Both the position numbers and the translations under genes were made by a program. Below the pieces are notes generated by a model. That model had not been told where the DNA came from, searched no databases, and was given only the letters and a program-made list of their open reading frames with translations. From Bdellovibrionales bacterium (GTDB lineage: Bacteria > Bdellovibrionota > Bdellovibrionia > Bdellovibrionales > UBA1609), in contig JAHDIR010000001.1 in assembly GCA_020630675.1 (NCBI GenBank), positions 89,015-153,014 of the forward strand: DNA of 64,000 nt. Reading direction: 5' to 3'. Each line of letters begins with the position of its first letter. The first letter of the stretch is position 1. This document shows positions 1-64,000 of the stretch, piece by piece.

Positions 1-1
1 T

Positions 2-160
2 ATTATTGTCACTCATAATATGCAACAGGCTGGCCGTATATCTGATGAAACCTATTTTTTTCATGAAGGGCACTTGGTCGAGTTTGGCGAAACAAAACAA
101 ATATTCACCAACCCAAGTAAAAAGAAAACAGAAGACTATATCACTGGTCGTTTCGGTTAA
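2..160 (+). CDS. pstB: Phosphate ABC transporter ATP-binding protein PstB, C-terminal fragment (5' end lies outside the window)
   Basis: Frame 2 reads [52 protein letters not shown], the conserved PstB C-terminus. It lies directly upstream of phoU. Track ORF 6..212 is a different overlapping frame. Confidence 0.85.
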
Positions 161-281
161 ATTATTTATTCATTCAATTTATATATTTCTATTTATAGAA
201 CTCACATTTTAACAATGTGCGTTTGATTTTCAAAGTTAAATGGCGTTAGACTAAAAACGACCAACATGGAGGTTCGGGGTT

Positions 282-974
282 ATGGCACTACATTTACAAA
301 CTGAAATTGGAAAATTAAAGAAAAAGCTTCTTATGCTAAGTGCAATGGTGGAAACCAACCTTAGCAAGTCTGTTGATGCTGTTGTGAGATGTGATGCTGA
401 TTTAGCTAAGAAAGTTATTAAACTAGATGAAGACATTGATATTCACGAAATTGATGTCGAAGAGGAATGTTTAAAAATATTGGCTCTTCATCAGCCTGTA
501 GCCATAGATTTAAGGTTTGTCATTTCGGCTTTAAAAATAAACAACGACTTAGAGAGAATTGGTGATTTGACAACCAATATTGCTTACCGATCTATGAAAA
601 TGTCAAAAGAATCAATGACAGATGTTCCATTTGACTTTGAAACTATGGCCGAAAAAACTCGTCATATGTTAAAAAAAGCTATTGATGCTTTAATTAATAT
701 GGATGCAAGCTTAGCTCATGAAGTTTGTCGAGATGATGATGAAATTGATAATATGAATCGCGAAACTTTTCATGTGACTCGAAAAAAAATTAGAGATAAC
801 CCTGAAATGGTTGAATACTATTTAAATTGGCGCTCTATTTCTAAGCATTTAGAAAGAATAGCTGACTATGCGACAAATATAGCTGAAGATATTATTTATA
901 TGATTGAAGGCGTGATTATTAGGCACTCTTACGGTGAAATAGAATCCGACTCTGAATTATCAACCAAGGAGTAA
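282..974 (+). CDS. phoU: Phosphate signalling complex protein PhoU
   Basis: 230 aa with two PhoU repeats carrying the motifs NNDLERIGDLTTNIA and KHLERIADYATNIAEDI. Follows pstB. Confidence 0.93.
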   Translation: MALHLQTEIGKLKKKLLMLSAMVETNLSKSVDAVVRCDADLAKKVIKLDEDIDIHEIDVEEECLKILALHQPVAIDLRFVISALKINNDLERIGDLTTNIAYRSMKMSKESMTDVPFDFETMAEKTRHMLKKAIDALINMDASLAHEVCRDDDEIDNMNRETFHVTRKKIRDNPEMVEYYLNWRSISKHLERIADYATNIAEDIIYMIEGVIIRHSYGEIESDSELSTKE

Positions 975-977
975 CCA

Positions 978-1691
978 TTGAAAAGATTGATTTTAATAAT
1001 CCTACCCCTGGCGGTGTCTGTTGGCTGTGTAAGTAAGTCAAAATATCAAGCTTTGCTTGATAAAAATAGTTTAGACACAAAACTGTTGGATGACAAATTG
1101 ATCGATTCGCAAAAGCAACTTCAGCTAGCGATGCAAGATAAAAGTAAGTTAAAACAAGACCTCGCGGATTTAGCTAAATATAAACAAAATGCCGACAAGC
1201 GTATCTCAGAATTTAAAAAGTTAACTGAAAAATTTCAAAGCTTAATTAATGCCGGAAAACTAAAAGTAAAGCTTCTTAATGGCCGAATGGTTGTTGTAAT
1301 GTCTACAGATATTTTATTTCAATCTGGGTCTGCTGTTTTAAATCAGGAAGGGGCTAAAGAGATTGAGCAGGTCAGTCTTGTTCTTAAAGATTTAGAAAAC
1401 AAAGAGTTTCAAATTGCCGGTCACACGGATAATATTCCTATTAAATCTGGACGAAATTTTACCAACTGGAACTTAGCCGCGAACCGTGCATATACCGTAT
1501 TAAAAACTATGTTAGACAGTGGTTTCCCACGCGAAAGAATTAGTATAGCTAGTTATGCCGAAACTAAACCTGTTTCTGAAAACTCTTCACGAGAGTCCCG
1601 AGCAATGAACCGTCGAATTGAAATCGTCGTTGTTCCTGATTTATCTCAACTTCCGGGGCATGAAGACCTAGAGAAGATGTTTAGTAAATAA
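978..1691 (+). CDS. OmpA/MotB-domain lipoprotein with coiled-coil N-terminal half
   Basis: TTG start 4 nt after the phoU stop. Signal peptide with lipobox LAVSVGC. C-terminal peptidoglycan-binding OmpA-like motifs GHTDNIP, NWNLAANRA and NRRIEIVV. Confidence 0.85.
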   Translation: MKRLILIILPLAVSVGCVSKSKYQALLDKNSLDTKLLDDKLIDSQKQLQLAMQDKSKLKQDLADLAKYKQNADKRISEFKKLTEKFQSLINAGKLKVKLLNGRMVVVMSTDILFQSGSAVLNQEGAKEIEQVSLVLKDLENKEFQIAGHTDNIPIKSGRNFTNWNLAANRAYTVLKTMLDSGFPRERISIASYAETKPVSENSSRESRAMNRRIEIVVVPDLSQLPGHEDLEKMFSK

Positions 1692-1762
1692 TTCTAAGAA
1701 TAAAAAAAGTAAAACCATTCAAAAATTATTAGAATAGATATAATTTGCTCAGGATTTTTAAT

Positions 1763-2626
1763 TTAATGGCCTGAGCTTATGGGTAAAGACATTCCAAAAT
1801 CAAACTTAATAAACATACCATTTACTTTACTCTCAATGTCTTTTCCAAAAAAGGTTTCATTAAAAAAAACATCTAGCTCTAGTGGCCATGGGCCAATGGG
1901 GTTTTTGAAATCAAAACTAGCAGACATATAAGATTTTGTGCCAGGGTCGTAATTAAGAACGGGGAGCTCAGTGAGGATATGTTGTAAGTTTTCATTTAAA
2001 GTATAGGAGTCAAAGCCATTTCGACTTTGATCAAATTGCGCTGAAGCCAATAGTTTTTCAGACATCGACACACGATAATGACTTTGAAAGTTGTCATTTT
2101 CTAAACGAGCTAATTCTTTAGGAAACTTATAAGGTATTCCTACTTTTTGTGCCTGTACAGAATCTAAATAAAATCGATGGGAGTAATTAAAGTAGCCTTG
2201 ATTAGAACTATTTTTAAACTGAACATAGGGAATAAAAACGATGAGTTCATGGTAAGGCGAAACAGAGCCCATTGTGATAAGGTCAACAAAGGCGTTATTT
2301 ATGGGGATATTATTTATATGAGTGGGTTGGTTATGACCAAACATTATAAAAACCGGGTGATAGTCAGAGCTTTGTTTTTGTTTAGCTAACTGAAGTTCAT
2401 TCGGTAAGATGTGTTGCAGAGAATCTTTTTTTATTTCCAGAGTGGTGACGATACTACTAAACTGCCCATAGCCAATAATAGGAGCTTCAAAGCCAGGGCT
2501 AGCTTCAACAAAGCGGTTGTTTATAATTTCTGGTTTGCTATCGGTTTGAAAAAGTTTTTTACACTCTTGAGAGTAAACCCATTGCGATCCAAGAATAACC
2601 ATACATATAATCAATGTTCTTAACAT
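1763..2626 (-). CDS. Secreted hypothetical protein (possibly acetoacetate-decarboxylase-like fold, unverified)
   Basis: Long ORF. The internal ATG at 2626 is preceded by AAGGAG and gives signal peptide MLRTLIICMVILGSQWVYSQ. No family recognised with confidence. Confidence 0.6.
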   Translation of the reverse strand: MLRTLIICMVILGSQWVYSQECKKLFQTDSKPEIINNRFVEASPGFEAPIIGYGQFSSIVTTLEIKKDSLQHILPNELQLAKQKQSSDYHPVFIMFGHNQPTHINNIPINNAFVDLITMGSVSPYHELIVFIPYVQFKNSSNQGYFNYSHRFYLDSVQAQKVGIPYKFPKELARLENDNFQSHYRVSMSEKLLASAQFDQSRNGFDSYTLNENLQHILTELPVLNYDPGTKSYMSASFDFKNPIGPWPLELDVFFNETFFGKDIESKVNGMFIKFDFGMSLPISSGH

Positions 2627-2875
2627 TAATAAGCTCTCCTTGTAATTAATAGCAAAGTTAATCCATGGGCTTTTACAGATCAAGGCTTTGCATATATAGG
2701 GTATTTAATTCAGTAAAAAATTGTTTTAATTTTATTCAGCAGTTAATTTTAGTCAGTAAAAATTACTTTATGTCTTTTTCTGTTACAAAAATTGAAATTT
2801 ATGTCTCAGCTTAGCTCATAATTTTGGCCTATATATTGTACATACCAAGACTAAGGTCTCGAGGAGGGGTGTGTT

Positions 2876-3835
2876 TTGGGTTTTAGATTATTACTTGTTC
2901 AAACAGGAATTTTACTTTTATTTTTAACCTCTTGTGAGGAAGTCAGATTTGAACAAACTTTAACTTCAGACTCAACAGCCACCAGTGTTTCTCCTGATGA
3001 TTTTGACGACGGGTTTGACGATGACGGAATTTATATAGACAACAGCACATTCGGAGCTAGAGTTATTAATATAGCTAACCCAGTAGAGCCTTCAGCTATT
3101 GGCGAAGAAGGGGAGCGTGTAGGTGGTCAAGTGACTTGTGTGAACTATGACGACTCAAGAGCCTGCTATAATAATACAAACTCTCAAGTTTTTGTTGGTG
3201 ATTCGTTTGAAAGAGAAGATGTAGCCCCGTTAAATAATAACATTTTTAGTTGGAGAACAATAATCAACGACAATGGAAGAATTATTGACGGAACTGCCGC
3301 CAATAATGTCGAATTAAAGTCTTATGACAGCTCTGTTTTAGGTGAGGCTGCCGACGGTCAACGTTCTTTATACTTTACAGGAAGAGCAGGAAAGGGGTCT
3401 GTTCATAGTTTATATTTGGTGACTAAAGCCTTTGATCTTTCAGAAACCAACGGAATAGTGTATTTTTCTTTTAAGTATTTACCTTTAGGTTTAGAGCGTG
3501 GTGAATTTTTTCGTTTAGAAATATGCAACAATTCTTTAGAAAACTGTGGGGTGGGAAGCACCTTAAGTGTTGATGGCTTACAAAGTAGAAACTGGCTTTC
3601 TATTTTCGAAAGCAACGGTTCTGAAGTGAATTCGAACTTGACAGGTTTAAACCACACACGCTCCGATTGGGTGACGAAACAAATGGCGGTGCGTTTAGAT
3701 GGTTTTCAGCGATCTCAGTTTGTATTTCGCTTACACGCCTATATGGATGAAGGTTTTTACAATAATAATTTTCGACAAGGAGTGGATGACGCCATTGGAG
3801 TCGACGACTTTAGAGTCTTTAGCTTTTTTAAATAA
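2876..3835 (+). CDS. Hypothetical lipoprotein
   Basis: TTG start preceded by GAGGAGGGG. Signal peptide with lipobox FLTSC, followed by an acidic linker. 319 aa with no recognised domain. Confidence 0.6.
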   Translation: MGFRLLLVQTGILLLFLTSCEEVRFEQTLTSDSTATSVSPDDFDDGFDDDGIYIDNSTFGARVINIANPVEPSAIGEEGERVGGQVTCVNYDDSRACYNNTNSQVFVGDSFEREDVAPLNNNIFSWRTIINDNGRIIDGTAANNVELKSYDSSVLGEAADGQRSLYFTGRAGKGSVHSLYLVTKAFDLSETNGIVYFSFKYLPLGLERGEFFRLEICNNSLENCGVGSTLSVDGLQSRNWLSIFESNGSEVNSNLTGLNHTRSDWVTKQMAVRLDGFQRSQFVFRLHAYMDEGFYNNNFRQGVDDAIGVDDFRVFSFFK

Positions 3836-3840
3836 AAAAG

Positions 3841-5145
3841 CTATGTGAGTTCTTTTAAGTTTTGGTTTAAATCAACATTTTCCACTTTAGCTAGGTAAAG
3901 GGCGCCGGCGGCATCTCCTGTGACATTAACAACAGTTCTTCCCATATCAAGTAAGCGATCAACACCTAAGATAAGAGCAATACCTTCAGCAGGAATACCT
4001 AAAGACGCCATGGCTGACATTAAGATAGGAATGGACCCGCCAGGAACCCCAGCGACCCCAATAGATGTAAGCAATACTAGAGCAACAAGAGTGACTTGGC
4101 CGGTTAAGCTAATATCAACTCCAAAAACTTGAGCAATAAATAAAGCGGCAATAACTTCAAACAAGGCCGTTCCGTCCATATTGACCGTAGCTCCTAACGG
4201 GACGGCAAAGGTGGAGATTCTTTCAGGAACACCAAAGCGAGTTTCTAAATTTTGAATGGTGGTTGGCATCGTAGCGCTACTTGAGCTGGTACTAAAAGCT
4301 GTAGCAACAACGGGTACAATTCTTTTGTAAAATTCTTTGACGGGTATACGCACAAGAAACTTCATAACTAAAGAGTATGATAAGAAAAAGTGAGTAATAT
4401 AACCTGCCATAACTACAAAAATATAAAGAGCTACATTTTTCATCACTTCTAGGCCAAAGTTTGCTACGGCAGAGATGATGAGAGCGGCGACGCAATAAGG
4501 AGCCAAGCTCATTATCCAGCCCACCACTTTAATGCAGGAGTCAGAAACAGCATCAAAAAATGTGACCACAACAGCAGATTTTTTATTATCAATGGAAATA
4601 AGTGCAATACCAAAAAGAATAGAAACAAAAATAATGGCCAGCATATTAGCTTCAGCCATATCATTGATTATATTTTTGGGAATGACTTTTTCGACAAGCC
4701 CAGGCCACAGGGAATCATTTACCGCTGTACTTTTTTCTTTTAACCCAGCGATTTGACTTTGCATAGATGTTAAAGCTTTATCTCTGTATTCTGCAGATAC
4801 GCCTTCACCTGGGCGTACAGTTGAAATAAAGAACTGGCCAATTAAAACGGCCATAAGGGTTGTCGCCAAATAAAATGAAATGAGTCGTCCACCAAGTCGC
4901 CCCACATTTTTTACGTTACCAAGTTGAGCCACTCCAACAACTAAAGAAGCAAAAACTAAAGGTACCACCACCATAAATAGAGAGCGTAAAAAAGCTTTAC
5001 CCATGGGGTCTATTAAATACTTGAGTAAACCGTCTCGAAGAGAGTTTTCGCCCCAAATGTTAAAAAGGTAGCCGATAAAGCCACCGATAACCAGGCCAAT
5101 AAATATACGCGTGCTATTACTGTGATCTTTAGTTTTTTCAGACAT
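3841..5145 (-). CDS. Dicarboxylate/amino acid:cation symporter (DAACS, GltP/DctA family)
   Basis: 434 aa polytopic membrane protein with family motifs TSSSSATMPT and VNMDGTALFEVIAALFIAQ. Confidence 0.88.
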   Translation of the reverse strand: MSEKTKDHSNSTRIFIGLVIGGFIGYLFNIWGENSLRDGLLKYLIDPMGKAFLRSLFMVVVPLVFASLVVGVAQLGNVKNVGRLGGRLISFYLATTLMAVLIGQFFISTVRPGEGVSAEYRDKALTSMQSQIAGLKEKSTAVNDSLWPGLVEKVIPKNIINDMAEANMLAIIFVSILFGIALISIDNKKSAVVVTFFDAVSDSCIKVVGWIMSLAPYCVAALIISAVANFGLEVMKNVALYIFVVMAGYITHFFLSYSLVMKFLVRIPVKEFYKRIVPVVATAFSTSSSSATMPTTIQNLETRFGVPERISTFAVPLGATVNMDGTALFEVIAALFIAQVFGVDISLTGQVTLVALVLLTSIGVAGVPGGSIPILMSAMASLGIPAEGIALILGVDRLLDMGRTVVNVTGDAAGALYLAKVENVDLNQNLKELT

Positions 5146-5419
5146 TTGGCGATAATAGTTAGGAATAGGTTTGTATTCAAGTAATAAAATAGACTTCTAG
5201 TTAAAGGCATAGGGAGCAAGATCTATTTTATCGAAAATGCTGGCGCGGCATGTAAGTCACTGAAAATTAATTGTTTTTTGTGAGTAGTGGTTAGCAAAGC
5301 TTGCTTCTGCAAGTGATTAATTATTTAATAGTAAAAGCTGCAAATAAAGAAGCTGCCCCTAGTGTTTAAACTTCTGTCCTCTAGGGTGTTATCAATTTTT
5401 TAAAGGGTGTAATTTTTTT

Positions 5420-6325
5420 ATGCATAGAATGGCAGCCATTGATTTAGGTTCTAACGCCGTTAGGCTTTTAATTGCTCACCGAGAAAAAAATGGAAAAATT
5501 AATTTTGAAACAAAAGTACGGGCTCCTCTTCGTTTAGGCAATGAAGCTTTTTCAGAACATGCTCTTTTGTCGGATTCTTTAATTGAATACGCTCAATTTG
5601 TTTTTTCTGAGTTTGCTGAGATTATAAAAAAAGAAAATATTGATGATGTGGTGAGTTTAGCCACCAGCGCTTTTCGTGAGGCTAAAAATAGTGAAGAGCT
5701 AAAGTCAGCGATTAAAAAATCAAGTGGTATTGAATTACAAAAAATATCTGGAGCAAAAGAGGGAGCTTTAATCTTAAATGCCGTTCACTCAGAGTTTAAT
5801 TTTAGTAACTACTTAGATTATCTTCTATTTGATATCGGTGGGGGCTCTATTGAACTATCGCGAATTAAGAAGGGGCAAATTAAAAATAGTAAGAGCTTTA
5901 AAATAGGCACTGTAAGGTGGCTTTTACAAGAAAAAAATCAAGAACAAGATTTTAAGTCATTCATTAGAAAAGTAAAAAAAGAAATATATGATTACGTTGA
6001 ACAGGAGTTCCAAAATAGTGAAAGTGTAGATGTTATTGGTACAGGTGGTAACTTTAGGTCTTTATTAAAACTCAATCGCTTAATGATTAATAAAAGTACC
6101 GATTTTATCAAACCAGAAGAGCTCGAGGCTCTTTATGAAACGTTAAATTTAACCAGTTATAATGATAGAATTGAGAGCTTTGGTATGAAGCCAGACCGAG
6201 CCGACGTTATATTGCCAGCTATAAAAATTATAAAAATGGTTATTAAAGGTTTGCCGGTGAATAAAATTTTTTCGAGTGATTTAGGCTTAGTTCATGGTAT
6301 TGCTCTAGAACATTTACAGGATTAG
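5420..6325 (+). CDS. ppx: Ppx/GppA-family phosphatase (exopolyphosphatase, N-terminal catalytic domains only)
   Basis: N-terminus AAIDLGSNAVRLLIA and DIGGGSIEL are ASKHA-fold Ppx/GppA motifs. 301 aa. Convergent with the ppk1 operon. Confidence 0.85.
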   Translation: MHRMAAIDLGSNAVRLLIAHREKNGKINFETKVRAPLRLGNEAFSEHALLSDSLIEYAQFVFSEFAEIIKKENIDDVVSLATSAFREAKNSEELKSAIKKSSGIELQKISGAKEGALILNAVHSEFNFSNYLDYLLFDIGGGSIELSRIKKGQIKNSKSFKIGTVRWLLQEKNQEQDFKSFIRKVKKEIYDYVEQEFQNSESVDVIGTGGNFRSLLKLNRLMINKSTDFIKPEELEALYETLNLTSYNDRIESFGMKPDRADVILPAIKIIKMVIKGLPVNKIFSSDLGLVHGIALEHLQD

Positions 6326-6371
6326 TCTCGCTAATTTTCAACAAAAATATAAATTAATAATTTTAAAATAA

Positions 6372-6884
6372 CTACAAAAAAAGACTAGATATTTGTTCTT
6401 GAGTCATATGCCACTGTAGTTTCACTTTGTTGGAGTTAAAGTGAATAAATGACATCCCACCTTTTTTAAAAGTTAAGAAACAATTTTTACTATCAACTCC
6501 TAGAAGATGGTGAGTGAGTAAGCCAATGTCAGGGTTGTGCCCCACCAAGGCAATGGTTTTATCACTGTCTTGGCTTTTTTTAATACGATTAAGCAGAGTC
6601 ATAATTGATTTATAGTTGCCGCCCGGGTTAAGAGCTTTATTCGTTATTAGTTGTGAGCCGCTGAATTGTCCGTGGAGAATTTCAGCGGTTTGTAAGGCTC
6701 GAGTCAGTTGGCTACTGTAGACAAAATCAATATGACTAATGAGTTTTTTAAGACCAGTTGTCGCTTTTGAAAAGTGGATAAGCCCTGGTTTAGTTAAAGG
6801 CCTAAAATTATCAGATAAAAGACTGTCATTAACCCAACTTTCTCTCTGTTCTGATAATCCATGGCGAATAAGAATTAAGTTCAT
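6372..6884 (-). CDS. Histidine phosphatase superfamily protein, SixA-like phosphohistidine phosphatase
   Basis: Has the LIRHG catalytic motif at the N-terminus and a VGHNPDIG motif. 170 aa. Its start overlaps the ppk1 stop by 4 nt (ATGA). Confidence 0.8.
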   Translation of the reverse strand: MNLILIRHGLSEQRESWVNDSLLSDNFRPLTKPGLIHFSKATTGLKKLISHIDFVYSSQLTRALQTAEILHGQFSGSQLITNKALNPGGNYKSIMTLLNRIKKSQDSDKTIALVGHNPDIGLLTHHLLGVDSKNCFLTFKKGGMSFIHFNSNKVKLQWHMTQEQISSLFL

Positions 6885-8980
6885 TCAAATATGTTAAAAA
6901 ATTCTTGCTGAGAATTAAAGTATTTTCCTGTTTTTTGACGTTTTTTATACACTCCCTCCGAGTCAAGCTCCCATGTGTAAGACTTATCTTGAAGAATCAT
7001 TTTTAAAGATTTATAAATCGTGCTTCTGTGTTGTTTATGAGTGATAGGCAAAATCACCTCATTGCGTTCTGATAAGTTTCTATGCATCCAGTCGGCTGAG
7101 CCAATAAAAGTTTTACCGTTGTTAGGGTCTTTCATGCCAGATCTGAAGTAAAATATCCGAGAGTGCTCTAAAAACTGACCCACTAAAGATATAACCTGTA
7201 TGTTTTTAGATAAACCTGGAATACCAGGCTTAAGACAGCAAAAACCTCTAATGATCAGCTGTATAGAAACACCAGCCTGACTGGCTTCGTAAAGTTTTTC
7301 AATAATTTCTGGGTCTTCAAGGCTATTGCATTTAGCGATGATGCCAGTTGGTTTTCCTAATTTTTTATTTTTAATTTCCTGTTGAATCATATTTAAAAAT
7401 TTAGGTTTCATATTGAAAGGAGCCACAAGCAAAGACTTATACTTTAAAGGCATTGAAGCGCCAGTTAAGTAGTTAAAGACTTGCAAGACCTCGAGACCAA
7501 TTTTTTGGTCACTCGAAAAGTAGCTCATGTCAGTATAAAGTTTACTTGTTTGGCTATTAAAATTACCAGTTCCAATATTGAAATAGGTTTTAAGGCGGCC
7601 TCGCTCTTTTCTAACCACTAAAATCATTTTTGCATGAGTTTTCGTGTCTTTAGACCCATAACTGACATGAACACCGTAGCGTTCTAACTCTTGAGCCCAT
7701 TTGATGTTCCTTTCCTCATCAAAACGAGCTTTAAGTTCAATAATACAGGCCACTTGTTTTTTATTTTTAGCCGCTTGAATGAGCAAATCAATCAAACGAC
7801 CATCGTCATCTGTTCGGTAAAGAATGATTTTAATAGCTTTTACTTTCGGGTCGTTGGCGGCTTGTTGTAAAAACTTAGTCACAGAATCACGGTAGCTATG
7901 GTACGGAAAGTGAATTAAAGCATCATTGTTAGATAAATAATTAAATATATTGGCCTGACCTTCAATATCTTTAAAGTCATTCACTTTGTTATGTTTAACG
8001 GGCTTGTACTGTAATAAAGGAAAGTTAAGTTTGTAAATTTGAGAAAAGTTAGTGTAGTGCAGGTGAGAGTTAATTTTGAAGATCATATTGTTTTTTAAAT
8101 TAAGCTCAGCCTTGAGGTAGTCGAGTATCCAAGAGTCTACTCCTTGCATGATCTCTAGCCGAACAATAGGGGCAAATTTTCGATCGTGAAGCTCTTCTTC
8201 CACCCAAGTTACAACATCATCAATCTCCTCATCAACGCTATCATCCATGGCTGCGTTTCGTGTCACTCTAAAAATAGATTTAGACTCCACGATCATTCCA
8301 GGAAATAGCATTTCAAGGTTATTTAAAATAATATCGTCAATACTTATAAAGCGCTCGGGGTACTTGGCCTGTTTTTTAAGGCGAACCCACTGCTCAGATT
8401 CTGACGGTATTTTTACACGAGCAAAAACATACTCATTTTTATTAGGTCTTTTTAGTTTAATCGCAATAGACTTAGATAAATTAGATAAAAAGGGAAAAGG
8501 GTGTCCTTCATCTACTGCTAAAGGAGTGAGTATTGGAAAAATATTTTTTGTGAAATACTTTTTAACATTATTCTTTTCAACATTAGACAGCTCAGACCAA
8601 GCGACAAATTTAATTCCACAACGGTTAAGAGCTGGTAGAACAGAGGTGCGGTAGTTAGAAATTATTTTTTTCCATTGTTTCTCTACTTTAGAGTGGATCG
8701 ATTTATAAAGAGTATCAGCCGCCTGACCATCCAAAGAAAGATCGTTGGCTTGGGACTGAATTTTATTGATTAATCGGCCAACACGTTTCATGTAAAATTC
8801 ATCGTTATTAGAGCGATAAATATCAATAAATTTCAGGCGCTCTAAAAGAGGTGTTTGTTTTTGGGTAGACTGTTGTAAAACACGAGAGTTAAAATCTAAC
8901 CAAGAGAGGTCACGGTTGTAAAAGTGGTTTGGGTTATAGTACTGACCCCTGTATAAAATTTTTTGTTTTAATTTACTCAT
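6881..8980 (-). CDS. ppk: Polyphosphate kinase 1
   Basis: About 700 aa. Conserved N-terminus YYNRDLSWLDFNSRVL and PLD-like C-domains with THAKMILV and LEHSRIFYF. Start moved to ATG 8980 (MSKLKQ...); the 14 upstream codons are non-conserved. Confidence 0.93.
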   Translation of the reverse strand: MSKLKQKILYRGQYYNPNHFYNRDLSWLDFNSRVLQQSTQKQTPLLERLKFIDIYRSNNDEFYMKRVGRLINKIQSQANDLSLDGQAADTLYKSIHSKVEKQWKKIISNYRTSVLPALNRCGIKFVAWSELSNVEKNNVKKYFTKNIFPILTPLAVDEGHPFPFLSNLSKSIAIKLKRPNKNEYVFARVKIPSESEQWVRLKKQAKYPERFISIDDIILNNLEMLFPGMIVESKSIFRVTRNAAMDDSVDEEIDDVVTWVEEELHDRKFAPIVRLEIMQGVDSWILDYLKAELNLKNNMIFKINSHLHYTNFSQIYKLNFPLLQYKPVKHNKVNDFKDIEGQANIFNYLSNNDALIHFPYHSYRDSVTKFLQQAANDPKVKAIKIILYRTDDDGRLIDLLIQAAKNKKQVACIIELKARFDEERNIKWAQELERYGVHVSYGSKDTKTHAKMILVVRKERGRLKTYFNIGTGNFNSQTSKLYTDMSYFSSDQKIGLEVLQVFNYLTGASMPLKYKSLLVAPFNMKPKFLNMIQQEIKNKKLGKPTGIIAKCNSLEDPEIIEKLYEASQAGVSIQLIIRGFCCLKPGIPGLSKNIQVISLVGQFLEHSRIFYFRSGMKDPNNGKTFIGSADWMHRNLSERNEVILPITHKQHRSTIYKSLKMILQDKSYTWELDSEGVYKKRQKTGKYFNSQQEFFNIFE

Positions 8981-9142
8981 AATCTTCAAGGACTCACTTT
9001 GGATATATAAATGAAACACCAATATGATATATTTACAGACATCGATGAGATTTTTATGAGATAATAAGAATCATTGTTAACAAAGTAAACCGCGATTGAA
9101 TTATTTACCCTCTTATTATTGCTTGAGGACTGTTATTTATAG

Positions 9143-9520
9143 GTGGGAGAGGACTTGGCATCTTACTATTATATACTAGGTTTTATTTTTCTGGCCTCAG
9201 TGGGAGCTTTTATAAGGTTCTATTTGAGCCAATTTCGCTTAGATGATCCATTGATGACTCTGCTGGTCAATGTCCTGGGCGCCTTTTTGATTGGTTTTTT
9301 TTATTCTTTAAAAATGAATGGACAGTTAAAAACAGAGGCTTGGGTTCTTGTGGCCTTTGCTTTTTTAGGGGCTTTAACCACCTTTTCGAGCTTCTCTTTA
9401 GAGGTGGTAAAGCTATTTTCCCAAAAGAGCTATCTTGTTGGAATGAGTTATCTTTTGCTCTCAAATATTTTAGCTGTGAGTCTTTGTTATTCCGGTTACT
9501 TACTTGGGCAAAAGCTTTAA
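9143..9520 (+). CDS. crcB: Fluoride ion channel CrcB/FluC
   Basis: 125 aa with 4 TM segments. Motifs GAFIRF, LLVNVLGAFLIGF and GALTTFSSFSLE. Confidence 0.88.
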   Translation: MGEDLASYYYILGFIFLASVGAFIRFYLSQFRLDDPLMTLLVNVLGAFLIGFFYSLKMNGQLKTEAWVLVAFAFLGALTTFSSFSLEVVKLFSQKSYLVGMSYLLLSNILAVSLCYSGYLLGQKL

Positions 9521-9709
9521 GTTGTGGGAGTTTTACTCCAGTCACTTAATTTGCTTTGGAGCAAAAATAAATGCTTAGGCATTTTACAGTTTTATATTTA
9601 TTTCATGGCGATCTCTTGTAATATTTGCAACTTGTTGAAAAAAAACAGGATTTATAGTATAAAAAGAGGAGCAATTCTCGCTTTAATCCAATGATTAGGA
9701 GGTCAATCT

Positions 9710-10192
9710 GTGTCTGTAACTACTACAAATACACCTGAAGTCAGTAATAACTCAACCCCAGTTTCCCCGGCGGTAAATTCGGTGGTCGAAGAGTATCCAG
9801 GTTTTGAAATCGATGCTATGCATGCCGATTTAAAAGTAATAGATGACGTAGATAATATATTGGACCTTCAAGAGTCTCAGTACCCAAAATTTACTTTAGC
9901 AAAAAATAAAGCTCGATTTTTAAGAATGCTAGCTTGGTACAAAAATAAAGAAACTTGGTTGGATGTTGCACCTTTAAGTGGAGTTTCAAAAACTTTTAAG
10001 CAACAATCTAAAGAACTAGAAAGTATTCGTGCCAATAAACTAGATTATGAAATGGAACTTGAAACTGGAACTTTAACTCCTAGCCAACGCTCTTACCGTT
10101 GTGACGAGCTGAAAATGTGTAAAGTTCATGAAAAAATGGCTGTGCACTTAATTTCTAAAATGCAGCTAAAAATCAAATCTGGGCGTAGATAA
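9710..10192 (+). CDS. Hypothetical protein
   Basis: GTG start preceded by TAGGAGG. 160 aa with no recognised domain. Followed by a rho-independent terminator. Confidence 0.6.
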   Translation: MSVTTTNTPEVSNNSTPVSPAVNSVVEEYPGFEIDAMHADLKVIDDVDNILDLQESQYPKFTLAKNKARFLRMLAWYKNKETWLDVAPLSGVSKTFKQQSKELESIRANKLDYEMELETGTLTPSQRSYRCDELKMCKVHEKMAVHLISKMQLKIKSGRR

Positions 10193-10226
10193 GCTCATAC
10201 CTGAATAAATCATTGCTTGATGACGA

Positions 10227-10265
10227 ATGGCTTCCTTTTATAAGGAGGCCATTTTTGTTTTTGGC
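10227..10265 (+). terminator. Rho-independent terminator
   Basis: ATGGCTTCC / GGAGGCCAT stem (one mismatch) with an 8-nt loop, followed by TTTTTGTTTTT. Confidence 0.7.
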
Positions 10266-10532
10266 TTTTTTTGTAAACCATAACCCCTGCCAAGTCTTAT
10301 TTATGTGAGACATCAAATATAGATAAATATTCCTAGCCTTTGCCCGACGAATGTCGAAATAGAATTAAATACTTAGCCCTCCAATTTTTTTGTCTGTATC
10401 TTTTTGAGTTGTTTCAATAGGTTACAGATTTTAAACAAATAATATCAAAAGTAGGCAATTTTTTCCTAATATCTCAGAATAATCCACCGATAAGCTACTT
10501 GATTGAAGTTGAAAAACTTAAATGGAGGTTAT

Positions 10533-10955
10533 ATGGGGCAATCAAAACTAATTATCGTGAGCGATGAGCATTCAGTTGTTGAAAGCGCACGAGCCTTTGC
10601 TAACCACCACTCTTTAGAGCTGAGAGCTTACTCAGTCAGAGAATGGGAAGTTAAGCAGAGTACTCAAAATGAGGGCAGTATGCCGTCATTAAGTGCAGGA
10701 GCACAACCTCTCGAAAATGGAGCTAAAATCTTACAGTTTCCAGTTGGCGGTCAACCAATGCAACCCATTGGTGTTCAAAAAGTTGAAACGATCAACGACT
10801 TAGAGTGTAAGGCTATTAAAAAAGCCATTTTTGAATTTAAAGGAAATCTTACAGAAGCAGCAAAAGCCTTAGGGATTGGCCGAGCTACTCTTTACAGAAA
10901 GGTCAAGCAATACAATATTGACCCAAGTGAGGCGAGGCGTAGAAGAGCCGCTTAA
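10533..10955 (+). CDS. Fis-type HTH DNA-binding protein with non-canonical N-terminal region
   Basis: C-terminus LECKAIKKAIFEFKGNLTEAAKALGIGRATLYRKVKQYNI is a Fis/NtrC-type HTH_8. ATG 10533 is preceded by GGAGG; the track ORF starts at an upstream TTG. Confidence 0.72.
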   Translation: MGQSKLIIVSDEHSVVESARAFANHHSLELRAYSVREWEVKQSTQNEGSMPSLSAGAQPLENGAKILQFPVGGQPMQPIGVQKVETINDLECKAIKKAIFEFKGNLTEAAKALGIGRATLYRKVKQYNIDPSEARRRRAA

Positions 10956-10991
10956 AAGTAAAAAGACCGAACATGGATGTATGGTTGTAAG

Positions 10992-11024
10992 AAAAGCAAG
11001 GGTTAGACCTTGCTTTTTTATTTT
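10992..11024 (+). terminator. Rho-independent terminator
   Basis: AAAAGCAAGG / CCTTGCTTTT 10-bp stem with a 6-nt loop and a T-run. Confidence 0.8.
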
Positions 11025-11114
11025 GTAAAAGAAGTATGACCCTTTAATTTGGACGAAAGGCTTTTAAGTTATGGACGAATTTTCTAAAAGCCTTAATTGT
11101 GGTATTTTGTGTTT

Positions 11115-12128
11115 ATGAAGTTAAAGTTACTGTTAGTCTTATTTTTTTTTCTTATGTTAGGGCTACCGGCAAAAGCCTCTAAGAAATTTATATCTTCTCA
11201 AGATAAAAAAACTCAAAAAATTGAGTCGTTATATTCAAGTAAAAAATACGAAGTAGTTGTTGATCTTTTAGCTGGGCAGTGGTCTTCAGCCAGTGCAAAA
11301 AGTTTATCTTACTTAGCCAATTCATTCAGTGCTTTAGAGCAATACAGTCAGCAAATAAAAGTGCTAGAGTTTTTAAAAGCTAAAAAGCCTAACCAGTACA
11401 TTTGGTATTTTAAACTAGGTGTAGCCTATGAAAACTTACATAAGCAGTCTTCTCAAAAAAAATATAAAGACTCTGCCACCAAAAACTATAGAAAAGCCAT
11501 GGAAATCAATCCAAAATTTAAGCCACCTTATACAAAATTACTAGCTATGTTTGCTCGTGATCGTAATTTATATGAGGGAAGAACCATGGCTTCTGTGATA
11601 CTCACTCAGTTTGGAGCAAGTCCAGAAGTTAGCCAAAACCTGTGTAAACTTTATTCTTTGGATGGCTATATTCAAGAGGCCATCACCAACTGTTCAGTGG
11701 CAATTCAAGACAGTCCTGCTTTAGGTGATAACCATATGTATTTAGCCAATGCTTTTTTAGATAAAAAAGATAAGTTAACTGCGACAAAAATTTTTTCAAA
11801 AGCGGCAAAAAATTTTCCTAAATCTGAGTTTGTTCAAGTGACAACAGGTGATTTTAATTTTAGTGAAAAACTATATCGAGCAGCCTGTAAAAACTATAAA
11901 GCTGCACTGAAAGTCAATGAAAAATCAGAGCAAGCCCATGTCGGTCGAGCGCAATGTTTATTTCAGTTAGGAAAACCTGGGGTGGCATTATCGCATTATA
12001 TTCAAGCTTGTAAAATTAACTCCAAATTTATCAAAGAGTTCAAAGTAGCCACAAGTCGTTTGTTAACAACAGGACAAAATAAATTTTATAGCCGTTATGA
12101 AAACAGTTTGTATAAATGTCATAATTAG
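11115..12128 (+). CDS. Secreted TPR-repeat protein
   Basis: Signal peptide MKLKLLLVLFFFLMLGLPAKA. Degenerate TPR-like helical repeats (e.g. LGVAYENL...AMEINPKF, AHVGRAQCLFQLGKPGVALSHY). Confidence 0.65.
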   Translation: MKLKLLLVLFFFLMLGLPAKASKKFISSQDKKTQKIESLYSSKKYEVVVDLLAGQWSSASAKSLSYLANSFSALEQYSQQIKVLEFLKAKKPNQYIWYFKLGVAYENLHKQSSQKKYKDSATKNYRKAMEINPKFKPPYTKLLAMFARDRNLYEGRTMASVILTQFGASPEVSQNLCKLYSLDGYIQEAITNCSVAIQDSPALGDNHMYLANAFLDKKDKLTATKIFSKAAKNFPKSEFVQVTTGDFNFSEKLYRAACKNYKAALKVNEKSEQAHVGRAQCLFQLGKPGVALSHYIQACKINSKFIKEFKVATSRLLTTGQNKFYSRYENSLYKCHN

Positions 12129-12284
12129 CAATTTCAGCACGAGTATTCTGAAACAAATGACTCGCCTATAATCTAGTTTACATCTCTACTACGGTCTAAT
12201 AAATGCCCGACGTGGTTAAGTCTGTCTGTTTATATTGTTAAGGTTTTAGATAAAGACACATTAACTTTTATGTAGAGGGTAAGC

Positions 12285-13223
12285 ATGGGAACTTTATTTA
12301 AATTAATTTTTCTGGTCGTTTTTTTCTTTCAATCTGGGCAAGCTCTGGCTAAATCTAACCCCTCCATAAGTTTACTTTCCCAAAAGCAAATCAAAAAATT
12401 AGGAAAGTTGGAGCGCGAGTATTACTTAAAAAAACTAGGGCAAATTGTAGCAAACTTTGAACAAAAACTGACAAAAAACAAAAGATTTTCTGCTCAAAAC
12501 CAGTTTCCCTTTAATATAAACTTTATGAATACAGCTTATGCCGGCCTGGTTGCCACTTGTCCTGTCGGTGGGCAAAGCGTTAACTATATAAATAATAAAT
12601 GTAGTTTGAAGGAGCATAAGTGCAATAACTTCAATACAAATAAATATACCCATGGTTTTTTATGTGGTGATATATATAAAGGCAGTGAAGCTGAAAGGTG
12701 TGTGGGTTACAAAAAAGGCGATTATGATATATCCATGCGTTGCGGCCAATTAGGCATTAATGACAGTAAAACGAGTGAGTTAAAGGCGTACCAAGAGAAG
12801 TACTGTGGTTCAGGTAGTCAATTTATAAACAAAGATGGTTGTAAATACTTAGAGGTCGCAACGGCGAGTCTAAGAGAAGCAGTGAATAAGTTAAGTAGCA
12901 ATAAGGTGTTGGCGCTAGATTGTGGTGGAAATTATTTAATGTGTAAACTGTGTCAGACAGACGAGACTGGAAAGGTTGAGTGTACAAAACCCATTCCAGA
13001 GGTTAAGGCAAAGATATTTCAAAAAGTACTAAAGTTAGGTATATTAAATCCCAATTCCATTGATGGGTTAGCCCTGGGGAACATTAATAATATGCTAACT
13101 TATAATCAAGCATGTGATTGGATATATTCAGACTACATTAAAAACTCTAGTCAAGTGAATGAACATTATAACAAATTCTGTGTTAAAAATAATTCAAATT
13201 CTGATAAGAAAGCTACACAGTAA
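12285..13223 (+). CDS. Secreted Cys-rich hypothetical protein
   Basis: Signal peptide ending QALA. More than 15 cysteines in the mature part. No recognised domain. Confidence 0.6.
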   Translation: MGTLFKLIFLVVFFFQSGQALAKSNPSISLLSQKQIKKLGKLEREYYLKKLGQIVANFEQKLTKNKRFSAQNQFPFNINFMNTAYAGLVATCPVGGQSVNYINNKCSLKEHKCNNFNTNKYTHGFLCGDIYKGSEAERCVGYKKGDYDISMRCGQLGINDSKTSELKAYQEKYCGSGSQFINKDGCKYLEVATASLREAVNKLSSNKVLALDCGGNYLMCKLCQTDETGKVECTKPIPEVKAKIFQKVLKLGILNPNSIDGLALGNINNMLTYNQACDWIYSDYIKNSSQVNEHYNKFCVKNNSNSDKKATQ

Positions 13224-13266
13224 CGCTTATTAATTCAAATTAAAGTGTCCCGGCTGTTTTAAGTCT

Positions 13267-13584
13267 TTGGTTAAGGTGAAAAAAGATTTGGTATTTGTTA
13301 AAAATGAAAGAAAGGAGTTGAAGTTGAGCCAGGTAAGTTTTGTGAAGAGTTTATTTGTTATCTTTATTTTTGTAGTTTCTACGCAAATATATGCTCAAGG
13401 AGCTTTAGGTAAGCTACCGGTTTTAAATAAAGTGAAACAACAACAAAAACCACTAGCCCAAACACTCAGACAGCCCAGCAGTGCCCATAAAAAACATAAA
13501 ATAAAAAAAGAAAGGTGGCAGGGCCGAGATGAAGCCCTATTAAGAAAACATCAACATAAGTTGGAGTCGTCTTCGGACAATTAA
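13267..13584 (+). CDS. Small basic hypothetical protein with one hydrophobic segment
   Basis: ORF only, start uncertain. Basic Lys/His/Gln-rich C-terminus. Ends at the terminator shared with rpsT. Confidence 0.4.
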   Translation: MVKVKKDLVFVKNERKELKLSQVSFVKSLFVIFIFVVSTQIYAQGALGKLPVLNKVKQQQKPLAQTLRQPSSAHKKHKIKKERWQGRDEALLRKHQHKLESSSDN

Positions 13585-13602
13585 AACAGATACATATTTA
13601 GA

Positions 13603-13639
13603 ATAAAAAAAAACCTTAGAAATTCTAAGGCTTTTTTTG
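13603..13639. terminator. Bidirectional rho-independent terminator between the 13267 ORF and rpsT
   Basis: A-run, CCTTAGA-AAT-TCTAAGG hairpin, then a T-run. Symmetric, so usable from both strands. Confidence 0.7.
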
Positions 13640-13664
13640 TCATTTCAAATAGGAAAAATAAAAA

Positions 13665-13928
13665 TTATTTCATAGAGCTTACATGCTTGGAAAGTCGGCT
13701 GATTTTTCTAGAAGCATTATTAGCATGTAAGATACCTTTTTGAGCCGCCTTGGCCATTTTACTTGTATAAGAAAGTAAAAGGCTTTTTGCATCGTCAGAT
13801 TTATTATCAGCAATGGCTGTTCTTAATTTTTTTTCAAAAGTACGAATGCTTTTTTTAGTTTGGGCATTACGAGCTGTTTTAGTTATAGTTTGTCGAGCTC
13901 TTTTTGCTGCCGATTTATGATTTGCCAA
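13665..13928 (-). CDS. rpsT: 30S ribosomal protein S20
   Basis: MANHKSAAKRARQTITKTARN... is the canonical S20 N-terminus. 87 aa. Confidence 0.95.
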   Translation of the reverse strand: MANHKSAAKRARQTITKTARNAQTKKSIRTFEKKLRTAIADNKSDDAKSLLLSYTSKMAKAAQKGILHANNASRKISRLSKHVSSMK

Positions 13929-14045
13929 AATAGGCCTCCTGATAATCTTTTTGTTAACTTAAAAAGAGATAGCTATCACGTCGCCGGCAGACGAGCAAGA
14001 AAAAAGGGCATCCCGCGAAAAAGCCTTCCTAAACCCCTGTATTTA

Positions 14046-15731
14046 ATGCACAATATTTCTATTCTCTCTTTAGTGAGGGCCCTTTTTAGACTAGGCCAAA
14101 TAGGCCTCAAATCTATTACAACGTATTTGGAGTCTTTTTTGCCCCATTCAACTTCAAGCCCCACCGAAAAATCAAACATAAGCTCCCAATCTAGTGTTTT
14201 TCGCTCAGCCTTGGCGATGGCAACAGGCACTCTATCTAGCCGAATATTAGGTCTTTTGCGTGATGTTTTATTGGCCGCGTTTTTTCCTAAGATGGTCACA
14301 GACACCTTTTTTGCTGCCTTTAAACTGCCCAATATGTTTAGGCGCCTCTTGGGCGAGGGCTCTTTGTCGGTCAGCTTTATTCCTGTTTATATAGACCTTC
14401 AGCACCGTCATGGACAAGAAAAAGCCCAAAAGCTATCTGGTAGTCTTTGGGGGTTATTGCTTATTATCACTGGGCTATTGAGTTTAGTGGGAGTTCTTTT
14501 TATGGATAAGCTTTTACCCTTATTATTAGGGGGGGAGGGCTTTGTTCAAGTGCCAGGCAAATTAGCTCTGGCGATTGCTTTGGCAAAAATCATGTTTAGT
14601 TATTTATTTCTTGTCACCAGTTATGCTTTTTTAATGGCAGTGGCCAACGCCCATAAGTATTTTTTTATTCCAGCAATGGGTCCCACGGTTTTTAATTTTA
14701 CTTTTATTGTCTCAAGTTTGCTGTCTTATTATTTTGGTGTTTTATCAGGACAGTGGATTGCCATAGGAGTTCTTGTTGGTGGCGCTTTACAAACTTTATT
14801 AGTGAAGTGTTTTCTGATCACTAAAAAAATATTTCCCAAGCCATCCATAAATTTAAAAGTACAAGGCTTGGCTTTAACATTAAGAAATATGTTGCCAGGT
14901 ATGTTGGGGTTAGGAGTTGTACAACTAATGAGCTTGGTGAATTTGCGCTTTGCCAGTCAACTCCCTGAAGGAGCCATTTCCTATATTTATTATGGTGATA
15001 GAATTTTAGAGCTTCCTCAGTCGTTAATTGCGATTAGTTTGGGGAGTGCTCTGCTACCAACACTGTCCAAGCTGTGGTCGCAGGGGCAAAAGTCTTTGTT
15101 TTTACAAGAAAGCCTAAAGTACCAAAAAATTCTATTGTTTTTAGCCCTACCTTGCTGTGCGGGTCTGTATGTTCTAGCAGAGCCCATTGTACAAGTTTTG
15201 TTTCAAAGAGGGGAGTTTAACTCTACGGATGTTGCCGGCACGGTTGTTGTTTTACAGGTTTATAGTTTTTTACTTTTGGCTTCTGGTTTTAATAAAATTT
15301 TAGTTCCGAATTTATATGCCATCAAAAATACTTGGCTGCCTGCCACCATCACCGTGTTTAGTTTGTCGCTGCATATTTTTATGGCTCCCCACTTTTTAAA
15401 AGAGATGGGGCTTCGAGGTTTAGTACTGTCCATGACTCTCTCTGGCTTTGCCAATATGTTTTTAATTTTACTGAGTTGTCACTTTTTGGTAGGGAAAACT
15501 CAAGTCTTAGCTTTATTAAAAGCTTTTTTTAAGTCATTGTTACTGTCGGCTTTAATGGCAGCAGTGATTTATATGGCTTACTCGCAATTAGGCCTTTTAT
15601 TGCAAAGCTCTTGGCTAAGGGCTTTTGGCTTACTGGCACTGGTGAGTTTAGGGGTTGTCACCTATATTGGGGGGGCTTGGCTGTTTAAAGTGAAAGAAGT
15701 TCATCTCATTTTAAAGTTAATTAAAAAGTAA
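14046..15731 (+). CDS. murJ: Lipid II flippase MurJ (MviN)
   Basis: Conserved RSALAMATGTLSSRILGLLRDVLLAAFF motif and about 14 TM segments. Start moved to ATG 14046 because the track ORF start (13860) overlaps rpsT on the other strand. Confidence 0.88.
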   Translation: MHNISILSLVRALFRLGQIGLKSITTYLESFLPHSTSSPTEKSNISSQSSVFRSALAMATGTLSSRILGLLRDVLLAAFFPKMVTDTFFAAFKLPNMFRRLLGEGSLSVSFIPVYIDLQHRHGQEKAQKLSGSLWGLLLIITGLLSLVGVLFMDKLLPLLLGGEGFVQVPGKLALAIALAKIMFSYLFLVTSYAFLMAVANAHKYFFIPAMGPTVFNFTFIVSSLLSYYFGVLSGQWIAIGVLVGGALQTLLVKCFLITKKIFPKPSINLKVQGLALTLRNMLPGMLGLGVVQLMSLVNLRFASQLPEGAISYIYYGDRILELPQSLIAISLGSALLPTLSKLWSQGQKSLFLQESLKYQKILLFLALPCCAGLYVLAEPIVQVLFQRGEFNSTDVAGTVVVLQVYSFLLLASGFNKILVPNLYAIKNTWLPATITVFSLSLHIFMAPHFLKEMGLRGLVLSMTLSGFANMFLILLSCHFLVGKTQVLALLKAFFKSLLLSALMAAVIYMAYSQLGLLLQSSWLRAFGLLALVSLGVVTYIGGAWLFKVKEVHLILKLIKK

Positions 15732-15733
15732 CC

Positions 15734-16519
15734 TTAGTTTTTGGCCTGCTTCCAATAAGTTTCCAGCTGTTCGGCTGTGAGATCGTCGATGCTTTGGTTT
15801 TGCTTTTGAATTTTTTTGTTCATTTTAAAAAATCTTTTTTCAAAGCGTTGATTGGCTTTTTGTAAAGTTTGTTCTGGATCTAATTTTAAGTGACGAGATA
15901 ATTGGCACACACTAAATAAAAGGTCTCCAACTTCATTTTCAATATCTTCGTGGCAGCCATTAGCAATAGCCTCTTTGACTTCCAGACTTTCCTCATTCAC
16001 TTTATTTAAAACTTCTTGAGCCGAGCTCCAATCAAAGTTTTTTTTCTTGGCCTTTTCTCCCATCTTGAGGCTTTTTAAGAGAGCATTGAGATGCTTGGGA
16101 ATATCAAAACCTTCTTTTTGGGGTTTGCTGGCTTTTTCTAACTTTTTAATTTCTTCCCAATTTTTCCACACTTCATCAGTATTAGCTACCTTTGTTGTGG
16201 CAAACACATGTGGGTGCCTACGCACCATTTTTTCACAGATATTTTCTATGACATCAGTGATAGAAAAATGATTGTTTTCTTGAGCAATTTGCGAGTGAAG
16301 AACCACTTGTAATAAAACATCGCCAAGTTCATCTTTCATTTCGTCAAAATTTTTACTATTAACAGCATCGACAAACTCATAGCACTCCTCAATGGTATAT
16401 CTAGTCAAAGATTTATGGGTTTGCTCTTTGTCCCAAGGGCAGCCGTTGGGGCCACGAAGGTTGGCGACAATTTGTAGTAAACTTGAAAATTCATTGAGAG
16501 TTTTAGGGGGGGTGGGCAT
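15734..16519 (-). CDS. mazG: Nucleoside triphosphate pyrophosphohydrolase MazG
   Basis: Two MazG repeats: CPWDKEQTHKSL..EECYE..DELGDVLLQV, and a second E..E..E.GDLLF. 261 aa. Confidence 0.9.
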   Translation of the reverse strand: MPTPPKTLNEFSSLLQIVANLRGPNGCPWDKEQTHKSLTRYTIEECYEFVDAVNSKNFDEMKDELGDVLLQVVLHSQIAQENNHFSITDVIENICEKMVRRHPHVFATTKVANTDEVWKNWEEIKKLEKASKPQKEGFDIPKHLNALLKSLKMGEKAKKKNFDWSSAQEVLNKVNEESLEVKEAIANGCHEDIENEVGDLLFSVCQLSRHLKLDPEQTLQKANQRFEKRFFKMNKKIQKQNQSIDDLTAEQLETYWKQAKN

Positions 16520-16809
16520 AACAACTCCTCGTTTTAAAAAAATAGACCCTATAAGAATGTCTATTAAATTTCAAATGAAGATAAATCTTTAGCCAGAAGC
16601 TAATGACTGAGGTATAGATTCCTCAGAAAAATCACTCCATTTTTGGTGGTAATGATGATCAATAGCGGCCATTGTCGATGGGAAAAATTTGCCGATGAAA
16701 GGTGCCTCTAGAAGTCATTGATTTTAATGGTTAAATTTAGTTTAGATAGAAGGCCAGGCAAATTATTATTAATAAGTCTATTTTGTCTGTGATATGATTA
16801 TAAAGAGTT

Positions 16810-19179
16810 ATGAAAAATAAAAACCCAAATAGAAATAAGTACTTAAGCTACTCGCATTCGCTCTTTCGTTGGGTCGAAGATTTAGGCTTTTCTCAGTCTT
16901 TTTTTGGGCGATTTGTCAGTTATTTAGAGGGTAAGCTGGGAGTAAAACGTTTACTGGGGGTAATTTTATTTAGTTTCGTCATTTCAATATTTATAAACTT
17001 TGAAATGGGCGGTACTTATAAGTTAAAAGAAGGTCAGTTGGCTCCTGGCGAAATAAAGTCTCCCATGAGCTTTTCTATTGTCGATGAAAAACTAACTCAA
17101 ATCGAATTAATCGAAGCCGAAAACTCCATGTCTCCTGTGTTTGATTATTATCCGCAAGCCTATGTAAAATTGTTCAAAGATTTAAATGCTGCTTTTAGCA
17201 ATATGAGAGACTTTTTATCTCGTGGGCAGGCGAATGCTGAGAGCTTATATAATCGTAAGTCTAAGTTTGAATCATTGTTGGGAAGTGAAGTTTCTCAAGA
17301 TTTATTTGATTGGCTGATTGAAAATCAGTTTAGTTTTCAGATAGAAAATATTATTTTTAGGTCTTTGTCTGTCTGGTCAAAGCAAATGATTTACGACAGT
17401 TCCTCATTGTTATCAGATAAAATTGAAAATGTATCAGTTAAAAACAGAGGAAGGGGAGAAAGCACAGCAACAACATACTCTTTAGAGAGTTTGGTTGATC
17501 TTAGAAAAAAGAAAAACTTTAAAATTGAAACTATGCGCGGATATGATCGCTTTTCTGAACGCTCTAAAAATAATATTAAATTAATGACTTATTCTTTGTT
17601 GGTTCCTAACTTGATTTTTAACTTAGCAGAAAGCCAAGAAAAAATTAAAAAAGCTCGTGCTGCCGTCGAGCCCATTAAAATTTCAGTAAAAAGAAACCAG
17701 CTTATTCTTTCTAAAGATGAAGTGGTAAAGCCTTCTCATATAAAAATTCTGAATCAAATTCGAAAAATTAAATCTGGTCCACAAATGTTTTTGAGAATTT
17801 TATTTTCGGCGTTGTTCTTTTTTACAATTATTGTTGTGTTCTTGTCTTATGTTAAACGCTTTACTGTTAATAAAGTGAATATTAAACCAAAAGAGCTGGC
17901 TATCATGGGGGCCGTAGCTTTGGTGTCTTTAGGGATTGTGAAGTTATTTTTATTTATCACCGAAGCCTCGTTTTATAATTTAACAGGGCAAGTGATTCCA
18001 AGTTCTTTCTTCTTGTATTTAACCCCTTTAGCAATGGCTCCTATGTTAGCAGGCTTACTTCTTTCATCGGGTGAATTGGTGTGGCTTTTTACTTTATTTT
18101 TTATGACAGCTTTATCTTTAATGCTTGATTTTAACTTTAGTATTTTTGTTATGGGAATTTCTGCGGGTGTAGCCGCTGCTCGTGGTGTTTTTAGTTGTGA
18201 AAAAAGAAATGATGTTTATTTTGCCGGTATACGCTCAGGGTTAATTGCCGCGATTGTTGTTTTGTTTATAGGTCTTTTAGAGCGCGTGCAAGTGGCTGTT
18301 CCCATGACAGATATTTTGTGGACCTGTCTTGGGGCTTTTTTGGGTGGAATTTTTTCAGCTATGTTCACTCTTACTTTGATTCCTGTTTTAGAGTCATTTT
18401 TTAATTGCACCACTGACGTTAAGCTTTTAGAGCTCAGCAACTTAAGTCACCCTTTGATGAAAGAAATGATTATGAAATCTCCAGGGACCTATCACCATGC
18501 CTTGGCCGTAGGAAATATGGTGGAAGAGGCAGCTAATAAAATTGAAGCAAACGCACTTTTGGCCAAAGTGATGGCTTATTATCATGATATCGGTAAAATT
18601 GAGCACTCTCACTATTTTATTGAAAACCAAAGGCCTGGTCTTAATCCGCATGAAGAGATTTCACCTTATATGAGCAAAACAGTTATTATTGCTCATGTAA
18701 AAGACGGTGCCGAGCTTGCCATTAAACACAAATTGGGGCGTCCCATTGTTGACGGAATATTACAACATCATGGTACAACTTTAATCTCTTATTTTTACAA
18801 CAAAGCCTTACAGCAGTCCGGTTATGGTGATGTCGAAGAGGTAGAGTTTCGCTACCCTGGGCCCAAGCCCCAGTTTAAAGAAGCGGCTTTGGTTATGTTA
18901 GCCGATAGCATAGAAGCGGCCGCTAGGTCTATTGAAGAGCCAACCCCTCCTAAACTTACAGCTTTAGTTCAGTCCATTATTCAATCCAAGTTTATAGACG
19001 GTCAGCTGAATGAGTGTAATCTTACTTTTAAAGAGTTATCTTTAATCGAAGAAACTTTTAAAAAGACTATATTAAATATTTATCACCATAGAATTGATTA
19101 CCCAGAACGTGAAAATAAAAAGTCTGAGTCTATGCCTGATGTTTTGAACTTTAAAAAGAAAAAGACAACAAAAAAATGA
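16810..19179 (+). CDS. 7TM-receptor HD-domain phosphohydrolase (PgpH/YqfF family)
   Basis: 789 aa with an N-terminal extracellular domain, a 7-TM block and a C-terminal HD domain (YHHALAVGNM..., YYHDIGK, LQHHGT). Confidence 0.85.
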   Translation: MKNKNPNRNKYLSYSHSLFRWVEDLGFSQSFFGRFVSYLEGKLGVKRLLGVILFSFVISIFINFEMGGTYKLKEGQLAPGEIKSPMSFSIVDEKLTQIELIEAENSMSPVFDYYPQAYVKLFKDLNAAFSNMRDFLSRGQANAESLYNRKSKFESLLGSEVSQDLFDWLIENQFSFQIENIIFRSLSVWSKQMIYDSSSLLSDKIENVSVKNRGRGESTATTYSLESLVDLRKKKNFKIETMRGYDRFSERSKNNIKLMTYSLLVPNLIFNLAESQEKIKKARAAVEPIKISVKRNQLILSKDEVVKPSHIKILNQIRKIKSGPQMFLRILFSALFFFTIIVVFLSYVKRFTVNKVNIKPKELAIMGAVALVSLGIVKLFLFITEASFYNLTGQVIPSSFFLYLTPLAMAPMLAGLLLSSGELVWLFTLFFMTALSLMLDFNFSIFVMGISAGVAAARGVFSCEKRNDVYFAGIRSGLIAAIVVLFIGLLERVQVAVPMTDILWTCLGAFLGGIFSAMFTLTLIPVLESFFNCTTDVKLLELSNLSHPLMKEMIMKSPGTYHHALAVGNMVEEAANKIEANALLAKVMAYYHDIGKIEHSHYFIENQRPGLNPHEEISPYMSKTVIIAHVKDGAELAIKHKLGRPIVDGILQHHGTTLISYFYNKALQQSGYGDVEEVEFRYPGPKPQFKEAALVMLADSIEAAARSIEEPTPPKLTALVQSIIQSKFIDGQLNECNLTFKELSLIEETFKKTILNIYHHRIDYPERENKKSESMPDVLNFKKKKTTKK

Positions 19180-19631
19180 TGGAACTAGTTTTAATTAATG
19201 AAAGTGAAATAAAAGTCCCTCGTTTGTATTTACAAGATTGGCTTGCGTTTGTGCATCATCAGTTTGTGAGAAAAAAAATTCTAAAAAAAAATGAAAACCG
19301 TTCTTTATCAGTAATTTTTTTAAATGAGGCACCTGCTCGTGCTATGAACCTGCAGTTTCGTAAAAAAGATTATGCCACTGACATTTTAAGTTTTGAAAGC
19401 GCTGACCCTGAAAGCTTTGGTGATTTAGCTGTGTGTTCACAGGTCGCTCAAAAACAAAGCATTGAACATAAACTCAGTTATCGTGATGAACTAGCTTATA
19501 TTTTATTGCATGGTTGGTTGCATTTGCTGGGGTATGAGCACGAGCAAGGCGGCAAAGAAGCTGAGTTGATGTTTAAACTTCAAGATGAGTTGTTTGAAAA
19601 AATCGATAAATTTCGTTCTCATTCTCGTTAA
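19176..19631 (+). CDS. ybeY: rRNA maturation endoribonuclease YbeY
   Basis: HGWLHLLGYEHE zinc-binding motif. 151 aa. ATGA overlap with the upstream HD gene. Confidence 0.92.
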   Translation: MMELVLINESEIKVPRLYLQDWLAFVHHQFVRKKILKKNENRSLSVIFLNEAPARAMNLQFRKKDYATDILSFESADPESFGDLAVCSQVAQKQSIEHKLSYRDELAYILLHGWLHLLGYEHEQGGKEAELMFKLQDELFEKIDKFRSHSR

Positions 19632-19668
19632 TCTCATATAAGATGATTTCTTTTAGGAGAGACTCACC

Positions 19669-20797
19669 ATGTCAATCGAAACAGAAATGTCTGACATCAA
19701 AGCTAAGATGCACCAAATGCAAAGTAAAACTTCTGAACTTCGGGGGTACCTTTGACATTTCAGCCAAAGAAAAAAGAATTGAAGAACTAAAAAATGCCTC
19801 TCAAAACCCGAATGTTTGGAATGACCATTCTGAAATGCAAAAAATTAATCAAGAAATGGCCATTCATCAAAAAGTGGTAGAGCAATGGCAAAGTCTTCAT
19901 CAAAAAGTGGAAGACTCTCTTGTGTTGGCTGAAATGCTTTTGGAAGAGCCCGATGAAAATGAGTTTCTTGTTTTAAAAGAAGACTTAGTAAAAAACGAAA
20001 AATTTATTGAACAGCTAGAGGTCCAAAGTTTCTTAAGTGGAGAGCTAGACCCCAACAGTTGCTATTTATCTATAAACTCCGGAGCTGGAGGGACAGAAGC
20101 CTGTGACTGGGCCGGTATGATTTACAGAATGTATGTTCGCTATGCTGAGCAGCAAGGCTTTAAGGTCGAGGTTCTGTCAATGGCCGATGGAGATGAGGCT
20201 GGTATAAAATCGGCCACACTCTCTATTCAAGGGCCCTACGCCTATGGTTTTTTAAAAGCGGAAAATGGTGTGCACCGCTTGGTGAGAATTAGCCCTTTTG
20301 ATTCCAATGCCAAGAGACACACTAGCTTTGCTTCTGTATTTTGTTGGGCTGAGGTTAACGATGATATTGATATTGAAGTCAAAGACGAAGATATAAAAGT
20401 AGACACCTACCGAGCCAGTGGAGCCGGCGGTCAGCATATCAACACCACTGATTCTGCCGTTCGAATCACCCACATTCCTTCCGGTGTGATTGTGCAGTGT
20501 CAAAATCAACGAAGTCAGCACGCTAACCGAGACACCGCAATGAAAATGCTCAAGGCGGCTCTCTATGAAAAAGAAGTTGAAAGACGAAATAAAGAAAAAG
20601 ATAGCATTGAATCGGGTAAAATGGCTAATGAATGGGGAAGCCAAATTCGTTCCTATGTTTTGCACCCTTATCAAATGGTCAAAGACCACAGAACTAATTT
20701 TGAAACCAGTAAAACAGGTGCTGTTCTTGACGGAGGGTTAGACCCTTTTATTGAAACTTTTTTGAAAAGTCAGGTCACGAAGAGTGAGGGGCAGTAA
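19669..20797 (+). CDS. prfB: Peptide chain release factor 2, requires programmed +1 frameshift: join(19669..19752,19754..20797)
   Basis: Frame 0 gives MSIETEMSDIKAKMHQMQSKTSELRGYL then TGA. The +1 frame continues DISAKEKRIEEL... through the SPF motif (RISPFDS) and GGQ motif (SGAGGQHINTTDSAV). Confidence 0.93.
19741..19755 (+). promoter_or_regulatory. prfB: prfB programmed +1 frameshift site
   Basis: CGG GGG TAC CTT TGA C: an internal SD-like GGGGG, then slippery CTT followed by in-frame TGA C, matching the canonical RF2 autoregulatory site. Confidence 0.9.
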
Positions 20798-22027
20798 TTG
20801 TTTTATTTTTGGGTGGCTTTACGTTCAATGACCAAAGGAAAAAACCTTAATTTGACAGCACTGTTGTCGGTGATTGGTTTGGCTTTGGGCGTGGCTTGTC
20901 TGGTGGTTTCTATGGTAGTAATTACCAGCTACTTGGGCACTCTAAAAAAAACAGTGATTGATATAAATGGCCATGTAAATTTATTAAAAAATATCACTGC
21001 GAGTGCCAAAACTCCTTTTTTAGAAAGTATTACTGATGATTTTAAAAAAGAAATCGTCGATTATACTCCTTTTCTTAATGCCTCAGCCTTGGTGGTTAAA
21101 AAAGGAAAAATGTCAGCTGTTTTTGTTCAAGGTTTTGATAGAGAGTCTGTACATAAGGTTTTAAATTTAGAGTCTCGATTAGTGAAGGGAGATCCTCCTC
21201 TGAAATCTTCATCTAAGGAAGCATCAGATTACCCTAGCGTTTGGGTGGGGCAACGCTTGGCTCGTGACTTTGAGTTTAAGGTGGGTGATGTCATTAACGC
21301 TGTTGTTCCTGTCGATAATACGCTAGATAATTTTAAACCTAAGTTGCAAAAATTTGTTATCAAAGGCTTGATGTCTTTTGGGCGCTATGATTATGACTCT
21401 CGATATTTAATCACCGACTTAAAGCCTTTGCAGGAGTTTGCCGAGCTTTCTGATCGACATTTAGGCTATCGCGTTAAGGTGAAAAGCCCAGATGTGGCCG
21501 TGAGTGTAGCTCGTAAGGTGAATGAGTTAGAGTACTCTGAAAATTATTGGGCCACTAGCTGGAGAGACATTAATGCGAACTTATTTGCGGCCGCTGATTA
21601 TGAAAAAATAGTTATCTTTTTTGTTTTATTAATTATTGTCATCGTCGCTTGTTTTAATGTAGCCAGTACTTTGTTTGTTAATGTTTTGGGGCAGTTTAGA
21701 GATATTGCCGTTTTAAAAACTATGGGTGTTACTGGAACTCAAATTAAGCGAATATTTATTTTTCAAGGCTTAATTATTGGGGTTTTGGGTTATTTATCTG
21801 GCCTTTTATTGGGAGGCTTATGTTGCTATTTATTTGTTTTTGCCCAAGAGCGTTGGGGAGTTCTAAGCGCTGAAGTTTATAAACTTGAGGGGCTTGTGAT
21901 TTCAGTTGAGCCTTTGGATGTTCTCGCTGTCGGAGTGGCTTCCATGTTAATATGTTTTGCGTCCACTCTTGTTCCAGCAACAAGAGGTGGGCAACTAATG
22001 CCAATGAAAGGGTTTGGTTATGAATAA
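20798..22027 (+). CDS. lolC: Lipoprotein-releasing system permease, LolC/LolE (FtsX-like) family
   Basis: 409 aa with a 4-TM MacB/FtsX topology and a large periplasmic loop. The TTG start directly abuts the prfB stop. Followed by lolD. Confidence 0.85.
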   Translation: MFYFWVALRSMTKGKNLNLTALLSVIGLALGVACLVVSMVVITSYLGTLKKTVIDINGHVNLLKNITASAKTPFLESITDDFKKEIVDYTPFLNASALVVKKGKMSAVFVQGFDRESVHKVLNLESRLVKGDPPLKSSSKEASDYPSVWVGQRLARDFEFKVGDVINAVVPVDNTLDNFKPKLQKFVIKGLMSFGRYDYDSRYLITDLKPLQEFAELSDRHLGYRVKVKSPDVAVSVARKVNELEYSENYWATSWRDINANLFAAADYEKIVIFFVLLIIVIVACFNVASTLFVNVLGQFRDIAVLKTMGVTGTQIKRIFIFQGLIIGVLGYLSGLLLGGLCCYLFVFAQERWGVLSAEVYKLEGLVISVEPLDVLAVGVASMLICFASTLVPATRGGQLMPMKGFGYE

Positions 22028-22697
22028 TAACAGTTTGATTTATGCTAAAAATATTCGAAAAAATTTTCATCAGGGCAAAAAAGAGCTGCCCGTTTTGAAA
22101 GGGATTGACCTTCAGGTCCAGAGAGGCGAAGCCTTGTGCATTTTGGGAAGTTCCGGAGCAGGCAAAAGTACATTGTTGCATATATTAGGAACTTTGGACA
22201 CTCCCTCATCAGGGCAGGTTTACTTTCAAGGGGAGAATTTATTTTTAAAAACCGATGATGAGCTTGCAAGTTTTAGGAATAAACATTTAGGTTTTATATT
22301 TCAATTTCATCATTTGTTAAGTGAGTTCACAGCCCTTGAAAATATAATGATGCCCGCACGCATTGCAGGTTTATCAAAAGCTGAGTGCCAAGATCGAGCT
22401 AAGGAGTTGATTGAGTTAATGGGGTTAACCGACCGATCAGCTCATTACCCTACGGAAATGAGTGGGGGAGAAAAGCAAAGAATAGCTATTGCTCGTGCAC
22501 TTATGCAAAGCCCTGATATTTTACTTGCTGATGAGCCTACGGGAAACCTCGATACGGCCAATGGCAATAAAATTAAAGATTTATTTCTAGATCTCCAAAG
22601 AAGGTTAAACTTAACGATTATAGTGATTACTCATGACCAAAACTTAGCGAGGTCATTTCCTCGTATTCTTCAAATGAAAGATGGCCGGTGGCTGTAA
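22020..22697 (+). CDS. lolD: Lipoprotein-releasing system ATP-binding protein LolD
   Basis: Walker A GSSGAGKST, signature MSGGEKQR, Walker B ILLADEPTGNLD. Overlaps the lolC stop. Confidence 0.9.
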   Translation: MNNNSLIYAKNIRKNFHQGKKELPVLKGIDLQVQRGEALCILGSSGAGKSTLLHILGTLDTPSSGQVYFQGENLFLKTDDELASFRNKHLGFIFQFHHLLSEFTALENIMMPARIAGLSKAECQDRAKELIELMGLTDRSAHYPTEMSGGEKQRIAIARALMQSPDILLADEPTGNLDTANGNKIKDLFLDLQRRLNLTIIVITHDQNLARSFPRILQMKDGRWL

Positions 22698-22890
22698 ATA
22701 GAATGCGGCGCCCCACTAACGCGCAAAGCCATCTAAACATGAACGTGTTTTAGCTGCTAGGCCGGTCTGTCAAAATAAAGTCAACTTCCATGGCTCTCAC
22801 TTCGCTTTTTTTGACAACAATATTATTTCGGGCTAGTCTGGCCGATCTTAGGTAAATATGCGATTTTTTTCATTTTGGTGGCTATAAAAT

Positions 22891-25200
22891 ATGCTTAAAA
22901 ATTTGATAGTTCTTTTTAGCTTTTTGATGGTGTTTCAGCCTTCTGCTTTTGCCCAGTCCATTCAAAAAGTGGAAGTTGTGGGAAACCGCAAAATTGAAAA
23001 AGAAGCCATTTTAGAAAAAATTCAATCTAAAAAAGGCACTGACTTTAAAGCTTCGACCGTTCGTGAAGATATACTCTCCCTTTTTGAGCTGGGCTTTTTT
23101 TATAATGTGATTGTTGAAAAAGAGCCTGTGTCTGGTGGGCTTGACCTCAAGTACACTGTTGTTGAAAAACCCACCGTACAAAAATTTGTCATCACAGGTA
23201 ACGACGAACTTTCTGATGACGACATAAAAGAAGCCATTGATCTGAAAGCCTACGAAATTCTTGATAACTCCAAAGTTAATAATGCTATCGAAAAAATAGA
23301 AAAACTCTATGAAGATAAAGGCTATTTTTTAGCTCAAGTAAAACACAAAGTAACACCGATTAAAAAAGGCGAAACCGTACAAGTTGAATTTTTGATAACT
23401 GAAAACGATAAAGTTAAAGTGGAACAAATTAACTTTCTTGGTAATAGAGATCTTCCAGCATCGAAGCTTCAATCCGTAATGTTCACCAAAGAGGGAAGTT
23501 TCTTTAGTTTTATGAGTGGCACGGGCTCTTACAAGCAAGAAGCCTTTGACCAGGATGTAAGAAACTTAACTTATATCTATTACAATGAAGGTTATGTTCA
23601 GGCTAAAATTTCTCCGCCGCAAGTTTATGTGACTCCCGATAAAAAATCTATTTATATAACTATCAAAATTGATGAAGGTGTTCAGTTTCGAGTGGGGAGC
23701 ATTGATTTCTCTGGAGATATGTTATTTCCGCTCGATGAATTAAAAGAGGATGTTTCTTTAGAGGAAGGTGATATTTTTGCCTGGGATGCTCTTCAAAAAG
23801 ACTTAAAGTCTCTACAGGCTAAATATGGTGATCTTGGTTATGCTTACACCAATCCGATCCCTCGCACTCGAATTAACGAAAAAGAAAAGTTAGTTGATTT
23901 AGTGTTTGAAATTGATAAAGGCGAAAAGGTTTATTTTGGTAAGTTTACGGTCAAAGGAAACACCAAAACTCGTGACAAAGTATTACGACGTGAGATGGTT
24001 ATTTTTGAAGGGCAACTGTACAATGAAACTAAAAAAAGAGAGTCTTTAGCGAATATTAAGCGTCTTGGTTTCTTTGAAGAAGTTAACTTTGTTGCCAACA
24101 CTCCTAAAGGTAAGCACGACATTCAGGACATTGAAATTCAGGTGAAGGAAAGAAGCACTGGAACAATTCAGGTGGGGGCAGGTTATGCCAGTAACCAAGG
24201 TTTTGTTTTAAATGGTCAGGTTAATCAAATCAACCTTTTAGGAAAAGGAAAACGCTTAGGTATTTCTGTAAACTGGTCTCGAAATGAGCAGTTAGGAAAT
24301 ATTAATTATACTGAGCCCTTTTTTAGAGACACCCAGTGGGAGTTAGGGTTTGACCTCTATAGAAAGAAAAGATCTTTAATTGACTACGAAGAAGAAAGAA
24401 CAGGTGGAGGTGTGCGAATTGGTCACCCTCTAGCACCTTATTTAAATGCCATTGTTGGTTACAAGTTAGATGACACTCGTTTGGACCGAATCACAGAAGA
24501 TCAGCAGTTGTTCCCTGTGGAAACAACCAATGGAATCACAAGTGCTGTAACAGGCCGTTTGGTTTATGATAAGCGTAACGATAGGTTTTTACCAACAAAA
24601 GGTATGTATGCTGATTTAGGTTTAGAGTATGCCGGCGTTGGGGGAGACAGAAAGTACACCAAAGGAACATTTATTTTCCGCTACTATAAAAACCTATTTT
24701 GGGATGTGGTGTGGAGAAACAATATTAATTACGGAATTATTCAATCGAATGTTTCTGGTCGAGCCCCTCCATTTGACCAATTGTTCTTGTTAGGTGGTGC
24801 CAACACTCTTAGAGGGTATGATTGGTTTACTGTTGGTCGTCGAGTGTTTTCACAAACTTACTTAGAGGAATTTCAAGCAGCTAACCCTGATGTTCCTGAT
24901 GATATTGCTCAACAAAAAGCCAGGCGCCCATTTGGGGGAGAGCAACAGTTTTATTATCAATCAGAAATTCAGTTTCCTCTCATCAAAGAAGCTGGGGTTT
25001 TGGGTGTCACTTTCTTTGACATAGGTTATGCCGATGATACCTTAAGGTTGAGTGACTTAAAAAGTGATGTGGGCTTTGGGTTTCGTTGGTTCTCACCAGT
25101 TGGTCCGTTAAGATTTGAGTGGGGTTTTCCTCTCAATGCTGACGAGGCCCTTGATGAGGACTCTGTAAAGTTTCAGTTTGCCATTGGTTCCCCCTTTTAG
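22891..25200 (+). CDS. bamA: Outer membrane protein assembly factor BamA
   Basis: 769 aa with a signal peptide, repeated POTRA modules, a C-terminal Omp85 barrel (RGYD, FRWFSPVGPLRFEWGFPL) and a terminal F. Confidence 0.93.
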   Translation: MLKNLIVLFSFLMVFQPSAFAQSIQKVEVVGNRKIEKEAILEKIQSKKGTDFKASTVREDILSLFELGFFYNVIVEKEPVSGGLDLKYTVVEKPTVQKFVITGNDELSDDDIKEAIDLKAYEILDNSKVNNAIEKIEKLYEDKGYFLAQVKHKVTPIKKGETVQVEFLITENDKVKVEQINFLGNRDLPASKLQSVMFTKEGSFFSFMSGTGSYKQEAFDQDVRNLTYIYYNEGYVQAKISPPQVYVTPDKKSIYITIKIDEGVQFRVGSIDFSGDMLFPLDELKEDVSLEEGDIFAWDALQKDLKSLQAKYGDLGYAYTNPIPRTRINEKEKLVDLVFEIDKGEKVYFGKFTVKGNTKTRDKVLRREMVIFEGQLYNETKKRESLANIKRLGFFEEVNFVANTPKGKHDIQDIEIQVKERSTGTIQVGAGYASNQGFVLNGQVNQINLLGKGKRLGISVNWSRNEQLGNINYTEPFFRDTQWELGFDLYRKKRSLIDYEEERTGGGVRIGHPLAPYLNAIVGYKLDDTRLDRITEDQQLFPVETTNGITSAVTGRLVYDKRNDRFLPTKGMYADLGLEYAGVGGDRKYTKGTFIFRYYKNLFWDVVWRNNINYGIIQSNVSGRAPPFDQLFLLGGANTLRGYDWFTVGRRVFSQTYLEEFQAANPDVPDDIAQQKARRPFGGEQQFYYQSEIQFPLIKEAGVLGVTFFDIGYADDTLRLSDLKSDVGFGFRWFSPVGPLRFEWGFPLNADEALDEDSVKFQFAIGSPF

Positions 25201-25285
25201 GTTAAAATTGGCACAGAGCTAACAAAATAAGGACAGTTAAGTTTTAATAATTTAGTAATATAAAAAATAAACGGGAGATATGTTT

Positions 25286-25786
25286 ATGAAAAAATTAATT
25301 GGATTAATGGCCTTTTTATTTACCTTCTCAGCCTTTGCTGCTGGTGACTTCAAAATTGGCTGGATTGATATGCAAAAAGCCATTCAATCAACAAATCAAG
25401 GAAAAAAAGCCAGAAAAGGCTTAGAAAAAGAATTCAATAAGAAGAAAGCCGCCTTAGAAAAAAAACAAAAAGAGCTAGAAAAAATGTCTAAAGCCCTTGA
25501 AAAGAAAAAACTCGCTCTATCTGAAAAAGCTTTTGGTGAAAAAAGAGATGAACTTCAAAAAGAATTTATGAAGTATCAAAAAGAAGCTCGTGATAGTCAG
25601 TTAGAAATTCGTGAAAAAGAAAACAACTTAACTAAGCCAATTTATGAAAAGCTTCAAAAGATTATTGCCAAAGTGGCCAAAGACAAAGGCTATTCTTATA
25701 TTATGGAAAAGTCTGAGCAAAGTATTATGTGGGCTAAAAAAGAACTAGATATTACTGATCTCGTAGTTAAAAAGTTTAACAAATAA
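25286..25786 (+). CDS. skp: Periplasmic chaperone Skp/OmpH
   Basis: Signal peptide followed by a Lys/Glu-rich coiled-coil. Canonical position after bamA. ATG 25286 has better RBS (GGGAG) spacing than 25280. Confidence 0.85.
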   Translation: MKKLIGLMAFLFTFSAFAAGDFKIGWIDMQKAIQSTNQGKKARKGLEKEFNKKKAALEKKQKELEKMSKALEKKKLALSEKAFGEKRDELQKEFMKYQKEARDSQLEIREKENNLTKPIYEKLQKIIAKVAKDKGYSYIMEKSEQSIMWAKKELDITDLVVKKFNK

Positions 25787-25793
25787 GTTTTTC

Positions 25794-26273
25794 ATGTCTG
25801 ATTATTTATACGATATTAACAAAATTCGAAAAATCTTACCACATAGGTACCCTTTTCTATTAATAGATCGTGTACTTGGTATTGAGCCCGCCACAAGCTC
25901 TGATAGCCGTGTGGGGGCCAAAGCCATTGCCTTGAAAAATGTCACTGCCAATGAAATGTTTTTTAATGGCCATTTTCCCGACAACCCCATCATGCCGGGA
26001 GTTCTTTTGGTTGAGGCCATGGGGCAAGCCGGAGCTTTAGCTTGTGTTTCTGAAGAAGATTTTGAAAAAGACTTTCAAGTTATGATTGCTAAAATCTCCA
26101 ATGCTCGTTTTAGAAAACCTGTTGTTCCTGGAGATCAGGTCATTTTAGAGAGTAAAATAACTAAAGACCGAGGCAAAATGTTTGTTGTTGAATGCAAAGC
26201 TTTTGTTGACGGCAAACTTGTGGCCGATACAGAAGTGCTTGCCCAAGTTATTATTGGCACTCCCACAAGTTAA
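25794..26273 (+). CDS. fabZ: 3-hydroxyacyl-ACP dehydratase FabZ
   Basis: ILPHRYPFLLIDRV and FFNGHFPDNPIMPGVLLVEAMGQ motifs. Confidence 0.95.
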   Translation: MSDYLYDINKIRKILPHRYPFLLIDRVLGIEPATSSDSRVGAKAIALKNVTANEMFFNGHFPDNPIMPGVLLVEAMGQAGALACVSEEDFEKDFQVMIAKISNARFRKPVVPGDQVILESKITKDRGKMFVVECKAFVDGKLVADTEVLAQVIIGTPTS

Positions 26274-26287
26274 TAAAGGAGTTTTTC

Positions 26288-27073
26288 GTGAGCCAAATAC
26301 ATCCAACTGCAATTATTTCTCCTGAAGCAGCTATAGACGATGGGGTTACGATTGGCCCCTATGCCGTCATTGAGGGAGAAGTCAAAATTGGCAAAGGTAC
26401 TGTTGTTGAACATCATGCCAGTATTGGCTGCCGTGAAGGTATTGTTGAAATCGGAGAGAACAATCGATTTTTACCAAGTTGTGCCGTTGGTGGTATTCCT
26501 CAAGACCTCACCTACAAAGGGGAGAAAACAAAACTAGTGATTGGTGATAACAACACCATTCGCGAATTTGTCACTATAAACATTGGCACTCAAAAAGAAG
26601 AGGGTGTCACTAAAATTGGAAACCATAATTTACTAATGGCTTATAGTCATATTGCTCATGATTGTCGCTTAGGGCATCATAATGTGGTGGCCAACTCTAA
26701 TCAGTTTGCTGGTCATGTTCATATGGGCGACCGTATAGTTATTGGTGGTGGTTGCTTAATTAATCAGTTTACTAAAATTGGTGATGGGGCTTATGTCACT
26801 GGGGGAAGTTCAGTTAATAAAGATGTTCCTCCGTTTACAATCGTTCAAGGTGACTATGCTGTTATGAGAGCCTGCAACAAAATTGGTTTACAAAGAGCTG
26901 GTTTATCTAGTGATGAAGTGAGTAATATCTATAAAGCTATTCGTATTTTAATTAAGGGCAAAAATACCATTGAAGAGAGTATTGAAAATATAAAAAAAGA
27001 ATGTCAGCCCAGTGAAAATATCAATTATTTAATTGATTTTATAAGGTCTTCTGAACGTGGTTTAGCGTTTTAA
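26288..27073 (+). CDS. lpxA: Acyl-ACP--UDP-GlcNAc O-acyltransferase LpxA
   Basis: GTG start after AAGGAG. IHPTAIISPEA plus hexapeptide repeats. 261 aa. Confidence 0.93.
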   Translation: MSQIHPTAIISPEAAIDDGVTIGPYAVIEGEVKIGKGTVVEHHASIGCREGIVEIGENNRFLPSCAVGGIPQDLTYKGEKTKLVIGDNNTIREFVTINIGTQKEEGVTKIGNHNLLMAYSHIAHDCRLGHHNVVANSNQFAGHVHMGDRIVIGGGCLINQFTKIGDGAYVTGGSSVNKDVPPFTIVQGDYAVMRACNKIGLQRAGLSSDEVSNIYKAIRILIKGKNTIEESIENIKKECQPSENINYLIDFIRSSERGLAF

Positions 27074-28246
27074 ATGCAGCCAACTGATCATTCTCCCAAA
27101 AAGTCTATTCTTATTGTTGCCGCTGAAGACTCTAGCTGCCTTTATGCCGAGCGTTTGCTCGAGCACTGGCAACAACAAGGTCTATCTTTGAGTTGCTTTG
27201 GCGTTGGTTCTGAAAAAATGGAAAGTCTTGGCTTTGACTGTATTGGTCACAGCGAAGAACTGGCTGTGATGGGATTACAAGAGGTGATGAGCCATTGGTC
27301 GGTCATTAAGGCTGCTTTTAATGGAATTTTAGACAGATGTAAAAAGGAACGGCCTGATGTGGCCATTTTGCTGGATTACCCAGGTTTTAATTTACGTATG
27401 GCTAAAAAATTAAAAGCTTTGGGCATCCCTGTAGTTTATTATATTTCCCCGCAAGTTTGGGCCTGGAAAAAAGGGCGAGTAAAAACGATTAAAAATGTTG
27501 TTGATAAAATGATCGTTTTATTTCCTTTTGAAAAAGACTTTTACAAAAAATATGATTATGAAGTGGAGTTTTTAGGGCACCCTTTGTTAGATGAAATTAG
27601 CGATAAATACAGTGACCCTGAATATTTAAAACTTTCTCGCCAACGCTATGGAGTTCAACCCGAAGAAAAGTTAATTGCTATGATGCCTGGAAGCCGTAAA
27701 GCTGAGATAGAAAGGCATTTAACCCTACAATTACAAGTGGCACAAAGGCTTCACGAGAAAGACCAATCGTTAAAGTTTGCTATTTTTATTGCTCCAGGAA
27801 TGAGTAAAAACTTTATTCAAGAGCAAATTCCTCCCTTAAATTTTCCTATAATGATCGTAAAAGATAAACCCTTGGATATGATTAGTTTATCAGATGCCGT
27901 TTTAGCTAAGTCTGGAACTTCAACTCTTCTTGTTGGCCTTTTAAAAAAACCAATGGTGATTATGTACAGAATGAAACCTTTGACGGCTTTTCTTGCTAAG
28001 CTAGTTGTTCGTTCCACTAAGTTTTTTGGAATTGTGAATTTAATTCTAGATAAAGAAGTGTCTATTGAGCTTTTTCAAGAAAAAGCAAATGTCGATCGTT
28101 TAACACAAGAGATGGAAAAAATTATTTTTGATAAAAATAATATTGAGCGGCAAGTGACGGAGTTAGCATCATTAAGAACTAAACTAGGAAACTCTGGTGT
28201 TTCCAAAAAAGTAGCTCAATTAATTGAAGGTCATTATTTGAAATGA
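27074..28246 (+). CDS. lpxB: Lipid-A-disaccharide synthase LpxB
   Basis: 390 aa. Motifs DYPGFNLR, YYISPQVWAWKKGR and MPGSR. Confidence 0.92.
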   Translation: MQPTDHSPKKSILIVAAEDSSCLYAERLLEHWQQQGLSLSCFGVGSEKMESLGFDCIGHSEELAVMGLQEVMSHWSVIKAAFNGILDRCKKERPDVAILLDYPGFNLRMAKKLKALGIPVVYYISPQVWAWKKGRVKTIKNVVDKMIVLFPFEKDFYKKYDYEVEFLGHPLLDEISDKYSDPEYLKLSRQRYGVQPEEKLIAMMPGSRKAEIERHLTLQLQVAQRLHEKDQSLKFAIFIAPGMSKNFIQEQIPPLNFPIMIVKDKPLDMISLSDAVLAKSGTSTLLVGLLKKPMVIMYRMKPLTAFLAKLVVRSTKFFGIVNLILDKEVSIELFQEKANVDRLTQEMEKIIFDKNNIERQVTELASLRTKLGNSGVSKKVAQLIEGHYLK

Positions 28247-29265
28247 AGCTACTTAGGCCTCTATCTCTTCTTTATGGTTGGGTGACAGGTGCCAGGTCAC
28301 ACTTATATCAAACTCAAGTTTTATCGTCACAAGGAGTTTCGGTTCCTCTTTTTGTGGTGGGTAATATCACCGCTGGTGGAACGGGTAAAACTCCGTTTGT
28401 TCATTATTTGGCATCTCTTTTTAAAGAAAAAAATAAAAAAGTAGGAATAGTTTCTAGAGGCTATAAGGGAAATTATAAAAATGTAGTTTGTGTAGATCCT
28501 TCTTTGCCTAGGTGTTCTGAAATTTTTGGTGATGAGCCTGTTTTATTAAAACTAAAAAATCAAAAAACTCCCGTGTACTTAAGTCGTCATCGCTGGCAAG
28601 CCTGTCAAACTTTGTTAAAAAATGAAAGTGCGGTCGATGCTATTTTATGTGATGATGGCTTTCAGCACCAGGCCTTACAAAGAGATTTTAATATCGTTTT
28701 AATTGATTGCACAGAACCTCTGGACAACTATCGCTTGCTTCCTGAAGGCCGCCTAAGGGAGCCACTGAAAGGCTTATTGCGTGCTCATTTTATTGTTTTT
28801 ACTAAGTGCAATTGGGTTTCTGAAAAAAAGGTTCAAGAAACAGTAAACTTGATCCGGCCTTATTTTTCTTTGAATGATCAAAACCATGCTTTTGCTAACT
28901 ATGAGTCGAGCTTTCCATTGGAGCTAAATAAAAGAGAAAATAAAGTTTTGTTATTATCTTCAATTGCTAAGCCTGAGGTTTTTAAAACAACTGTCGAAAC
29001 CAATGGGCAATTAACTATTTCACAACAACTAGTATTCGCGGATCATTATAAATATACCAAAAAAGATATTGATTATATTTTACATGAGTATGAAAAATGT
29101 GGTGCTGATTTTATTCTGACCACAGAAAAAGATGAGGTCAAATTAACTGATTTTCCTCAAATTATTGATAAAATTAAAACGGTGGTTTTAACTGTAAAAC
29201 TAAGCCAAGGAGAAGAGTCTTTAAAAAATGAAATTTGTAAAATTATTAGCTCGAAAGTTCATTAA
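28243..29265 (+). CDS. lpxK: Tetraacyldisaccharide 4'-kinase LpxK
   Basis: VGNITAGGTGKTP P-loop, SRGY and DDGFQH motifs. ATGA overlap with lpxB. Confidence 0.92.
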   Translation: MKLLRPLSLLYGWVTGARSHLYQTQVLSSQGVSVPLFVVGNITAGGTGKTPFVHYLASLFKEKNKKVGIVSRGYKGNYKNVVCVDPSLPRCSEIFGDEPVLLKLKNQKTPVYLSRHRWQACQTLLKNESAVDAILCDDGFQHQALQRDFNIVLIDCTEPLDNYRLLPEGRLREPLKGLLRAHFIVFTKCNWVSEKKVQETVNLIRPYFSLNDQNHAFANYESSFPLELNKRENKVLLLSSIAKPEVFKTTVETNGQLTISQQLVFADHYKYTKKDIDYILHEYEKCGADFILTTEKDEVKLTDFPQIIDKIKTVVLTVKLSQGEESLKNEICKIISSKVH

Positions 29266-30112
29266 ATTCTTATTTTTTTTAAGTAGTTCCTTGCCTATGA
29301 AAGCTCAACTTTTGTTAGGAAAGGCTTTAGGAGTTTTGTGGTTTGATATATTAAGAATTCGTCGTAAAACTATTTTTGAAAATTTAGAACGAGCTTTTCC
29401 CAATAAATCAGACAAAGAAAAAAAGCAAATTGCACGAGCATCTTGTACAAACTTAGGAATGGTCTATGTCGAATTTATGCGAATGAGATTTCTAAATGAA
29501 AATAAACTCGACCAATTTGAAGTGTTTGGTCTTGAGCATTTACTAGAGGCCCAAAAAAAAGAAAAAGGTGTTTGTTTACTGACTTTGCATTTAGGTAATG
29601 GTGACTATGCTTGTGCTGGTTTTTCATTGATGGGGCACCCAGTTGTTTTAATTTCAAAAGAATTTAAAGTTAAGTGGATTAATGAGGCTTGGTTTGGAAT
29701 GCGTTCTCGCTTAGGAACAAGCTTTATTAAACCAAGGCGTAGCTCTTATGACATATTGAAATCTTTAAAAAATAAAAAAACTGTGGTTTTTGTCATGGAC
29801 CAATTTATGGGCCCTCCCATAGGAGTAGAAACTACATTTTTTGGTCACCCAACGGGAAGTGCAATGGGCCTGGCTGTTATGGCTCAAAGGTCAAAAGCTC
29901 CAGTGGTTCCTATTTATACTTGCCGAACAAAAGAGGGAAAAACTCAGATTCATTTTTCGAAAGAAATTCCTATGCAAGAAAAAGAAAGCAAAGAAGAAAC
30001 CATTGCTTTTATGACTCAGGTTTACCAAGACAAGCTCGAGGAATTTGTTCGAAAGCATCCTGATCAATGGATGTGGGTGCACCGTCGTTGGAAGCCCTTT
30101 ATTAGGACTTAA
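29228..30112 (+). CDS. lpxL: Lipid A biosynthesis late acyltransferase (LpxL/HtrB family)
   Basis: 294 aa with the LTLHLGNGD (HX4D-type) acyltransferase motif and the C-terminal HPDQWMWVHRRWK motif typical of the LpxL/LpxM family. Confidence 0.85.
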   Translation: MKFVKLLARKFIKFLFFLSSSLPMKAQLLLGKALGVLWFDILRIRRKTIFENLERAFPNKSDKEKKQIARASCTNLGMVYVEFMRMRFLNENKLDQFEVFGLEHLLEAQKKEKGVCLLTLHLGNGDYACAGFSLMGHPVVLISKEFKVKWINEAWFGMRSRLGTSFIKPRRSSYDILKSLKNKKTVVFVMDQFMGPPIGVETTFFGHPTGSAMGLAVMAQRSKAPVVPIYTCRTKEGKTQIHFSKEIPMQEKESKEETIAFMTQVYQDKLEEFVRKHPDQWMWVHRRWKPFIRT

Positions 30113-30321
30113 GTAAGGTAAAAAATCAAGGTGTCGGGTGAAGGCCCTATCTAAGCGGCCAACGCTAAATTTCTCTGTTAAAGCTCTCTTTGAATCATGA
30201 ATTTACAAGGGTTTTTATTTAGACATAGGCCTTAAATTTAAGATATCAGATGATCAGTGAGCGGTTCAATTATAAGATATTTCCATACACCTACGTTTTA
30301 TCATCATAGAAAAGGAACATC

Positions 30322-31503
30322 ATGTTTAAGCCGCTTTTATTTTTAGTTATAATATTATTTACAAGTGGGGTTGTCTCGGCCGCAGATGCAAAAAAAGTGG
30401 TTGATTCCGGGGTGAGCCAACCCTATGTCGGCGCCCGAGCTCTTGGTATGGGAAATGCCTTCACGGCTGTGGCAGATGATCATAATGCCATTTTTTACAA
30501 CCCGGCTGGCTTGGCTCGAAAAACGAAAAGTGACTTGAGATTATTTTTTACAGGCTCTGTCGACCCTGACCTTCTAGATTTTGTTGATGAAGCTGATAAA
30601 ACCATTTCTGCCAGTGTAACCGACTCCGAAAAAATAACTAATATGTCCAATTTATTACAATCCAATTTTGGTGAGTTTTTTCATGCAAGGGTTTTAGGGC
30701 CTTCCGTTTTTTGGACCAAAAAGAACTGGGGAGTCGCTTTTATTCCCGTAAATATGGAGTTTAATACTAAGTTTCAAAATTTCGTAGCCGGGCCCGGGGC
30801 TGGTATAGACACTAATATTGATTCAACTTTGGCCTTGTCTTACGCAAAAGACGTAGATTGGTTGGGTGACAACCATTGGTTGTCTTGGGGAGTAACGGGT
30901 AAGTTGGTGAATCGAATTGGCGTAAATAAGGCTTTCTCCGCTGCTGATGCTGTTGTTAGTGATGAATTTTTTGATATTGATAAAGACGGTCGTGAAGGAA
31001 TGACTTTAGATTTTGACGTGGGTTTTTTATGGACCCCAAAAATTTCTCAAAGTTCTTTTTTACAGTACGCCGAACCCACATTTTCTGTCAGTGTAAAAAA
31101 TATTTTAGATTATGGTTACCCTATAAAGTTAGGGTTAGTTTCAGAAAATAAAGATGACGATCCTGTGAAATTGGGACGACGTTTAGATTTTGGCTCCGCT
31201 TGGCGTTTACCAGGCTTTTGGGTTTTTGACACAGTGGCGGCCGTAGATATAAGAGACATTGGTCAAGACAATTGGACCTTCAATAAGTCTTACCATGCTG
31301 GTGTCGAATTTCATTGGACAATGAAGCAATGGTGGCAAGGGCACTGGAGCGTAGGGGTAAATCAAGGCTATTTATCTGCTGGATTTGGTGGTCGCATTGG
31401 TTGGTTCCAGATGGACCTAGCTTTCTGGGGCGAAGAAGTCGGTACAAAAAGTGCTAGAAAAGAAGATAGAAGGTTCTTAGCTGAATTGAGCATGAACTTT
31501 TAA
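30322..31503 (+). CDS. Outer-membrane beta-barrel protein, FadL/PorV-like N-terminal motif
   Basis: Signal peptide. GARALGMGNAFTAVADDHNAIFYNPAGLA motif. Alternating beta-strand pattern and a C-terminal aromatic residue (MNF). Confidence 0.7.
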   Translation: MFKPLLFLVIILFTSGVVSAADAKKVVDSGVSQPYVGARALGMGNAFTAVADDHNAIFYNPAGLARKTKSDLRLFFTGSVDPDLLDFVDEADKTISASVTDSEKITNMSNLLQSNFGEFFHARVLGPSVFWTKKNWGVAFIPVNMEFNTKFQNFVAGPGAGIDTNIDSTLALSYAKDVDWLGDNHWLSWGVTGKLVNRIGVNKAFSAADAVVSDEFFDIDKDGREGMTLDFDVGFLWTPKISQSSFLQYAEPTFSVSVKNILDYGYPIKLGLVSENKDDDPVKLGRRLDFGSAWRLPGFWVFDTVAAVDIRDIGQDNWTFNKSYHAGVEFHWTMKQWWQGHWSVGVNQGYLSAGFGGRIGWFQMDLAFWGEEVGTKSARKEDRRFLAELSMNF

Positions 31504-31589
31504 AAATTTCTAAAAAAATTGGAAAATAGAGCCCTTCTTTTTTAACCTGTTCCACTTATGGGGCACAGATCATTTGTTGAGGGCTTTTT

Positions 31590-32270
31590 TTATTGTAAAA
31601 GGTCAATTAAAGTTTGGCCAATATTTTCAGGAGTTCCTCCACCTTGAATAGCGGCATTCACATCAGCACAGACTTCATTTTCTGTGATATCGGCTTCGGC
31701 ACAATAAATGTCATACATGCTTTCGGCGGAGTTACCAATGGCTTCTTTGCAGGCGGTTTGCCCTTCACAGTTGGTTAGCATTTGTGGTACGTCCACCGAC
31801 TCAATGTCGGTGTTTTCATCAATGGTCCCGGCTAAGCCAAGTTGGTCAGCAAGAACAGTTCCCATATTGGCGGCATCGGCAATAAATTCCAAGCCTTCAC
31901 TGCTTGTGCCGGTGCAAACTTGCGCTAAAGTGTTAGAGGCAGAGACAGAGTTTAAAGTGAAAAGCGTCATAAACTTGGCCTCTTTGTTGGCCGTAGCCCC
32001 TTCTTCTTCAAGAACCTCAAAGGCTGCAATCACTCGGTCGTTGGAAAGACCAGCTAAGCCAAACTCTATGGAGCAAGCTACACGTTTGGCCTCAGGAGAG
32101 TTTAAACCTTCAATCATTGTTTTGCAGACGGCAAGTTTTGCTGGGTCATCATTACTGGAATTTAAACACTCTTGAGCTTGATTTATTTTATCGTCATCTT
32201 CAGATTCACAACCGACAGTAAAAAAAAGTAAAGCGCATAAACCAAAAGAAAATAATTTTTTTTGTATCAT
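31590..32270 (-). CDS. Acidic Cys-rich lipoprotein, hypothetical
   Basis: ATG 32270 is preceded by AAGGA. Lipobox FFTVGC. 10 Cys, very acidic. Visibly more GC-rich than its neighbours. Confidence 0.65.
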   Translation of the reverse strand: MIQKKLFSFGLCALLFFTVGCESEDDDKINQAQECLNSSNDDPAKLAVCKTMIEGLNSPEAKRVACSIEFGLAGLSNDRVIAAFEVLEEEGATANKEAKFMTLFTLNSVSASNTLAQVCTGTSSEGLEFIADAANMGTVLADQLGLAGTIDENTDIESVDVPQMLTNCEGQTACKEAIGNSAESMYDIYCAEADITENEVCADVNAAIQGGGTPENIGQTLIDLLQ

Positions 32271-32389
32271 AATAATCCTTGTTGACTCATTTAACCTGGC
32301 CTTTAAGCCTGCTAACTTCTCGTCAAAAGTCGACAAAGAGTTAAGCTTTAAATTAAAAAAAAATTAAAAAAGGGAATGATTGAATCATT

Positions 32390-33499
32390 ATGAAAAACCT
32401 CTGTAAAATAGAGATCATTATGTTTAATTTTTTTTCGTCTCTTTTTAAGACTTTTTGTCTCTTAGTCATTTCATTGGCTACTTTGGTTTCATGTTCAAGT
32501 GCAGGTAAATTTTGGTCTCAGTGGCAAAATACTGAAAACCGTGACTTTGAAAAACTGGTGACGGTAGAAGAAGTTGAGGTTATACCTATTGCTGCCCCTG
32601 CAGTTAAGCCTTTAAAGAAAAAAGAAAACTTACAGTCAATCAAGCCTAAGGTGAGAGAAAAGAAGGCTTCACCCCCTCTTAAAAAGACAAAACCTATGTT
32701 AAAGAAAAAGGCTCCTGTTGTAGAAAAAAAAATGGAGATTAAAAATGAGCCTCTTAAGAAAAAAGAAACCACTTCAAAAAAGTCGGTCACTGTGAATGCA
32801 CAATTAATGGAGAGCTCTCCCTTTAGGGTTGGGCAGAAAACTAAAATTGCTGTCAGCTATTTAAATATGACAGCTGGGCACCTGACCTTAGAAACTAAAA
32901 AAATGGTCAAGGTTAATGGTCGCCTTTCTTATCACTTTAAAGCCTTTGTACAGTCTCGGCGTGCTTTTTCTTTTATATATTCTGTGGAGGACTCTGCCAA
33001 CACTTATGTGGATGTAGAGAATTTAAGGCCCTACACTTTAGAGTTTTTAGCAAAGGAAACTAAAAAGATTAAAGAAAGTAAAACTTTTTTTGATTGGTCA
33101 AAAATGAGAGCGACCTATTGGAGTCGCAAGGTGAAAAAGGGAAAAAAACCTAAAGAGAGCAAGAAAACTTGGAATATAGTGGAGGGCTCGCAAAACTTTG
33201 TGAGTGCTTTGTTTTACTTAAGAACTATTGATTTTTCAAAAAATAAGACCTTTAGCTTTCCATTGGCTGATGAAGGAAAAAATATAACTTTAAAGGGTAA
33301 GGTCCTTGGCAAAGAGGTGATAAAAACAGAATTAGGTAAGATGGAAGCTTGGTTAGTGGAACCTGAGTTTCATATTAAGGGCAGCCTCACCCCCGTTGGG
33401 AAAGTTCATATTTGGTTTAAAGCCGATGCCTTTCAAGAGCTAGTGAAGCTGGAAACTCAGCTTAAGTTTGGTTCCATTGTTGGTGAAATCGTAAGATAG
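32390..33499 (+). CDS. Lipoprotein with Lys-rich linker and DUF3108-like C-terminal domain
   Basis: Lipobox LVSC, then a KKK/PLKKK low-complexity linker. The C-terminal beta-rich region resembles DUF3108. The start could instead be ATG 32420. Confidence 0.6.
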   Translation: MKNLCKIEIIMFNFFSSLFKTFCLLVISLATLVSCSSAGKFWSQWQNTENRDFEKLVTVEEVEVIPIAAPAVKPLKKKENLQSIKPKVREKKASPPLKKTKPMLKKKAPVVEKKMEIKNEPLKKKETTSKKSVTVNAQLMESSPFRVGQKTKIAVSYLNMTAGHLTLETKKMVKVNGRLSYHFKAFVQSRRAFSFIYSVEDSANTYVDVENLRPYTLEFLAKETKKIKESKTFFDWSKMRATYWSRKVKKGKKPKESKKTWNIVEGSQNFVSALFYLRTIDFSKNKTFSFPLADEGKNITLKGKVLGKEVIKTELGKMEAWLVEPEFHIKGSLTPVGKVHIWFKADAFQELVKLETQLKFGSIVGEIVR

Positions 33500-33641
33500 T
33501 TGGCCTTTAGTTTTTTGGGCCCATAAATGACCAAAAACTCCCAAAGTCTCCCTTGTTGTCGGCTGAAATAAGACTTTATTTGCTAATGAATTTATTTTGG
33601 TGTAGTCCTAAATTTTAGGGTTTTAACTTTGTTGGGTGCCA

Positions 33642-35045
33642 ATGTCTCAGGTAAAAATTTTAATTGTTGATGACGAGCTAGAGCTTAGAAAAAGCATCAA
33701 AGCCGTTATTAATTCAAATATTAAAGATAAAGATATCTATTTCTCCGAAGCCGAAGATGGTGAAGAGGCGGTCAGTAAAGTTAAAGCAGAGCATTTTGAT
33801 TTAGTGCTTATGGACGTTAAAATGCCTAAAATGACAGGCCTAGAAGCCTTAAAAGTCATTAAAGAGTTCAATGCTAGAACTTTCATTGTGATCATGACGG
33901 CTCATAGTAATTTACAAGATGCCGTAACAGCCATTAAAGAAGGGGCTTACGATTATTTAGCTAAGCCAGTCGACCCCCAACAATTAGCAAAAATAGTAAA
34001 TAAAGCCTTTGAAACCCAAGAGATGGTCTCTGACTTAGCTCTATCAAAACCCATTTTTGTGGATGATATTGAGTCTGAGTTGGTGGGTGAGTCTGAAAAA
34101 ATGTCTGTGATTTATGATTTAATTAGTCGCTTAAGCAATGTTGATACGACCGTCTTAATTCGTGGAGAAAACGGAACGGGTAAAGAGCTGGTGGCAAAAG
34201 CTATTCATCAAAACTCTCCAAGAAAACATGAGGACCTTATTACGATCAATTGTGCCGCTATTCCTGAAAACCTTATTGAAAGTGAACTCTTTGGTCACGA
34301 AAAAGGCGCTTTTACTGGAGCTCATACACGGCAAATTGGTAAGTTTCAAATGGCCACCAATGGCACTATCTTTTTAGACGAAATAGGTGAACTTGATATA
34401 GAGTTACAAGCTAAGTTGTTGCGTATTTTACAGGAAAGAACTTTTATTCCTGTGGGAGGTACCAGAGAGCTCAAAACTAATGCTCGAATTATAGCTGCCA
34501 CAAATCAAAATTTAGAAAAAATGATCGAAGAAAAAACTTTTCGACATGACCTTTTTTATAGAATTAACATTATGCCTATTTTCTTGCCGCCTCTTAGGGA
34601 TCGACGGGAAGATATTAAACGCTTAGCTCTTCATTTTTTAGAGGCTCAGTGCCAAAAAATGAATAAGACTGGCTTTTCTTTTAGTAAAGAAACCCTTTCC
34701 TATATGCAAAAATATAGTTGGCCGGGCAATATTCGAGAGCTGCAAAATTGCATTGAAAGAGCGCTTATTTTAAGTGCTTCAGGTGTGATTGAGCCAGAGG
34801 ATTTGCCTGAAAAAATAATTCAAGAAGTGAAAAAAAATGTAAATATAGATTACCCGCAAAACTATGTTGGCCCTTTAGATTATGACACCTTTAAAGCAGA
34901 CGCCGAAAAAGAATTTATTGTGAATGCCTTAAAAGCAAATAAAGGAAAAATTAATAAAACGGTGGCTCATGCCAATATTCCTAAAAATACTCTGTTAAGA
35001 AAGATTAAAAAGTATAATATTGATGTCAAAGAATATTACGATTGA
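33642..35045 (+). CDS. Sigma-54-dependent response regulator (NtrC family)
   Basis: Receiver domain (ILIVDDE...LVLMDVKMP), AAA+ domain (GENGTGKE, EKGAFTGA) and a C-terminal Fis HTH. Confidence 0.92.
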   Translation: MSQVKILIVDDELELRKSIKAVINSNIKDKDIYFSEAEDGEEAVSKVKAEHFDLVLMDVKMPKMTGLEALKVIKEFNARTFIVIMTAHSNLQDAVTAIKEGAYDYLAKPVDPQQLAKIVNKAFETQEMVSDLALSKPIFVDDIESELVGESEKMSVIYDLISRLSNVDTTVLIRGENGTGKELVAKAIHQNSPRKHEDLITINCAAIPENLIESELFGHEKGAFTGAHTRQIGKFQMATNGTIFLDEIGELDIELQAKLLRILQERTFIPVGGTRELKTNARIIAATNQNLEKMIEEKTFRHDLFYRINIMPIFLPPLRDRREDIKRLALHFLEAQCQKMNKTGFSFSKETLSYMQKYSWPGNIRELQNCIERALILSASGVIEPEDLPEKIIQEVKKNVNIDYPQNYVGPLDYDTFKADAEKEFIVNALKANKGKINKTVAHANIPKNTLLRKIKKYNIDVKEYYD

Positions 35046-35058
35046 AATGAGTTAAAGG

Positions 35059-36870
35059 CTAACTAATGGGTAGTTTGAGGTTAACTTGTGTTCCTTCGCC
35101 AAGCTGACTGTCAATATTGATGTTTCCTCCATGCAACTGTATAAAGTACTTAACCAGGTATAAGCCTAATCCAGAGCCTTTGGTTTTTTGTTTTTGATCT
35201 TTGGAGCGATAAAACTTTTCAAAAATATGCTCAAGTTCATCACTAGCAATTCCAGGCCCTGTATCTTTAATAATAATATGAACATGAGTGTCTGTTTCAT
35301 AAGTTTTAATATGAATGAGACCACCATTAGAATACTTTATAGAGTTTTCTATAATATTAAGAATCACCTCATAAATTAAAATAGGATCAACCTCGATAAG
35401 AAATAAAGGGTCGAGCTCTGTATTTACCTCCATGCTTTTATCAATCAACATAAACTTTAAATGAGATAAAACTTTTTCAATCACTTTGTTGATGTCACAA
35501 GGCTCTTTGTGCAATTTAAAGCTTTGAGATTCAAGTTTGGTAATTTGTAAAATAGATTGGATGTAACGGTTAAGTTCTTGAGTTTCGTTTCTTAAGGTCA
35601 TTAGATCATTGGAAAACTTATTGTTGGGGTCTGAGCTTAATAGTCGGTCACAAATTCCCTGCATTTTTGCAATAGGAGTTTTTAAATCATGACTAATAAG
35701 GCTTACAAAGTTATTTTTAAGTTGTTGAGTTTGTGTTTGTAGTTTTTGCTCTTCACCGAGTTTCCAGTTTATGTAGTCTTTGACGGTAAGTTGATAGCTT
35801 ATAAAAAGAATGTAAGTGGAAACTATTTGTAAAAGGGGAGCCAAGGTAGGAACCCAGAAGTTTAAATCATCAAATAAAGCAATCGAAACGGCTGTAACTC
35901 CGGCCCCCATCCAAATAAGGTAAATTAAAGCCATAGATTGCGGAAAAATTGACATCACCCAAATAGAAACAATCAGGATGAGAAATAAATACATAACAGA
36001 AGGCAAGAGCTTTAAGTTTTGGATCCAGCGATTTTCTTGGTTATTGTCGACAATATTGGCTGTAATTTCAGCCAAAGACATTTTTCCTAAGGGGGTTTGC
36101 ATAATATGACTCGTTAAGCTTCGAGTGCCAATAATAATGGTCTTGTCCTTAAGGTATGTGTCAGTTTTTTTGTAGCTCAACAGTTCATCCAAAGAGATGG
36201 TCGAAAATGTTCCTGATTTACCTCTGTAATTGATGAAAGCATTTTTTTCATGCTCTTTCATAAGTTGCTTGTTGCGAGAAAGTTGAAACCCTAAGCCGCT
36301 TTTAACACTTAGGCGGTAGGGAAGATGCCTAACGATACCATCAATATCAGGTTGTAATTGGCTAAAAGCAAAGTTGTTGCGAGCAGAGTTGATAAAAGCC
36401 GGAAGCAAGGTGCGACCCTCGCGATCTTTACTAGCTGCCCAAACAAAGTCTTCATGTAGAAACAGTGGGTCTTTTTGGTGGTTTTTTACGATGTCATTGC
36501 TAAAGAAAAAGCTAATACCCACCTTATGAACTTGCATTTGCTGTAAGCGAGTCAGGATGGTCTTCCAAAGCTTGTAGTCCCAGTAATAACGTTCAGAATC
36601 TAGGTTTGTTTCTTTGTAGTACCAGTGTTGTAAGCTTTGTTTGTTGTGATACTTTTTAATATCTGTAGAGCTTAAGTGCAGCAGAACTATATTGGGGGAA
36701 TGGTCTTGGGGGCCACGTAACTGATAGCGATAATCAAATTGTCTATCGGGGGCGATAATTAAAACAGCAATTCCGATGCCCCAGGAAATCATACCTCGTA
36801 ACCATATGGCCTTGCGACGAAAAGCAAAGGTCAGTAGTTTTAGTAGCTTAGGTTTTAAATTGGAGCGCAT
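35059..36870 (-). CDS. Sensor histidine kinase with CHASE2-like periplasmic domain
   Basis: N-terminal TM segment plus an extracytoplasmic domain, a TM cluster, HisKA (SLISHDLKTPI) and HATPase_c (DTGPGI, GSGLGL). Confidence 0.85.
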   Translation of the reverse strand: MRSNLKPKLLKLLTFAFRRKAIWLRGMISWGIGIAVLIIAPDRQFDYRYQLRGPQDHSPNIVLLHLSSTDIKKYHNKQSLQHWYYKETNLDSERYYWDYKLWKTILTRLQQMQVHKVGISFFFSNDIVKNHQKDPLFLHEDFVWAASKDREGRTLLPAFINSARNNFAFSQLQPDIDGIVRHLPYRLSVKSGLGFQLSRNKQLMKEHEKNAFINYRGKSGTFSTISLDELLSYKKTDTYLKDKTIIIGTRSLTSHIMQTPLGKMSLAEITANIVDNNQENRWIQNLKLLPSVMYLFLILIVSIWVMSIFPQSMALIYLIWMGAGVTAVSIALFDDLNFWVPTLAPLLQIVSTYILFISYQLTVKDYINWKLGEEQKLQTQTQQLKNNFVSLISHDLKTPIAKMQGICDRLLSSDPNNKFSNDLMTLRNETQELNRYIQSILQITKLESQSFKLHKEPCDINKVIEKVLSHLKFMLIDKSMEVNTELDPLFLIEVDPILIYEVILNIIENSIKYSNGGLIHIKTYETDTHVHIIIKDTGPGIASDELEHIFEKFYRSKDQKQKTKGSGLGLYLVKYFIQLHGGNINIDSQLGEGTQVNLKLPIS

Positions 36871-36945
36871 TGCTAACGCATAGCAATAGTGACTAGAGAT
36901 GACAAGAGTTATATGGCTTAGCCGTTCACTTTTTGAAAAAGGTCA

Positions 36946-37860
36946 GTGTTTGTGCAGGTAATTCAAGGCTTGGAGAATTTTAAACCCCTGAAAGCTCCCG
37001 TGGTTTTGACCATCGGTAATTTCGATGGTGTGCACCTTGGGCATCAAACCATATTGTCCCAGCTATCTCGTTTGGCTAAATCATGTCAGGGCAAAACTCT
37101 GCTTTTATCTTTTGACCCACACCCAGCACAGGTTCTCTCAAGTCACTATGTGAGCCAAAATATTCAAACTCAAAAACAGTTTTACCAATCCCTTGAGCAG
37201 CAAGGTTTAGACTACCTTGTGATTGAAAACTTTAATAAAAGCTATGCAAACCAAAGTGCCGCTGATTTTTTTAATAAAATTTATAATCAAGTCGGCTTTG
37301 AACATATGGTGATTGGTTATGATTTTAAATTCGGTCGAGGACAAGAGGGTGATTTTCAGTTTTTAAAATTGGCGTCGGCTGAAAAAAGATTTCAGTTAAT
37401 ACAATCCCAGCCCTTTACTTTAAATGAAACCATTGTATCGAGTTCTTTAATTCGTCAAAGCCTAAAAGAAGGTAAAGTTGATGAGGCTTGGAAGTACTTG
37501 GGGCAGCCTTACCAAGTTGAAGGGTGCGTTGTGCATGGGGCTGGTGACGGAAAAAAACTTGGTTTTCCCACCCTTAACTTAGCCAGCGAAAATGATTTGT
37601 TTTTAAAAAAGGGGGTTTACTCCACTAAAGTTGTTTGGAAAGGTGAAGCTTACCCTTCGGTTACAAACTTTGGTCGAGCTCCAACTCTTCACTCCGAAAG
37701 AGACTCTATTTTGGAGTCCCATCTTATTAACTTTGATAAAGATATATACGGACAATCTGTCACCGTAATTTTTGAAAAGTTTATTCGTCCTGAAATGAAG
37801 TTTGCGGGGCTAGATCAGTTGGTTCACCAAATTCAATTAGATATTCTTGCCTGTCAGTAA
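36946..37860 (+). CDS. ribF: Bifunctional riboflavin kinase / FAD synthetase
   Basis: GNFDGVHLGHQ, GYDFKFG and PTLNL...GVY motifs. 304 aa. GTG start. Confidence 0.92.
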   Translation: MFVQVIQGLENFKPLKAPVVLTIGNFDGVHLGHQTILSQLSRLAKSCQGKTLLLSFDPHPAQVLSSHYVSQNIQTQKQFYQSLEQQGLDYLVIENFNKSYANQSAADFFNKIYNQVGFEHMVIGYDFKFGRGQEGDFQFLKLASAEKRFQLIQSQPFTLNETIVSSSLIRQSLKEGKVDEAWKYLGQPYQVEGCVVHGAGDGKKLGFPTLNLASENDLFLKKGVYSTKVVWKGEAYPSVTNFGRAPTLHSERDSILESHLINFDKDIYGQSVTVIFEKFIRPEMKFAGLDQLVHQIQLDILACQ

Positions 37861-37959
37861 ATAATCAGACTATTGTCTAGTTACAAAAAACGTCACCAGA
37901 TAGTAACCTAATAATATTGGAGGCCTATACCAATTTGGTAAAAACCTTCATTGAGAATT

Positions 37960-39678
37960 ATGGAGGATTCTTTGGCGGCAAAAAAGGGGCTAGGCGAGTT
38001 ACTGGTTCGTAAGAATGTTATTAGTTTTGAAGAACTTCAGGAGGCTAAAAAAACTCAGCAGTCTGAAGGTGGTCGTCTTGTATCAGCTCTTGTTCGAAAA
38101 GGTTATGTCAAAGAAAATGAACTTTCTGAATTTTTAGCAAGAGAGCATAACCTTCCAACCATAGACTTAAGTGTATTTGAAGTAGACCCTGAGTTAGTTA
38201 AATTAGTACCTAAAAGAATTTGTGAAAAATATTTAGTTTTTCCAGTTCAAAAAGCTGATCGTACATTAGTGGTTGCTTTTTCAGACCCAAGAAATTTGTA
38301 TGTTAAAGATGACTTAACTCTTATTACACGCTGTAAAATTGAAGTTGTTGTTACCAGTGAATCAAATATTTTAAATGCGATTGAAAATTATTATGAAGGC
38401 AACAACAAGATGGACAAGTTGGTTCGTCACCTTGATGAAGAGGTTGATGAGGAAAACCAACAGGAAGTAGAAGTTATTGATGGAGCCCAAGGTAAAGACG
38501 CGGGCCCCATTATTAAATATGTGAACGCCATGTTAACAGAAGCGATTAAAGCCAAGGCTTCCGATATACACATTGAACCTTACGAAACCCGCTTGCGTAT
38601 TCGATTTCGAATCAATGGTGTTTTAATTGAAAAGCAAGAGCCGCCTCCAGCTGTCGCCAAAGCGATTGTTTCACGTATAAAAGTTCTTTGTAAAATGGAT
38701 ATCTCGCAAAAGCGCTTACCGCAAGATGGTCGACTGAAAGTAAAATTAAAAAATGGTATGAATATAGACTTTCGAGTGAACAGTTTGCCAATGATTTTTG
38801 GTGAAAAAGTTGTTCTTAGGGTTTTAGATAAATCTAACTTGGAAATGGATTTAGTTAAACTTGGTTTTGATGAGAGAGAGTTTAAATTATTTACTGAGGC
38901 GATATATCAGCCTCAAGGTATGGTTTTAATTACAGGGCCCACAGGGAGTGGAAAAACTACGACCATTTATTCTGCTCTTTCTGAACTCAATGTTTCAAAA
39001 AGAAATATTTCTACTGCCGAAGACCCTGTAGAATTTAATTTAGATGGTATTAATCAAGTGCAAATGCATACAGATATTGGATTAGATTTTCCTGCTGTGC
39101 TTCGTGCTTTTTTAAGGCAGGATCCAGAAATTATAATGGTCGGAGAAATTCGAGATTTAGAAACAGGGAAAATTGCCTATAAAGCGGCATCAACAGGTCA
39201 TATGGTTGTAAGTACTTTACATACCAATGATGCGGTATCAACAATTATGCGCCTGATGAATATGGGGCTTCCGGCCTTTATGGTGGCTGAGGCCACCACT
39301 CTCGTTGTTGCCCAGCGCTTGATGAAAACCATTTGTAATAATTGTAGTGAAGACTATAAGCCTGAAAAAAATGTTTTGCTAGATCTTGGAGTTCCTGAAA
39401 ACGAATTAGAATTATATGACAGTATAAAAAAGTCCAATGGTTGCACATACTGTAACGGCACAGGCTTGGCCGGTCGTAAACCTATTTTTGAAGTCTTAGA
39501 GTTTACTGAAAAAATTCAAGCAGCTATTGTTCAAAATGTTGCAGCTAAAGACATAAAAAAAATGGCGGTTTTTCAAGATAATATGAAAACCCTAAGAATG
39601 AGCGCCCTTATACTTTTACAAAGAGGGCTTACTACCGTGGAAGAAGTTATAAACGTCACTGTGAAGGATAAGTTTTGA
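37960..39678 (+). CDS. pilB: Type IV pilus assembly ATPase PilB (GspE family)
   Basis: N-terminal T2SSE_N domain, Walker A GPTGSGKTTT, Asp and His boxes, and a tetra-Cys cluster CNNC...CTYCNGTG. Confidence 0.92.
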   Translation: MEDSLAAKKGLGELLVRKNVISFEELQEAKKTQQSEGGRLVSALVRKGYVKENELSEFLAREHNLPTIDLSVFEVDPELVKLVPKRICEKYLVFPVQKADRTLVVAFSDPRNLYVKDDLTLITRCKIEVVVTSESNILNAIENYYEGNNKMDKLVRHLDEEVDEENQQEVEVIDGAQGKDAGPIIKYVNAMLTEAIKAKASDIHIEPYETRLRIRFRINGVLIEKQEPPPAVAKAIVSRIKVLCKMDISQKRLPQDGRLKVKLKNGMNIDFRVNSLPMIFGEKVVLRVLDKSNLEMDLVKLGFDEREFKLFTEAIYQPQGMVLITGPTGSGKTTTIYSALSELNVSKRNISTAEDPVEFNLDGINQVQMHTDIGLDFPAVLRAFLRQDPEIIMVGEIRDLETGKIAYKAASTGHMVVSTLHTNDAVSTIMRLMNMGLPAFMVAEATTLVVAQRLMKTICNNCSEDYKPEKNVLLDLGVPENELELYDSIKKSNGCTYCNGTGLAGRKPIFEVLEFTEKIQAAIVQNVAAKDIKKMAVFQDNMKTLRMSALILLQRGLTTVEEVINVTVKDKF

Positions 39679-40742
39679 TTAAGTTGCAGCAGTTGTTAAA
39701 GTCATGTGTTCAAGAACAAGCCTCAGATTTACATTTAGTAGAAGGCTCTCCTCCTGTATTAAGAGTGAATGGCACTATGATTAGAATTAAAACACCAGCT
39801 TTATCCTCGCAAGATATTAAAAACTTGGCATATTCAATTATTACGGATGCACAAAAAAATAAATTTGAAAAAACAAGAGAACTAGATTTTGGTTTTTCAA
39901 TCAAAAAAGTCTCACGCTTTCGAGCCAATTATTTTTATCAAAAAGGTGGCATCTCTTGTGCTTTTCGTAGGATCTCCTTAGATATTCCCGTTTTTTCTGA
40001 GTTAGGTTTACCAAGCGTTGTGGGTAATGCAATTAACTTTCCTCATGGTTTAGTTTTAGTGGTGGGCCCTACCGGAAGCGGAAAAACAACGACGATTGCT
40101 TCTTTGCTAAATGAAATTAATTTAACTCGTAAAGGTCATATTATTACGGTTGAAGATCCTATTGAATATTTATATAAGCATGAAAAGTGTATTGTGAATC
40201 AAAGAGAAGTCGGTTTGGATACAGAGGACTTTAAGGTCGCGATTAAACATATTCTTAGGCAGGATTCAGATGTTTGTTTAATTGGTGAGTTAAGAGACCG
40301 TGAGTCCATCGAGCATGGCTTAAAATTAGCAGAAACGGGTCATTTAGTTTTTGCAACACTTCATACTAATTCGGCGCCAGAATCTATTCAAAGAATATTA
40401 AGCATGTTTAGTGGTGTAGAACGTGATCATATCACCGCCATGTTAAGTCAAACTTTGAATGCAATTATAAGTCAAAGATTACTTTCGGGAATAAAAGGGT
40501 CTTATGTCGCTGCTTGTGAATATTTACAAGTGAACTCAGCTGTAAGAAACTTAATTCGTGAGCAAAAGATTCATCAGATTTATACAATGATGCAATTAGG
40601 TCGAGAGAAATCAGGAATGATGACTTTAAATCATTCATTATTAAACTTAGTGTTAAAGCGAAAAGTAGAACTTAAAGAAGCCTTTATGCACTCACCTGAT
40701 CCAGAAGAGTTAGATAAAGCTTTACAAAAAGCTGGGATATAA
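39675..40742 (+). CDS. pilT: Type IV pilus retraction ATPase PilT
   Basis: 355 aa. ASDLHL, GPTGSGKTTT and the AVRNLIREQKIHQI PilT signature. Confidence 0.92.
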   Translation: MIKLQQLLKSCVQEQASDLHLVEGSPPVLRVNGTMIRIKTPALSSQDIKNLAYSIITDAQKNKFEKTRELDFGFSIKKVSRFRANYFYQKGGISCAFRRISLDIPVFSELGLPSVVGNAINFPHGLVLVVGPTGSGKTTTIASLLNEINLTRKGHIITVEDPIEYLYKHEKCIVNQREVGLDTEDFKVAIKHILRQDSDVCLIGELRDRESIEHGLKLAETGHLVFATLHTNSAPESIQRILSMFSGVERDHITAMLSQTLNAIISQRLLSGIKGSYVAACEYLQVNSAVRNLIREQKIHQIYTMMQLGREKSGMMTLNHSLLNLVLKRKVELKEAFMHSPDPEELDKALQKAGI

Positions 40743-41960
40743 ATGGCAGTTTATAATTTTCAGGCCAAAACAGTCGACGGAAGAGTTCAAAAAGGGGAAG
40801 TCGATGCAGAATCTGAATCAGAAGCCAAAATCAAGCTTAGGGCTCATCAGCTTATTCCGATTGCCGTAGTTTTAAAAGGTAGTAAAAGTGGAAGTTCCTT
40901 TTCGTTTCTTCAGAACACAGGAATTACACCTAAGGAATTGCAAACTTTTACACGGCAATTGGCTGTGCTGACAGGAGCTGGTGTTCCTATTGTTCAAAGC
41001 TTGGAGGCCTTAGCTCGTGGTGGCAGTGGTAACCCTAACTTAAATAAAGGCATTCATTCCATTTTAGCGGCTTTAGAGGCTGGAAAAACATTAAGCGCCG
41101 GATTAGAAAGTAACTCCCATATATTTGATAAAATTTATGTTCAGTTAGTGGCTGCCGGAGAAGAGAGTGGATCTTTAGATACAGTACTGAATCGGTTAGC
41201 CGAGTATATTGAAAAATCAAATAAGTTAAAAGGAAAAGTCAAAGGAGCTTTAGTTTACCCTGCTGTGATTCTTATTGTCTCTGGTTTAGTGATTACGGCT
41301 ATTCTTATTTTTGTGATTCCAGCTTTTGTAGAGTTATTTAGCTCCTCAGGTCAAGAGCTACCTTTTCTTACAAGGTTTGTGGTGGGTGCAAGTGATGTCT
41401 TTGCAAAATATTGGTATGCAATTTTGACGGTACTTATTGGCGGCCCCTTTTTGTTTAAAGCCTATGCCAATACACCAGAGGGTGAAAAAAATGTAGACTC
41501 TTTAATGATTTCAGCTCCAGTTTTAGGAACTTTAGTTTTGCGTTCTTCGATTGCTCGCTTCACTAGAACTCTTGCTATTCTTTTAGCTGCCGGTGTTAGA
41601 TTGGCCGAGGCATTAGAAATTGGGTCAAAAACCACGGGAAATTATGAGGTCGAAAAAATACTTAGGTCTTGTAAAGACTCTATTACTCAAGGGCGATCTT
41701 TTTCAGGTCCTTTACAGAAATCAACTTTAATTCCAGATATGGTTTCTCAAATGATTTCCATAGGAGAAGAGTCAGGAAATCTTGATGTCATGTTAAATAA
41801 AATTGCAGACTTTTATGAAGAAGAGGTTGAGGCCGCTGCTGATACCTTAACCAGCCTTATTGAGCCTTTTATGATGGTTTTCCTAGGTGGAATTATTGCT
41901 GTCCTTGTGATTGCAATGTACTTACCAATATTTAATATGGCAGGAACGGTGACTGGCTAA
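40743..41960 (+). CDS. pilC: Type IV pilus platform protein PilC (GspF family)
   Basis: 405 aa with two T2SSF repeats and 3 TM segments. Confidence 0.92.
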   Translation: MAVYNFQAKTVDGRVQKGEVDAESESEAKIKLRAHQLIPIAVVLKGSKSGSSFSFLQNTGITPKELQTFTRQLAVLTGAGVPIVQSLEALARGGSGNPNLNKGIHSILAALEAGKTLSAGLESNSHIFDKIYVQLVAAGEESGSLDTVLNRLAEYIEKSNKLKGKVKGALVYPAVILIVSGLVITAILIFVIPAFVELFSSSGQELPFLTRFVVGASDVFAKYWYAILTVLIGGPFLFKAYANTPEGEKNVDSLMISAPVLGTLVLRSSIARFTRTLAILLAAGVRLAEALEIGSKTTGNYEVEKILRSCKDSITQGRSFSGPLQKSTLIPDMVSQMISIGEESGNLDVMLNKIADFYEEEVEAAADTLTSLIEPFMMVFLGGIIAVLVIAMYLPIFNMAGTVTG

Positions 41961-43600
41961 TGTCTCATTTGGAATTAATGACCTTAAAAAATATAGAAAC
42001 ACAACCGCGAGAGATTTTTAAATCTAACCGATTGTATACCATTCATTTTGTTCGTTTGTCGTTTTTCTTTTTGGTGAATTTATTTGTTTATTTGTTGGGG
42101 TTTACACAGCATCAGTTCATAAATTCAAATTTTACTGTCGCTTCAATGTCAGCCTTGTCTGTGGTGTTTCTGTCTTCCTCATTTACATTTATTTTTTGGG
42201 ACCGATTAAGTTCTATTAAACTATGGAATTTCTCAGTTATTATTTTAGATGCGATATGCGTTTGTTTCTTTATTCAGTTTTCAGACTTAGTTGCCTCTCA
42301 ATTTGTTTTTTTATATTTAGCCGTCATTATTTTTTCTGGGCTTCTTTTATCTCAATCAGAAAGTATCTTGATCTCCTGTTTGGTTTGTTTGCTTTTTAAC
42401 TTAAATATGGTGAGTGTTTTTGCTGTCGAAGAGCAAAATCTAATTTCTTTTCTTCTTAATAACCTTTCTTTTTTAATAACCTCATATTTATCCAGTAGCC
42501 TTGGTGTTCATTTGTCTAATGTCGGACTAGAGTTGCAAAAAAAAGAAACAGAAATTGAATATGTAAAAAATGTAAACTCCTTAATTGTGGAAAATATTTC
42601 TTCTGGAATCATCACCATTGACCGCTTTGGTCAAATATTTTCAATGAACGAGAGTGCTAAAATAATTTTAGGGCAAGATGGGGTTGGTAAAAGTATAAAA
42701 GATATTTTAAACCTTGGTGAAAAATTCAAAGAAGGCAAGGGGAGGTTAGAGACAACTGTTCGTATTGCTGATGATAAAAAAATTATTGAAGTGATTCACT
42801 CACCCTTAATTGATGGTGAAGGTGTAGATAAAGGAAATATTCTTTTAGTTCAAGACTTAACTCGAATAAAAAAGTTGGAGTATGCTGTTAAACAACAAGA
42901 TAAACTAGCGGCAGTCGGGCAATTAGCAGCTGGTATAGCTCATGAAATAAGAAACCCGTTAGCCAGTATTAGTGGAAGTGTACAGCTTCTTCAGGATACG
43001 GCAACAGACCCTGAAAACTTACAGTTGTTTAAAATTATTATCAAAGAAATTGACCGCTTGAATGACTTAATTACTGAGTTTTTAGAGTTTGTTCGGCCAG
43101 ATAATGTAAACGAAGAACCAATGAGTTTAAATCATCTTATTGATGAAGTGACAAATATGACAAAAATGAATAAACAAATTCGTCAAGACGTAAGTCTTGA
43201 TACGCAACTTATGTCCCGTCGACTTATTCATGGAGATGCTCCAAAACTTAAACAAGCTTTACTTAATATTGTATTGAACTCCTATCAAGCCTTGACTGAA
43301 GTCGAGGTCGCCAAAATTTCCATTAAAACATATGATGAAAACGATAAAGTTGTTCTTGTAATTTCCGATACAGGAGTAGGTATAAAATCAGAAACGTTAG
43401 ATAAAATTTTTGAGCCTTTTCACACCACTAAGACCAAAGGTACAGGGTTAGGATTAGCAGTGACTCATAAAATTTTAGAAAATCACAAAGCTGAGGTTTA
43501 TGTCGAAAGTGAAGTAGGAAAAGGAACGCAATTTAGCATTTCTTTTCCAGCAAAGGGAAATAATGATCCCATTGAAGATAAAATTAAGAAAATAGCCTAA
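41960..43600 (+). CDS. pilS: PilS-like sensor histidine kinase
   Basis: Six N-terminal TM helices, a PAS domain, HisKA (GIAHEIRNPLASI) and HATPase_c. Located between pilC and pilR. Confidence 0.85.
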   Translation: MSHLELMTLKNIETQPREIFKSNRLYTIHFVRLSFFFLVNLFVYLLGFTQHQFINSNFTVASMSALSVVFLSSSFTFIFWDRLSSIKLWNFSVIILDAICVCFFIQFSDLVASQFVFLYLAVIIFSGLLLSQSESILISCLVCLLFNLNMVSVFAVEEQNLISFLLNNLSFLITSYLSSSLGVHLSNVGLELQKKETEIEYVKNVNSLIVENISSGIITIDRFGQIFSMNESAKIILGQDGVGKSIKDILNLGEKFKEGKGRLETTVRIADDKKIIEVIHSPLIDGEGVDKGNILLVQDLTRIKKLEYAVKQQDKLAAVGQLAAGIAHEIRNPLASISGSVQLLQDTATDPENLQLFKIIIKEIDRLNDLITEFLEFVRPDNVNEEPMSLNHLIDEVTNMTKMNKQIRQDVSLDTQLMSRRLIHGDAPKLKQALLNIVLNSYQALTEVEVAKISIKTYDENDKVVLVISDTGVGIKSETLDKIFEPFHTTKTKGTGLGLAVTHKILENHKAEVYVESEVGKGTQFSISFPAKGNNDPIEDKIKKIA

Positions 43601-43644
43601 CTCAATTTATTAAGAGTGAGGTCTAAAATAAGGGGAGCCCATAT

Positions 43645-45051
43645 ATGAAGCCAAGAATCCTAGTGGTTGATGACGAAGAATCTATAAGAGAGTTTTTACA
43701 GATAATGCTTCGTAAAGAAGGTTATGAGGTGACAACTGCCGAGGATGGTCAGCGTGCTTTTGACTTAACAAAAAAGAAAAGTTTTGACTTAATCATCTCA
43801 GATTTACAAATGCCAAATATGACGGGCATAGAGCTACTTAAAAATATTAAAGAGCAAGATCCAAGTATGTTATTTATGATGATTACAGCTTTTGGTACAA
43901 CAGAAACAGCTGTAGATGCCATGAAAATGGGAGCTTATGATTATATAACAAAGCCTTTTAAGCTTGATGAAGTTCGTATAAATATCGCACATGCTTTGAA
44001 AAGTAAAAATTTAGAGTCTGAAAACAGACAACTTAAACGAGTTTTGAATAAAGAGTATAGTTTTCAAAATTTAGTGGGTAACTCTGAAGTTATGCATAAA
44101 GTGTTTGATTTGATTCAGAGAGTTGCACAAGCTCCTACAAATATTTTAGTCACTGGAGAAAGTGGAACAGGTAAAGAGATGGTTGCTAAAGCGATTCACT
44201 TTAATGGACCTCTTAAAAATAATGCTTTTATACCAGTTAACTGTGGGGCAATTCCTGAGTCTCTGATGGAATCAGAAATGTTCGGACATAAAAAAGGTTC
44301 ATTTACAGGGGCTGTGAATGAAAAAACAGGTTTGTTTGAAGCGGCCAACGGAGGAACATTGTTTCTAGATGAAATTGGTGAACTTCCAATGAGTATTCAG
44401 GTAAAGCTTTTACGTGCGATTCAAGAAAGAAAAATTCGAAAAGTAGGTGGCGTGGACGACACAGATATTGATGTTCGTATTATTGCTGCGACAAATAGAG
44501 ATTTACAAAAAATGGTTCACGAAGGGACCTTTCGACAAGATTTATATTATAGACTCAACGTAATTAACATAAAGTCTCCTTCTTTAAGAGAACGAGGCGA
44601 TGATGTAATCATTTTAGCTAATCATTTCTTAGAAAAGTATAATGAAAAACTGGGTAAAAATATTACTGCTATAACTGAAGAGGCAATGGCAATCTTAAAA
44701 AAGTATAATTACCCTGGTAATGTCAGAGAATTAGAAAATATTATTGAGAGAACCGTGGCTTTAGAAGCTGGTAGTATGATTTTACCGGAAAGTTTACCTC
44801 CATTTGTAAATACAACTTCTGGACGAAAATTAGCATCAAGTCATGAGATTGAAATTGGTGATGATGGTGTCGATTTAGACAAAATTGTTGGGCAAATTGA
44901 AAAAGAACTTCTTATTAAGGCTATACACGCCTCAAATGGCGTAAAAAAGAGAGCGGCTAAGTTGCTTAATATTTCTTTTCGATCTATGCGATACAGAGTG
45001 GAAAAATATAGCTTAGGAAGCGCTGACGATATTGATGAAGAGGCCGTTTAA
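43645..45051 (+). CDS. pilR: Sigma-54-dependent response regulator PilR
   Basis: Receiver domain, AAA+ domain (GESGTGKE, KKGSFTGA) and Fis HTH. Adjacent to the pilS-like gene. Confidence 0.9.
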   Translation: MKPRILVVDDEESIREFLQIMLRKEGYEVTTAEDGQRAFDLTKKKSFDLIISDLQMPNMTGIELLKNIKEQDPSMLFMMITAFGTTETAVDAMKMGAYDYITKPFKLDEVRINIAHALKSKNLESENRQLKRVLNKEYSFQNLVGNSEVMHKVFDLIQRVAQAPTNILVTGESGTGKEMVAKAIHFNGPLKNNAFIPVNCGAIPESLMESEMFGHKKGSFTGAVNEKTGLFEAANGGTLFLDEIGELPMSIQVKLLRAIQERKIRKVGGVDDTDIDVRIIAATNRDLQKMVHEGTFRQDLYYRLNVINIKSPSLRERGDDVIILANHFLEKYNEKLGKNITAITEEAMAILKKYNYPGNVRELENIIERTVALEAGSMILPESLPPFVNTTSGRKLASSHEIEIGDDGVDLDKIVGQIEKELLIKAIHASNGVKKRAAKLLNISFRSMRYRVEKYSLGSADDIDEEAV

Positions 45052-45082
45052 TTCTTAACTAAAACTTTCAAAATAAATTTAC

Positions 45083-45113
45083 AAAAAGAGAAGCCTATGA
45101 GCTTCTCTTTTTG
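45083..45113 (+). terminator. Rho-independent terminator of pilR
   Basis: Perfect 12-bp inverted repeat AAAAAGAGAAGC / GCTTCTCTTTTT with loop CTATGA and a T-run. Confidence 0.85.
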
Positions 45114-45549
45114 TATTGCCTATGAGATAAAAAACCAACTTTCAGAAACAATTAATAAAAATCCGGCAACCCCTTTAAAAGTTGACCCTCAATGGATTGA
45201 GGATCGTTTTTGGACTTGGGTTCATTGTGCAGCCTTGAGAATTGGTCGAGGTGAATTTTTTGAAGTTATTGGCTTTCTAGATTATATAAGAGAAACAGCA
45301 TTAAGCCCATTAAAAAAGAAACAGCTTGGTATTGCACCCTTTGGAGTTAGAAGGATCGAGCAATATAGCTTAGAGTTTTCACAAAAATTAAAAAAAACAA
45401 TTGCTGCTCATAGCAAAGAAAGCTGCACTTCTGCACTTCAAGAAACTATAAAGTTGTATCGTGAGTTACGTTCAGATATTTCTAGTAGTGAAATTATGAT
45501 AAATGAGGCTGCTGAAGTAGAGGCTACAGTATATTTGTCTAATTTATAG
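45097..45549 (+). pseudogene. Probable 5'-truncated nucleotidyltransferase remnant (ANT(6)/Lnu-like C-terminal helical domain only)
   Basis: FWTWVHCAALRIGRGEFFEVIGFLDYIR resembles the helical C-domain of aminoglycoside/lincosamide-type nucleotidyltransferases. No NTase catalytic domain upstream (in-frame TAA at 45055). The ATG lies in the loop of the pilR terminator. Confidence 0.45.
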
Positions 45550-45611
45550 ATTGAGTACTTATGCCCTAAAAACGTTTTTCTAGACTTCCTCACATTCTTT
45601 CGGTAAAAAAC
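45550..45611 (+). repeat. Islet repeat copy R1
   Basis: ATTGAGTACTTATGCCCTAAAAACGTTTTTCTAGACTTCCTCACATTCTTTCGGTAAAAAAC, starting 1 nt after the stop of the 45097 ORF. Confidence 0.75.
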
Positions 45612-45615
45612 TCCT

Positions 45616-45978
45616 ATGTGGCATGTTAAGTCTGAAGATATAAAAATGAAAAGTACTCCATCAGGGGAACTATTCTCTGTCTTAGTTGGGAGACATGAGT
45701 CTACCGGTGCTGCTAAAGAACAAACTGTTGCTATCGTGGATGTCCATCAAGATAAGAAGTCAGACCCTCATTTCCACAAAGAAAGAGAAGAATCATACTA
45801 CTTTTTATCTGGGGTAGGAATTGCTAAAATTGGAGATAAAGAAGTTAATGTTAAAGCTGGAGATTTAGTTTTTTCTAGGCCAGGTCAGCTTCATGAGTTT
45901 GTAAATATTGGAAACACTGAAATGAAGTATCTTGTTTTTACATCACCACAATGGACCCCAGAAGACTCTCATTATTAG
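45616..45978 (+). CDS. Cupin-domain protein
   Basis: HFHKEREESYYFLSG...AGDLVFSRPGQLHEFVN matches the cupin_2 two-motif pattern. 120 aa. Confidence 0.75.
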   Translation: MWHVKSEDIKMKSTPSGELFSVLVGRHESTGAAKEQTVAIVDVHQDKKSDPHFHKEREESYYFLSGVGIAKIGDKEVNVKAGDLVFSRPGQLHEFVNIGNTEMKYLVFTSPQWTPEDSHY

Positions 45979-46242
45979 CTCTTCAACTTAAATAAGCATG
46001 GGCTCACGTTTAAAGAAGCGTCAAAGTTTTTTACGGGGCAAAGTGACTATTTAGAGGTTTATGACGACTCCAACTTTGAAGATGAAGACCGATTCATTGC
46101 TATTGGGCCTATTGTAAAAGGTCTTATAGTTGTTGTTTATGTAGAGAGAGACTTTGACACACTTCGAATTATCTCAGCAAGAAAAGCATCTAGAGTTGAA
46201 GCTAGCTTATTTAATGAGTTTAAAAGAGGTAAAAATAAATGA
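45979..46242 (+). pseudogene. BrnT/DUF497-family toxin fragment lacking N-terminus and any start codon
   Basis: Not in the ORF track. Reads LFNLNKHGLTFKEASKFF...DEDRFIAIGPIVKGLIVVVYVERDFDTLRIISARKASRVEASLF...*, with the KHG.xF.EA, R..AIG and RIISAR.A motifs of DUF497. No in-frame ATG, GTG or TTG. Its stop overlaps the antitoxin ATG (ATGA). Confidence 0.7.
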
Positions 46243-46523
46243 GAGAATTAAATAAAAATGATTTTAAACGTTCAATTTCTGGGCGCTTAAGGCGTAAAAT
46301 TGCTGCTGGTAAAATTGACTCAGGTAAAGAAATAGCTAAATTGAGAAAATTTGTTAACCTAACTCAAGTTGAGTTTGCTGATGCTATGGGTATTAGCGTG
46401 TATACTCTAAGAAACTGGGAGCAAGGTCGTCGTATGCCAGAGGGGCCGGCTTTAGCACTTATGCTTATAGCTGCTCGTCACCCGAGAATTATTCGAGCAA
46501 ACTTAGAGTCGGCAGCTTTATAG
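46239..46523 (+). CDS. XRE-type HTH antitoxin (COG2944/BrnA-like partner of DUF497 toxins)
   Basis: LRKFVNLTQVEFADAMGISVYTLRNWEQGRRMPEGPALALMLIAARHP is the typical HTH antitoxin pattern. Translationally coupled to the toxin fragment. Confidence 0.8.
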   Translation: MRELNKNDFKRSISGRLRRKIAAGKIDSGKEIAKLRKFVNLTQVEFADAMGISVYTLRNWEQGRRMPEGPALALMLIAARHPRIIRANLESAAL

Positions 46524-46528
46524 TATAT

Positions 46529-46590
46529 ATTGAGTACTTTAATCCTAAAAAATCTTACCTGGACTAGCTCACGTTATTTTGCTAAAAAAA
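46529..46590 (+). repeat. Islet repeat copy R2
   Basis: ATTGAGTACTTTAATCCTAAAAAATCTTACCTGGACTAGCTCACGTTATTTTGCTAAAAAAA, 6 nt after the antitoxin stop. Confidence 0.75.
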
Positions 46591-46631
46591 GCAATAAATT
46601 GAAATAGCTTTAATAGAGAGGGTTGATAAAT

Positions 46632-47183
46632 ATGTTTTTCAAAAAAAATACAATCATAACCTTGAGTTTATTTAGTTTTATAACAGTAACTCTAAGCTGT
46701 AACGAGCCGTCAGAAAAGCCATCAGCCAAAGAACAAGTAAATGGAGAAGCTAGCAATAATACTTCTGCAAGAAACTCTCAAAAAAATATTGAGGTTAAGA
46801 ATGGTGTTGTCGAAATAAAAGTTGAGTCACTAAAATTACATCTAAAAGTTCCCATCAAATCTTATTATGACTCAAAAACTGAGTCATCTCTCTTCTCAGG
46901 TAGTCAAATTGAGGTTATTGCTCCATATCAAGGAATGGTGGAGTTTCACGCAAATAAAAAAGGTTATACGTTCGATAAAAAAAAATCTACCCCCAAATTG
47001 AATTTAGCTAGTCCTCATAGAGTTAAAAACTTTAATTGGGGTGAAGTCTTCGAATGGAGCACGCCAACAATTGGAACAAATATATATAGTTTTTTATGCT
47101 TAAAAAAGAAAGATAGTTGCATCATAATTGGACCTTACTCCTTGGCAGGTTTTGATTGGAAAAATTTGAATTTTATCAAATAA
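46632..47183 (+). CDS. Hypothetical lipoprotein
   Basis: ATG 46632 follows GAGAGGG. Signal peptide with lipobox TLSC. No recognised domain. Confidence 0.6.
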   Translation: MFFKKNTIITLSLFSFITVTLSCNEPSEKPSAKEQVNGEASNNTSARNSQKNIEVKNGVVEIKVESLKLHLKVPIKSYYDSKTESSLFSGSQIEVIAPYQGMVEFHANKKGYTFDKKKSTPKLNLASPHRVKNFNWGEVFEWSTPTIGTNIYSFLCLKKKDSCIIIGPYSLAGFDWKNLNFIK

Positions 47184-47191
47184 CCATATAG

Positions 47192-47250
47192 ATTGAGTAC
47201 TTCTAACAGATCACTCTAGACCTAGATGACCAGCGTGTTCTTTATTATGC
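47192..47250 (+). repeat. Islet repeat copy R3
   Basis: ATTGAGTACTTCTAACAGATCACTCTAGACCTAGATGACCAGCGTGTTCTTTATTATGC, 9 nt after the stop of the 46632 ORF. Confidence 0.7.
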
Positions 47251-47310
47251 CCTTTGATTTATTTACCGCAAAAAGTTGAATTATTCTTCTACATAGATTA
47301 CTAGTCAAAT

Positions 47311-48216
47311 ATGAATTTAGTCTTTTTATTATCATTCTTCTCTTTATTTTCAGTGAGCTGCTCTATGAATCCAAAAAAAAATAGCACCCCAATCTCCTAT
47401 ATCGGTGGTAGCTCAGGTTTAGGACATATGTTAAAAATTAAGGCCAATGTTTCTGGACAAGAAACTATGCTTATTTTTGATACTGGAATTGGTGTTAATT
47501 TAATTTCAAAATCTTTATGCTCTAAATTAAACTGTAAAATTAAAGGCTCTGTTGCTGGAAAAAGAATGACTGGTCAAATCGTCACAATACCGATGTCAAA
47601 GGTTACGAATTTACAAGTTGCAAATAACAAACAGAGCGATGTGGATGTAGGTGTTTTAGATTTGGATAGTTTTTTACCAAAGGAGCCAGAGTTTGATGGA
47701 GTTCAAGGCTACCTATCTTTAAACTTTCTAAAAAAACAGCCTTTCACTATTGATTATGAAAATGGGATGCTAATATTCGAAACGGCAGAAGAGCTAATAA
47801 AGAGAACTAAAAATTCTGAAATAATTCCAATTACGAAAAAAACAAAGGGTCTGGCTTTGACTATTCAAATCCCTGTTAAAACCCAAATAGAAAAAGCCTT
47901 AAATATGCAATTAGACCTTGGAACCAATATTATGACGATTAGTAGTAAGTTTTTGGAAGAGCTTCAACCGCAATTTGATGTTAGAACTTTGAAGAAAAAT
48001 TCGATAGTTGATGAAACAGGGTTTAAGAGAGAGCGAGTTTATGTAGAGCTCAACGGATATGTAAGCCCGCTATCAGATAACTTGCTACTTCAAAAAAAAC
48101 CTACAGTAATGTTTCAAGATATTATTTATGATGGAATTATTGGAAACGATTTTTTTAAAGGTAGAATTGTTACGTATGATTTAGAAAATTCTCGATTAAT
48201 TATTAATAGGAAATAA
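47311..48216 (+). CDS. Retropepsin-like (clan AA) aspartyl protease lipoprotein, two-lobed
   Basis: Lipobox FSVSC. First lobe MLIFDTGIGVNLIS (D-T-G) and second lobe QLDLGTNIMTIS. 301 aa. Confidence 0.65.
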   Translation: MNLVFLLSFFSLFSVSCSMNPKKNSTPISYIGGSSGLGHMLKIKANVSGQETMLIFDTGIGVNLISKSLCSKLNCKIKGSVAGKRMTGQIVTIPMSKVTNLQVANNKQSDVDVGVLDLDSFLPKEPEFDGVQGYLSLNFLKKQPFTIDYENGMLIFETAEELIKRTKNSEIIPITKKTKGLALTIQIPVKTQIEKALNMQLDLGTNIMTISSKFLEELQPQFDVRTLKKNSIVDETGFKRERVYVELNGYVSPLSDNLLLQKKPTVMFQDIIYDGIIGNDFFKGRIVTYDLENSRLIINRK

Positions 48217-48220
48217 CATA

Positions 48221-48280
48221 CAAACAAATTTTATTTTCTAGACACTAAATATTGCGACATTCGATCCGTAAAACCCAATT
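48221..48280 (+). repeat. Islet repeat copy R5 (core-only variant)
   Basis: CAAACAAATTTTATTTTCTAGACACTAAATATTGCGACATTCGATCCGTAAAACCCAATT, 5 nt after the protease stop. Near-identical layout to R6. Confidence 0.75.
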
Positions 48281-48281
48281 T

Positions 48282-48377
48282 AATGAGTACTAGGCTGTAG
48301 TCGTAATTATAAGTTGTACAAGCCAAAAAAAAGCTAGATCACATTGAAGTGACCTGGCTGTAAAATTATTTTGTTAA
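48282..48377 (+). repeat. Islet repeat copy R8 (expanded/degenerate)
   Basis: AATGAGTACT ... GCTAGATCAC ... GACCTGGCTGTAAAATTATTTTGTTAA; the boxes are in the same order as R2/R4 but with extra spacer. Confidence 0.5.
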
Positions 48378-48449
48378 CTGTTTGGTAAAGGCCCGATAAG
48401 GCATGGGGCCTTATTTATGGGCCTCAATAGCCAAGGTTTTGATATCAGC

Positions 48450-48512
48450 AAAGGTGCCCCGCATCTTCTGAGACACAGATGGTTTTAAAAAGTGCGGAGC
48501 ACCTTTTTTATT
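48450..48512 (+). terminator. Long GC-rich hairpin plus T-run (terminator or 3' end of a small RNA)
   Basis: AAAGGTGCCCCGCA / TGCGGAGCACCTTT (one mismatch), 29-nt loop, then TTTTTTA. Preceded by a second hairpin AAGGCCC / GGGCCTT at 48388..48412. Confidence 0.55.
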
Positions 48513-48635
48513 ATAATAATTAATTGCAAAAAAAATATAAAAGCAATCAACACACAAGATATGATTACTAGTCTTTCGGGAAAATATGTCTCATTTATTC
48601 ATTTTCGTAAAAGATTGTAAAATTTGAATAAAAAT

Positions 48636-48692
48636 CAGTAATAAAAAATTTCTGGTCTAGAAAAAACTTGGCCAGAAATTTAGTATTACAAT
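48636..48692 (-). repeat. Islet repeat copy R7 (inverted orientation, 3' of the minus-strand Cys-rich ORF)
   Basis: The minus strand reads ATTGTAATACTAAATTTCTGGCCAAGTTTTTTCTAGACCAGAAATTTTTTATTACTG. Contains hairpin ATTTCTGG/CCAGAAAT (48648..48679) followed by a T-run, so it probably also terminates that gene. Confidence 0.65.
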
Positions 48693-48703
48693 ATTTCTTA
48701 ATT

Positions 48704-49024
48704 TTAATTTGGACATTTTACATAAGTATTAAAATATGTACACTCTCCAGAGCCTGTATTGTATCTCTTGCATACTTCCTCTTCGTAACATCCAGAATCA
48801 CAGCTATATGTTTTTGTAGTTGTATTAAAATATGTACATTCTCCGGAGCCGGTATTATAACGTTGGCAAATTTTTTCTGTTAAATCCCTATAACAATCAG
48901 AAGATTGATTAGATTCACTTAATGTACATAAATATTCAGAGCCATTTTTATAATCATAGTAACTGTCGGCATTACAGACTGCACCTAAGCCAATAAAAAA
49001 TATTAAAATTATTGTTTTTTTCAT
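48704..49024 (-). CDS. Small secreted Cys-rich protein with internal tandem repeat
   Basis: ATG 49024 follows GGAGGA. Signal peptide MKKTIILIFFIGLGAVCNA. The mature ~87 aa has 10 Cys. The unit C(Q/K)RYNTGSGECTYFNT occurs twice. Confidence 0.7.
   Translation of the reverse strand: MKKTIILIFFIGLGAVCNADSYYDYKNGSEYLCTLSESNQSSDCYRDLTEKICQRYNTGSGECTYFNTTTKTYSCDSGCYEEEVCKRYNTGSGECTYFNTYVKCPN
48726..48868. repeat. Intragenic direct repeat (period 96 nt) inside the Cys-rich ORF
   Basis: GTATTAAAATATGTACACTCTCCAGAGCCTGTATTGTATCTCTTGCA (48726) versus GTATTAAAATATGTACATTCTCCGGAGCCGGTATTATAACGTTGGCA (48822). Confidence 0.85.
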
Positions 49025-49535
49025 TTTTCCTCCATTAAAATGTTTTTTACCTTTTAGAGCAAAGTGTGTACCATTATTAAAAAGTGACAAACTGAAAATG
49101 AATGGATTTTTTGACACCGTTTTAATGATATTAAGTACATATTGACACCATTTAAGTTATTTACATAACTCAAATGATTTTTACAAATAAGCAAGAGTAG
49201 GGAGCCAAGTTCAAATTGCTGTGAAACTTCCTTGTTGTTAATTACCCCAGTTAGGGGGGGCTGCGTTTCAAATATCTATCAGTAGCTTCCTCATAAATCT
49301 TCTAAGTACATTTACAGAATGCTTTTATTTTAGGTCATTGAAGTCTGCAAACATATCATTTTTTGGAAGCCCCGATAAGTTGAACAGGCTTCAAGTTTCA
49401 GGGCCTGAATTTAATAATGTTGATCAAAACTTATTTAAGGCAAAAATGTTCTTATACCTAAATCAACCGTTTACTTCGAAAGAGTAGCTTAAACTGAGGC
49501 TCGAGGTTTCCGAGAGTAGTCTAAGGTAATTCTTA

Positions 49536-49595
49536 ATTGAGCACTTACTTGGATTTTTCTAGACCTGGACAGCTTTACGTTATTTCGCTATAAAC
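49536..49595 (+). repeat. Islet repeat copy R4
   Basis: ATTGAGCACTTACTTGGATTTTTCTAGACCTGGACAGCTTTACGTTATTTCGCTATAAAC, about 40 nt after a decayed reading frame and 36 nt before the 49631 ORF. Confidence 0.75.
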
Positions 49596-49630
49596 TTTTA
49601 TTAATAGAGCCAAAAAAGTGGAGGCTCAAG

Positions 49631-50008
49631 ATGAAACTACTTACAATGTATTCAGTTATATTTGTTGCTTCAATTACTTCTGGAGGGACAATTGAATCAT
49701 TATATTGTGAAGTAGATAAGAAGAATAAAACGTTAATAGAGAAAGTTCAGGCGTTTTTTAAAAAAGAAAATACTAAAGAAAAACTAAAATTAGCTACAGG
49801 GTTAAGATCTGGACATTCAAAATATAGTTCAAAAAACAATATGGAGCCTTCAAAGATATACTTCTCACTTTTATCTAAAAAGTTTATTTCGTCTCAAGTT
49901 AAAAAAAATAATTTTGTTGAATTAAAATATTTTTTAAATGGAACCTTGTCTCTTGAGGCCTGCGGAGGCTCCAGTGTAAAAGTAGGTAAATCCGGTCATT
50001 TTGATTAA
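49631..50008 (+). CDS. Small secreted hypothetical protein
   Basis: ATG follows GTGGAGG. N-terminal hydrophobic signal-like segment. 125 aa, Lys-rich. Confidence 0.55.
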   Translation: MKLLTMYSVIFVASITSGGTIESLYCEVDKKNKTLIEKVQAFFKKENTKEKLKLATGLRSGHSKYSSKNNMEPSKIYFSLLSKKFISSQVKKNNFVELKYFLNGTLSLEACGGSSVKVGKSGHFD

Positions 50009-50039
50009 AATAAAATTAGACTAACTTTAAAATAACATA

Positions 50040-50098
50040 GAAACAAAAATTACTTTTTAGACACTAAATATTGTGGCAATTAATCGCTAAAACCTAAC
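50040..50098 (+). repeat. Islet repeat copy R6 (core-only variant)
   Basis: GAAACAAAAATTACTTTTTAGACACTAAATATTGTGGCAATTAATCGCTAAAACCTAACC aligns position-for-position with R5. Confidence 0.75.
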
Positions 50099-50319
50099 CG
50101 CTCTTTTTAAACTTAACACGCTTACTAGAGACCTTACTACCACCAGATTAAGCAGTTTTATCATATTTAACGCTGTATTTGTTATTTGAAAACACTTATT
50201 TTACTCCTTTTTAAAACAAGCATTCTCTTCATAAACTAAAGTCCATGACAAAGTGTTTGCAAAATTAAAAATGACAAATTTATTTCCAAATTAGGGGGTG
50301 ACAACATGTTTTCAAGATA

Positions 50320-50724
50320 TTAACGAGGAATTTTTTTTATTAAAAAAAGCTCTTTTATTATATCTAAAACATGACAGCCAATGAGCACTACATATAGTTT
50401 TTCAGAAAAGTTATGAAAGCCAGGGCCTGTAATAAAACCAAACTCAATGAGATCAAAAGGGGTTGACCAAAAAGAGAGTCTTAAAAAAATAAGAGGAAGA
50501 GTTGCCAGAAAAATATGAGCAATACTTCCGTAAAAAGTGAAGTATCTTTGGCGATAAGGCCATTTATACACTGATGTGAGTATATAAAGGCCTTGTAATA
50601 AAAATAAAGATCCACCGATAAGACCAGCTACTTTGCGATCGATATTTAAAAATAAAGAAATCACCACCGCAATAATGACAACATCAATGATTAAAAATAA
50701 AAATAATTTCTTGATTCTGGTCAT
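50320..50724 (-). CDS. Small integral membrane protein (4 predicted TM)
   Basis: Hydrophobic segments throughout. 134 aa with no recognised family. Confidence 0.55.
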   Translation of the reverse strand: MTRIKKLFLFLIIDVVIIAVVISLFLNIDRKVAGLIGGSLFLLQGLYILTSVYKWPYRQRYFTFYGSIAHIFLATLPLIFLRLSFWSTPFDLIEFGFITGPGFHNFSEKLYVVLIGCHVLDIIKELFLIKKIPR

Positions 50725-50742
50725 GCTTTGAGAGGGGTAAAC

Positions 50743-51291
50743 TTAAAATTCATAACCAAGGTGAATTTTTCCATAAACTCCACCGTAATCGAAGTCAGGG
50801 GATCGGCCTGAGTCTTCTCCCATAAGGTAGCCCAATTCACCACCTAAAATAAAATCATTTAACTTAACACCAGCTTCTACAGCGACAGAGGCCGAAAAAT
50901 CCATATCAATATCTGCGTTGGCCTGGCCGGTGACCATAGATTCACCGTCATGAACGAGCCCTAATGTTCCTAAAGCCCCTACATATAAAAGAGTGTCAAT
51001 TAATCGGTATCCCACAAGCCCAGATATACGAGTTAGGTCTGATTCGTAAGTTAAACCGCCTCCCAGGCTATCATCACCGTTCATTTTTTCATATCTTAGG
51101 CCAAAAACTATGGGAAAAAGAGGTAAGGAAACAATGACATCAGCACCAAATGTCCCTAGATCAGGTTCAATACTATTAGCTCCACTGGGCTTACTTAAGC
51201 CATAGTGGCCACGAAATTGAACCAAAGCTTGGCTTGTCGAAGCAAAGAGAAATACAAACAAAATGGGTAAGATTAATTTGGTTTTTTTCAT
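50743..51291 (-). CDS. Small outer-membrane beta-barrel protein (OmpA-TM/OmpW-like 8-strand type)
   Basis: Signal peptide ending SQA, alternating Gly/aromatic beta-strands, and a C-terminal GYEF. Confidence 0.7.
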   Translation of the reverse strand: MKKTKLILPILFVFLFASTSQALVQFRGHYGLSKPSGANSIEPDLGTFGADVIVSLPLFPIVFGLRYEKMNGDDSLGGGLTYESDLTRISGLVGYRLIDTLLYVGALGTLGLVHDGESMVTGQANADIDMDFSASVAVEAGVKLNDFILGGELGYLMGEDSGRSPDFDYGGVYGKIHLGYEF

Positions 51292-51492
51292 ATTTATAGC
51301 ATCCTTTCTATATGTGTTAGTTATGTAAAGTTTTTCATTTTTTTGTAATAAAACTAGGATAACGGAACAATAGTCTTTTGTATAGAGCTTGAACGCTAAG
51401 GGTTAATCCGTGCATTTCAGCAAAGTCGAGACTGCATTTGGCGACAGGCTTATAAATTTAAGTGAAATAGTACTAAAAATTAAGTCATTTAG

Positions 51493-52503
51493 ATGTTAAA
51501 AATGAGATTCAAATTAAGGGCGAGGCCAAGAGTGAAATTTATTAATAAAAAATTATTTTTTTTGCTACTAAAGCTAGCTCTCGCCGCGGGTGTTATTTTT
51601 TTACTTTTTAAGTATGCAAATGTTGATTTTTCTAAAGTGGAAACCGTTTTAAAGCACTATCCTCTGATGCTTTTTTTGTTTTCTATTGTTGGTTTGACCA
51701 TTTTTTTAAACTCTGTTCGCTGGGTGGTTTTACTAAAATCACAACAAATGACTTCTTCAGTCATTAAGGCCTATCAGTTTAGTTTGATAGGAACCTTTTT
51801 TAGTTTTTTGCTACCAAGCAGTGTCGGAGGAGATTTTGTAAAAGGCTTAATGGCTGCTCGGCAATGGCAGGAAAAGAAAACTAAAATTTTCCTATCTGTT
51901 TTTGTTGATCGTTTGTTCGGTTTAATCTTAATGATGGTTATTTCTATCATAGGTTTTGGTTTTAACTTTAAACTTTTATTGGATGTACCTCATGTTTTGT
52001 CGATTGTTAAAACAATAGCCTCCTTATTACTTTTTGGTATATTCATGCTGTTAATTAGTCTTAAAATCAAAAAAATTAATTTTGCGTCTCAAAAATTACT
52101 AGAATTAAAAAATAAATTATTAAGCATTGTTGATTATTTTAATTCTCCTCAGCTGGTGTTTAAGTCTTTTTTTATAAGTCTTTTTTCATTTTCGTCTCAT
52201 ATTATTTTATTTCATTTCATTTTTAATTTTTTTGATCAACCGTTGCCCTTAGCGGCTTTTATGTTATGTGTTCCGTTAGGCATCGTTTTGATGTCCTTGC
52301 CAATAGCTCCGGGCGGAGTTGGAGTGGGACAAGCGGCTTATTTTTTTATGTTTAATATTTTCGGTGAAGGTTATGGAGAAACGGGTGTTATGGCTGTCAC
52401 AATTATGCAAGTGGTGTATTTATTGTGGGCTGTATTTGGTGCCCTTATTTTTGCCTTTACTCCCTTAAAACTCAATGAACTTAAAGAGGTGACCGATGAT
52501 TGA
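51493..52503 (+). CDS. UPF0104 / lysylphosphatidylglycerol-synthase-TM-like flippase-like membrane protein
   Basis: Polytopic. Has the LLPSSVGGDFVKG motif characteristic of the UPF0104 (LPG_synthase_TM) family. Confidence 0.7.
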   Translation: MLKMRFKLRARPRVKFINKKLFFLLLKLALAAGVIFLLFKYANVDFSKVETVLKHYPLMLFLFSIVGLTIFLNSVRWVVLLKSQQMTSSVIKAYQFSLIGTFFSFLLPSSVGGDFVKGLMAARQWQEKKTKIFLSVFVDRLFGLILMMVISIIGFGFNFKLLLDVPHVLSIVKTIASLLLFGIFMLLISLKIKKINFASQKLLELKNKLLSIVDYFNSPQLVFKSFFISLFSFSSHIILFHFIFNFFDQPLPLAAFMLCVPLGIVLMSLPIAPGGVGVGQAAYFFMFNIFGEGYGETGVMAVTIMQVVYLLWAVFGALIFAFTPLKLNELKEVTDD

Positions 52504-53854
52504 AGACAAAGCACAGATGTTGGCCATAACTGTTAAAAAATTATTTCGTCGAGGAGCTGATCAAAATATTCGCCGTATACTAAGAAAAACTCATAAAGCA
52601 GATGTTGGGGCCCTTTTAGACACCTTTGCTGTTGATGAAAGGATACATATATTTAATCTCTTGGCTTCTGTTGAAAGAAAAGCCGAAGTTCTAAGTTATT
52701 TAACAGATGAATCGCAAGTAGAAGTTATTCAACAATTGTCTAAAAGTGAAGTTTTACAAATGGTCAGCCTGATGGAGTCTGACGATGCCGCCGACTTATT
52801 AGGAAACTTAAGTGAAGAAGAATCAAAAGAAATATTAGACTCAATGAAAAGAAAAGATTCTGAAGATGTGGCAGACCTTATGGGGTACCCTGAAGATTCA
52901 GCAGGTGGGCTCATGAGCTCTGACTATCTGGGTTTTGAAGAAAAGGTCATGGTGTCTGATGTAATTAAGTATATTCAAAGTAATGAAGAAACCCAAGCGG
53001 CCTCTTTTTATGTCTATGTAGAAAATGAGCATAATCATTTGATAGGTGTTGTAAGCCTTAAGCAGTTACTGCTTTCTAAAAAGTCAGAAACATTAAAAGA
53101 AATTATGACACCTGATGTGGTTTCAGTGAGTGTTGACACCCACAAAAATCAAGTGGCAAAAGTGGTTGAAAGGTATGATTTTTTGTCAATGCCTGTGGTC
53201 GACTCCAATAATGCTTTGGTTGGTGTTGTTACCGTTGATGATGTGCTAGATGTGATCCGGGAAGAGGCTGAAGAAAATCTTTTGCAGATGGGCCGGGCAG
53301 GAATAGGAAGTGAAGTCACTGTGTTTGAACATTTTAAAGCACGACTACCTTGGCTTATTTTGTCGTTAGTGGGAGGAGTTTTTTGTTTTGCCATTATTTA
53401 CTTTGTTGGAGTTTTGAAGTCTCCAGCAGGAGCGATGGATACAATTTGGCTCGTGGCCGGGTTTATTCCCATTTTACTGTCGGTGGGAACGACGGCAGGG
53501 CATCAGTCTGTGGCTGTGACCATTGGGGGAATAAAAAGTGGTTACTTTAAAAACAACCAAACATTTACTTATTTAAGTCGTGAATTTTTGATTAGCCTGT
53601 TGTGTGCGGTTTTATTTTTAATCATTATCTTTGCTTTAGGTTATTTCGTTTTTTCACAATTTAATTTATCTTTAGCATTGTCTTTGGTGCTCTTTTTTCA
53701 AATTATTTTTTCAGTTGTTTTGGGTGCTGTCACCCCTTTAGTTATAGATAAATTTGGCCACGATCCGACCATTGCCGCCGTTCCCTTGTACACGGTTAGT
53801 ATTGAAATGCTTTCTATTTCTGCTTTATTTGGCTTTGTCGCCCGCTATTTATAA
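52496..53854 (+). CDS. mgtE: Magnesium transporter MgtE
   Basis: MgtE_N domain (acidic DDAADLL), tandem CBS domains (VVDSNNALVGVVTVDDVLDVI) and a 5-TM C-terminal MgtE domain. Confidence 0.9.
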   Translation: MIEDKAQMLAITVKKLFRRGADQNIRRILRKTHKADVGALLDTFAVDERIHIFNLLASVERKAEVLSYLTDESQVEVIQQLSKSEVLQMVSLMESDDAADLLGNLSEEESKEILDSMKRKDSEDVADLMGYPEDSAGGLMSSDYLGFEEKVMVSDVIKYIQSNEETQAASFYVYVENEHNHLIGVVSLKQLLLSKKSETLKEIMTPDVVSVSVDTHKNQVAKVVERYDFLSMPVVDSNNALVGVVTVDDVLDVIREEAEENLLQMGRAGIGSEVTVFEHFKARLPWLILSLVGGVFCFAIIYFVGVLKSPAGAMDTIWLVAGFIPILLSVGTTAGHQSVAVTIGGIKSGYFKNNQTFTYLSREFLISLLCAVLFLIIIFALGYFVFSQFNLSLALSLVLFFQIIFSVVLGAVTPLVIDKFGHDPTIAAVPLYTVSIEMLSISALFGFVARYL

Positions 53855-53857
53855 AAT

Positions 53858-54433
53858 ATGCAAGATCAAGTTTATGTTATTCGAACCACAAAGTATCTTG
53901 AGAACGACCTAATTGTTAAAACCCTGTCAGCTCATCAAGGTAAAGTCTCTTACTTAGCCCGAGGGGGGCAAAGAAGTAAAAAACGTTTTGGTGGTGGAGT
54001 TTTAGAAACAGGCAACTTGATCACTTTAGAGTATAAGGCTGGGCGACGAGAAGATAGCTTGGGCACTTTAAATGAAGCTAAGGTTTTAGATGGGTATGAA
54101 GATATTCGTACGAACTATGATAATATTGAAATGGTTTTTTACTTTTTTAAATTGATTGAAAAAATTGAATGGAGTGAACCTGAATATGAAAAGTTGTTTT
54201 CTTTAATCGGAAACTCTATGGACGAAATTAAAACGAAAAGTTCTTTAACCAGTATTAAATTTTTATTTGATGTTAAAATTTTATACTTACAAGGAATGTT
54301 ACCTATTAATGAGGTGACTCTACCTTGGTTAAAATTAAAAATGAGCGAGTGCTCTCAAATTGATGAAAAATCAAAAGACTTTATACAGTATATTAAATTT
54401 AACCAACATTTAATGAAGGAGCTTTGTCCATAG
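53858..54433 (+). CDS. recO: DNA repair protein RecO (short form)
   Basis: N-terminal OB-fold pattern VYVIRTTKYLENDLIVKTLSAHQGKVSYLARGGQRSKKRF. 191 aa. Confidence 0.8.
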   Translation: MQDQVYVIRTTKYLENDLIVKTLSAHQGKVSYLARGGQRSKKRFGGGVLETGNLITLEYKAGRREDSLGTLNEAKVLDGYEDIRTNYDNIEMVFYFFKLIEKIEWSEPEYEKLFSLIGNSMDEIKTKSSLTSIKFLFDVKILYLQGMLPINEVTLPWLKLKMSECSQIDEKSKDFIQYIKFNQHLMKELCP

Positions 54434-54449
54434 ATTGTTTGTTCGTTCC

Positions 54450-55169
54450 TTAGCGTATGGCTAGCGTTGATTGTCTTTTGTTGGCAAAGCCCTCTCTTTT
54501 TTCTAATGAAAACCCAGACTTGATCAACGCGCGGTTCAGATTGCCTTTACAAGCGTAAGTGGCAAAAACACAGTTGTTGGCACAGGCAGAAGAAATAAAA
54601 TGTTCCAAAAAATCATCTTGCCACAACAGGGGGCTGGTTTTACTGCAAAAAGCATCAAATAAAATAACATTAAAAATAGGCTTAAGAGGGGTCGTATACT
54701 TGAGTGATTTTTTGAGCCTTAAAGATTTATTTTCATATTTTTGCTTTAGAGTAGACAATATCAACTTAGAAGAAATTTGAAAGTGTTCAGAAAATAAATT
54801 CAAGACTTGATTGTAAATAGGAGCTAGCGAGGAGTGGTCTCCGGAGAACCAATTCACAAATTGATGTACAAGGAAGTCTTCACTTTCATAAGATTCAATA
54901 AATAGGTGGGAAAGGTTATCGTCTTTTATAGCTTGGCAAATGGAGAGAATTTCGTTGTAACCCAAGCCTAGACCAACAGATATGACATGGGCAGAGCTAT
55001 TGTTTGTAGCCTTGTTGTGAGCAAAAGCAGCACCGTAGATATAAAGCGTTTCTGCAAAAGCTCCACGGTGTGAGTGCATGGACTCTCCGACTTCGGTATT
55101 AAAAAAACGCAGAGTGGGCGATCCGTCTTGGGTGGTAATAATTTCATAGGGAGGAGGTGAAATAGTCAT
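54450..55169 (-). CDS. MnmC-C/MnmD-like SAM-dependent tRNA methyltransferase (DUF752 type)
   Basis: TQDGSPTLRF...ESMHSHRGAFAETLYIY and ILFDAFCSKTSPLLWQ match the stand-alone mnm5U methyltransferase pattern. Confidence 0.65.
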   Translation of the reverse strand: MTISPPPYEIITTQDGSPTLRFFNTEVGESMHSHRGAFAETLYIYGAAFAHNKATNNSSAHVISVGLGLGYNEILSICQAIKDDNLSHLFIESYESEDFLVHQFVNWFSGDHSSLAPIYNQVLNLFSEHFQISSKLILSTLKQKYENKSLRLKKSLKYTTPLKPIFNVILFDAFCSKTSPLLWQDDFLEHFISSACANNCVFATYACKGNLNRALIKSGFSLEKREGFANKRQSTLAIR

Positions 55170-55295
55170 AGATAATTCTTATCAATGAGCCGTACATTCG
55201 GCAAAGAAAAAAACGGAAGGGCTTCGTAAGGCTACGAAATTAAGAGATAAATTCACCGTATACAATGCTGAGCCTTTTGTGATACTAAAGCCCTT

Positions 55296-56276
55296 ATGAA
55301 TCATCAGTTATGGAATGGTCTTCCTTATTATCCAATCAGTCAATTCTACAAACAGAAGTTTGGAGAAAAGGTTTATAAAGTCCCCATCAGTGTGGCTCAA
55401 TCATGTCCTAACAGGGAAGGCCTTCGTGGCATGAAGGTTTGCAACTTTTGTGATGTTTGGGGCTCTGCGGCCTTTCCTGAGTTCCGAGAGCTTGAATTGC
55501 AAAAACAAATTGAAGTGACAAAATCAAGAATAGCCAAGCGTTTTAATGCTCAAAAGTTTCTTATTTATTTTCAAGCTTATACAAACTCTTTTGCCAAAAC
55601 ATCTGAGCTGAGAAAACAGTTTGAAGTTGCTAGTCAATTTAGTGATGTTCTGGGTTTTGTGGTGGGCACGCGTCCCGATTGTTTATCTGAAGCTGTTCTT
55701 GAACTATGGAATGAGTACACGGATAAAGGCTATTTTTTAGCTGTTGAGCTAGGTGTGCAAAGTTTTGATGAACAGCAGCTATTGTGGATGTCTCGTGGTC
55801 ATACGGCTTTACAGTCTGTAAAAGGTATTCGAAAAATTGTGAACAAATGCCCTAAAGTTGATCTTGGCATACACCTTATGTTTGGTTTTCCAGGAGAAAG
55901 TGATGAAGATATTATTGAATCGGCTAAAATTTGTTCCGATTTACCCATTACCAATGTTAAAATTCATAATCTTCATGTTTTAAAAAACACAACTTTAGAA
56001 AAAGACTTTTTAAAAGGAAAATTTACTCCCATTAGTCGTGAAGACTATACTCGGCAAGCCATCTTATTTTTACAGCACTTAAACCCTCAAATTGCCGTAC
56101 ATCGTTTAGCTGCTGTAGCGAGTCGTCATGATGAGCTCGTTGCACCAGATTGGGCCAAAAGTAAATTAGACACCTATCAGTACATTATTGACTCTATGAA
56201 AAATAATAATTGTTTTCAAGGGCAAGAGTTTGCAAAGAAAAAAACAACCCGAATAACTTTAAAAGCAAACCTTTAA
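55296..56276 (+). CDS. Radical SAM protein, TIGR01212 (YhcC) family
   Basis: FGEKVYKVPISVAQSCPNREG....CNFCD cluster region and overall length typical of TIGR01212. Confidence 0.82.
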   Translation: MNHQLWNGLPYYPISQFYKQKFGEKVYKVPISVAQSCPNREGLRGMKVCNFCDVWGSAAFPEFRELELQKQIEVTKSRIAKRFNAQKFLIYFQAYTNSFAKTSELRKQFEVASQFSDVLGFVVGTRPDCLSEAVLELWNEYTDKGYFLAVELGVQSFDEQQLLWMSRGHTALQSVKGIRKIVNKCPKVDLGIHLMFGFPGESDEDIIESAKICSDLPITNVKIHNLHVLKNTTLEKDFLKGKFTPISREDYTRQAILFLQHLNPQIAVHRLAAVASRHDELVAPDWAKSKLDTYQYIIDSMKNNNCFQGQEFAKKKTTRITLKANL

Positions 56277-56789
56277 TTAATCTGTAAAAAAATCTTCGTT
56301 AAAATTTTTAGAGCAAACAAGGTTTAACTTATTGTCTTCGCTTTCTGCTTGTTGGTCAGAAGTAAGTTTACGGCGAAGCCCCTTTAATAAAGAGGAAACC
56401 ATTTTTATAGGTTTGTTTTGAATTTTAGGCAAAGAAACTTCAAGCTTCAATATCTCATTTTGAAAAAAGTGATCTTCTTCAAACGTGAGTTGAACACTGT
56501 AGGAGGGGTTTGCATCATCGCCGTAGTGAAAATTTAATTCTAAAGGCTCGTTAAAAGTCATTGGTTTTCCGGCAAAGTCATTAGTACGGAAAGTAATGGT
56601 CGAAATGTTTTTAGACTCACTAGACTCATATTTGATGGTGACTTCTGACATTTGTCCGTTATCACAAAGAAAGTAAACGACGTCTTGATTCTGCTCAGGA
56701 GAAACTTCTGATGAGGCCCAGCCGTTTAAGGAGCTAAAAGCAAGCCATGTGAAAAAAGCCATTTTTATTAATATTTGGCCGTTAAACAC
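56277..56789 (-). CDS. Secreted hypothetical protein
   Basis: GTG start 5 nt after AAGGAG. Signal-like N-terminus. Its stop abuts the stop of the radical SAM gene (TAATTA). Confidence 0.55.
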   Translation of the reverse strand: MFNGQILIKMAFFTWLAFSSLNGWASSEVSPEQNQDVVYFLCDNGQMSEVTIKYESSESKNISTITFRTNDFAGKPMTFNEPLELNFHYGDDANPSYSVQLTFEEDHFFQNEILKLEVSLPKIQNKPIKMVSSLLKGLRRKLTSDQQAESEDNKLNLVCSKNFNEDFFTD

Positions 56790-56953
56790 GAGCTCTCCTT
56801 TTGTGAAAAATAGTGAACGAACAGAGATAAGATTTAACTCTGTAAGTTATTGAATTCTATCATTTAGAGGTAAAAATTAAGAGTTTTTTTACAAAAGTAT
56901 GTAAAAAAGACAAAGCCAGTGACCATTTAGGGCTCTCAGCTCAAATAAAAGCC

Positions 56954-58000
56954 TCAGTTATGGCTCGTATCAGGCTTTAAACGAATTTCATTGGCTTTTT
57001 TTTCAAAGTTATTAGGAAGTTCAATTAAAGAGCCCCGAGGAATTTCAGGGGCAGGCCCCCATTTTTTAAGCCAAGCTAAAAACTCTCTTTGCTCTCCTCG
57101 GCATAAAGCCTGTCGAGTTTTCCCTTTTTCGAACAATGTGTCGCCAATGACACGGGCTTTATTCGGTTGGTTATTAGCAGAAATAGATTGAGACAAAAAC
57201 AAGTAAGAGTAAGTGACAGTTTTATTTTTAATGGGAATTTGCGCTTCTATTTGTGTCAGCCATTTTGGGCGCTCGGTGAAAACTCGCTGATGGCACCAGT
57301 CTTTTTTTGAGTGAATAAGTAAAGGGCAGGGGCCTTGATGAGTACAAGGCGCAATCACTTGAAACCCTTTGGCTTGAAAAAAATCACGAGCCTTTTGCAA
57401 ACGCCGTGAAACTTTTTGGGTGGAGGGCTCAATGATCAAAAGGTGTTCATGCCTAAGGGCTGTCTCAGGAAAATTCTCCATTTCATTAAAAGAGTAATTA
57501 AAAACACCAAGAGAATGAGCTTCAATTTGGCTAAATATTTTATCTTGATAACTATGTTTTTTTTGTCCATCACATATTTTATTTGCCCAGGCTTTGTGAA
57601 TTTGGAGAGCCTTCTGGGAACAATCATAGTTATGAATAGCTTTGAGTTGAACACCTTGATTAATTAATGCCAGGTGGGTGGTGCCTGGGCCACTTCCATA
57701 GTCGTAAACAGTTAAATTACTTTTACTGTCAATTAAGGGGAGTACTTCCGCAAATAAACTGGAGGTTCTAAGAACGTTTAATGGCAAGAAGTACAGAAGA
57801 TAGGCTTGCAAATATTTTTTGTTTGACCAAATTTGAGAGTGATCACTAAGCTCATTTTGATAAACTTTAGATAAGTTAAGCACATATGTGCTATTTTCTT
57901 TTTCTTTATTGAGGTCAACGTCAAAAGCATCAAAAGCCTTGTTAAGAAGGTCTAAAGTGAGGCTTTGTAAGAAAATAGATTTGCCGGGTTTTGTTTTCAT
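56954..58000 (-). CDS. Rsm22-like class I SAM-dependent methyltransferase
   Basis: DYGSGPGT SAM-binding motif and the C-terminal Cys cluster CTHQGPCPL...WCHQR seen in the Rsm22/COG5459 family. Confidence 0.6.
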   Translation of the reverse strand: MKTKPGKSIFLQSLTLDLLNKAFDAFDVDLNKEKENSTYVLNLSKVYQNELSDHSQIWSNKKYLQAYLLYFLPLNVLRTSSLFAEVLPLIDSKSNLTVYDYGSGPGTTHLALINQGVQLKAIHNYDCSQKALQIHKAWANKICDGQKKHSYQDKIFSQIEAHSLGVFNYSFNEMENFPETALRHEHLLIIEPSTQKVSRRLQKARDFFQAKGFQVIAPCTHQGPCPLLIHSKKDWCHQRVFTERPKWLTQIEAQIPIKNKTVTYSYLFLSQSISANNQPNKARVIGDTLFEKGKTRQALCRGEQREFLAWLKKWGPAPEIPRGSLIELPNNFEKKANEIRLKPDTSHN

Positions 58001-58086
58001 ATCTTTTACTCTATACCATGAATTTCTAACCCAAATAAGGAGTTTTTATTGACTGGCCCATTAAAGCCTTGCACATTGGGCGCATT

Positions 58087-58740
58087 ATGGAGTCGATTCA
58101 AAGCTTTAGAGATAAATTGGTTGAGGTCTGCCAAAGACTTTACAGTAAAAATATGCTGGCAGCTGCTGATGGAAATGTCAGTTGTCGTTTACCCAATGAT
58201 CAAATTCTTATCACTCCTGCAGGAGTTTCTAAAACTCGTATTTCGAGTAAAGACCTCTGCTTATTAAGCCTTGATGGAAAAGTCCTTGAAGGGCAACCGT
58301 CGAGTGAAAGGTTAATGCACCTTTATGTCTATCAAAACTGCCCTGAGGCTCGATCCGTGGTTCATGCTCATCCTCCTCACGCGATTGCTTGGAGTGTTGC
58401 TCATCCTGAATTGACGGAGTTACCCTCAACCTGTTTATCAGAAGTGATTTTGGCTGCTGGGAGAATTCCCTTTGTTCCTTATGCTCGGCCATCAACTCTT
58501 GATATGGGTTCTAATATGAAACCCTTTCTTCCTGAATGTCGCTTACTTATTCTTTCTCGTCATGGTGCTCTTAGTTGGGGGGAAAGTATTGAAGAAGCTT
58601 ATATGGGGATGGAACGTATCGAGCATTCAGCTCAAATTTTATATTTAGCCAATAGCATGAAAAGCTTAACTCATTTACCCGCAGAAGAGGTTGATGCCTT
58701 ACGAGCTATGAGAAAAAAAATAGGAAATAAAACATTATGA
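58087..58740 (+). CDS. Class II aldolase/adducin-family protein (MtnB dehydratase or Ald2-type MTRu-1-P aldolase)
   Basis: GNVSCRL, ITPAGVSK and VVHAHPPHAIAW motifs. ATGA overlap with mtnA. Start uncertain (58069 TTG or 58087 ATG). Confidence 0.8.
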   Translation: MESIQSFRDKLVEVCQRLYSKNMLAAADGNVSCRLPNDQILITPAGVSKTRISSKDLCLLSLDGKVLEGQPSSERLMHLYVYQNCPEARSVVHAHPPHAIAWSVAHPELTELPSTCLSEVILAAGRIPFVPYARPSTLDMGSNMKPFLPECRLLILSRHGALSWGESIEEAYMGMERIEHSAQILYLANSMKSLTHLPAEEVDALRAMRKKIGNKTL

Positions 58741-59762
58741 ACTTAACTGCAATGTCGTTAAAATATATTAACGGACAACTTTCAATTTTAGACCAAACTT
58801 TACTCCCATTTCAAGAAACTTGGGTGGATGTTAAAGGTCCGGATGAAATGTTTAATGTTATAAAAACTTTGAAAGTAAGGGGAGCTCCCTTAATAGGAGT
58901 TTCAGCCGCCCTTTGTTTGGCCTCTTATTCTAAAGAAGAGAAACACAGTGAACTTTTTATTAACAAGGCTTTGTATTTACGAGAAAGCCGTCCAACAGCC
59001 GTTAACTTGATGGTGGCCATTGACCGACTTATTGCTGTTGCTAAAAAAAATTACAGTATCGAAAATATAGAAAAAGAAGCCTTTCAAATTTTTAAAGAAG
59101 ATGAAGATTTATGCGAGTCAATTAGTCGCCATGGTGCTGATTTAATTAAAGACGATGAAACAATTATAACTCATTGTAATACAGGAGGGCTTGCCACTGT
59201 TGGTTCAGGAACGGCTTTAGGTGTTATTGCTAAGGCTCACTCTCAAGGAAAAAAACTTCATATTTATGTCGATGAAACTCGGCCCCTTCTCCAGGGCGGA
59301 CGGTTGACCACATGGGAGCTCGACCACCTCAATATTCCTTATAATCTCATCTGTGATAATATGGCCGGATTTGTGATGAAGGAAAATAAAGTAGATAAAG
59401 TGATTGTGGGAGCGGATCGTATTGCTTTAAACGGAGACTTCGCCAATAAAATAGGAACTTACTCATTAGCTGTTCTTTGTAAATATCATGGGGTTGATTT
59501 TTATGTCGCAGCTCCTTACACCACAATCGACTTTGATTGCCCAACAGGTAAAGATATTCCTGTTGAGCAACGCCAGCCTTTTGAATTAAAAGGTTTAAGA
59601 GGGCACTTTGGGCAAGTTCAATGGGCTAAGCGAGAAGGGGTTTCGTCTTATAACCCGGCTTTTGATGTAACACCAGCAGAGCTAGTCACTGGTTGGATTT
59701 TAGATAAAGGAGTTTTTGACTCCTCAACTATTGATCAAATTAAAAATATGAAAGAGGTGTAG
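58737..59762 (+). CDS. mtnA: S-methyl-5-thioribose-1-phosphate isomerase
   Basis: eIF-2B-like fold. Motifs VRGAPLIGV, TRPLLQGGRLTTWEL, VGADRIALNGD..NKIGTY and AFDVTPAELV. Confidence 0.92.
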   Translation: MNLTAMSLKYINGQLSILDQTLLPFQETWVDVKGPDEMFNVIKTLKVRGAPLIGVSAALCLASYSKEEKHSELFINKALYLRESRPTAVNLMVAIDRLIAVAKKNYSIENIEKEAFQIFKEDEDLCESISRHGADLIKDDETIITHCNTGGLATVGSGTALGVIAKAHSQGKKLHIYVDETRPLLQGGRLTTWELDHLNIPYNLICDNMAGFVMKENKVDKVIVGADRIALNGDFANKIGTYSLAVLCKYHGVDFYVAAPYTTIDFDCPTGKDIPVEQRQPFELKGLRGHFGQVQWAKREGVSSYNPAFDVTPAELVTGWILDKGVFDSSTIDQIKNMKEV

Positions 59763-59764
59763 AG

Positions 59765-60613
59765 ATGTTAGGAATTATTGGTGGTTCTGGTTTTGAAAAG
59801 TTTGACGGCTTTAAGGTCATTGAGGAGCTACCTCGAGAAACCCCTTTTGGTCTTTGTTCCAGTAGTTTTAAAAAAGTGGAAATAGATGGAGTTGAATGTT
59901 TATTTTTATCCCGTCATGGAAGTCATCATGAGCTACTTCCCTCTGAGATTAACTATAGAGCCAATGTCTATAATTTCAAAAAATTTGGAGCTGAAGCTGT
60001 GGTTTCTTTTTCGGCAGTCGGTAGCTTAGCTAAAGAATTCAAGCCTGGAGATATGGTGATACCTACTCAGTATATAGATCGCACAAAGGGCTTAAGAGCA
60101 CATACCTTTTTAGGAGATGGGCTTGTTGGTCATGTGTCGTTGGCAAAACCCATTAGTTCGGTGATGTTGGAAAACGCTATGGCCAAATCCCAGGGTAAGT
60201 CTTGGGATAGCCACTTTAGTAAAACTTACGTTTGTATTGAAGGCCCTTACTTCTCAACGCAAGCAGAATCGAAATGGTTTTGTTCTATGGGAGCAGATAT
60301 TATTGGTATGACTCATTTTCCTGAATTTGCTTTAATGCGTGAGGCCGGGCTGTCCTATCTTCCTTGTTGTTTTGTCACAGATTATGACTGTTGGGATGAC
60401 TCAATTGCTCATGTGACCTTGCAAGAGGTACTTGAAGTGATGAGAAATAATAATGCTAAGGCATATAACTTAACCCAAGACTTAGTCGCACTCAAAGAAC
60501 ATTTGTGGCAGGGTTGTCAGAATGTAAAGGAAGGTTTAGCCAGTGGCTTAATGACTCCTGAATCTCTGTGGCCAGAAGGTTCAAAGTCATGGTTAAACAC
60601 ACTATTAAATTAA
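59765..60613 (+). CDS. mtnP: S-methyl-5'-thioadenosine phosphorylase
   Basis: LGIIGGSGF, FLSRHG and GMTHFPEFALMREAGL motifs of MTAP/PNP family 2. Confidence 0.9.
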   Translation: MLGIIGGSGFEKFDGFKVIEELPRETPFGLCSSSFKKVEIDGVECLFLSRHGSHHELLPSEINYRANVYNFKKFGAEAVVSFSAVGSLAKEFKPGDMVIPTQYIDRTKGLRAHTFLGDGLVGHVSLAKPISSVMLENAMAKSQGKSWDSHFSKTYVCIEGPYFSTQAESKWFCSMGADIIGMTHFPEFALMREAGLSYLPCCFVTDYDCWDDSIAHVTLQEVLEVMRNNNAKAYNLTQDLVALKEHLWQGCQNVKEGLASGLMTPESLWPEGSKSWLNTLLN

Positions 60614-60643
60614 CTTTTAAACTCAAAATATAAAACCAGTGCT

Positions 60644-61621
60644 TTATTTACTTTTTTCAAAATGATAAGCAGATAGACAGATGGCCTCTAGGTCATTGTA
60701 TTGAGGGCTCCATAAACTCTCTTTTTTAAAGCGGTCGCTGTTGGCGGTTAAGCACGGTGGGTCTCCGTCTCTTCGACCTGCTTCTATCACTGGAAAGTCA
60801 ATTCCGCTCACTTTTTTCATAGTTTGAATGACTTCTTTGACTGTATACCCTTGACCATACCCAACATTATAAACTAACTGAGAAGGCGCGCCTTTTTGCA
60901 AAAGATGCAGGGCCTTGATATGAGCCTGCGAAATGTCTTTGAGGTGAATATAATCACGAATACAAGTGCCATCTCGTGTAAGGTAATCGTTGCCAAAAAT
61001 CTTAAGAGGGTGAGAGAGTTTTCCACAGGCCGCTAGGCTTGCTAAAGGGATTAGTTGGGTGGGTTGACTATGTAGGGGGCCTAGATTTTTATCTAGGTCA
61101 GCCCCAGCGACATTAAAGTAGCGCAAACTTAAACTTGAAAATTGGGTGGACTGTAAAGTAGCTAAAAGTTGTTCGACCATAAGCTTTGATTGTCCATAGG
61201 GGTTGATGGGAGCGCTAGGGGTGTGACCGGCAACAGTGGGTTGGTTGACATTGCCATAAATTGTACAGCTGGAGCTAAATATAAAGTGCTTCACTGAGTA
61301 GTTTTGACAAAACAGAAGTAAAGCTTTTGTTTTGTCAAAATTATTTTCTAGATACATTTGTCGTTTATAAGTGCTTTCTTCTACACTTAAGTAAGCGGCA
61401 AAATGAAAAATAGTTTCAATAGGTTGGGAGTGATTTATTTTTTTTAATAAGCTGTGATCAGAAAAGTCACCAAAGTAAAAGTCAGCCAGTTGAGGAATAT
61501 TTTTAATACTTCCGGTGGAGAGATTGTCAATAATACTGACTTTATAACCAAGGTCTAGAAGGCAAGAAACGGTATGAGAGCCAATGTACCCGGCTCCTCC
61601 CGTGACTAAAATATGAGACAT
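60644..61621 (-). CDS. galE: UDP-glucose 4-epimerase
   Basis: ILVTGGAGYIGSH Rossmann motif, YGQSK catalytic motif. 325 aa. Confidence 0.9.
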   Translation of the reverse strand: MSHILVTGGAGYIGSHTVSCLLDLGYKVSIIDNLSTGSIKNIPQLADFYFGDFSDHSLLKKINHSQPIETIFHFAAYLSVEESTYKRQMYLENNFDKTKALLLFCQNYSVKHFIFSSSCTIYGNVNQPTVAGHTPSAPINPYGQSKLMVEQLLATLQSTQFSSLSLRYFNVAGADLDKNLGPLHSQPTQLIPLASLAACGKLSHPLKIFGNDYLTRDGTCIRDYIHLKDISQAHIKALHLLQKGAPSQLVYNVGYGQGYTVKEVIQTMKKVSGIDFPVIEAGRRDGDPPCLTANSDRFKKESLWSPQYNDLEAICLSAYHFEKSK

Positions 61622-63517
61622 TTATTTGAAAAGCCCTTTCAGAAGCTTTTTTCCTTCCTTTTTTAGAGATTCAGACTTTAACTTTTTAAGTGCCCCTTTG
61701 CCGTTTTTCAAATCACTAATTTCTTTTTTAATTTTATCTAAATGCCCTTCTTTTCCCTTTAAGTCAGACAAAGAGCCTGACGAAAATTTTTTAAACCGAG
61801 ATTGAAGTTTCTCTTTGGCTTTTTCAGAACTCCCAAAAAGCTTTGACTTAATTTTATCTTCGGCTTCTTTGACTTTATCGTTAATTTTTTGTTTAAAAGC
61901 CTTGCTAAGTTCAGAGCCAAAGTTGGAGTTTAAGCTGAGGTCAAAATCTTTCCAAGTGCCCTTTACAGATCCGTTGAGAGTGAGTGCTGGCATTTTATTT
62001 AAAGTAGAAAGTACGACCTTCTTTAAACTTTCAGATTTTCCTTCAACATTATAGTTGGGTTGCTTGAATTCATTCTTTAAGTTGAGTTGAATATTGTTGT
62101 TGCTGTGGGTCGCTGAAATTTTACTAGCCAGTAAAGACTTAGCCATTGAGATAGCAAGATCACTTCCTTTTGAAAGAACCAAGTTTTTGGTAGGAAAGCT
62201 ATCCACTGAAAACTCAACCGTTTCTTTAGGTATATCCTCACGATGATCAACAGTGATAAGTGCTTGGATACCTCGAACTTGCTGTTGAGGGGCGTCTCCT
62301 TTGATGTCAGCGATTATAGGTAAGCCAATATGTTTTGGGTTATTAGTTATATTGGTGATTTTCCCAGCAAAGTTACCATTAACCCCTTTTTCATTGACGG
62401 TGGACGAAACATTGACATTTTTAATCCAAAATTTAGGGTAAGAATTCTTTTTTGGAAAGTAGTAGTTTTTTCCACGTCCGCGTTTTCTGGGCACGACCAC
62501 TTGTTCTTTATTTTCTTTCTTTTTTTCAGGTAAGTAGCTTTGCACCATAGCTATATACCTTTTAAACTCAACGAGTTTCGATTGTATAATAGGAAAGAAA
62601 ACACCTTTAGATATATCACTAGGGTTAATAGAGGGGATTTTCAATTTATTTTTTATACCCTGTAAATCACTTTTGATGAGTTTATCAATTCCTTTAATTT
62701 CATTGGAGTATTTACTAACGTCTTTTTTTAGATCTGAACTCGTTGTTTTATAAGATTGAATAGTAGCTTGAACCTCTTTGTAAAGTTTAGAGGCTTCTTT
62801 GACTCTTCCGGCAATCTCTAAACCGTTTTTTGATTTGGCACTTAAAGCCTTTGCTCTTTGCTCGTATTTTTTAAACTCTTCTTTTTTGGGAAGTTGATCA
62901 ATTCGCTTTTTCCAATACTCTTCTTTTTCTTTGATTTCTTTTTCAAGGTTTTTGACATACTGGTCACTTTTTAATTCATATTGTAGGCTTTTAAGTTGAT
63001 CATCAACGTCTGTACCTTTTGAGAGTTGGTAAAGATCGCTAACAATATTTTCAGAAACTTGCTCTTTGATATTGTTTTCCACGCCAGATTGTATACCACG
63101 ATAGCCTGTTTTATCTGATAGCTTTAGAACTCGACCAGGTTTTTTTCTCTCAACCATTGTTTGAATATTTTTTATATTAGAATCAGGAACTATGTATTTG
63201 GCTTGTAAAAGAGCTTTCCAAATAAAATGTAAACTGATTTCATCAAAGCGAACAACATCTAGTTTAGGGTCTCTATCGTATGTAAATTGAACTCCATATA
63301 TTCCAACTTTTAGATCTTTCACTGAAGTTTTCACTTGAGCAATATTGACCTCGGCACCATGAGCATGAGTGAGCCCCCATTCCAAAGCTTTTCTTATATT
63401 GTGGTCAAAGAAAAATACAAGATAAAGACATATTAACCCAAGAATAAATAGAGTGGGCAAAATTGCCTCGAAACGAAAGATTCCTTTTTTAATTTTTTTT
63501 GTTTTTATTTTATCCAT
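61622..63517 (-). CDS. Large Lys-rich membrane-anchored protein, TIGR03545/AsmA-like (tentative)
   Basis: One N-terminal TM segment (ILPTLFILGLICLYLVFFF) followed by a long periplasmic beta/coiled region. Start set to ATG 63517, which overlaps the upstream stop by 8 nt. Confidence 0.6.
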   Translation of the reverse strand: MDKIKTKKIKKGIFRFEAILPTLFILGLICLYLVFFFDHNIRKALEWGLTHAHGAEVNIAQVKTSVKDLKVGIYGVQFTYDRDPKLDVVRFDEISLHFIWKALLQAKYIVPDSNIKNIQTMVERKKPGRVLKLSDKTGYRGIQSGVENNIKEQVSENIVSDLYQLSKGTDVDDQLKSLQYELKSDQYVKNLEKEIKEKEEYWKKRIDQLPKKEEFKKYEQRAKALSAKSKNGLEIAGRVKEASKLYKEVQATIQSYKTTSSDLKKDVSKYSNEIKGIDKLIKSDLQGIKNKLKIPSINPSDISKGVFFPIIQSKLVEFKRYIAMVQSYLPEKKKENKEQVVVPRKRGRGKNYYFPKKNSYPKFWIKNVNVSSTVNEKGVNGNFAGKITNITNNPKHIGLPIIADIKGDAPQQQVRGIQALITVDHREDIPKETVEFSVDSFPTKNLVLSKGSDLAISMAKSLLASKISATHSNNNIQLNLKNEFKQPNYNVEGKSESLKKVVLSTLNKMPALTLNGSVKGTWKDFDLSLNSNFGSELSKAFKQKINDKVKEAEDKIKSKLFGSSEKAKEKLQSRFKKFSSGSLSDLKGKEGHLDKIKKEISDLKNGKGALKKLKSESLKKEGKKLLKGLFK

Positions 63518-64000
63518 ATAAGCTCTCGTATTTTCTGTACCATTGGTAAACGACAGAAAGTTTAAAGGCTTTCCATAGTTTTGTTTGTTTAAATCGCTCA
63601 AGAATAGTGGCTCTATATTTTTTAATTAAAACAATAGAAGCCACATAAATTATGGGAGCTAAAAGAAAAGAAACCGCACCAGACCCCATCACAATACTGT
63701 TGTAAAACCTAGTAAAAGGAATGATCGGCTGGTTATAAAGATTTACAAATAAACTTTGAAGGCTGTTGGCTTCAAGAATAGTACTTCCGACGGAATGAAA
63801 AACAGGGTCTAGGGCCCAAGCAATAAAAGAAAAGAAAAATGCAGCCACAAAAGCAGCTCCAATTTGAATTCTAAATATAAACAAGCACACAAAGATAAAA
63901 GCACTTTGTAGGGAGAAGTTAGGTGTCATGCCTAAAATAAAACCGCAAGTGATTCCTGCGGCAATAGACTTATGACCGGTGTCGGAGTTGAGTAAACGAA
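63510..64000 (-). CDS. Small polytopic membrane protein (TIGR03546/DUF2062-like, tentative), 5' end outside the window
   Basis: The reading frame stays open upstream of the track ATG (63929) to the window edge: ...RLLNSDTGHKSIAAGITCGFILGMTPNF... The gene is therefore probably longer than the track ORF. Confidence 0.55.
   Translation of the reverse strand, partial: RLLNSDTGHKSIAAGITCGFILGMTPNFSLQSAFIFVCLFIFRIQIGAAFVAAFFFSFIAWALDPVFHSVGSTILEANSLQSLFVNLYNQPIIPFTRFYNSIVMGSGAVSFLLAPIIYVASIVLIKKYRATILERFKQTKLWKAFKLSVVYQWYRKYESLYG

Follow-up and report, generated by a model that had tools for sequence, protein, structure and literature searches.

Two types of tetranucleotide-delimited junction in an array of small gene units from a Bdellovibrio-like genome, and their possible link to IS91-type capture

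Layout of the array

In the 64-kb window analysed here (64,000 nt; all coordinates are positions within it), a stretch of about 5 kb of a Bdellovibrio-like genome consists of unrelated small gene units arranged head-to-tail, with a conserved junction between the units. The features are listed below, where a slash marks the 3' side of the junction tetranucleotide.

45080..45118, plus strand: intrinsic terminator hairpin of a conserved NtrC-type regulator gene (terminator scan), left array edge
45115..45553, plus strand: Unit 0, 5'-truncated nucleotidyltransferase gene remnant (ORF 45097-45549), end ...TATAG-ATTG
45545..45610, plus strand: A junction R1, TATAG ATTG/AGTACTT..TTTTCTAGAC..CTCACATTCTTTCGG TAAAAA
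45554..46532, plus strand: Unit 1 (Pfam), cupin (45616-45978), N-truncated BrnT remnant (46000-46242) and HTH antitoxin (46239-46523), end TATAT-ATTG
46524..46589, plus strand: A junction R2, 84% identity to L104
46533..47195, plus strand: Unit 2, orphan lipoprotein gene (46632-47183), end TATAG-ATTG
47187..47255, plus strand: A junction R3, variant right arm, common to L202-A2
47196..48254, plus strand: Unit 3, retropepsin-like Asp-protease lipoprotein (Pfam), 1,059 bp, AGTACTT to ...CTAAATATTG
48207..48287, plus strand: B junction R5, AAATAACAT..TTTTCTAGACACTAAAT ATTG/CGACATTCGATCCGTAAAACC, E = 1e-18
48282..48372, plus strand: R8, possible degenerate A copy, AATG/AGTACTA ... CTAGATCACATT
48636..48692, minus strand: R7, 3' of the Cys-rich gene, ..AAATATTG/TAATACT..TTTTTTCTAGACC, hairpin then T-run
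48704..49024, minus strand: gene of a secreted Cys-rich protein, internal 96-nt repeat present, the sole inverted unit
49130..49195, plus strand: degenerate A copy, unlisted earlier, ATTA/AGTACAT..TTGACA-17 nt (AGTTATTT in register)-ATAACT
49531..49598, plus strand: A junction R4, ATTG/AGCACTT..TTTTTCTAGACCTGGACA-17 nt-TATAAA, promoter-like (10/12)
49540..50073, plus strand: Unit 5, gene of a secreted 125-aa protein (49631-50008), from AGCACTT through ...CTAAATATTG, complete unit of the A-gene-B type
50028..50106, plus strand: B junction R6, E = 8e-17, right array end

Synteny with 80 Bdellovibrionales loci stops at the terminator on the left edge. The ATTG at 45115-45118 is the 3' foot of this hairpin, and the homology of Unit 0 begins at 45115, its nominal ATG lying inside the terminator and its residues 7-150 aligning with residues 115-258 of a 267-aa family. 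The only other known array edge, that of L104, opens in the same manner, a gene without its 5' part standing directly behind a host terminator. Regarding the cargo, Pfam bore out the initial annotation, giving a cupin, an N-truncated BrnT with an HTH antitoxin, an Asp-protease lipoprotein and a Cys-rich protein, and the copies adjoin stop codons as described there. The Unit 2 lipoprotein matched only itself among 5.8 billion proteins, with zero homologues. The degenerate copy at 49130 forms the start of a decayed unit (49134-49539, by-eye comparison with L212A), and R8 overlaps a terminator-like hairpin on the minus strand (48336-48355).

Junction types and unit boundaries

The initial annotation had proposed eight copies of a single element. 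Although real, the repeats fall into two related junction types, A and B. Statistically solid are R1-R4, which make up the four A copies, and R5 and R6, which make up the two B copies. ATTGAGTACTT has three exact matches in the 64 kb (45550, 46529 and 47192), plus one with a single mismatch at 49536, and TTTTCTAGAC occurs exactly four times, always at 45.5-49.6 kb. In a leave-one-out nhmmer analysis, R1-R4 were each the top non-training match in the window (E = 3e-7, 7e-9, 0.055 and 0.02, respectively). R5 and R6 share 81% identity across 68 nt, and independent copies from other organisms match at 84-87%. The two types have no more in common than the ATTG, a core of about 20 nt (TTCGATCC.TAAAAC) and the motif TTTYCTRGAC.

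R7, R8 and the 49130 site are degenerate. R8, which has box 1 and the box-3-like CTAGATCACATT, was retrieved by the A model at E=81 only, and R7 was not retrieved by it even at E<=100. R7 folds into a strong hairpin (z = -3.35) with a T-run behind it, the form of an intrinsic terminator; it nonetheless contains ...AAATATTG/TAATACT and an exact TTTTCTAGACC, and would be a diverged junction, if it is of the A/B type at all. The 49130 copy reads ATTAAGTACAT... and had been overlooked, so that the earlier list was incomplete, while its statement that copies are confined to the array was borne out: improved models found no further copies in the 64-kb window. Likewise, other genes were without A copies, both in the 64 kb and across 1.3 Mb of sequence from 80 relatives. 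The A/B elements are rare and limited to accessory DNA, and not the genome-wide repeat that had been named as the refuting case.

Conservation is confined to the 3' side of the ATTG tetranucleotide (variants AATG, ATTA and AATA). Over 30 nt, identity is 28% on the left, with a background of 27%, and 53% on the right. The ~60 nt 3' of ATTG (AGTACTT...CTRGAC...CACGTTATTT) are unstructured and promoter-like; within them AGTACTT is nearly invariant (7/9 A copies), and a same-strand ORF follows 12-110 nt downstream in 8/9 A copies, i.e. all those with downstream sequence. Folding of both strands gave no hairpin in any A or B copy (z = -0.16 to +1.85); both types fold worse than shuffled sequences and are without subterminal palindromes. 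Thus, the A/B elements are not attC, REP or terminators, in line with the earlier exclusion of integron attC, REP/BIME and MITE. The terminator scan showed no terminator-like sites at A or B, no Rfam family matched the elements, and no terminal inverted repeats were reported for them.

The protease unit recurs in another context. Unit 3 (47196-48254) is 89% identical over 1,060 nt to positions 3404-4462 of the metagenome contig L202, and the shared region starts exactly at AGTACTT (47196) and stops exactly at the G of ATTG (48254). The upstream neighbours are unrelated, and the preceding tetranucleotide is ATTG in one case and AATA in the other. Because the odd R3 variant of A is common to both copies of the protease unit while the genes upstream differ, the element from AGTACTT onward is part of the downstream gene's unit. 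It was previously thought to travel with the upstream gene; the reverse holds, and it is thus a 5' module. Of the two earlier suggestions, the cassette-like array is supported, one unit recurring elsewhere with exact boundaries, and the 3'-UTR module is not.

An IS91-type element at the junction

Neither a recombinase, a transposase nor an IS was found in the 64-kb window. In related metagenome contigs, however, such a pair of enzymes is physically linked to the arrays: the array abuts an IS91-family element composed of a Y2 transposase and an IntI-like tyrosine recombinase. The transposase scores above the NCBIfam IS91 cutoff (256 bits vs 125). The recombinase finds its best solved-structure match in the integron integrase VchIntIA (2a3v, E = 1e-27), but it is without the IntI-specific insertion and below the NCBIfam cutoff (154 vs 265). 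A frameshift interrupts its gene in every close copy.

The IS sits precisely at the junction. In L202, L212 and L213, its recombinase-proximal end (...GCATTTGGTCC) abuts the ATTA or ATTG before the AGTAC of an A copy. Same-strand ORFs follow this A copy, and ~165 nt separate it from the divergent recombinase gene, upstream of which it is located. L212 and L213 have an identical recombinase protein and identical recombinase-proximal end regions (~160 nt as printed), but their A parts are only ~80% alike (by eye); A is therefore flank and not part of the IS. In the case of L212, the IS stands between two ATTG, and the empty site reconstructed from it, TATAT-ATTG-AGTAC, matches R2. A second IS copy is present in L202, where it begins directly after the ATTG of B; the IS copies adjoining L202 are decayed, with a truncated transposase. 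By eye, the ends in L212 and L214 show a hairpin that precedes the ter tetranucleotide by 7 nt, and their ori end has a long subterminal stem. This anatomy is of the IS91-family type, with modest shuffle statistics (z = -1.55 to -2.4). The arrays stand on the terIS side, and the ori end after ATTG loosely resembles the core.

IS91-family elements make no target duplication, and their target tetranucleotide adjoins oriIS; for IS801 and IS1294, this tetranucleotide is also that of the terIS cleavage site. One-ended transposition occurs at 1-14% and co-mobilises DNA beside terIS up to a tetranucleotide (PMC13181058; PMC3189936). IS91-associated recombinases have been reported as the closest IntI homologues (bioRxiv 10.1101/542381).

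Possible origins of the array

An IS91-type transposon with an integron-integrase-like recombinase at the exact junction looks like cassette collecting of a non-integron kind. As a tentative best explanation, the locus may be an orphan array of small mobile gene units, built by IS91-type, tetranucleotide-delimited rolling-circle capture. Each unit starts right after the tetranucleotide, with AGTACTT and an unstructured leader of ~55 nt resembling its own promoter, and ends in ...(TAWAK)ATTG; by this anatomy, an A element joins the final few bases of one unit to the start of the following one. A B element is the conserved 3' end of some units together with a promoter-less version of the A core. 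This anatomy, the exact boundaries of the protease unit in its two contexts and the IS position at the junction are observed, and from them we infer the acting enzyme, the direction of capture and the promoter function as follows. An IS91-family element (HUH Y2 transposase) would cut 3' of ATTG, capturing and delivering units, and would insert at ATTG/AGTACTT. After failed termination at terIS (one-ended rolling-circle transposition), the adjacent unit or units would be carried up to the next ...ATTG. Re-insertion beside another resident unit would let arrays grow by accretion, and IS loss or precise excision would leave an enzyme-free array, as in the window.

In favour of this explanation are the protease unit recurring with exact boundaries, the IS at the junction with its IS91-family transposase and ends, the published behaviour of that family, the arrays on the terIS side, and the rarity of A and B and their confinement to accessory DNA. 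One-sided conservation at the cut is the expectation for single-strand cleavage signals and not for two-armed duplex sites. Several points stand against IS91-type capture. Each unit holds 3-10 internal ATTG, so that termination would need extra, undefined context. Accretion alone leaves unexplained how unrelated genes first acquired an A leader, and a 5'-truncated gene after a host terminator at both edges is not predicted by one-ended transposition. Furthermore, the 64 kb are without an IS, the L202 copies are decayed, and such arrays are known from three populations only. Because A and B are without the subterminal palindromes that IS91 ends need, independent mobilisation of units in trans is doubtful.

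The main rival is an integron-like platform run by the IS-borne tyrosine recombinase, with A and B as double-stranded sites and AGTACTT as the overlap; units would be excised in circular form and enter at A sites, the recombinase-adjacent A copy would take the role of attI, and the Y2 transposase would only move the platform. We regard this as unlikely, yet deserving serious weight. It would suit the VchIntIA match and reported IntI kinship of the recombinase, the A copy upstream of its divergent gene with same-strand ORFs behind, the near-invariant AGTACTT, the hairpin-free sites and the loose likeness of the IS ori end to the core. A-gene-B units are also bounded by a common core of ~24 nt, attL/attR-like (18/24 identical between L104-A and R5-B). 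On the other hand, the presumed overlap has neither a conserved left arm nor inverted binding sites, and the sequence directly 3' of it differs between subfamilies. B carries a different 7-mer (CGACATT), and A x B exchange would therefore be without overlap identity. The tetranucleotide varies like that of IS801 targets, the recombinase gene is frameshifted in all close copies, and most internal junctions are without the left arm of B type that circles integrated in tandem should leave. A rather improbable reading takes A as mainly a promoter/operator module common to the genes of a small lineage-specific regulon; the array would have arisen by ordinary horizontal transfer, with A copies serving for homologous recombination, the IS would merely prefer this target, and the units as such would not be mobile. 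Box 2, T[AG]GAC[AT], together with 17 nt and a TAWAAA behind it, does read as a sigma-70 promoter in 5/9 A copies, with the operator-like box 3 within the spacer, and same-strand ORFs follow A closely. However, the boundaries of the shared unit are base-exact at the tetranucleotide, and not within the homologous A body where recombination is expected; A copies at other genes were zero in the 64 kb and the 1.3 Mb of relatives; the cargo is functionally unrelated and partly decayed, and B shows no register resembling a promoter.

A classical integron cassette array without integrase (CALIN), with A and B as attC, would fit the same-orientation unrelated small ORFs, the TA genes, the acetyl-/nucleotidyl-transferase remnants and the repeats at ORF ends. 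It is effectively refuted and has hardly any probability left: there are no hairpins on either strand of any A/B copy, inspection by eye shows no R''/R' inverse core pair, the linked recombinase is without the IntI insertion and below the NCBIfam cutoff, and the bulk of the repeat stands 5' of its gene. Equally far-fetched is a generic intergenic repeat (REP/BIME-like), a MITE or a transcription terminator; copies do lie directly after stop codons and R7 is a genuine hairpin with a T-run, but A and B are unstructured, not genome-wide, and empty in the terminal-repeat, terminator and Rfam comparisons.

Regarding known systems, IS91/ISCR elements (IS91, IS801, IS1294, ISCR1) are HUH Y2 rolling-circle transposons capturing flanking genes by one-ended transposition. 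Shared with them are a specific tetranucleotide beside oriIS with the same kind at the element end, no target duplication, co-mobilisation of terIS-side DNA up to a tetranucleotide, and the IS91-family transposase adjoining such arrays. Unlike them, the tetranucleotide is AWTG and not GTTC/CTTG, the IS carries an IntI-like tyrosine recombinase, and the captured DNA forms discrete units in a regular array, every unit having a conserved leader of ~60 nt but no ori/ter palindromes; such arrays are not described for IS91 or ISCR in the literature cited (PMC13181058, PMC3189936). Like integrons and CALINs (IntI, attI and attC cassettes), the arrays hold small unrelated genes head-to-tail, mostly on one strand, the same unit occurs in different arrays, and the linked recombinase is the closest kind of IntI relative, with an attI-like junction copy beside its divergent gene. 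They differ in that the sites are not folded attC hairpins, conservation lies 5' of each gene, units seem to carry their own promoter, and the recombinase, absent from the window, is without the IntI insertion and paired with a Y2 transposase.

Site-specific insertion at cassette-array junctions is also seen in IS1111-attC insertion sequences and in group IIC-attC introns, but these belong to different enzyme families and target folded attC. Helitrons, eukaryotic Y2 rolling-circle transposons, have in common with the mechanism proposed here a short specific insertion site, asymmetric ends and read-through gene capture, and their non-autonomous copies can stand head to tail; in contrast, they are eukaryotic, use a Rep-helicase enzyme and require a 3' hairpin. 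The pdif (XerC/D) modules of Acinetobacter plasmids are small, often TA, with short recombinase sites and no dedicated recombinase nearby. Their sites are two-armed, 28-bp and of alternating orientation, whereas the junctions here are direct and one-sided.

Two repeat families at the unit junctions

The initial annotation had described eight copies of one element, confined to the array. The sequences at issue are the following:

45550, plus strand: R1, type A junction (a tetranucleotide, then the leader AGTACTT)
46529, plus strand: R2, type A junction
47192, plus strand: R3, type A junction
49536, plus strand: R4, type A junction
48221: R5, type B junction
50040: R6, type B junction
48692 to 48636, minus strand: R7, degenerate
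48282: R8, degenerate
49130: degenerate A copy, previously overlooked
47196-48254: protease unit (unit 3 of the array), between R3 and R5

The repeats hold up and are local. The 64 kb contain exactly three perfect copies of the 11-mer ATTGAGTACTT and one copy with a single mismatch, always at the places claimed, and all four exact occurrences of TTTTCTAGAC in the 64 kb lie inside 45.5-49.6 kb. In leave-one-out profile searches, R1 to R4 were each the best non-training match in the window (E = 3e-7, 7e-9, 0.055 and 0.02), and R5 and R6 showed 81% identity across 68 nt. The A model never recovered R7 and reached R8 at no better than E = 81. After outside copies had been added to the models, R1-R4 (type A) and R5 and R6 (type B) were again the only ones found in the window. 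Thus six of the eight copies stand, but as two families instead of one, R7 and R8 being degenerate at best by the A model, and the absence of copies elsewhere in the 64 kb was borne out.

When the junctions are aligned on their common tetranucleotide, type A consists of a weak TAWAK, ATTG / AGTACTT, a variable stretch of 12-19 nt, (TTTT)CTRGAC, CTCACGTTATTTYG and TAWAAA. Type B reads AAATAACAT...TTTYCTRGACACTAAAT ATTG / YGRCA-TTCGATCC-GTAAAACC. Both have in common the ATTG and a core of about 20 nt, and the A copy of L104, a contig of the Bdellovibrionales MAG CALLBC01, is identical to the B junction R5 at 18 of 24 positions. Among nine A copies, identity is near background to the left of the tetranucleotide (28% over 30 nt, against 27%) and rises to 53% over the 30 nt to its right. 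The units are direct and asymmetric, with AWTG before each and ATTG at the end. A same-strand ORF follows 12-110 nt after the A copy in eight of nine cases, which are all those with downstream sequence available. In a fixed register, five of the nine A copies read T[AG]GAC[AT]-17 nt-TAWAAA and score 8-10 of 12 (R4 and the A copy of the IS locus L212 both reach a promoter-like 10/12), whereas the other copies do not; these would be the -35 and -10 hexamers of a putative sigma-70 promoter, for which a spacing of 17 +/- 1 nt is expected. A standard promoter scan made no calls at A or B.

Neither family forms a structure of note, in agreement with the earlier statement that the element does not fit descriptions of attC, REP/BIME or MITE: A and B showed no hairpin and no palindrome, their units no subterminal palindromes, and the window listing no inverted repeats joining the ends of a copy. 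DNA folds of both strands of R1-R6 gave minimum free energies of 0 to -3.7 kcal/mol, no better than shuffles (z = -0.16 to +1.85). This differs from integron attC sites, which are imperfect single-strand hairpins (R''-L''/L'-R'), from REP/BIME, which are palindromic and scattered genome-wide, and from MITEs, which have terminal inverted repeats and a target-site duplication. The terminator scan detected no GC-rich hairpin with T-run at R1-R6; R7 alone is a hairpin followed by a T-run and is the sole copy qualifying as an intrinsic terminator. Rfam searches (gathering cutoff and E<=5) returned terminator look-alikes only. Three further ideas were rejected: a sigma-54 promoter, considered because of the NtrC neighbour (by eye, wrong GG/GC spacing), a small ORF or read-through peptide spanning A (the copies differ in frame and by indels), and a tRNA-fragment origin of B (by eye).

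Unit boundaries, distribution and genomic setting

Important insight into the unit comes from the protease gene: a homologue with 87% identity is present on five metagenome contigs that are identical to each other and stem from five samples. The order on this contig (L202) is IS91-family transposase <- tyrosine recombinase / A / SnoaL-like ORF and histidine phosphatase / A / protease / B / start of a second IS copy. The unit 47196-48254 and L202 3404-4462 have 89% DNA identity over 1,060 nt, and the matching stretch starts at 47196, the first A of AGTACTT, and stops at 48254, the G of ATTG in B; beyond its left edge, identity drops to chance. The tetranucleotide before the unit is AATA in L202 versus ATTG in the window, and the upstream genes differ. 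As the L202 copy has the same unusual A right arm as R3, the repeat belongs to its downstream gene and the unit is AGTACTT ... ATTG, which overturns the proposal that the element moves with the gene upstream of it. Like an integron cassette, the protease unit occurs in different arrays with its boundaries at the junctions, an analogy in behaviour only.

More distant protease homologues (60-68%) lie in other contexts, without A or B. Downstream of one of 65% (L217 1950-2200), AAATAACAC..TTCTAGACAC forms a B-left-like tail, with a tRNA-like sequence after it. Another of 68% (L207 9085-10921) lies beside a different tyrosine recombinase within a type IV secretion (conjugative) gene cluster.

Among 185,579 species genomes, the strict patterns for A and B matched a single MAG, of Bdellovibrionales. 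In this MAG, L104 carries an A copy after a 5'-truncated GNAT gene, and on a second contig, L201, a B copy begins 2 nt past the stop codon of a gene for a small secreted protein. Only the elements are in common with the window (84-87% identity); the cargo is unrelated. The strict patterns found no match in metagenome and viral contigs, but they are too stringent and miss real copies in the JGI contigs L202, L204 and L205 (ATTA/AATA and TGGACGC variants), so that the distribution is underestimated. A loose two-box scan of genome contigs gave chance matches only, except L104. The contig names of L212 (ENA ERZ6864144, c_000000806402) and of L104 and L201 (MAG CALLBC01, c_0000...) share a style, which suggests the same assembly. 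All three contigs terminate in or near repeats, as expected if repeats break short-read assemblies.

The window has a G+C content of about 35%. As far as 45051, gene order (a 405-aa ORF, a histidine kinase and a sigma-54-type response regulator) is conserved in 80 Bdellovibrionales genomes. None of these has a regulator of more than 79% identity, thus the window's species itself is absent from the genome collection. Synteny ends at the terminator of the regulator, and the 80 syntenic loci contain neither homologues of any cargo gene nor A copies, which places the array at a synteny break. Both known array edges have a 5'-truncated gene right after a host terminator: the GNAT gene in L104 and, at 45080-45118 of the window, a nucleotidyltransferase remnant whose homology to full-length relatives begins at an ATTG located at the 3' foot of the regulator terminator hairpin. 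No recombinase, transposase or IS ends were detected in the window (tblastn and blastn), and no plasmid match to the array was found.

The IS91-type element at the junctions and readings of the array

The Y2 transposase of L202 and of two loci with a related element, L212 and L214, is assigned to NF033538 (256 bits versus a cutoff of 125). Its partner, once the frameshift is repaired, is an Xer/IntI-like recombinase of about 297 aa that falls below every NCBIfam cutoff; the L202 protein scores 154 bits against TIGR02249 (cutoff 265), in two stretches. The best solved relative is the integron integrase VchIntIA. Residues 171-207 (37 aa) replace residues 173-240 of IntI4 (68 aa), about 31 residues fewer at the IntI extra domain. 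According to a survey, the closest IntI homologues are IS91-associated recombinases without the IntI insertion (bioRxiv 10.1101/542381). For all close homologues checked (84%, 71%, 56% and 53% identity), the gene after that of the recombinase encodes an IS91-family Y2 transposase. Such pairs are annotated on many plasmids; the pair on a Legionella plasmid has no comparable array. In copies of 100%, 84% and 71% identity (L202 ~1445-1465, L212 ~1240-1262, L214 ~10715-10740), the break in the recombinase gene falls at one and the same position, and the catalytic C-terminus (HxxR...Y) resumes in frame -1 directly behind A_AAA_AAA_AAG, which is a classic slippery site. The pattern resembles a conserved programmed -1 frameshift; many database homologues have 235-260 aa, and the one of 56% is uninterrupted.

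By eye, the IS ends in L212 and L214 comprise a 9-bp hairpin 7 nt before the ter tetranucleotide (ATTG in L212) and a long subterminal ori stem, their folds being modest against shuffles (z = -1.55 to -2.4). The recombinase-proximal (ter) end adjoins ATTA/ATTG / AGTAC of an A copy in L202, L212 and L213, another locus of the related element. L212 and L213 have identical recombinase proteins and identical printed recombinase-proximal end regions (~160 nt), yet their A arms are only about 80% alike by eye; therefore A is flank, not IS. In the case of L212, ATTG stands on both IS sides (ATTG / ori...ter-ATTG / AGTAC), and the empty site, when reconstructed, reads TATAT-ATTG-AGTAC, as at the R2 junction. 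The second IS copy of L202 starts directly after the ATTG of B. L214 has AATG on both sides, although comparison with sister elements suggests that the ter-side AATG may be internal to the IS. GCCAAT after AWTG in sister IS variants was withdrawn as an extended target, as an inverted repeat in locus L219 makes it probably the element's own. On L214 (6454-12391), a Bdellovibrionales MAG contig, the order LPG-synthase-like/MgtE/RecO is common with 51.5-54.4 kb of the window and the 71%-related element lies just after, indicating that this IS family is present in relatives of the window's organism.

IS91 elements insert beside a target tetranucleotide at oriIS, cleave at a terIS tetranucleotide and make no duplication; in frequent one-ended transposition they take terIS-side DNA up to a tetranucleotide (PMC13181058; PMC3189936). 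The L212 IS behaves alike, inserted 3' of a tetranucleotide with an end tetranucleotide and no target duplication. As these properties fit the junction logic and the arrays lie on the terIS side of the IS, we tentatively favour accretion, in which units would be added via IS91-type rolling-circle machinery and the IS lost later. This reading has its weak points. The HUH Y2 transposase is absent from the window and present in the related L202, L212 and L214; the subterminal palindromes that IS91 ends need are lacking in A and B, while the IS itself has such anatomy by eye. Internal ATTGs are frequent, the origin of the A leaders is left unexplained, and both known array edges open with the truncated gene. 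The main rival, which we regard as doubtful, is that the recombinase would carry out integron-like exchange at duplex sites, AGTACTT being the overlap. The kinship of the recombinase to IntI, the first A copy lying where an attI would, and A-gene-B units with an attL/attR-like common core speak for it, but the second arm is not conserved. A purely regulatory role of A is improbable and fares worse than accretion and recombinase exchange, as do classical attC sites and the REP, MITE and terminator readings. In classical integrons an IntI with the extra domain adjoins the array, whereas the window has no recombinase and the L202-linked one lacks that domain. The evidence base is three populations, read from sequence alone.

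A combination also appears rather unlikely to us: the recombinase would insert and excise promoter-bearing units at duplex ATTG-AGTACTT beside its own gene, and the Y2 transposase would move the whole array, making IS91-type elements with an IntI-like tyrosine recombinase capture platforms in themselves. If true, this would be a sister system to integrons with unfolded sites and a possible model for integron origin. Gene capture by IS91/ISCR and IS91 elements carrying a tyrosine recombinase are already known, the former so far inferred mostly from one-off resistance-gene contexts. The literature searched did not address the role of the tyrosine recombinase that many IS91-family members carry, and it yielded no regular array in which gene units with a putative promoter meet at the specific insertion site of such an IS. 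The present type of array is regular and multi-unit, with base-exact boundaries and, in related contigs, an IS of this kind on the junction, and thus offers a testable substrate (ATTG / AGTACTT, A leader, B tail) that could show which enzyme builds arrays and whether a second integron-related cassette system exists. IntegronFinder-type tools would not see such arrays.

Minor features of the array and the window

The lipoprotein cargo is an ORFan. Between R8 and R7, the non-coding stretch 48290-48640 contains several strong hairpins and is maybe a decayed unit or a small RNA. By eye, these include AAGGCCC...GGGCCTT at ~48390-48425 and a hairpin followed by a T-run at ~48451-48510 (plus strand); the terminator scan adds one at 48336-48355 (minus strand), and Rfam had no match for the stretch. 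Within the gene of the Cys-rich secreted protein (48726-48878), a 57-nt segment is repeated at 96-nt spacing with 79% identity, encoding RYNTGSGECTYFNT repeats. Clusters of three (T/A)TGACA(A/C) motifs each lie at 49080-49160, upstream of the Cys-rich gene, and at 50240-50310, in the spacer after R6; these could be promoters or an operator. Lastly, inside the ORF 20798-22027, ARAGORN called a 92-nt 'tRNA-???' with a four-base anticodon (gact) at 21235-21326, which may be false or something odd.
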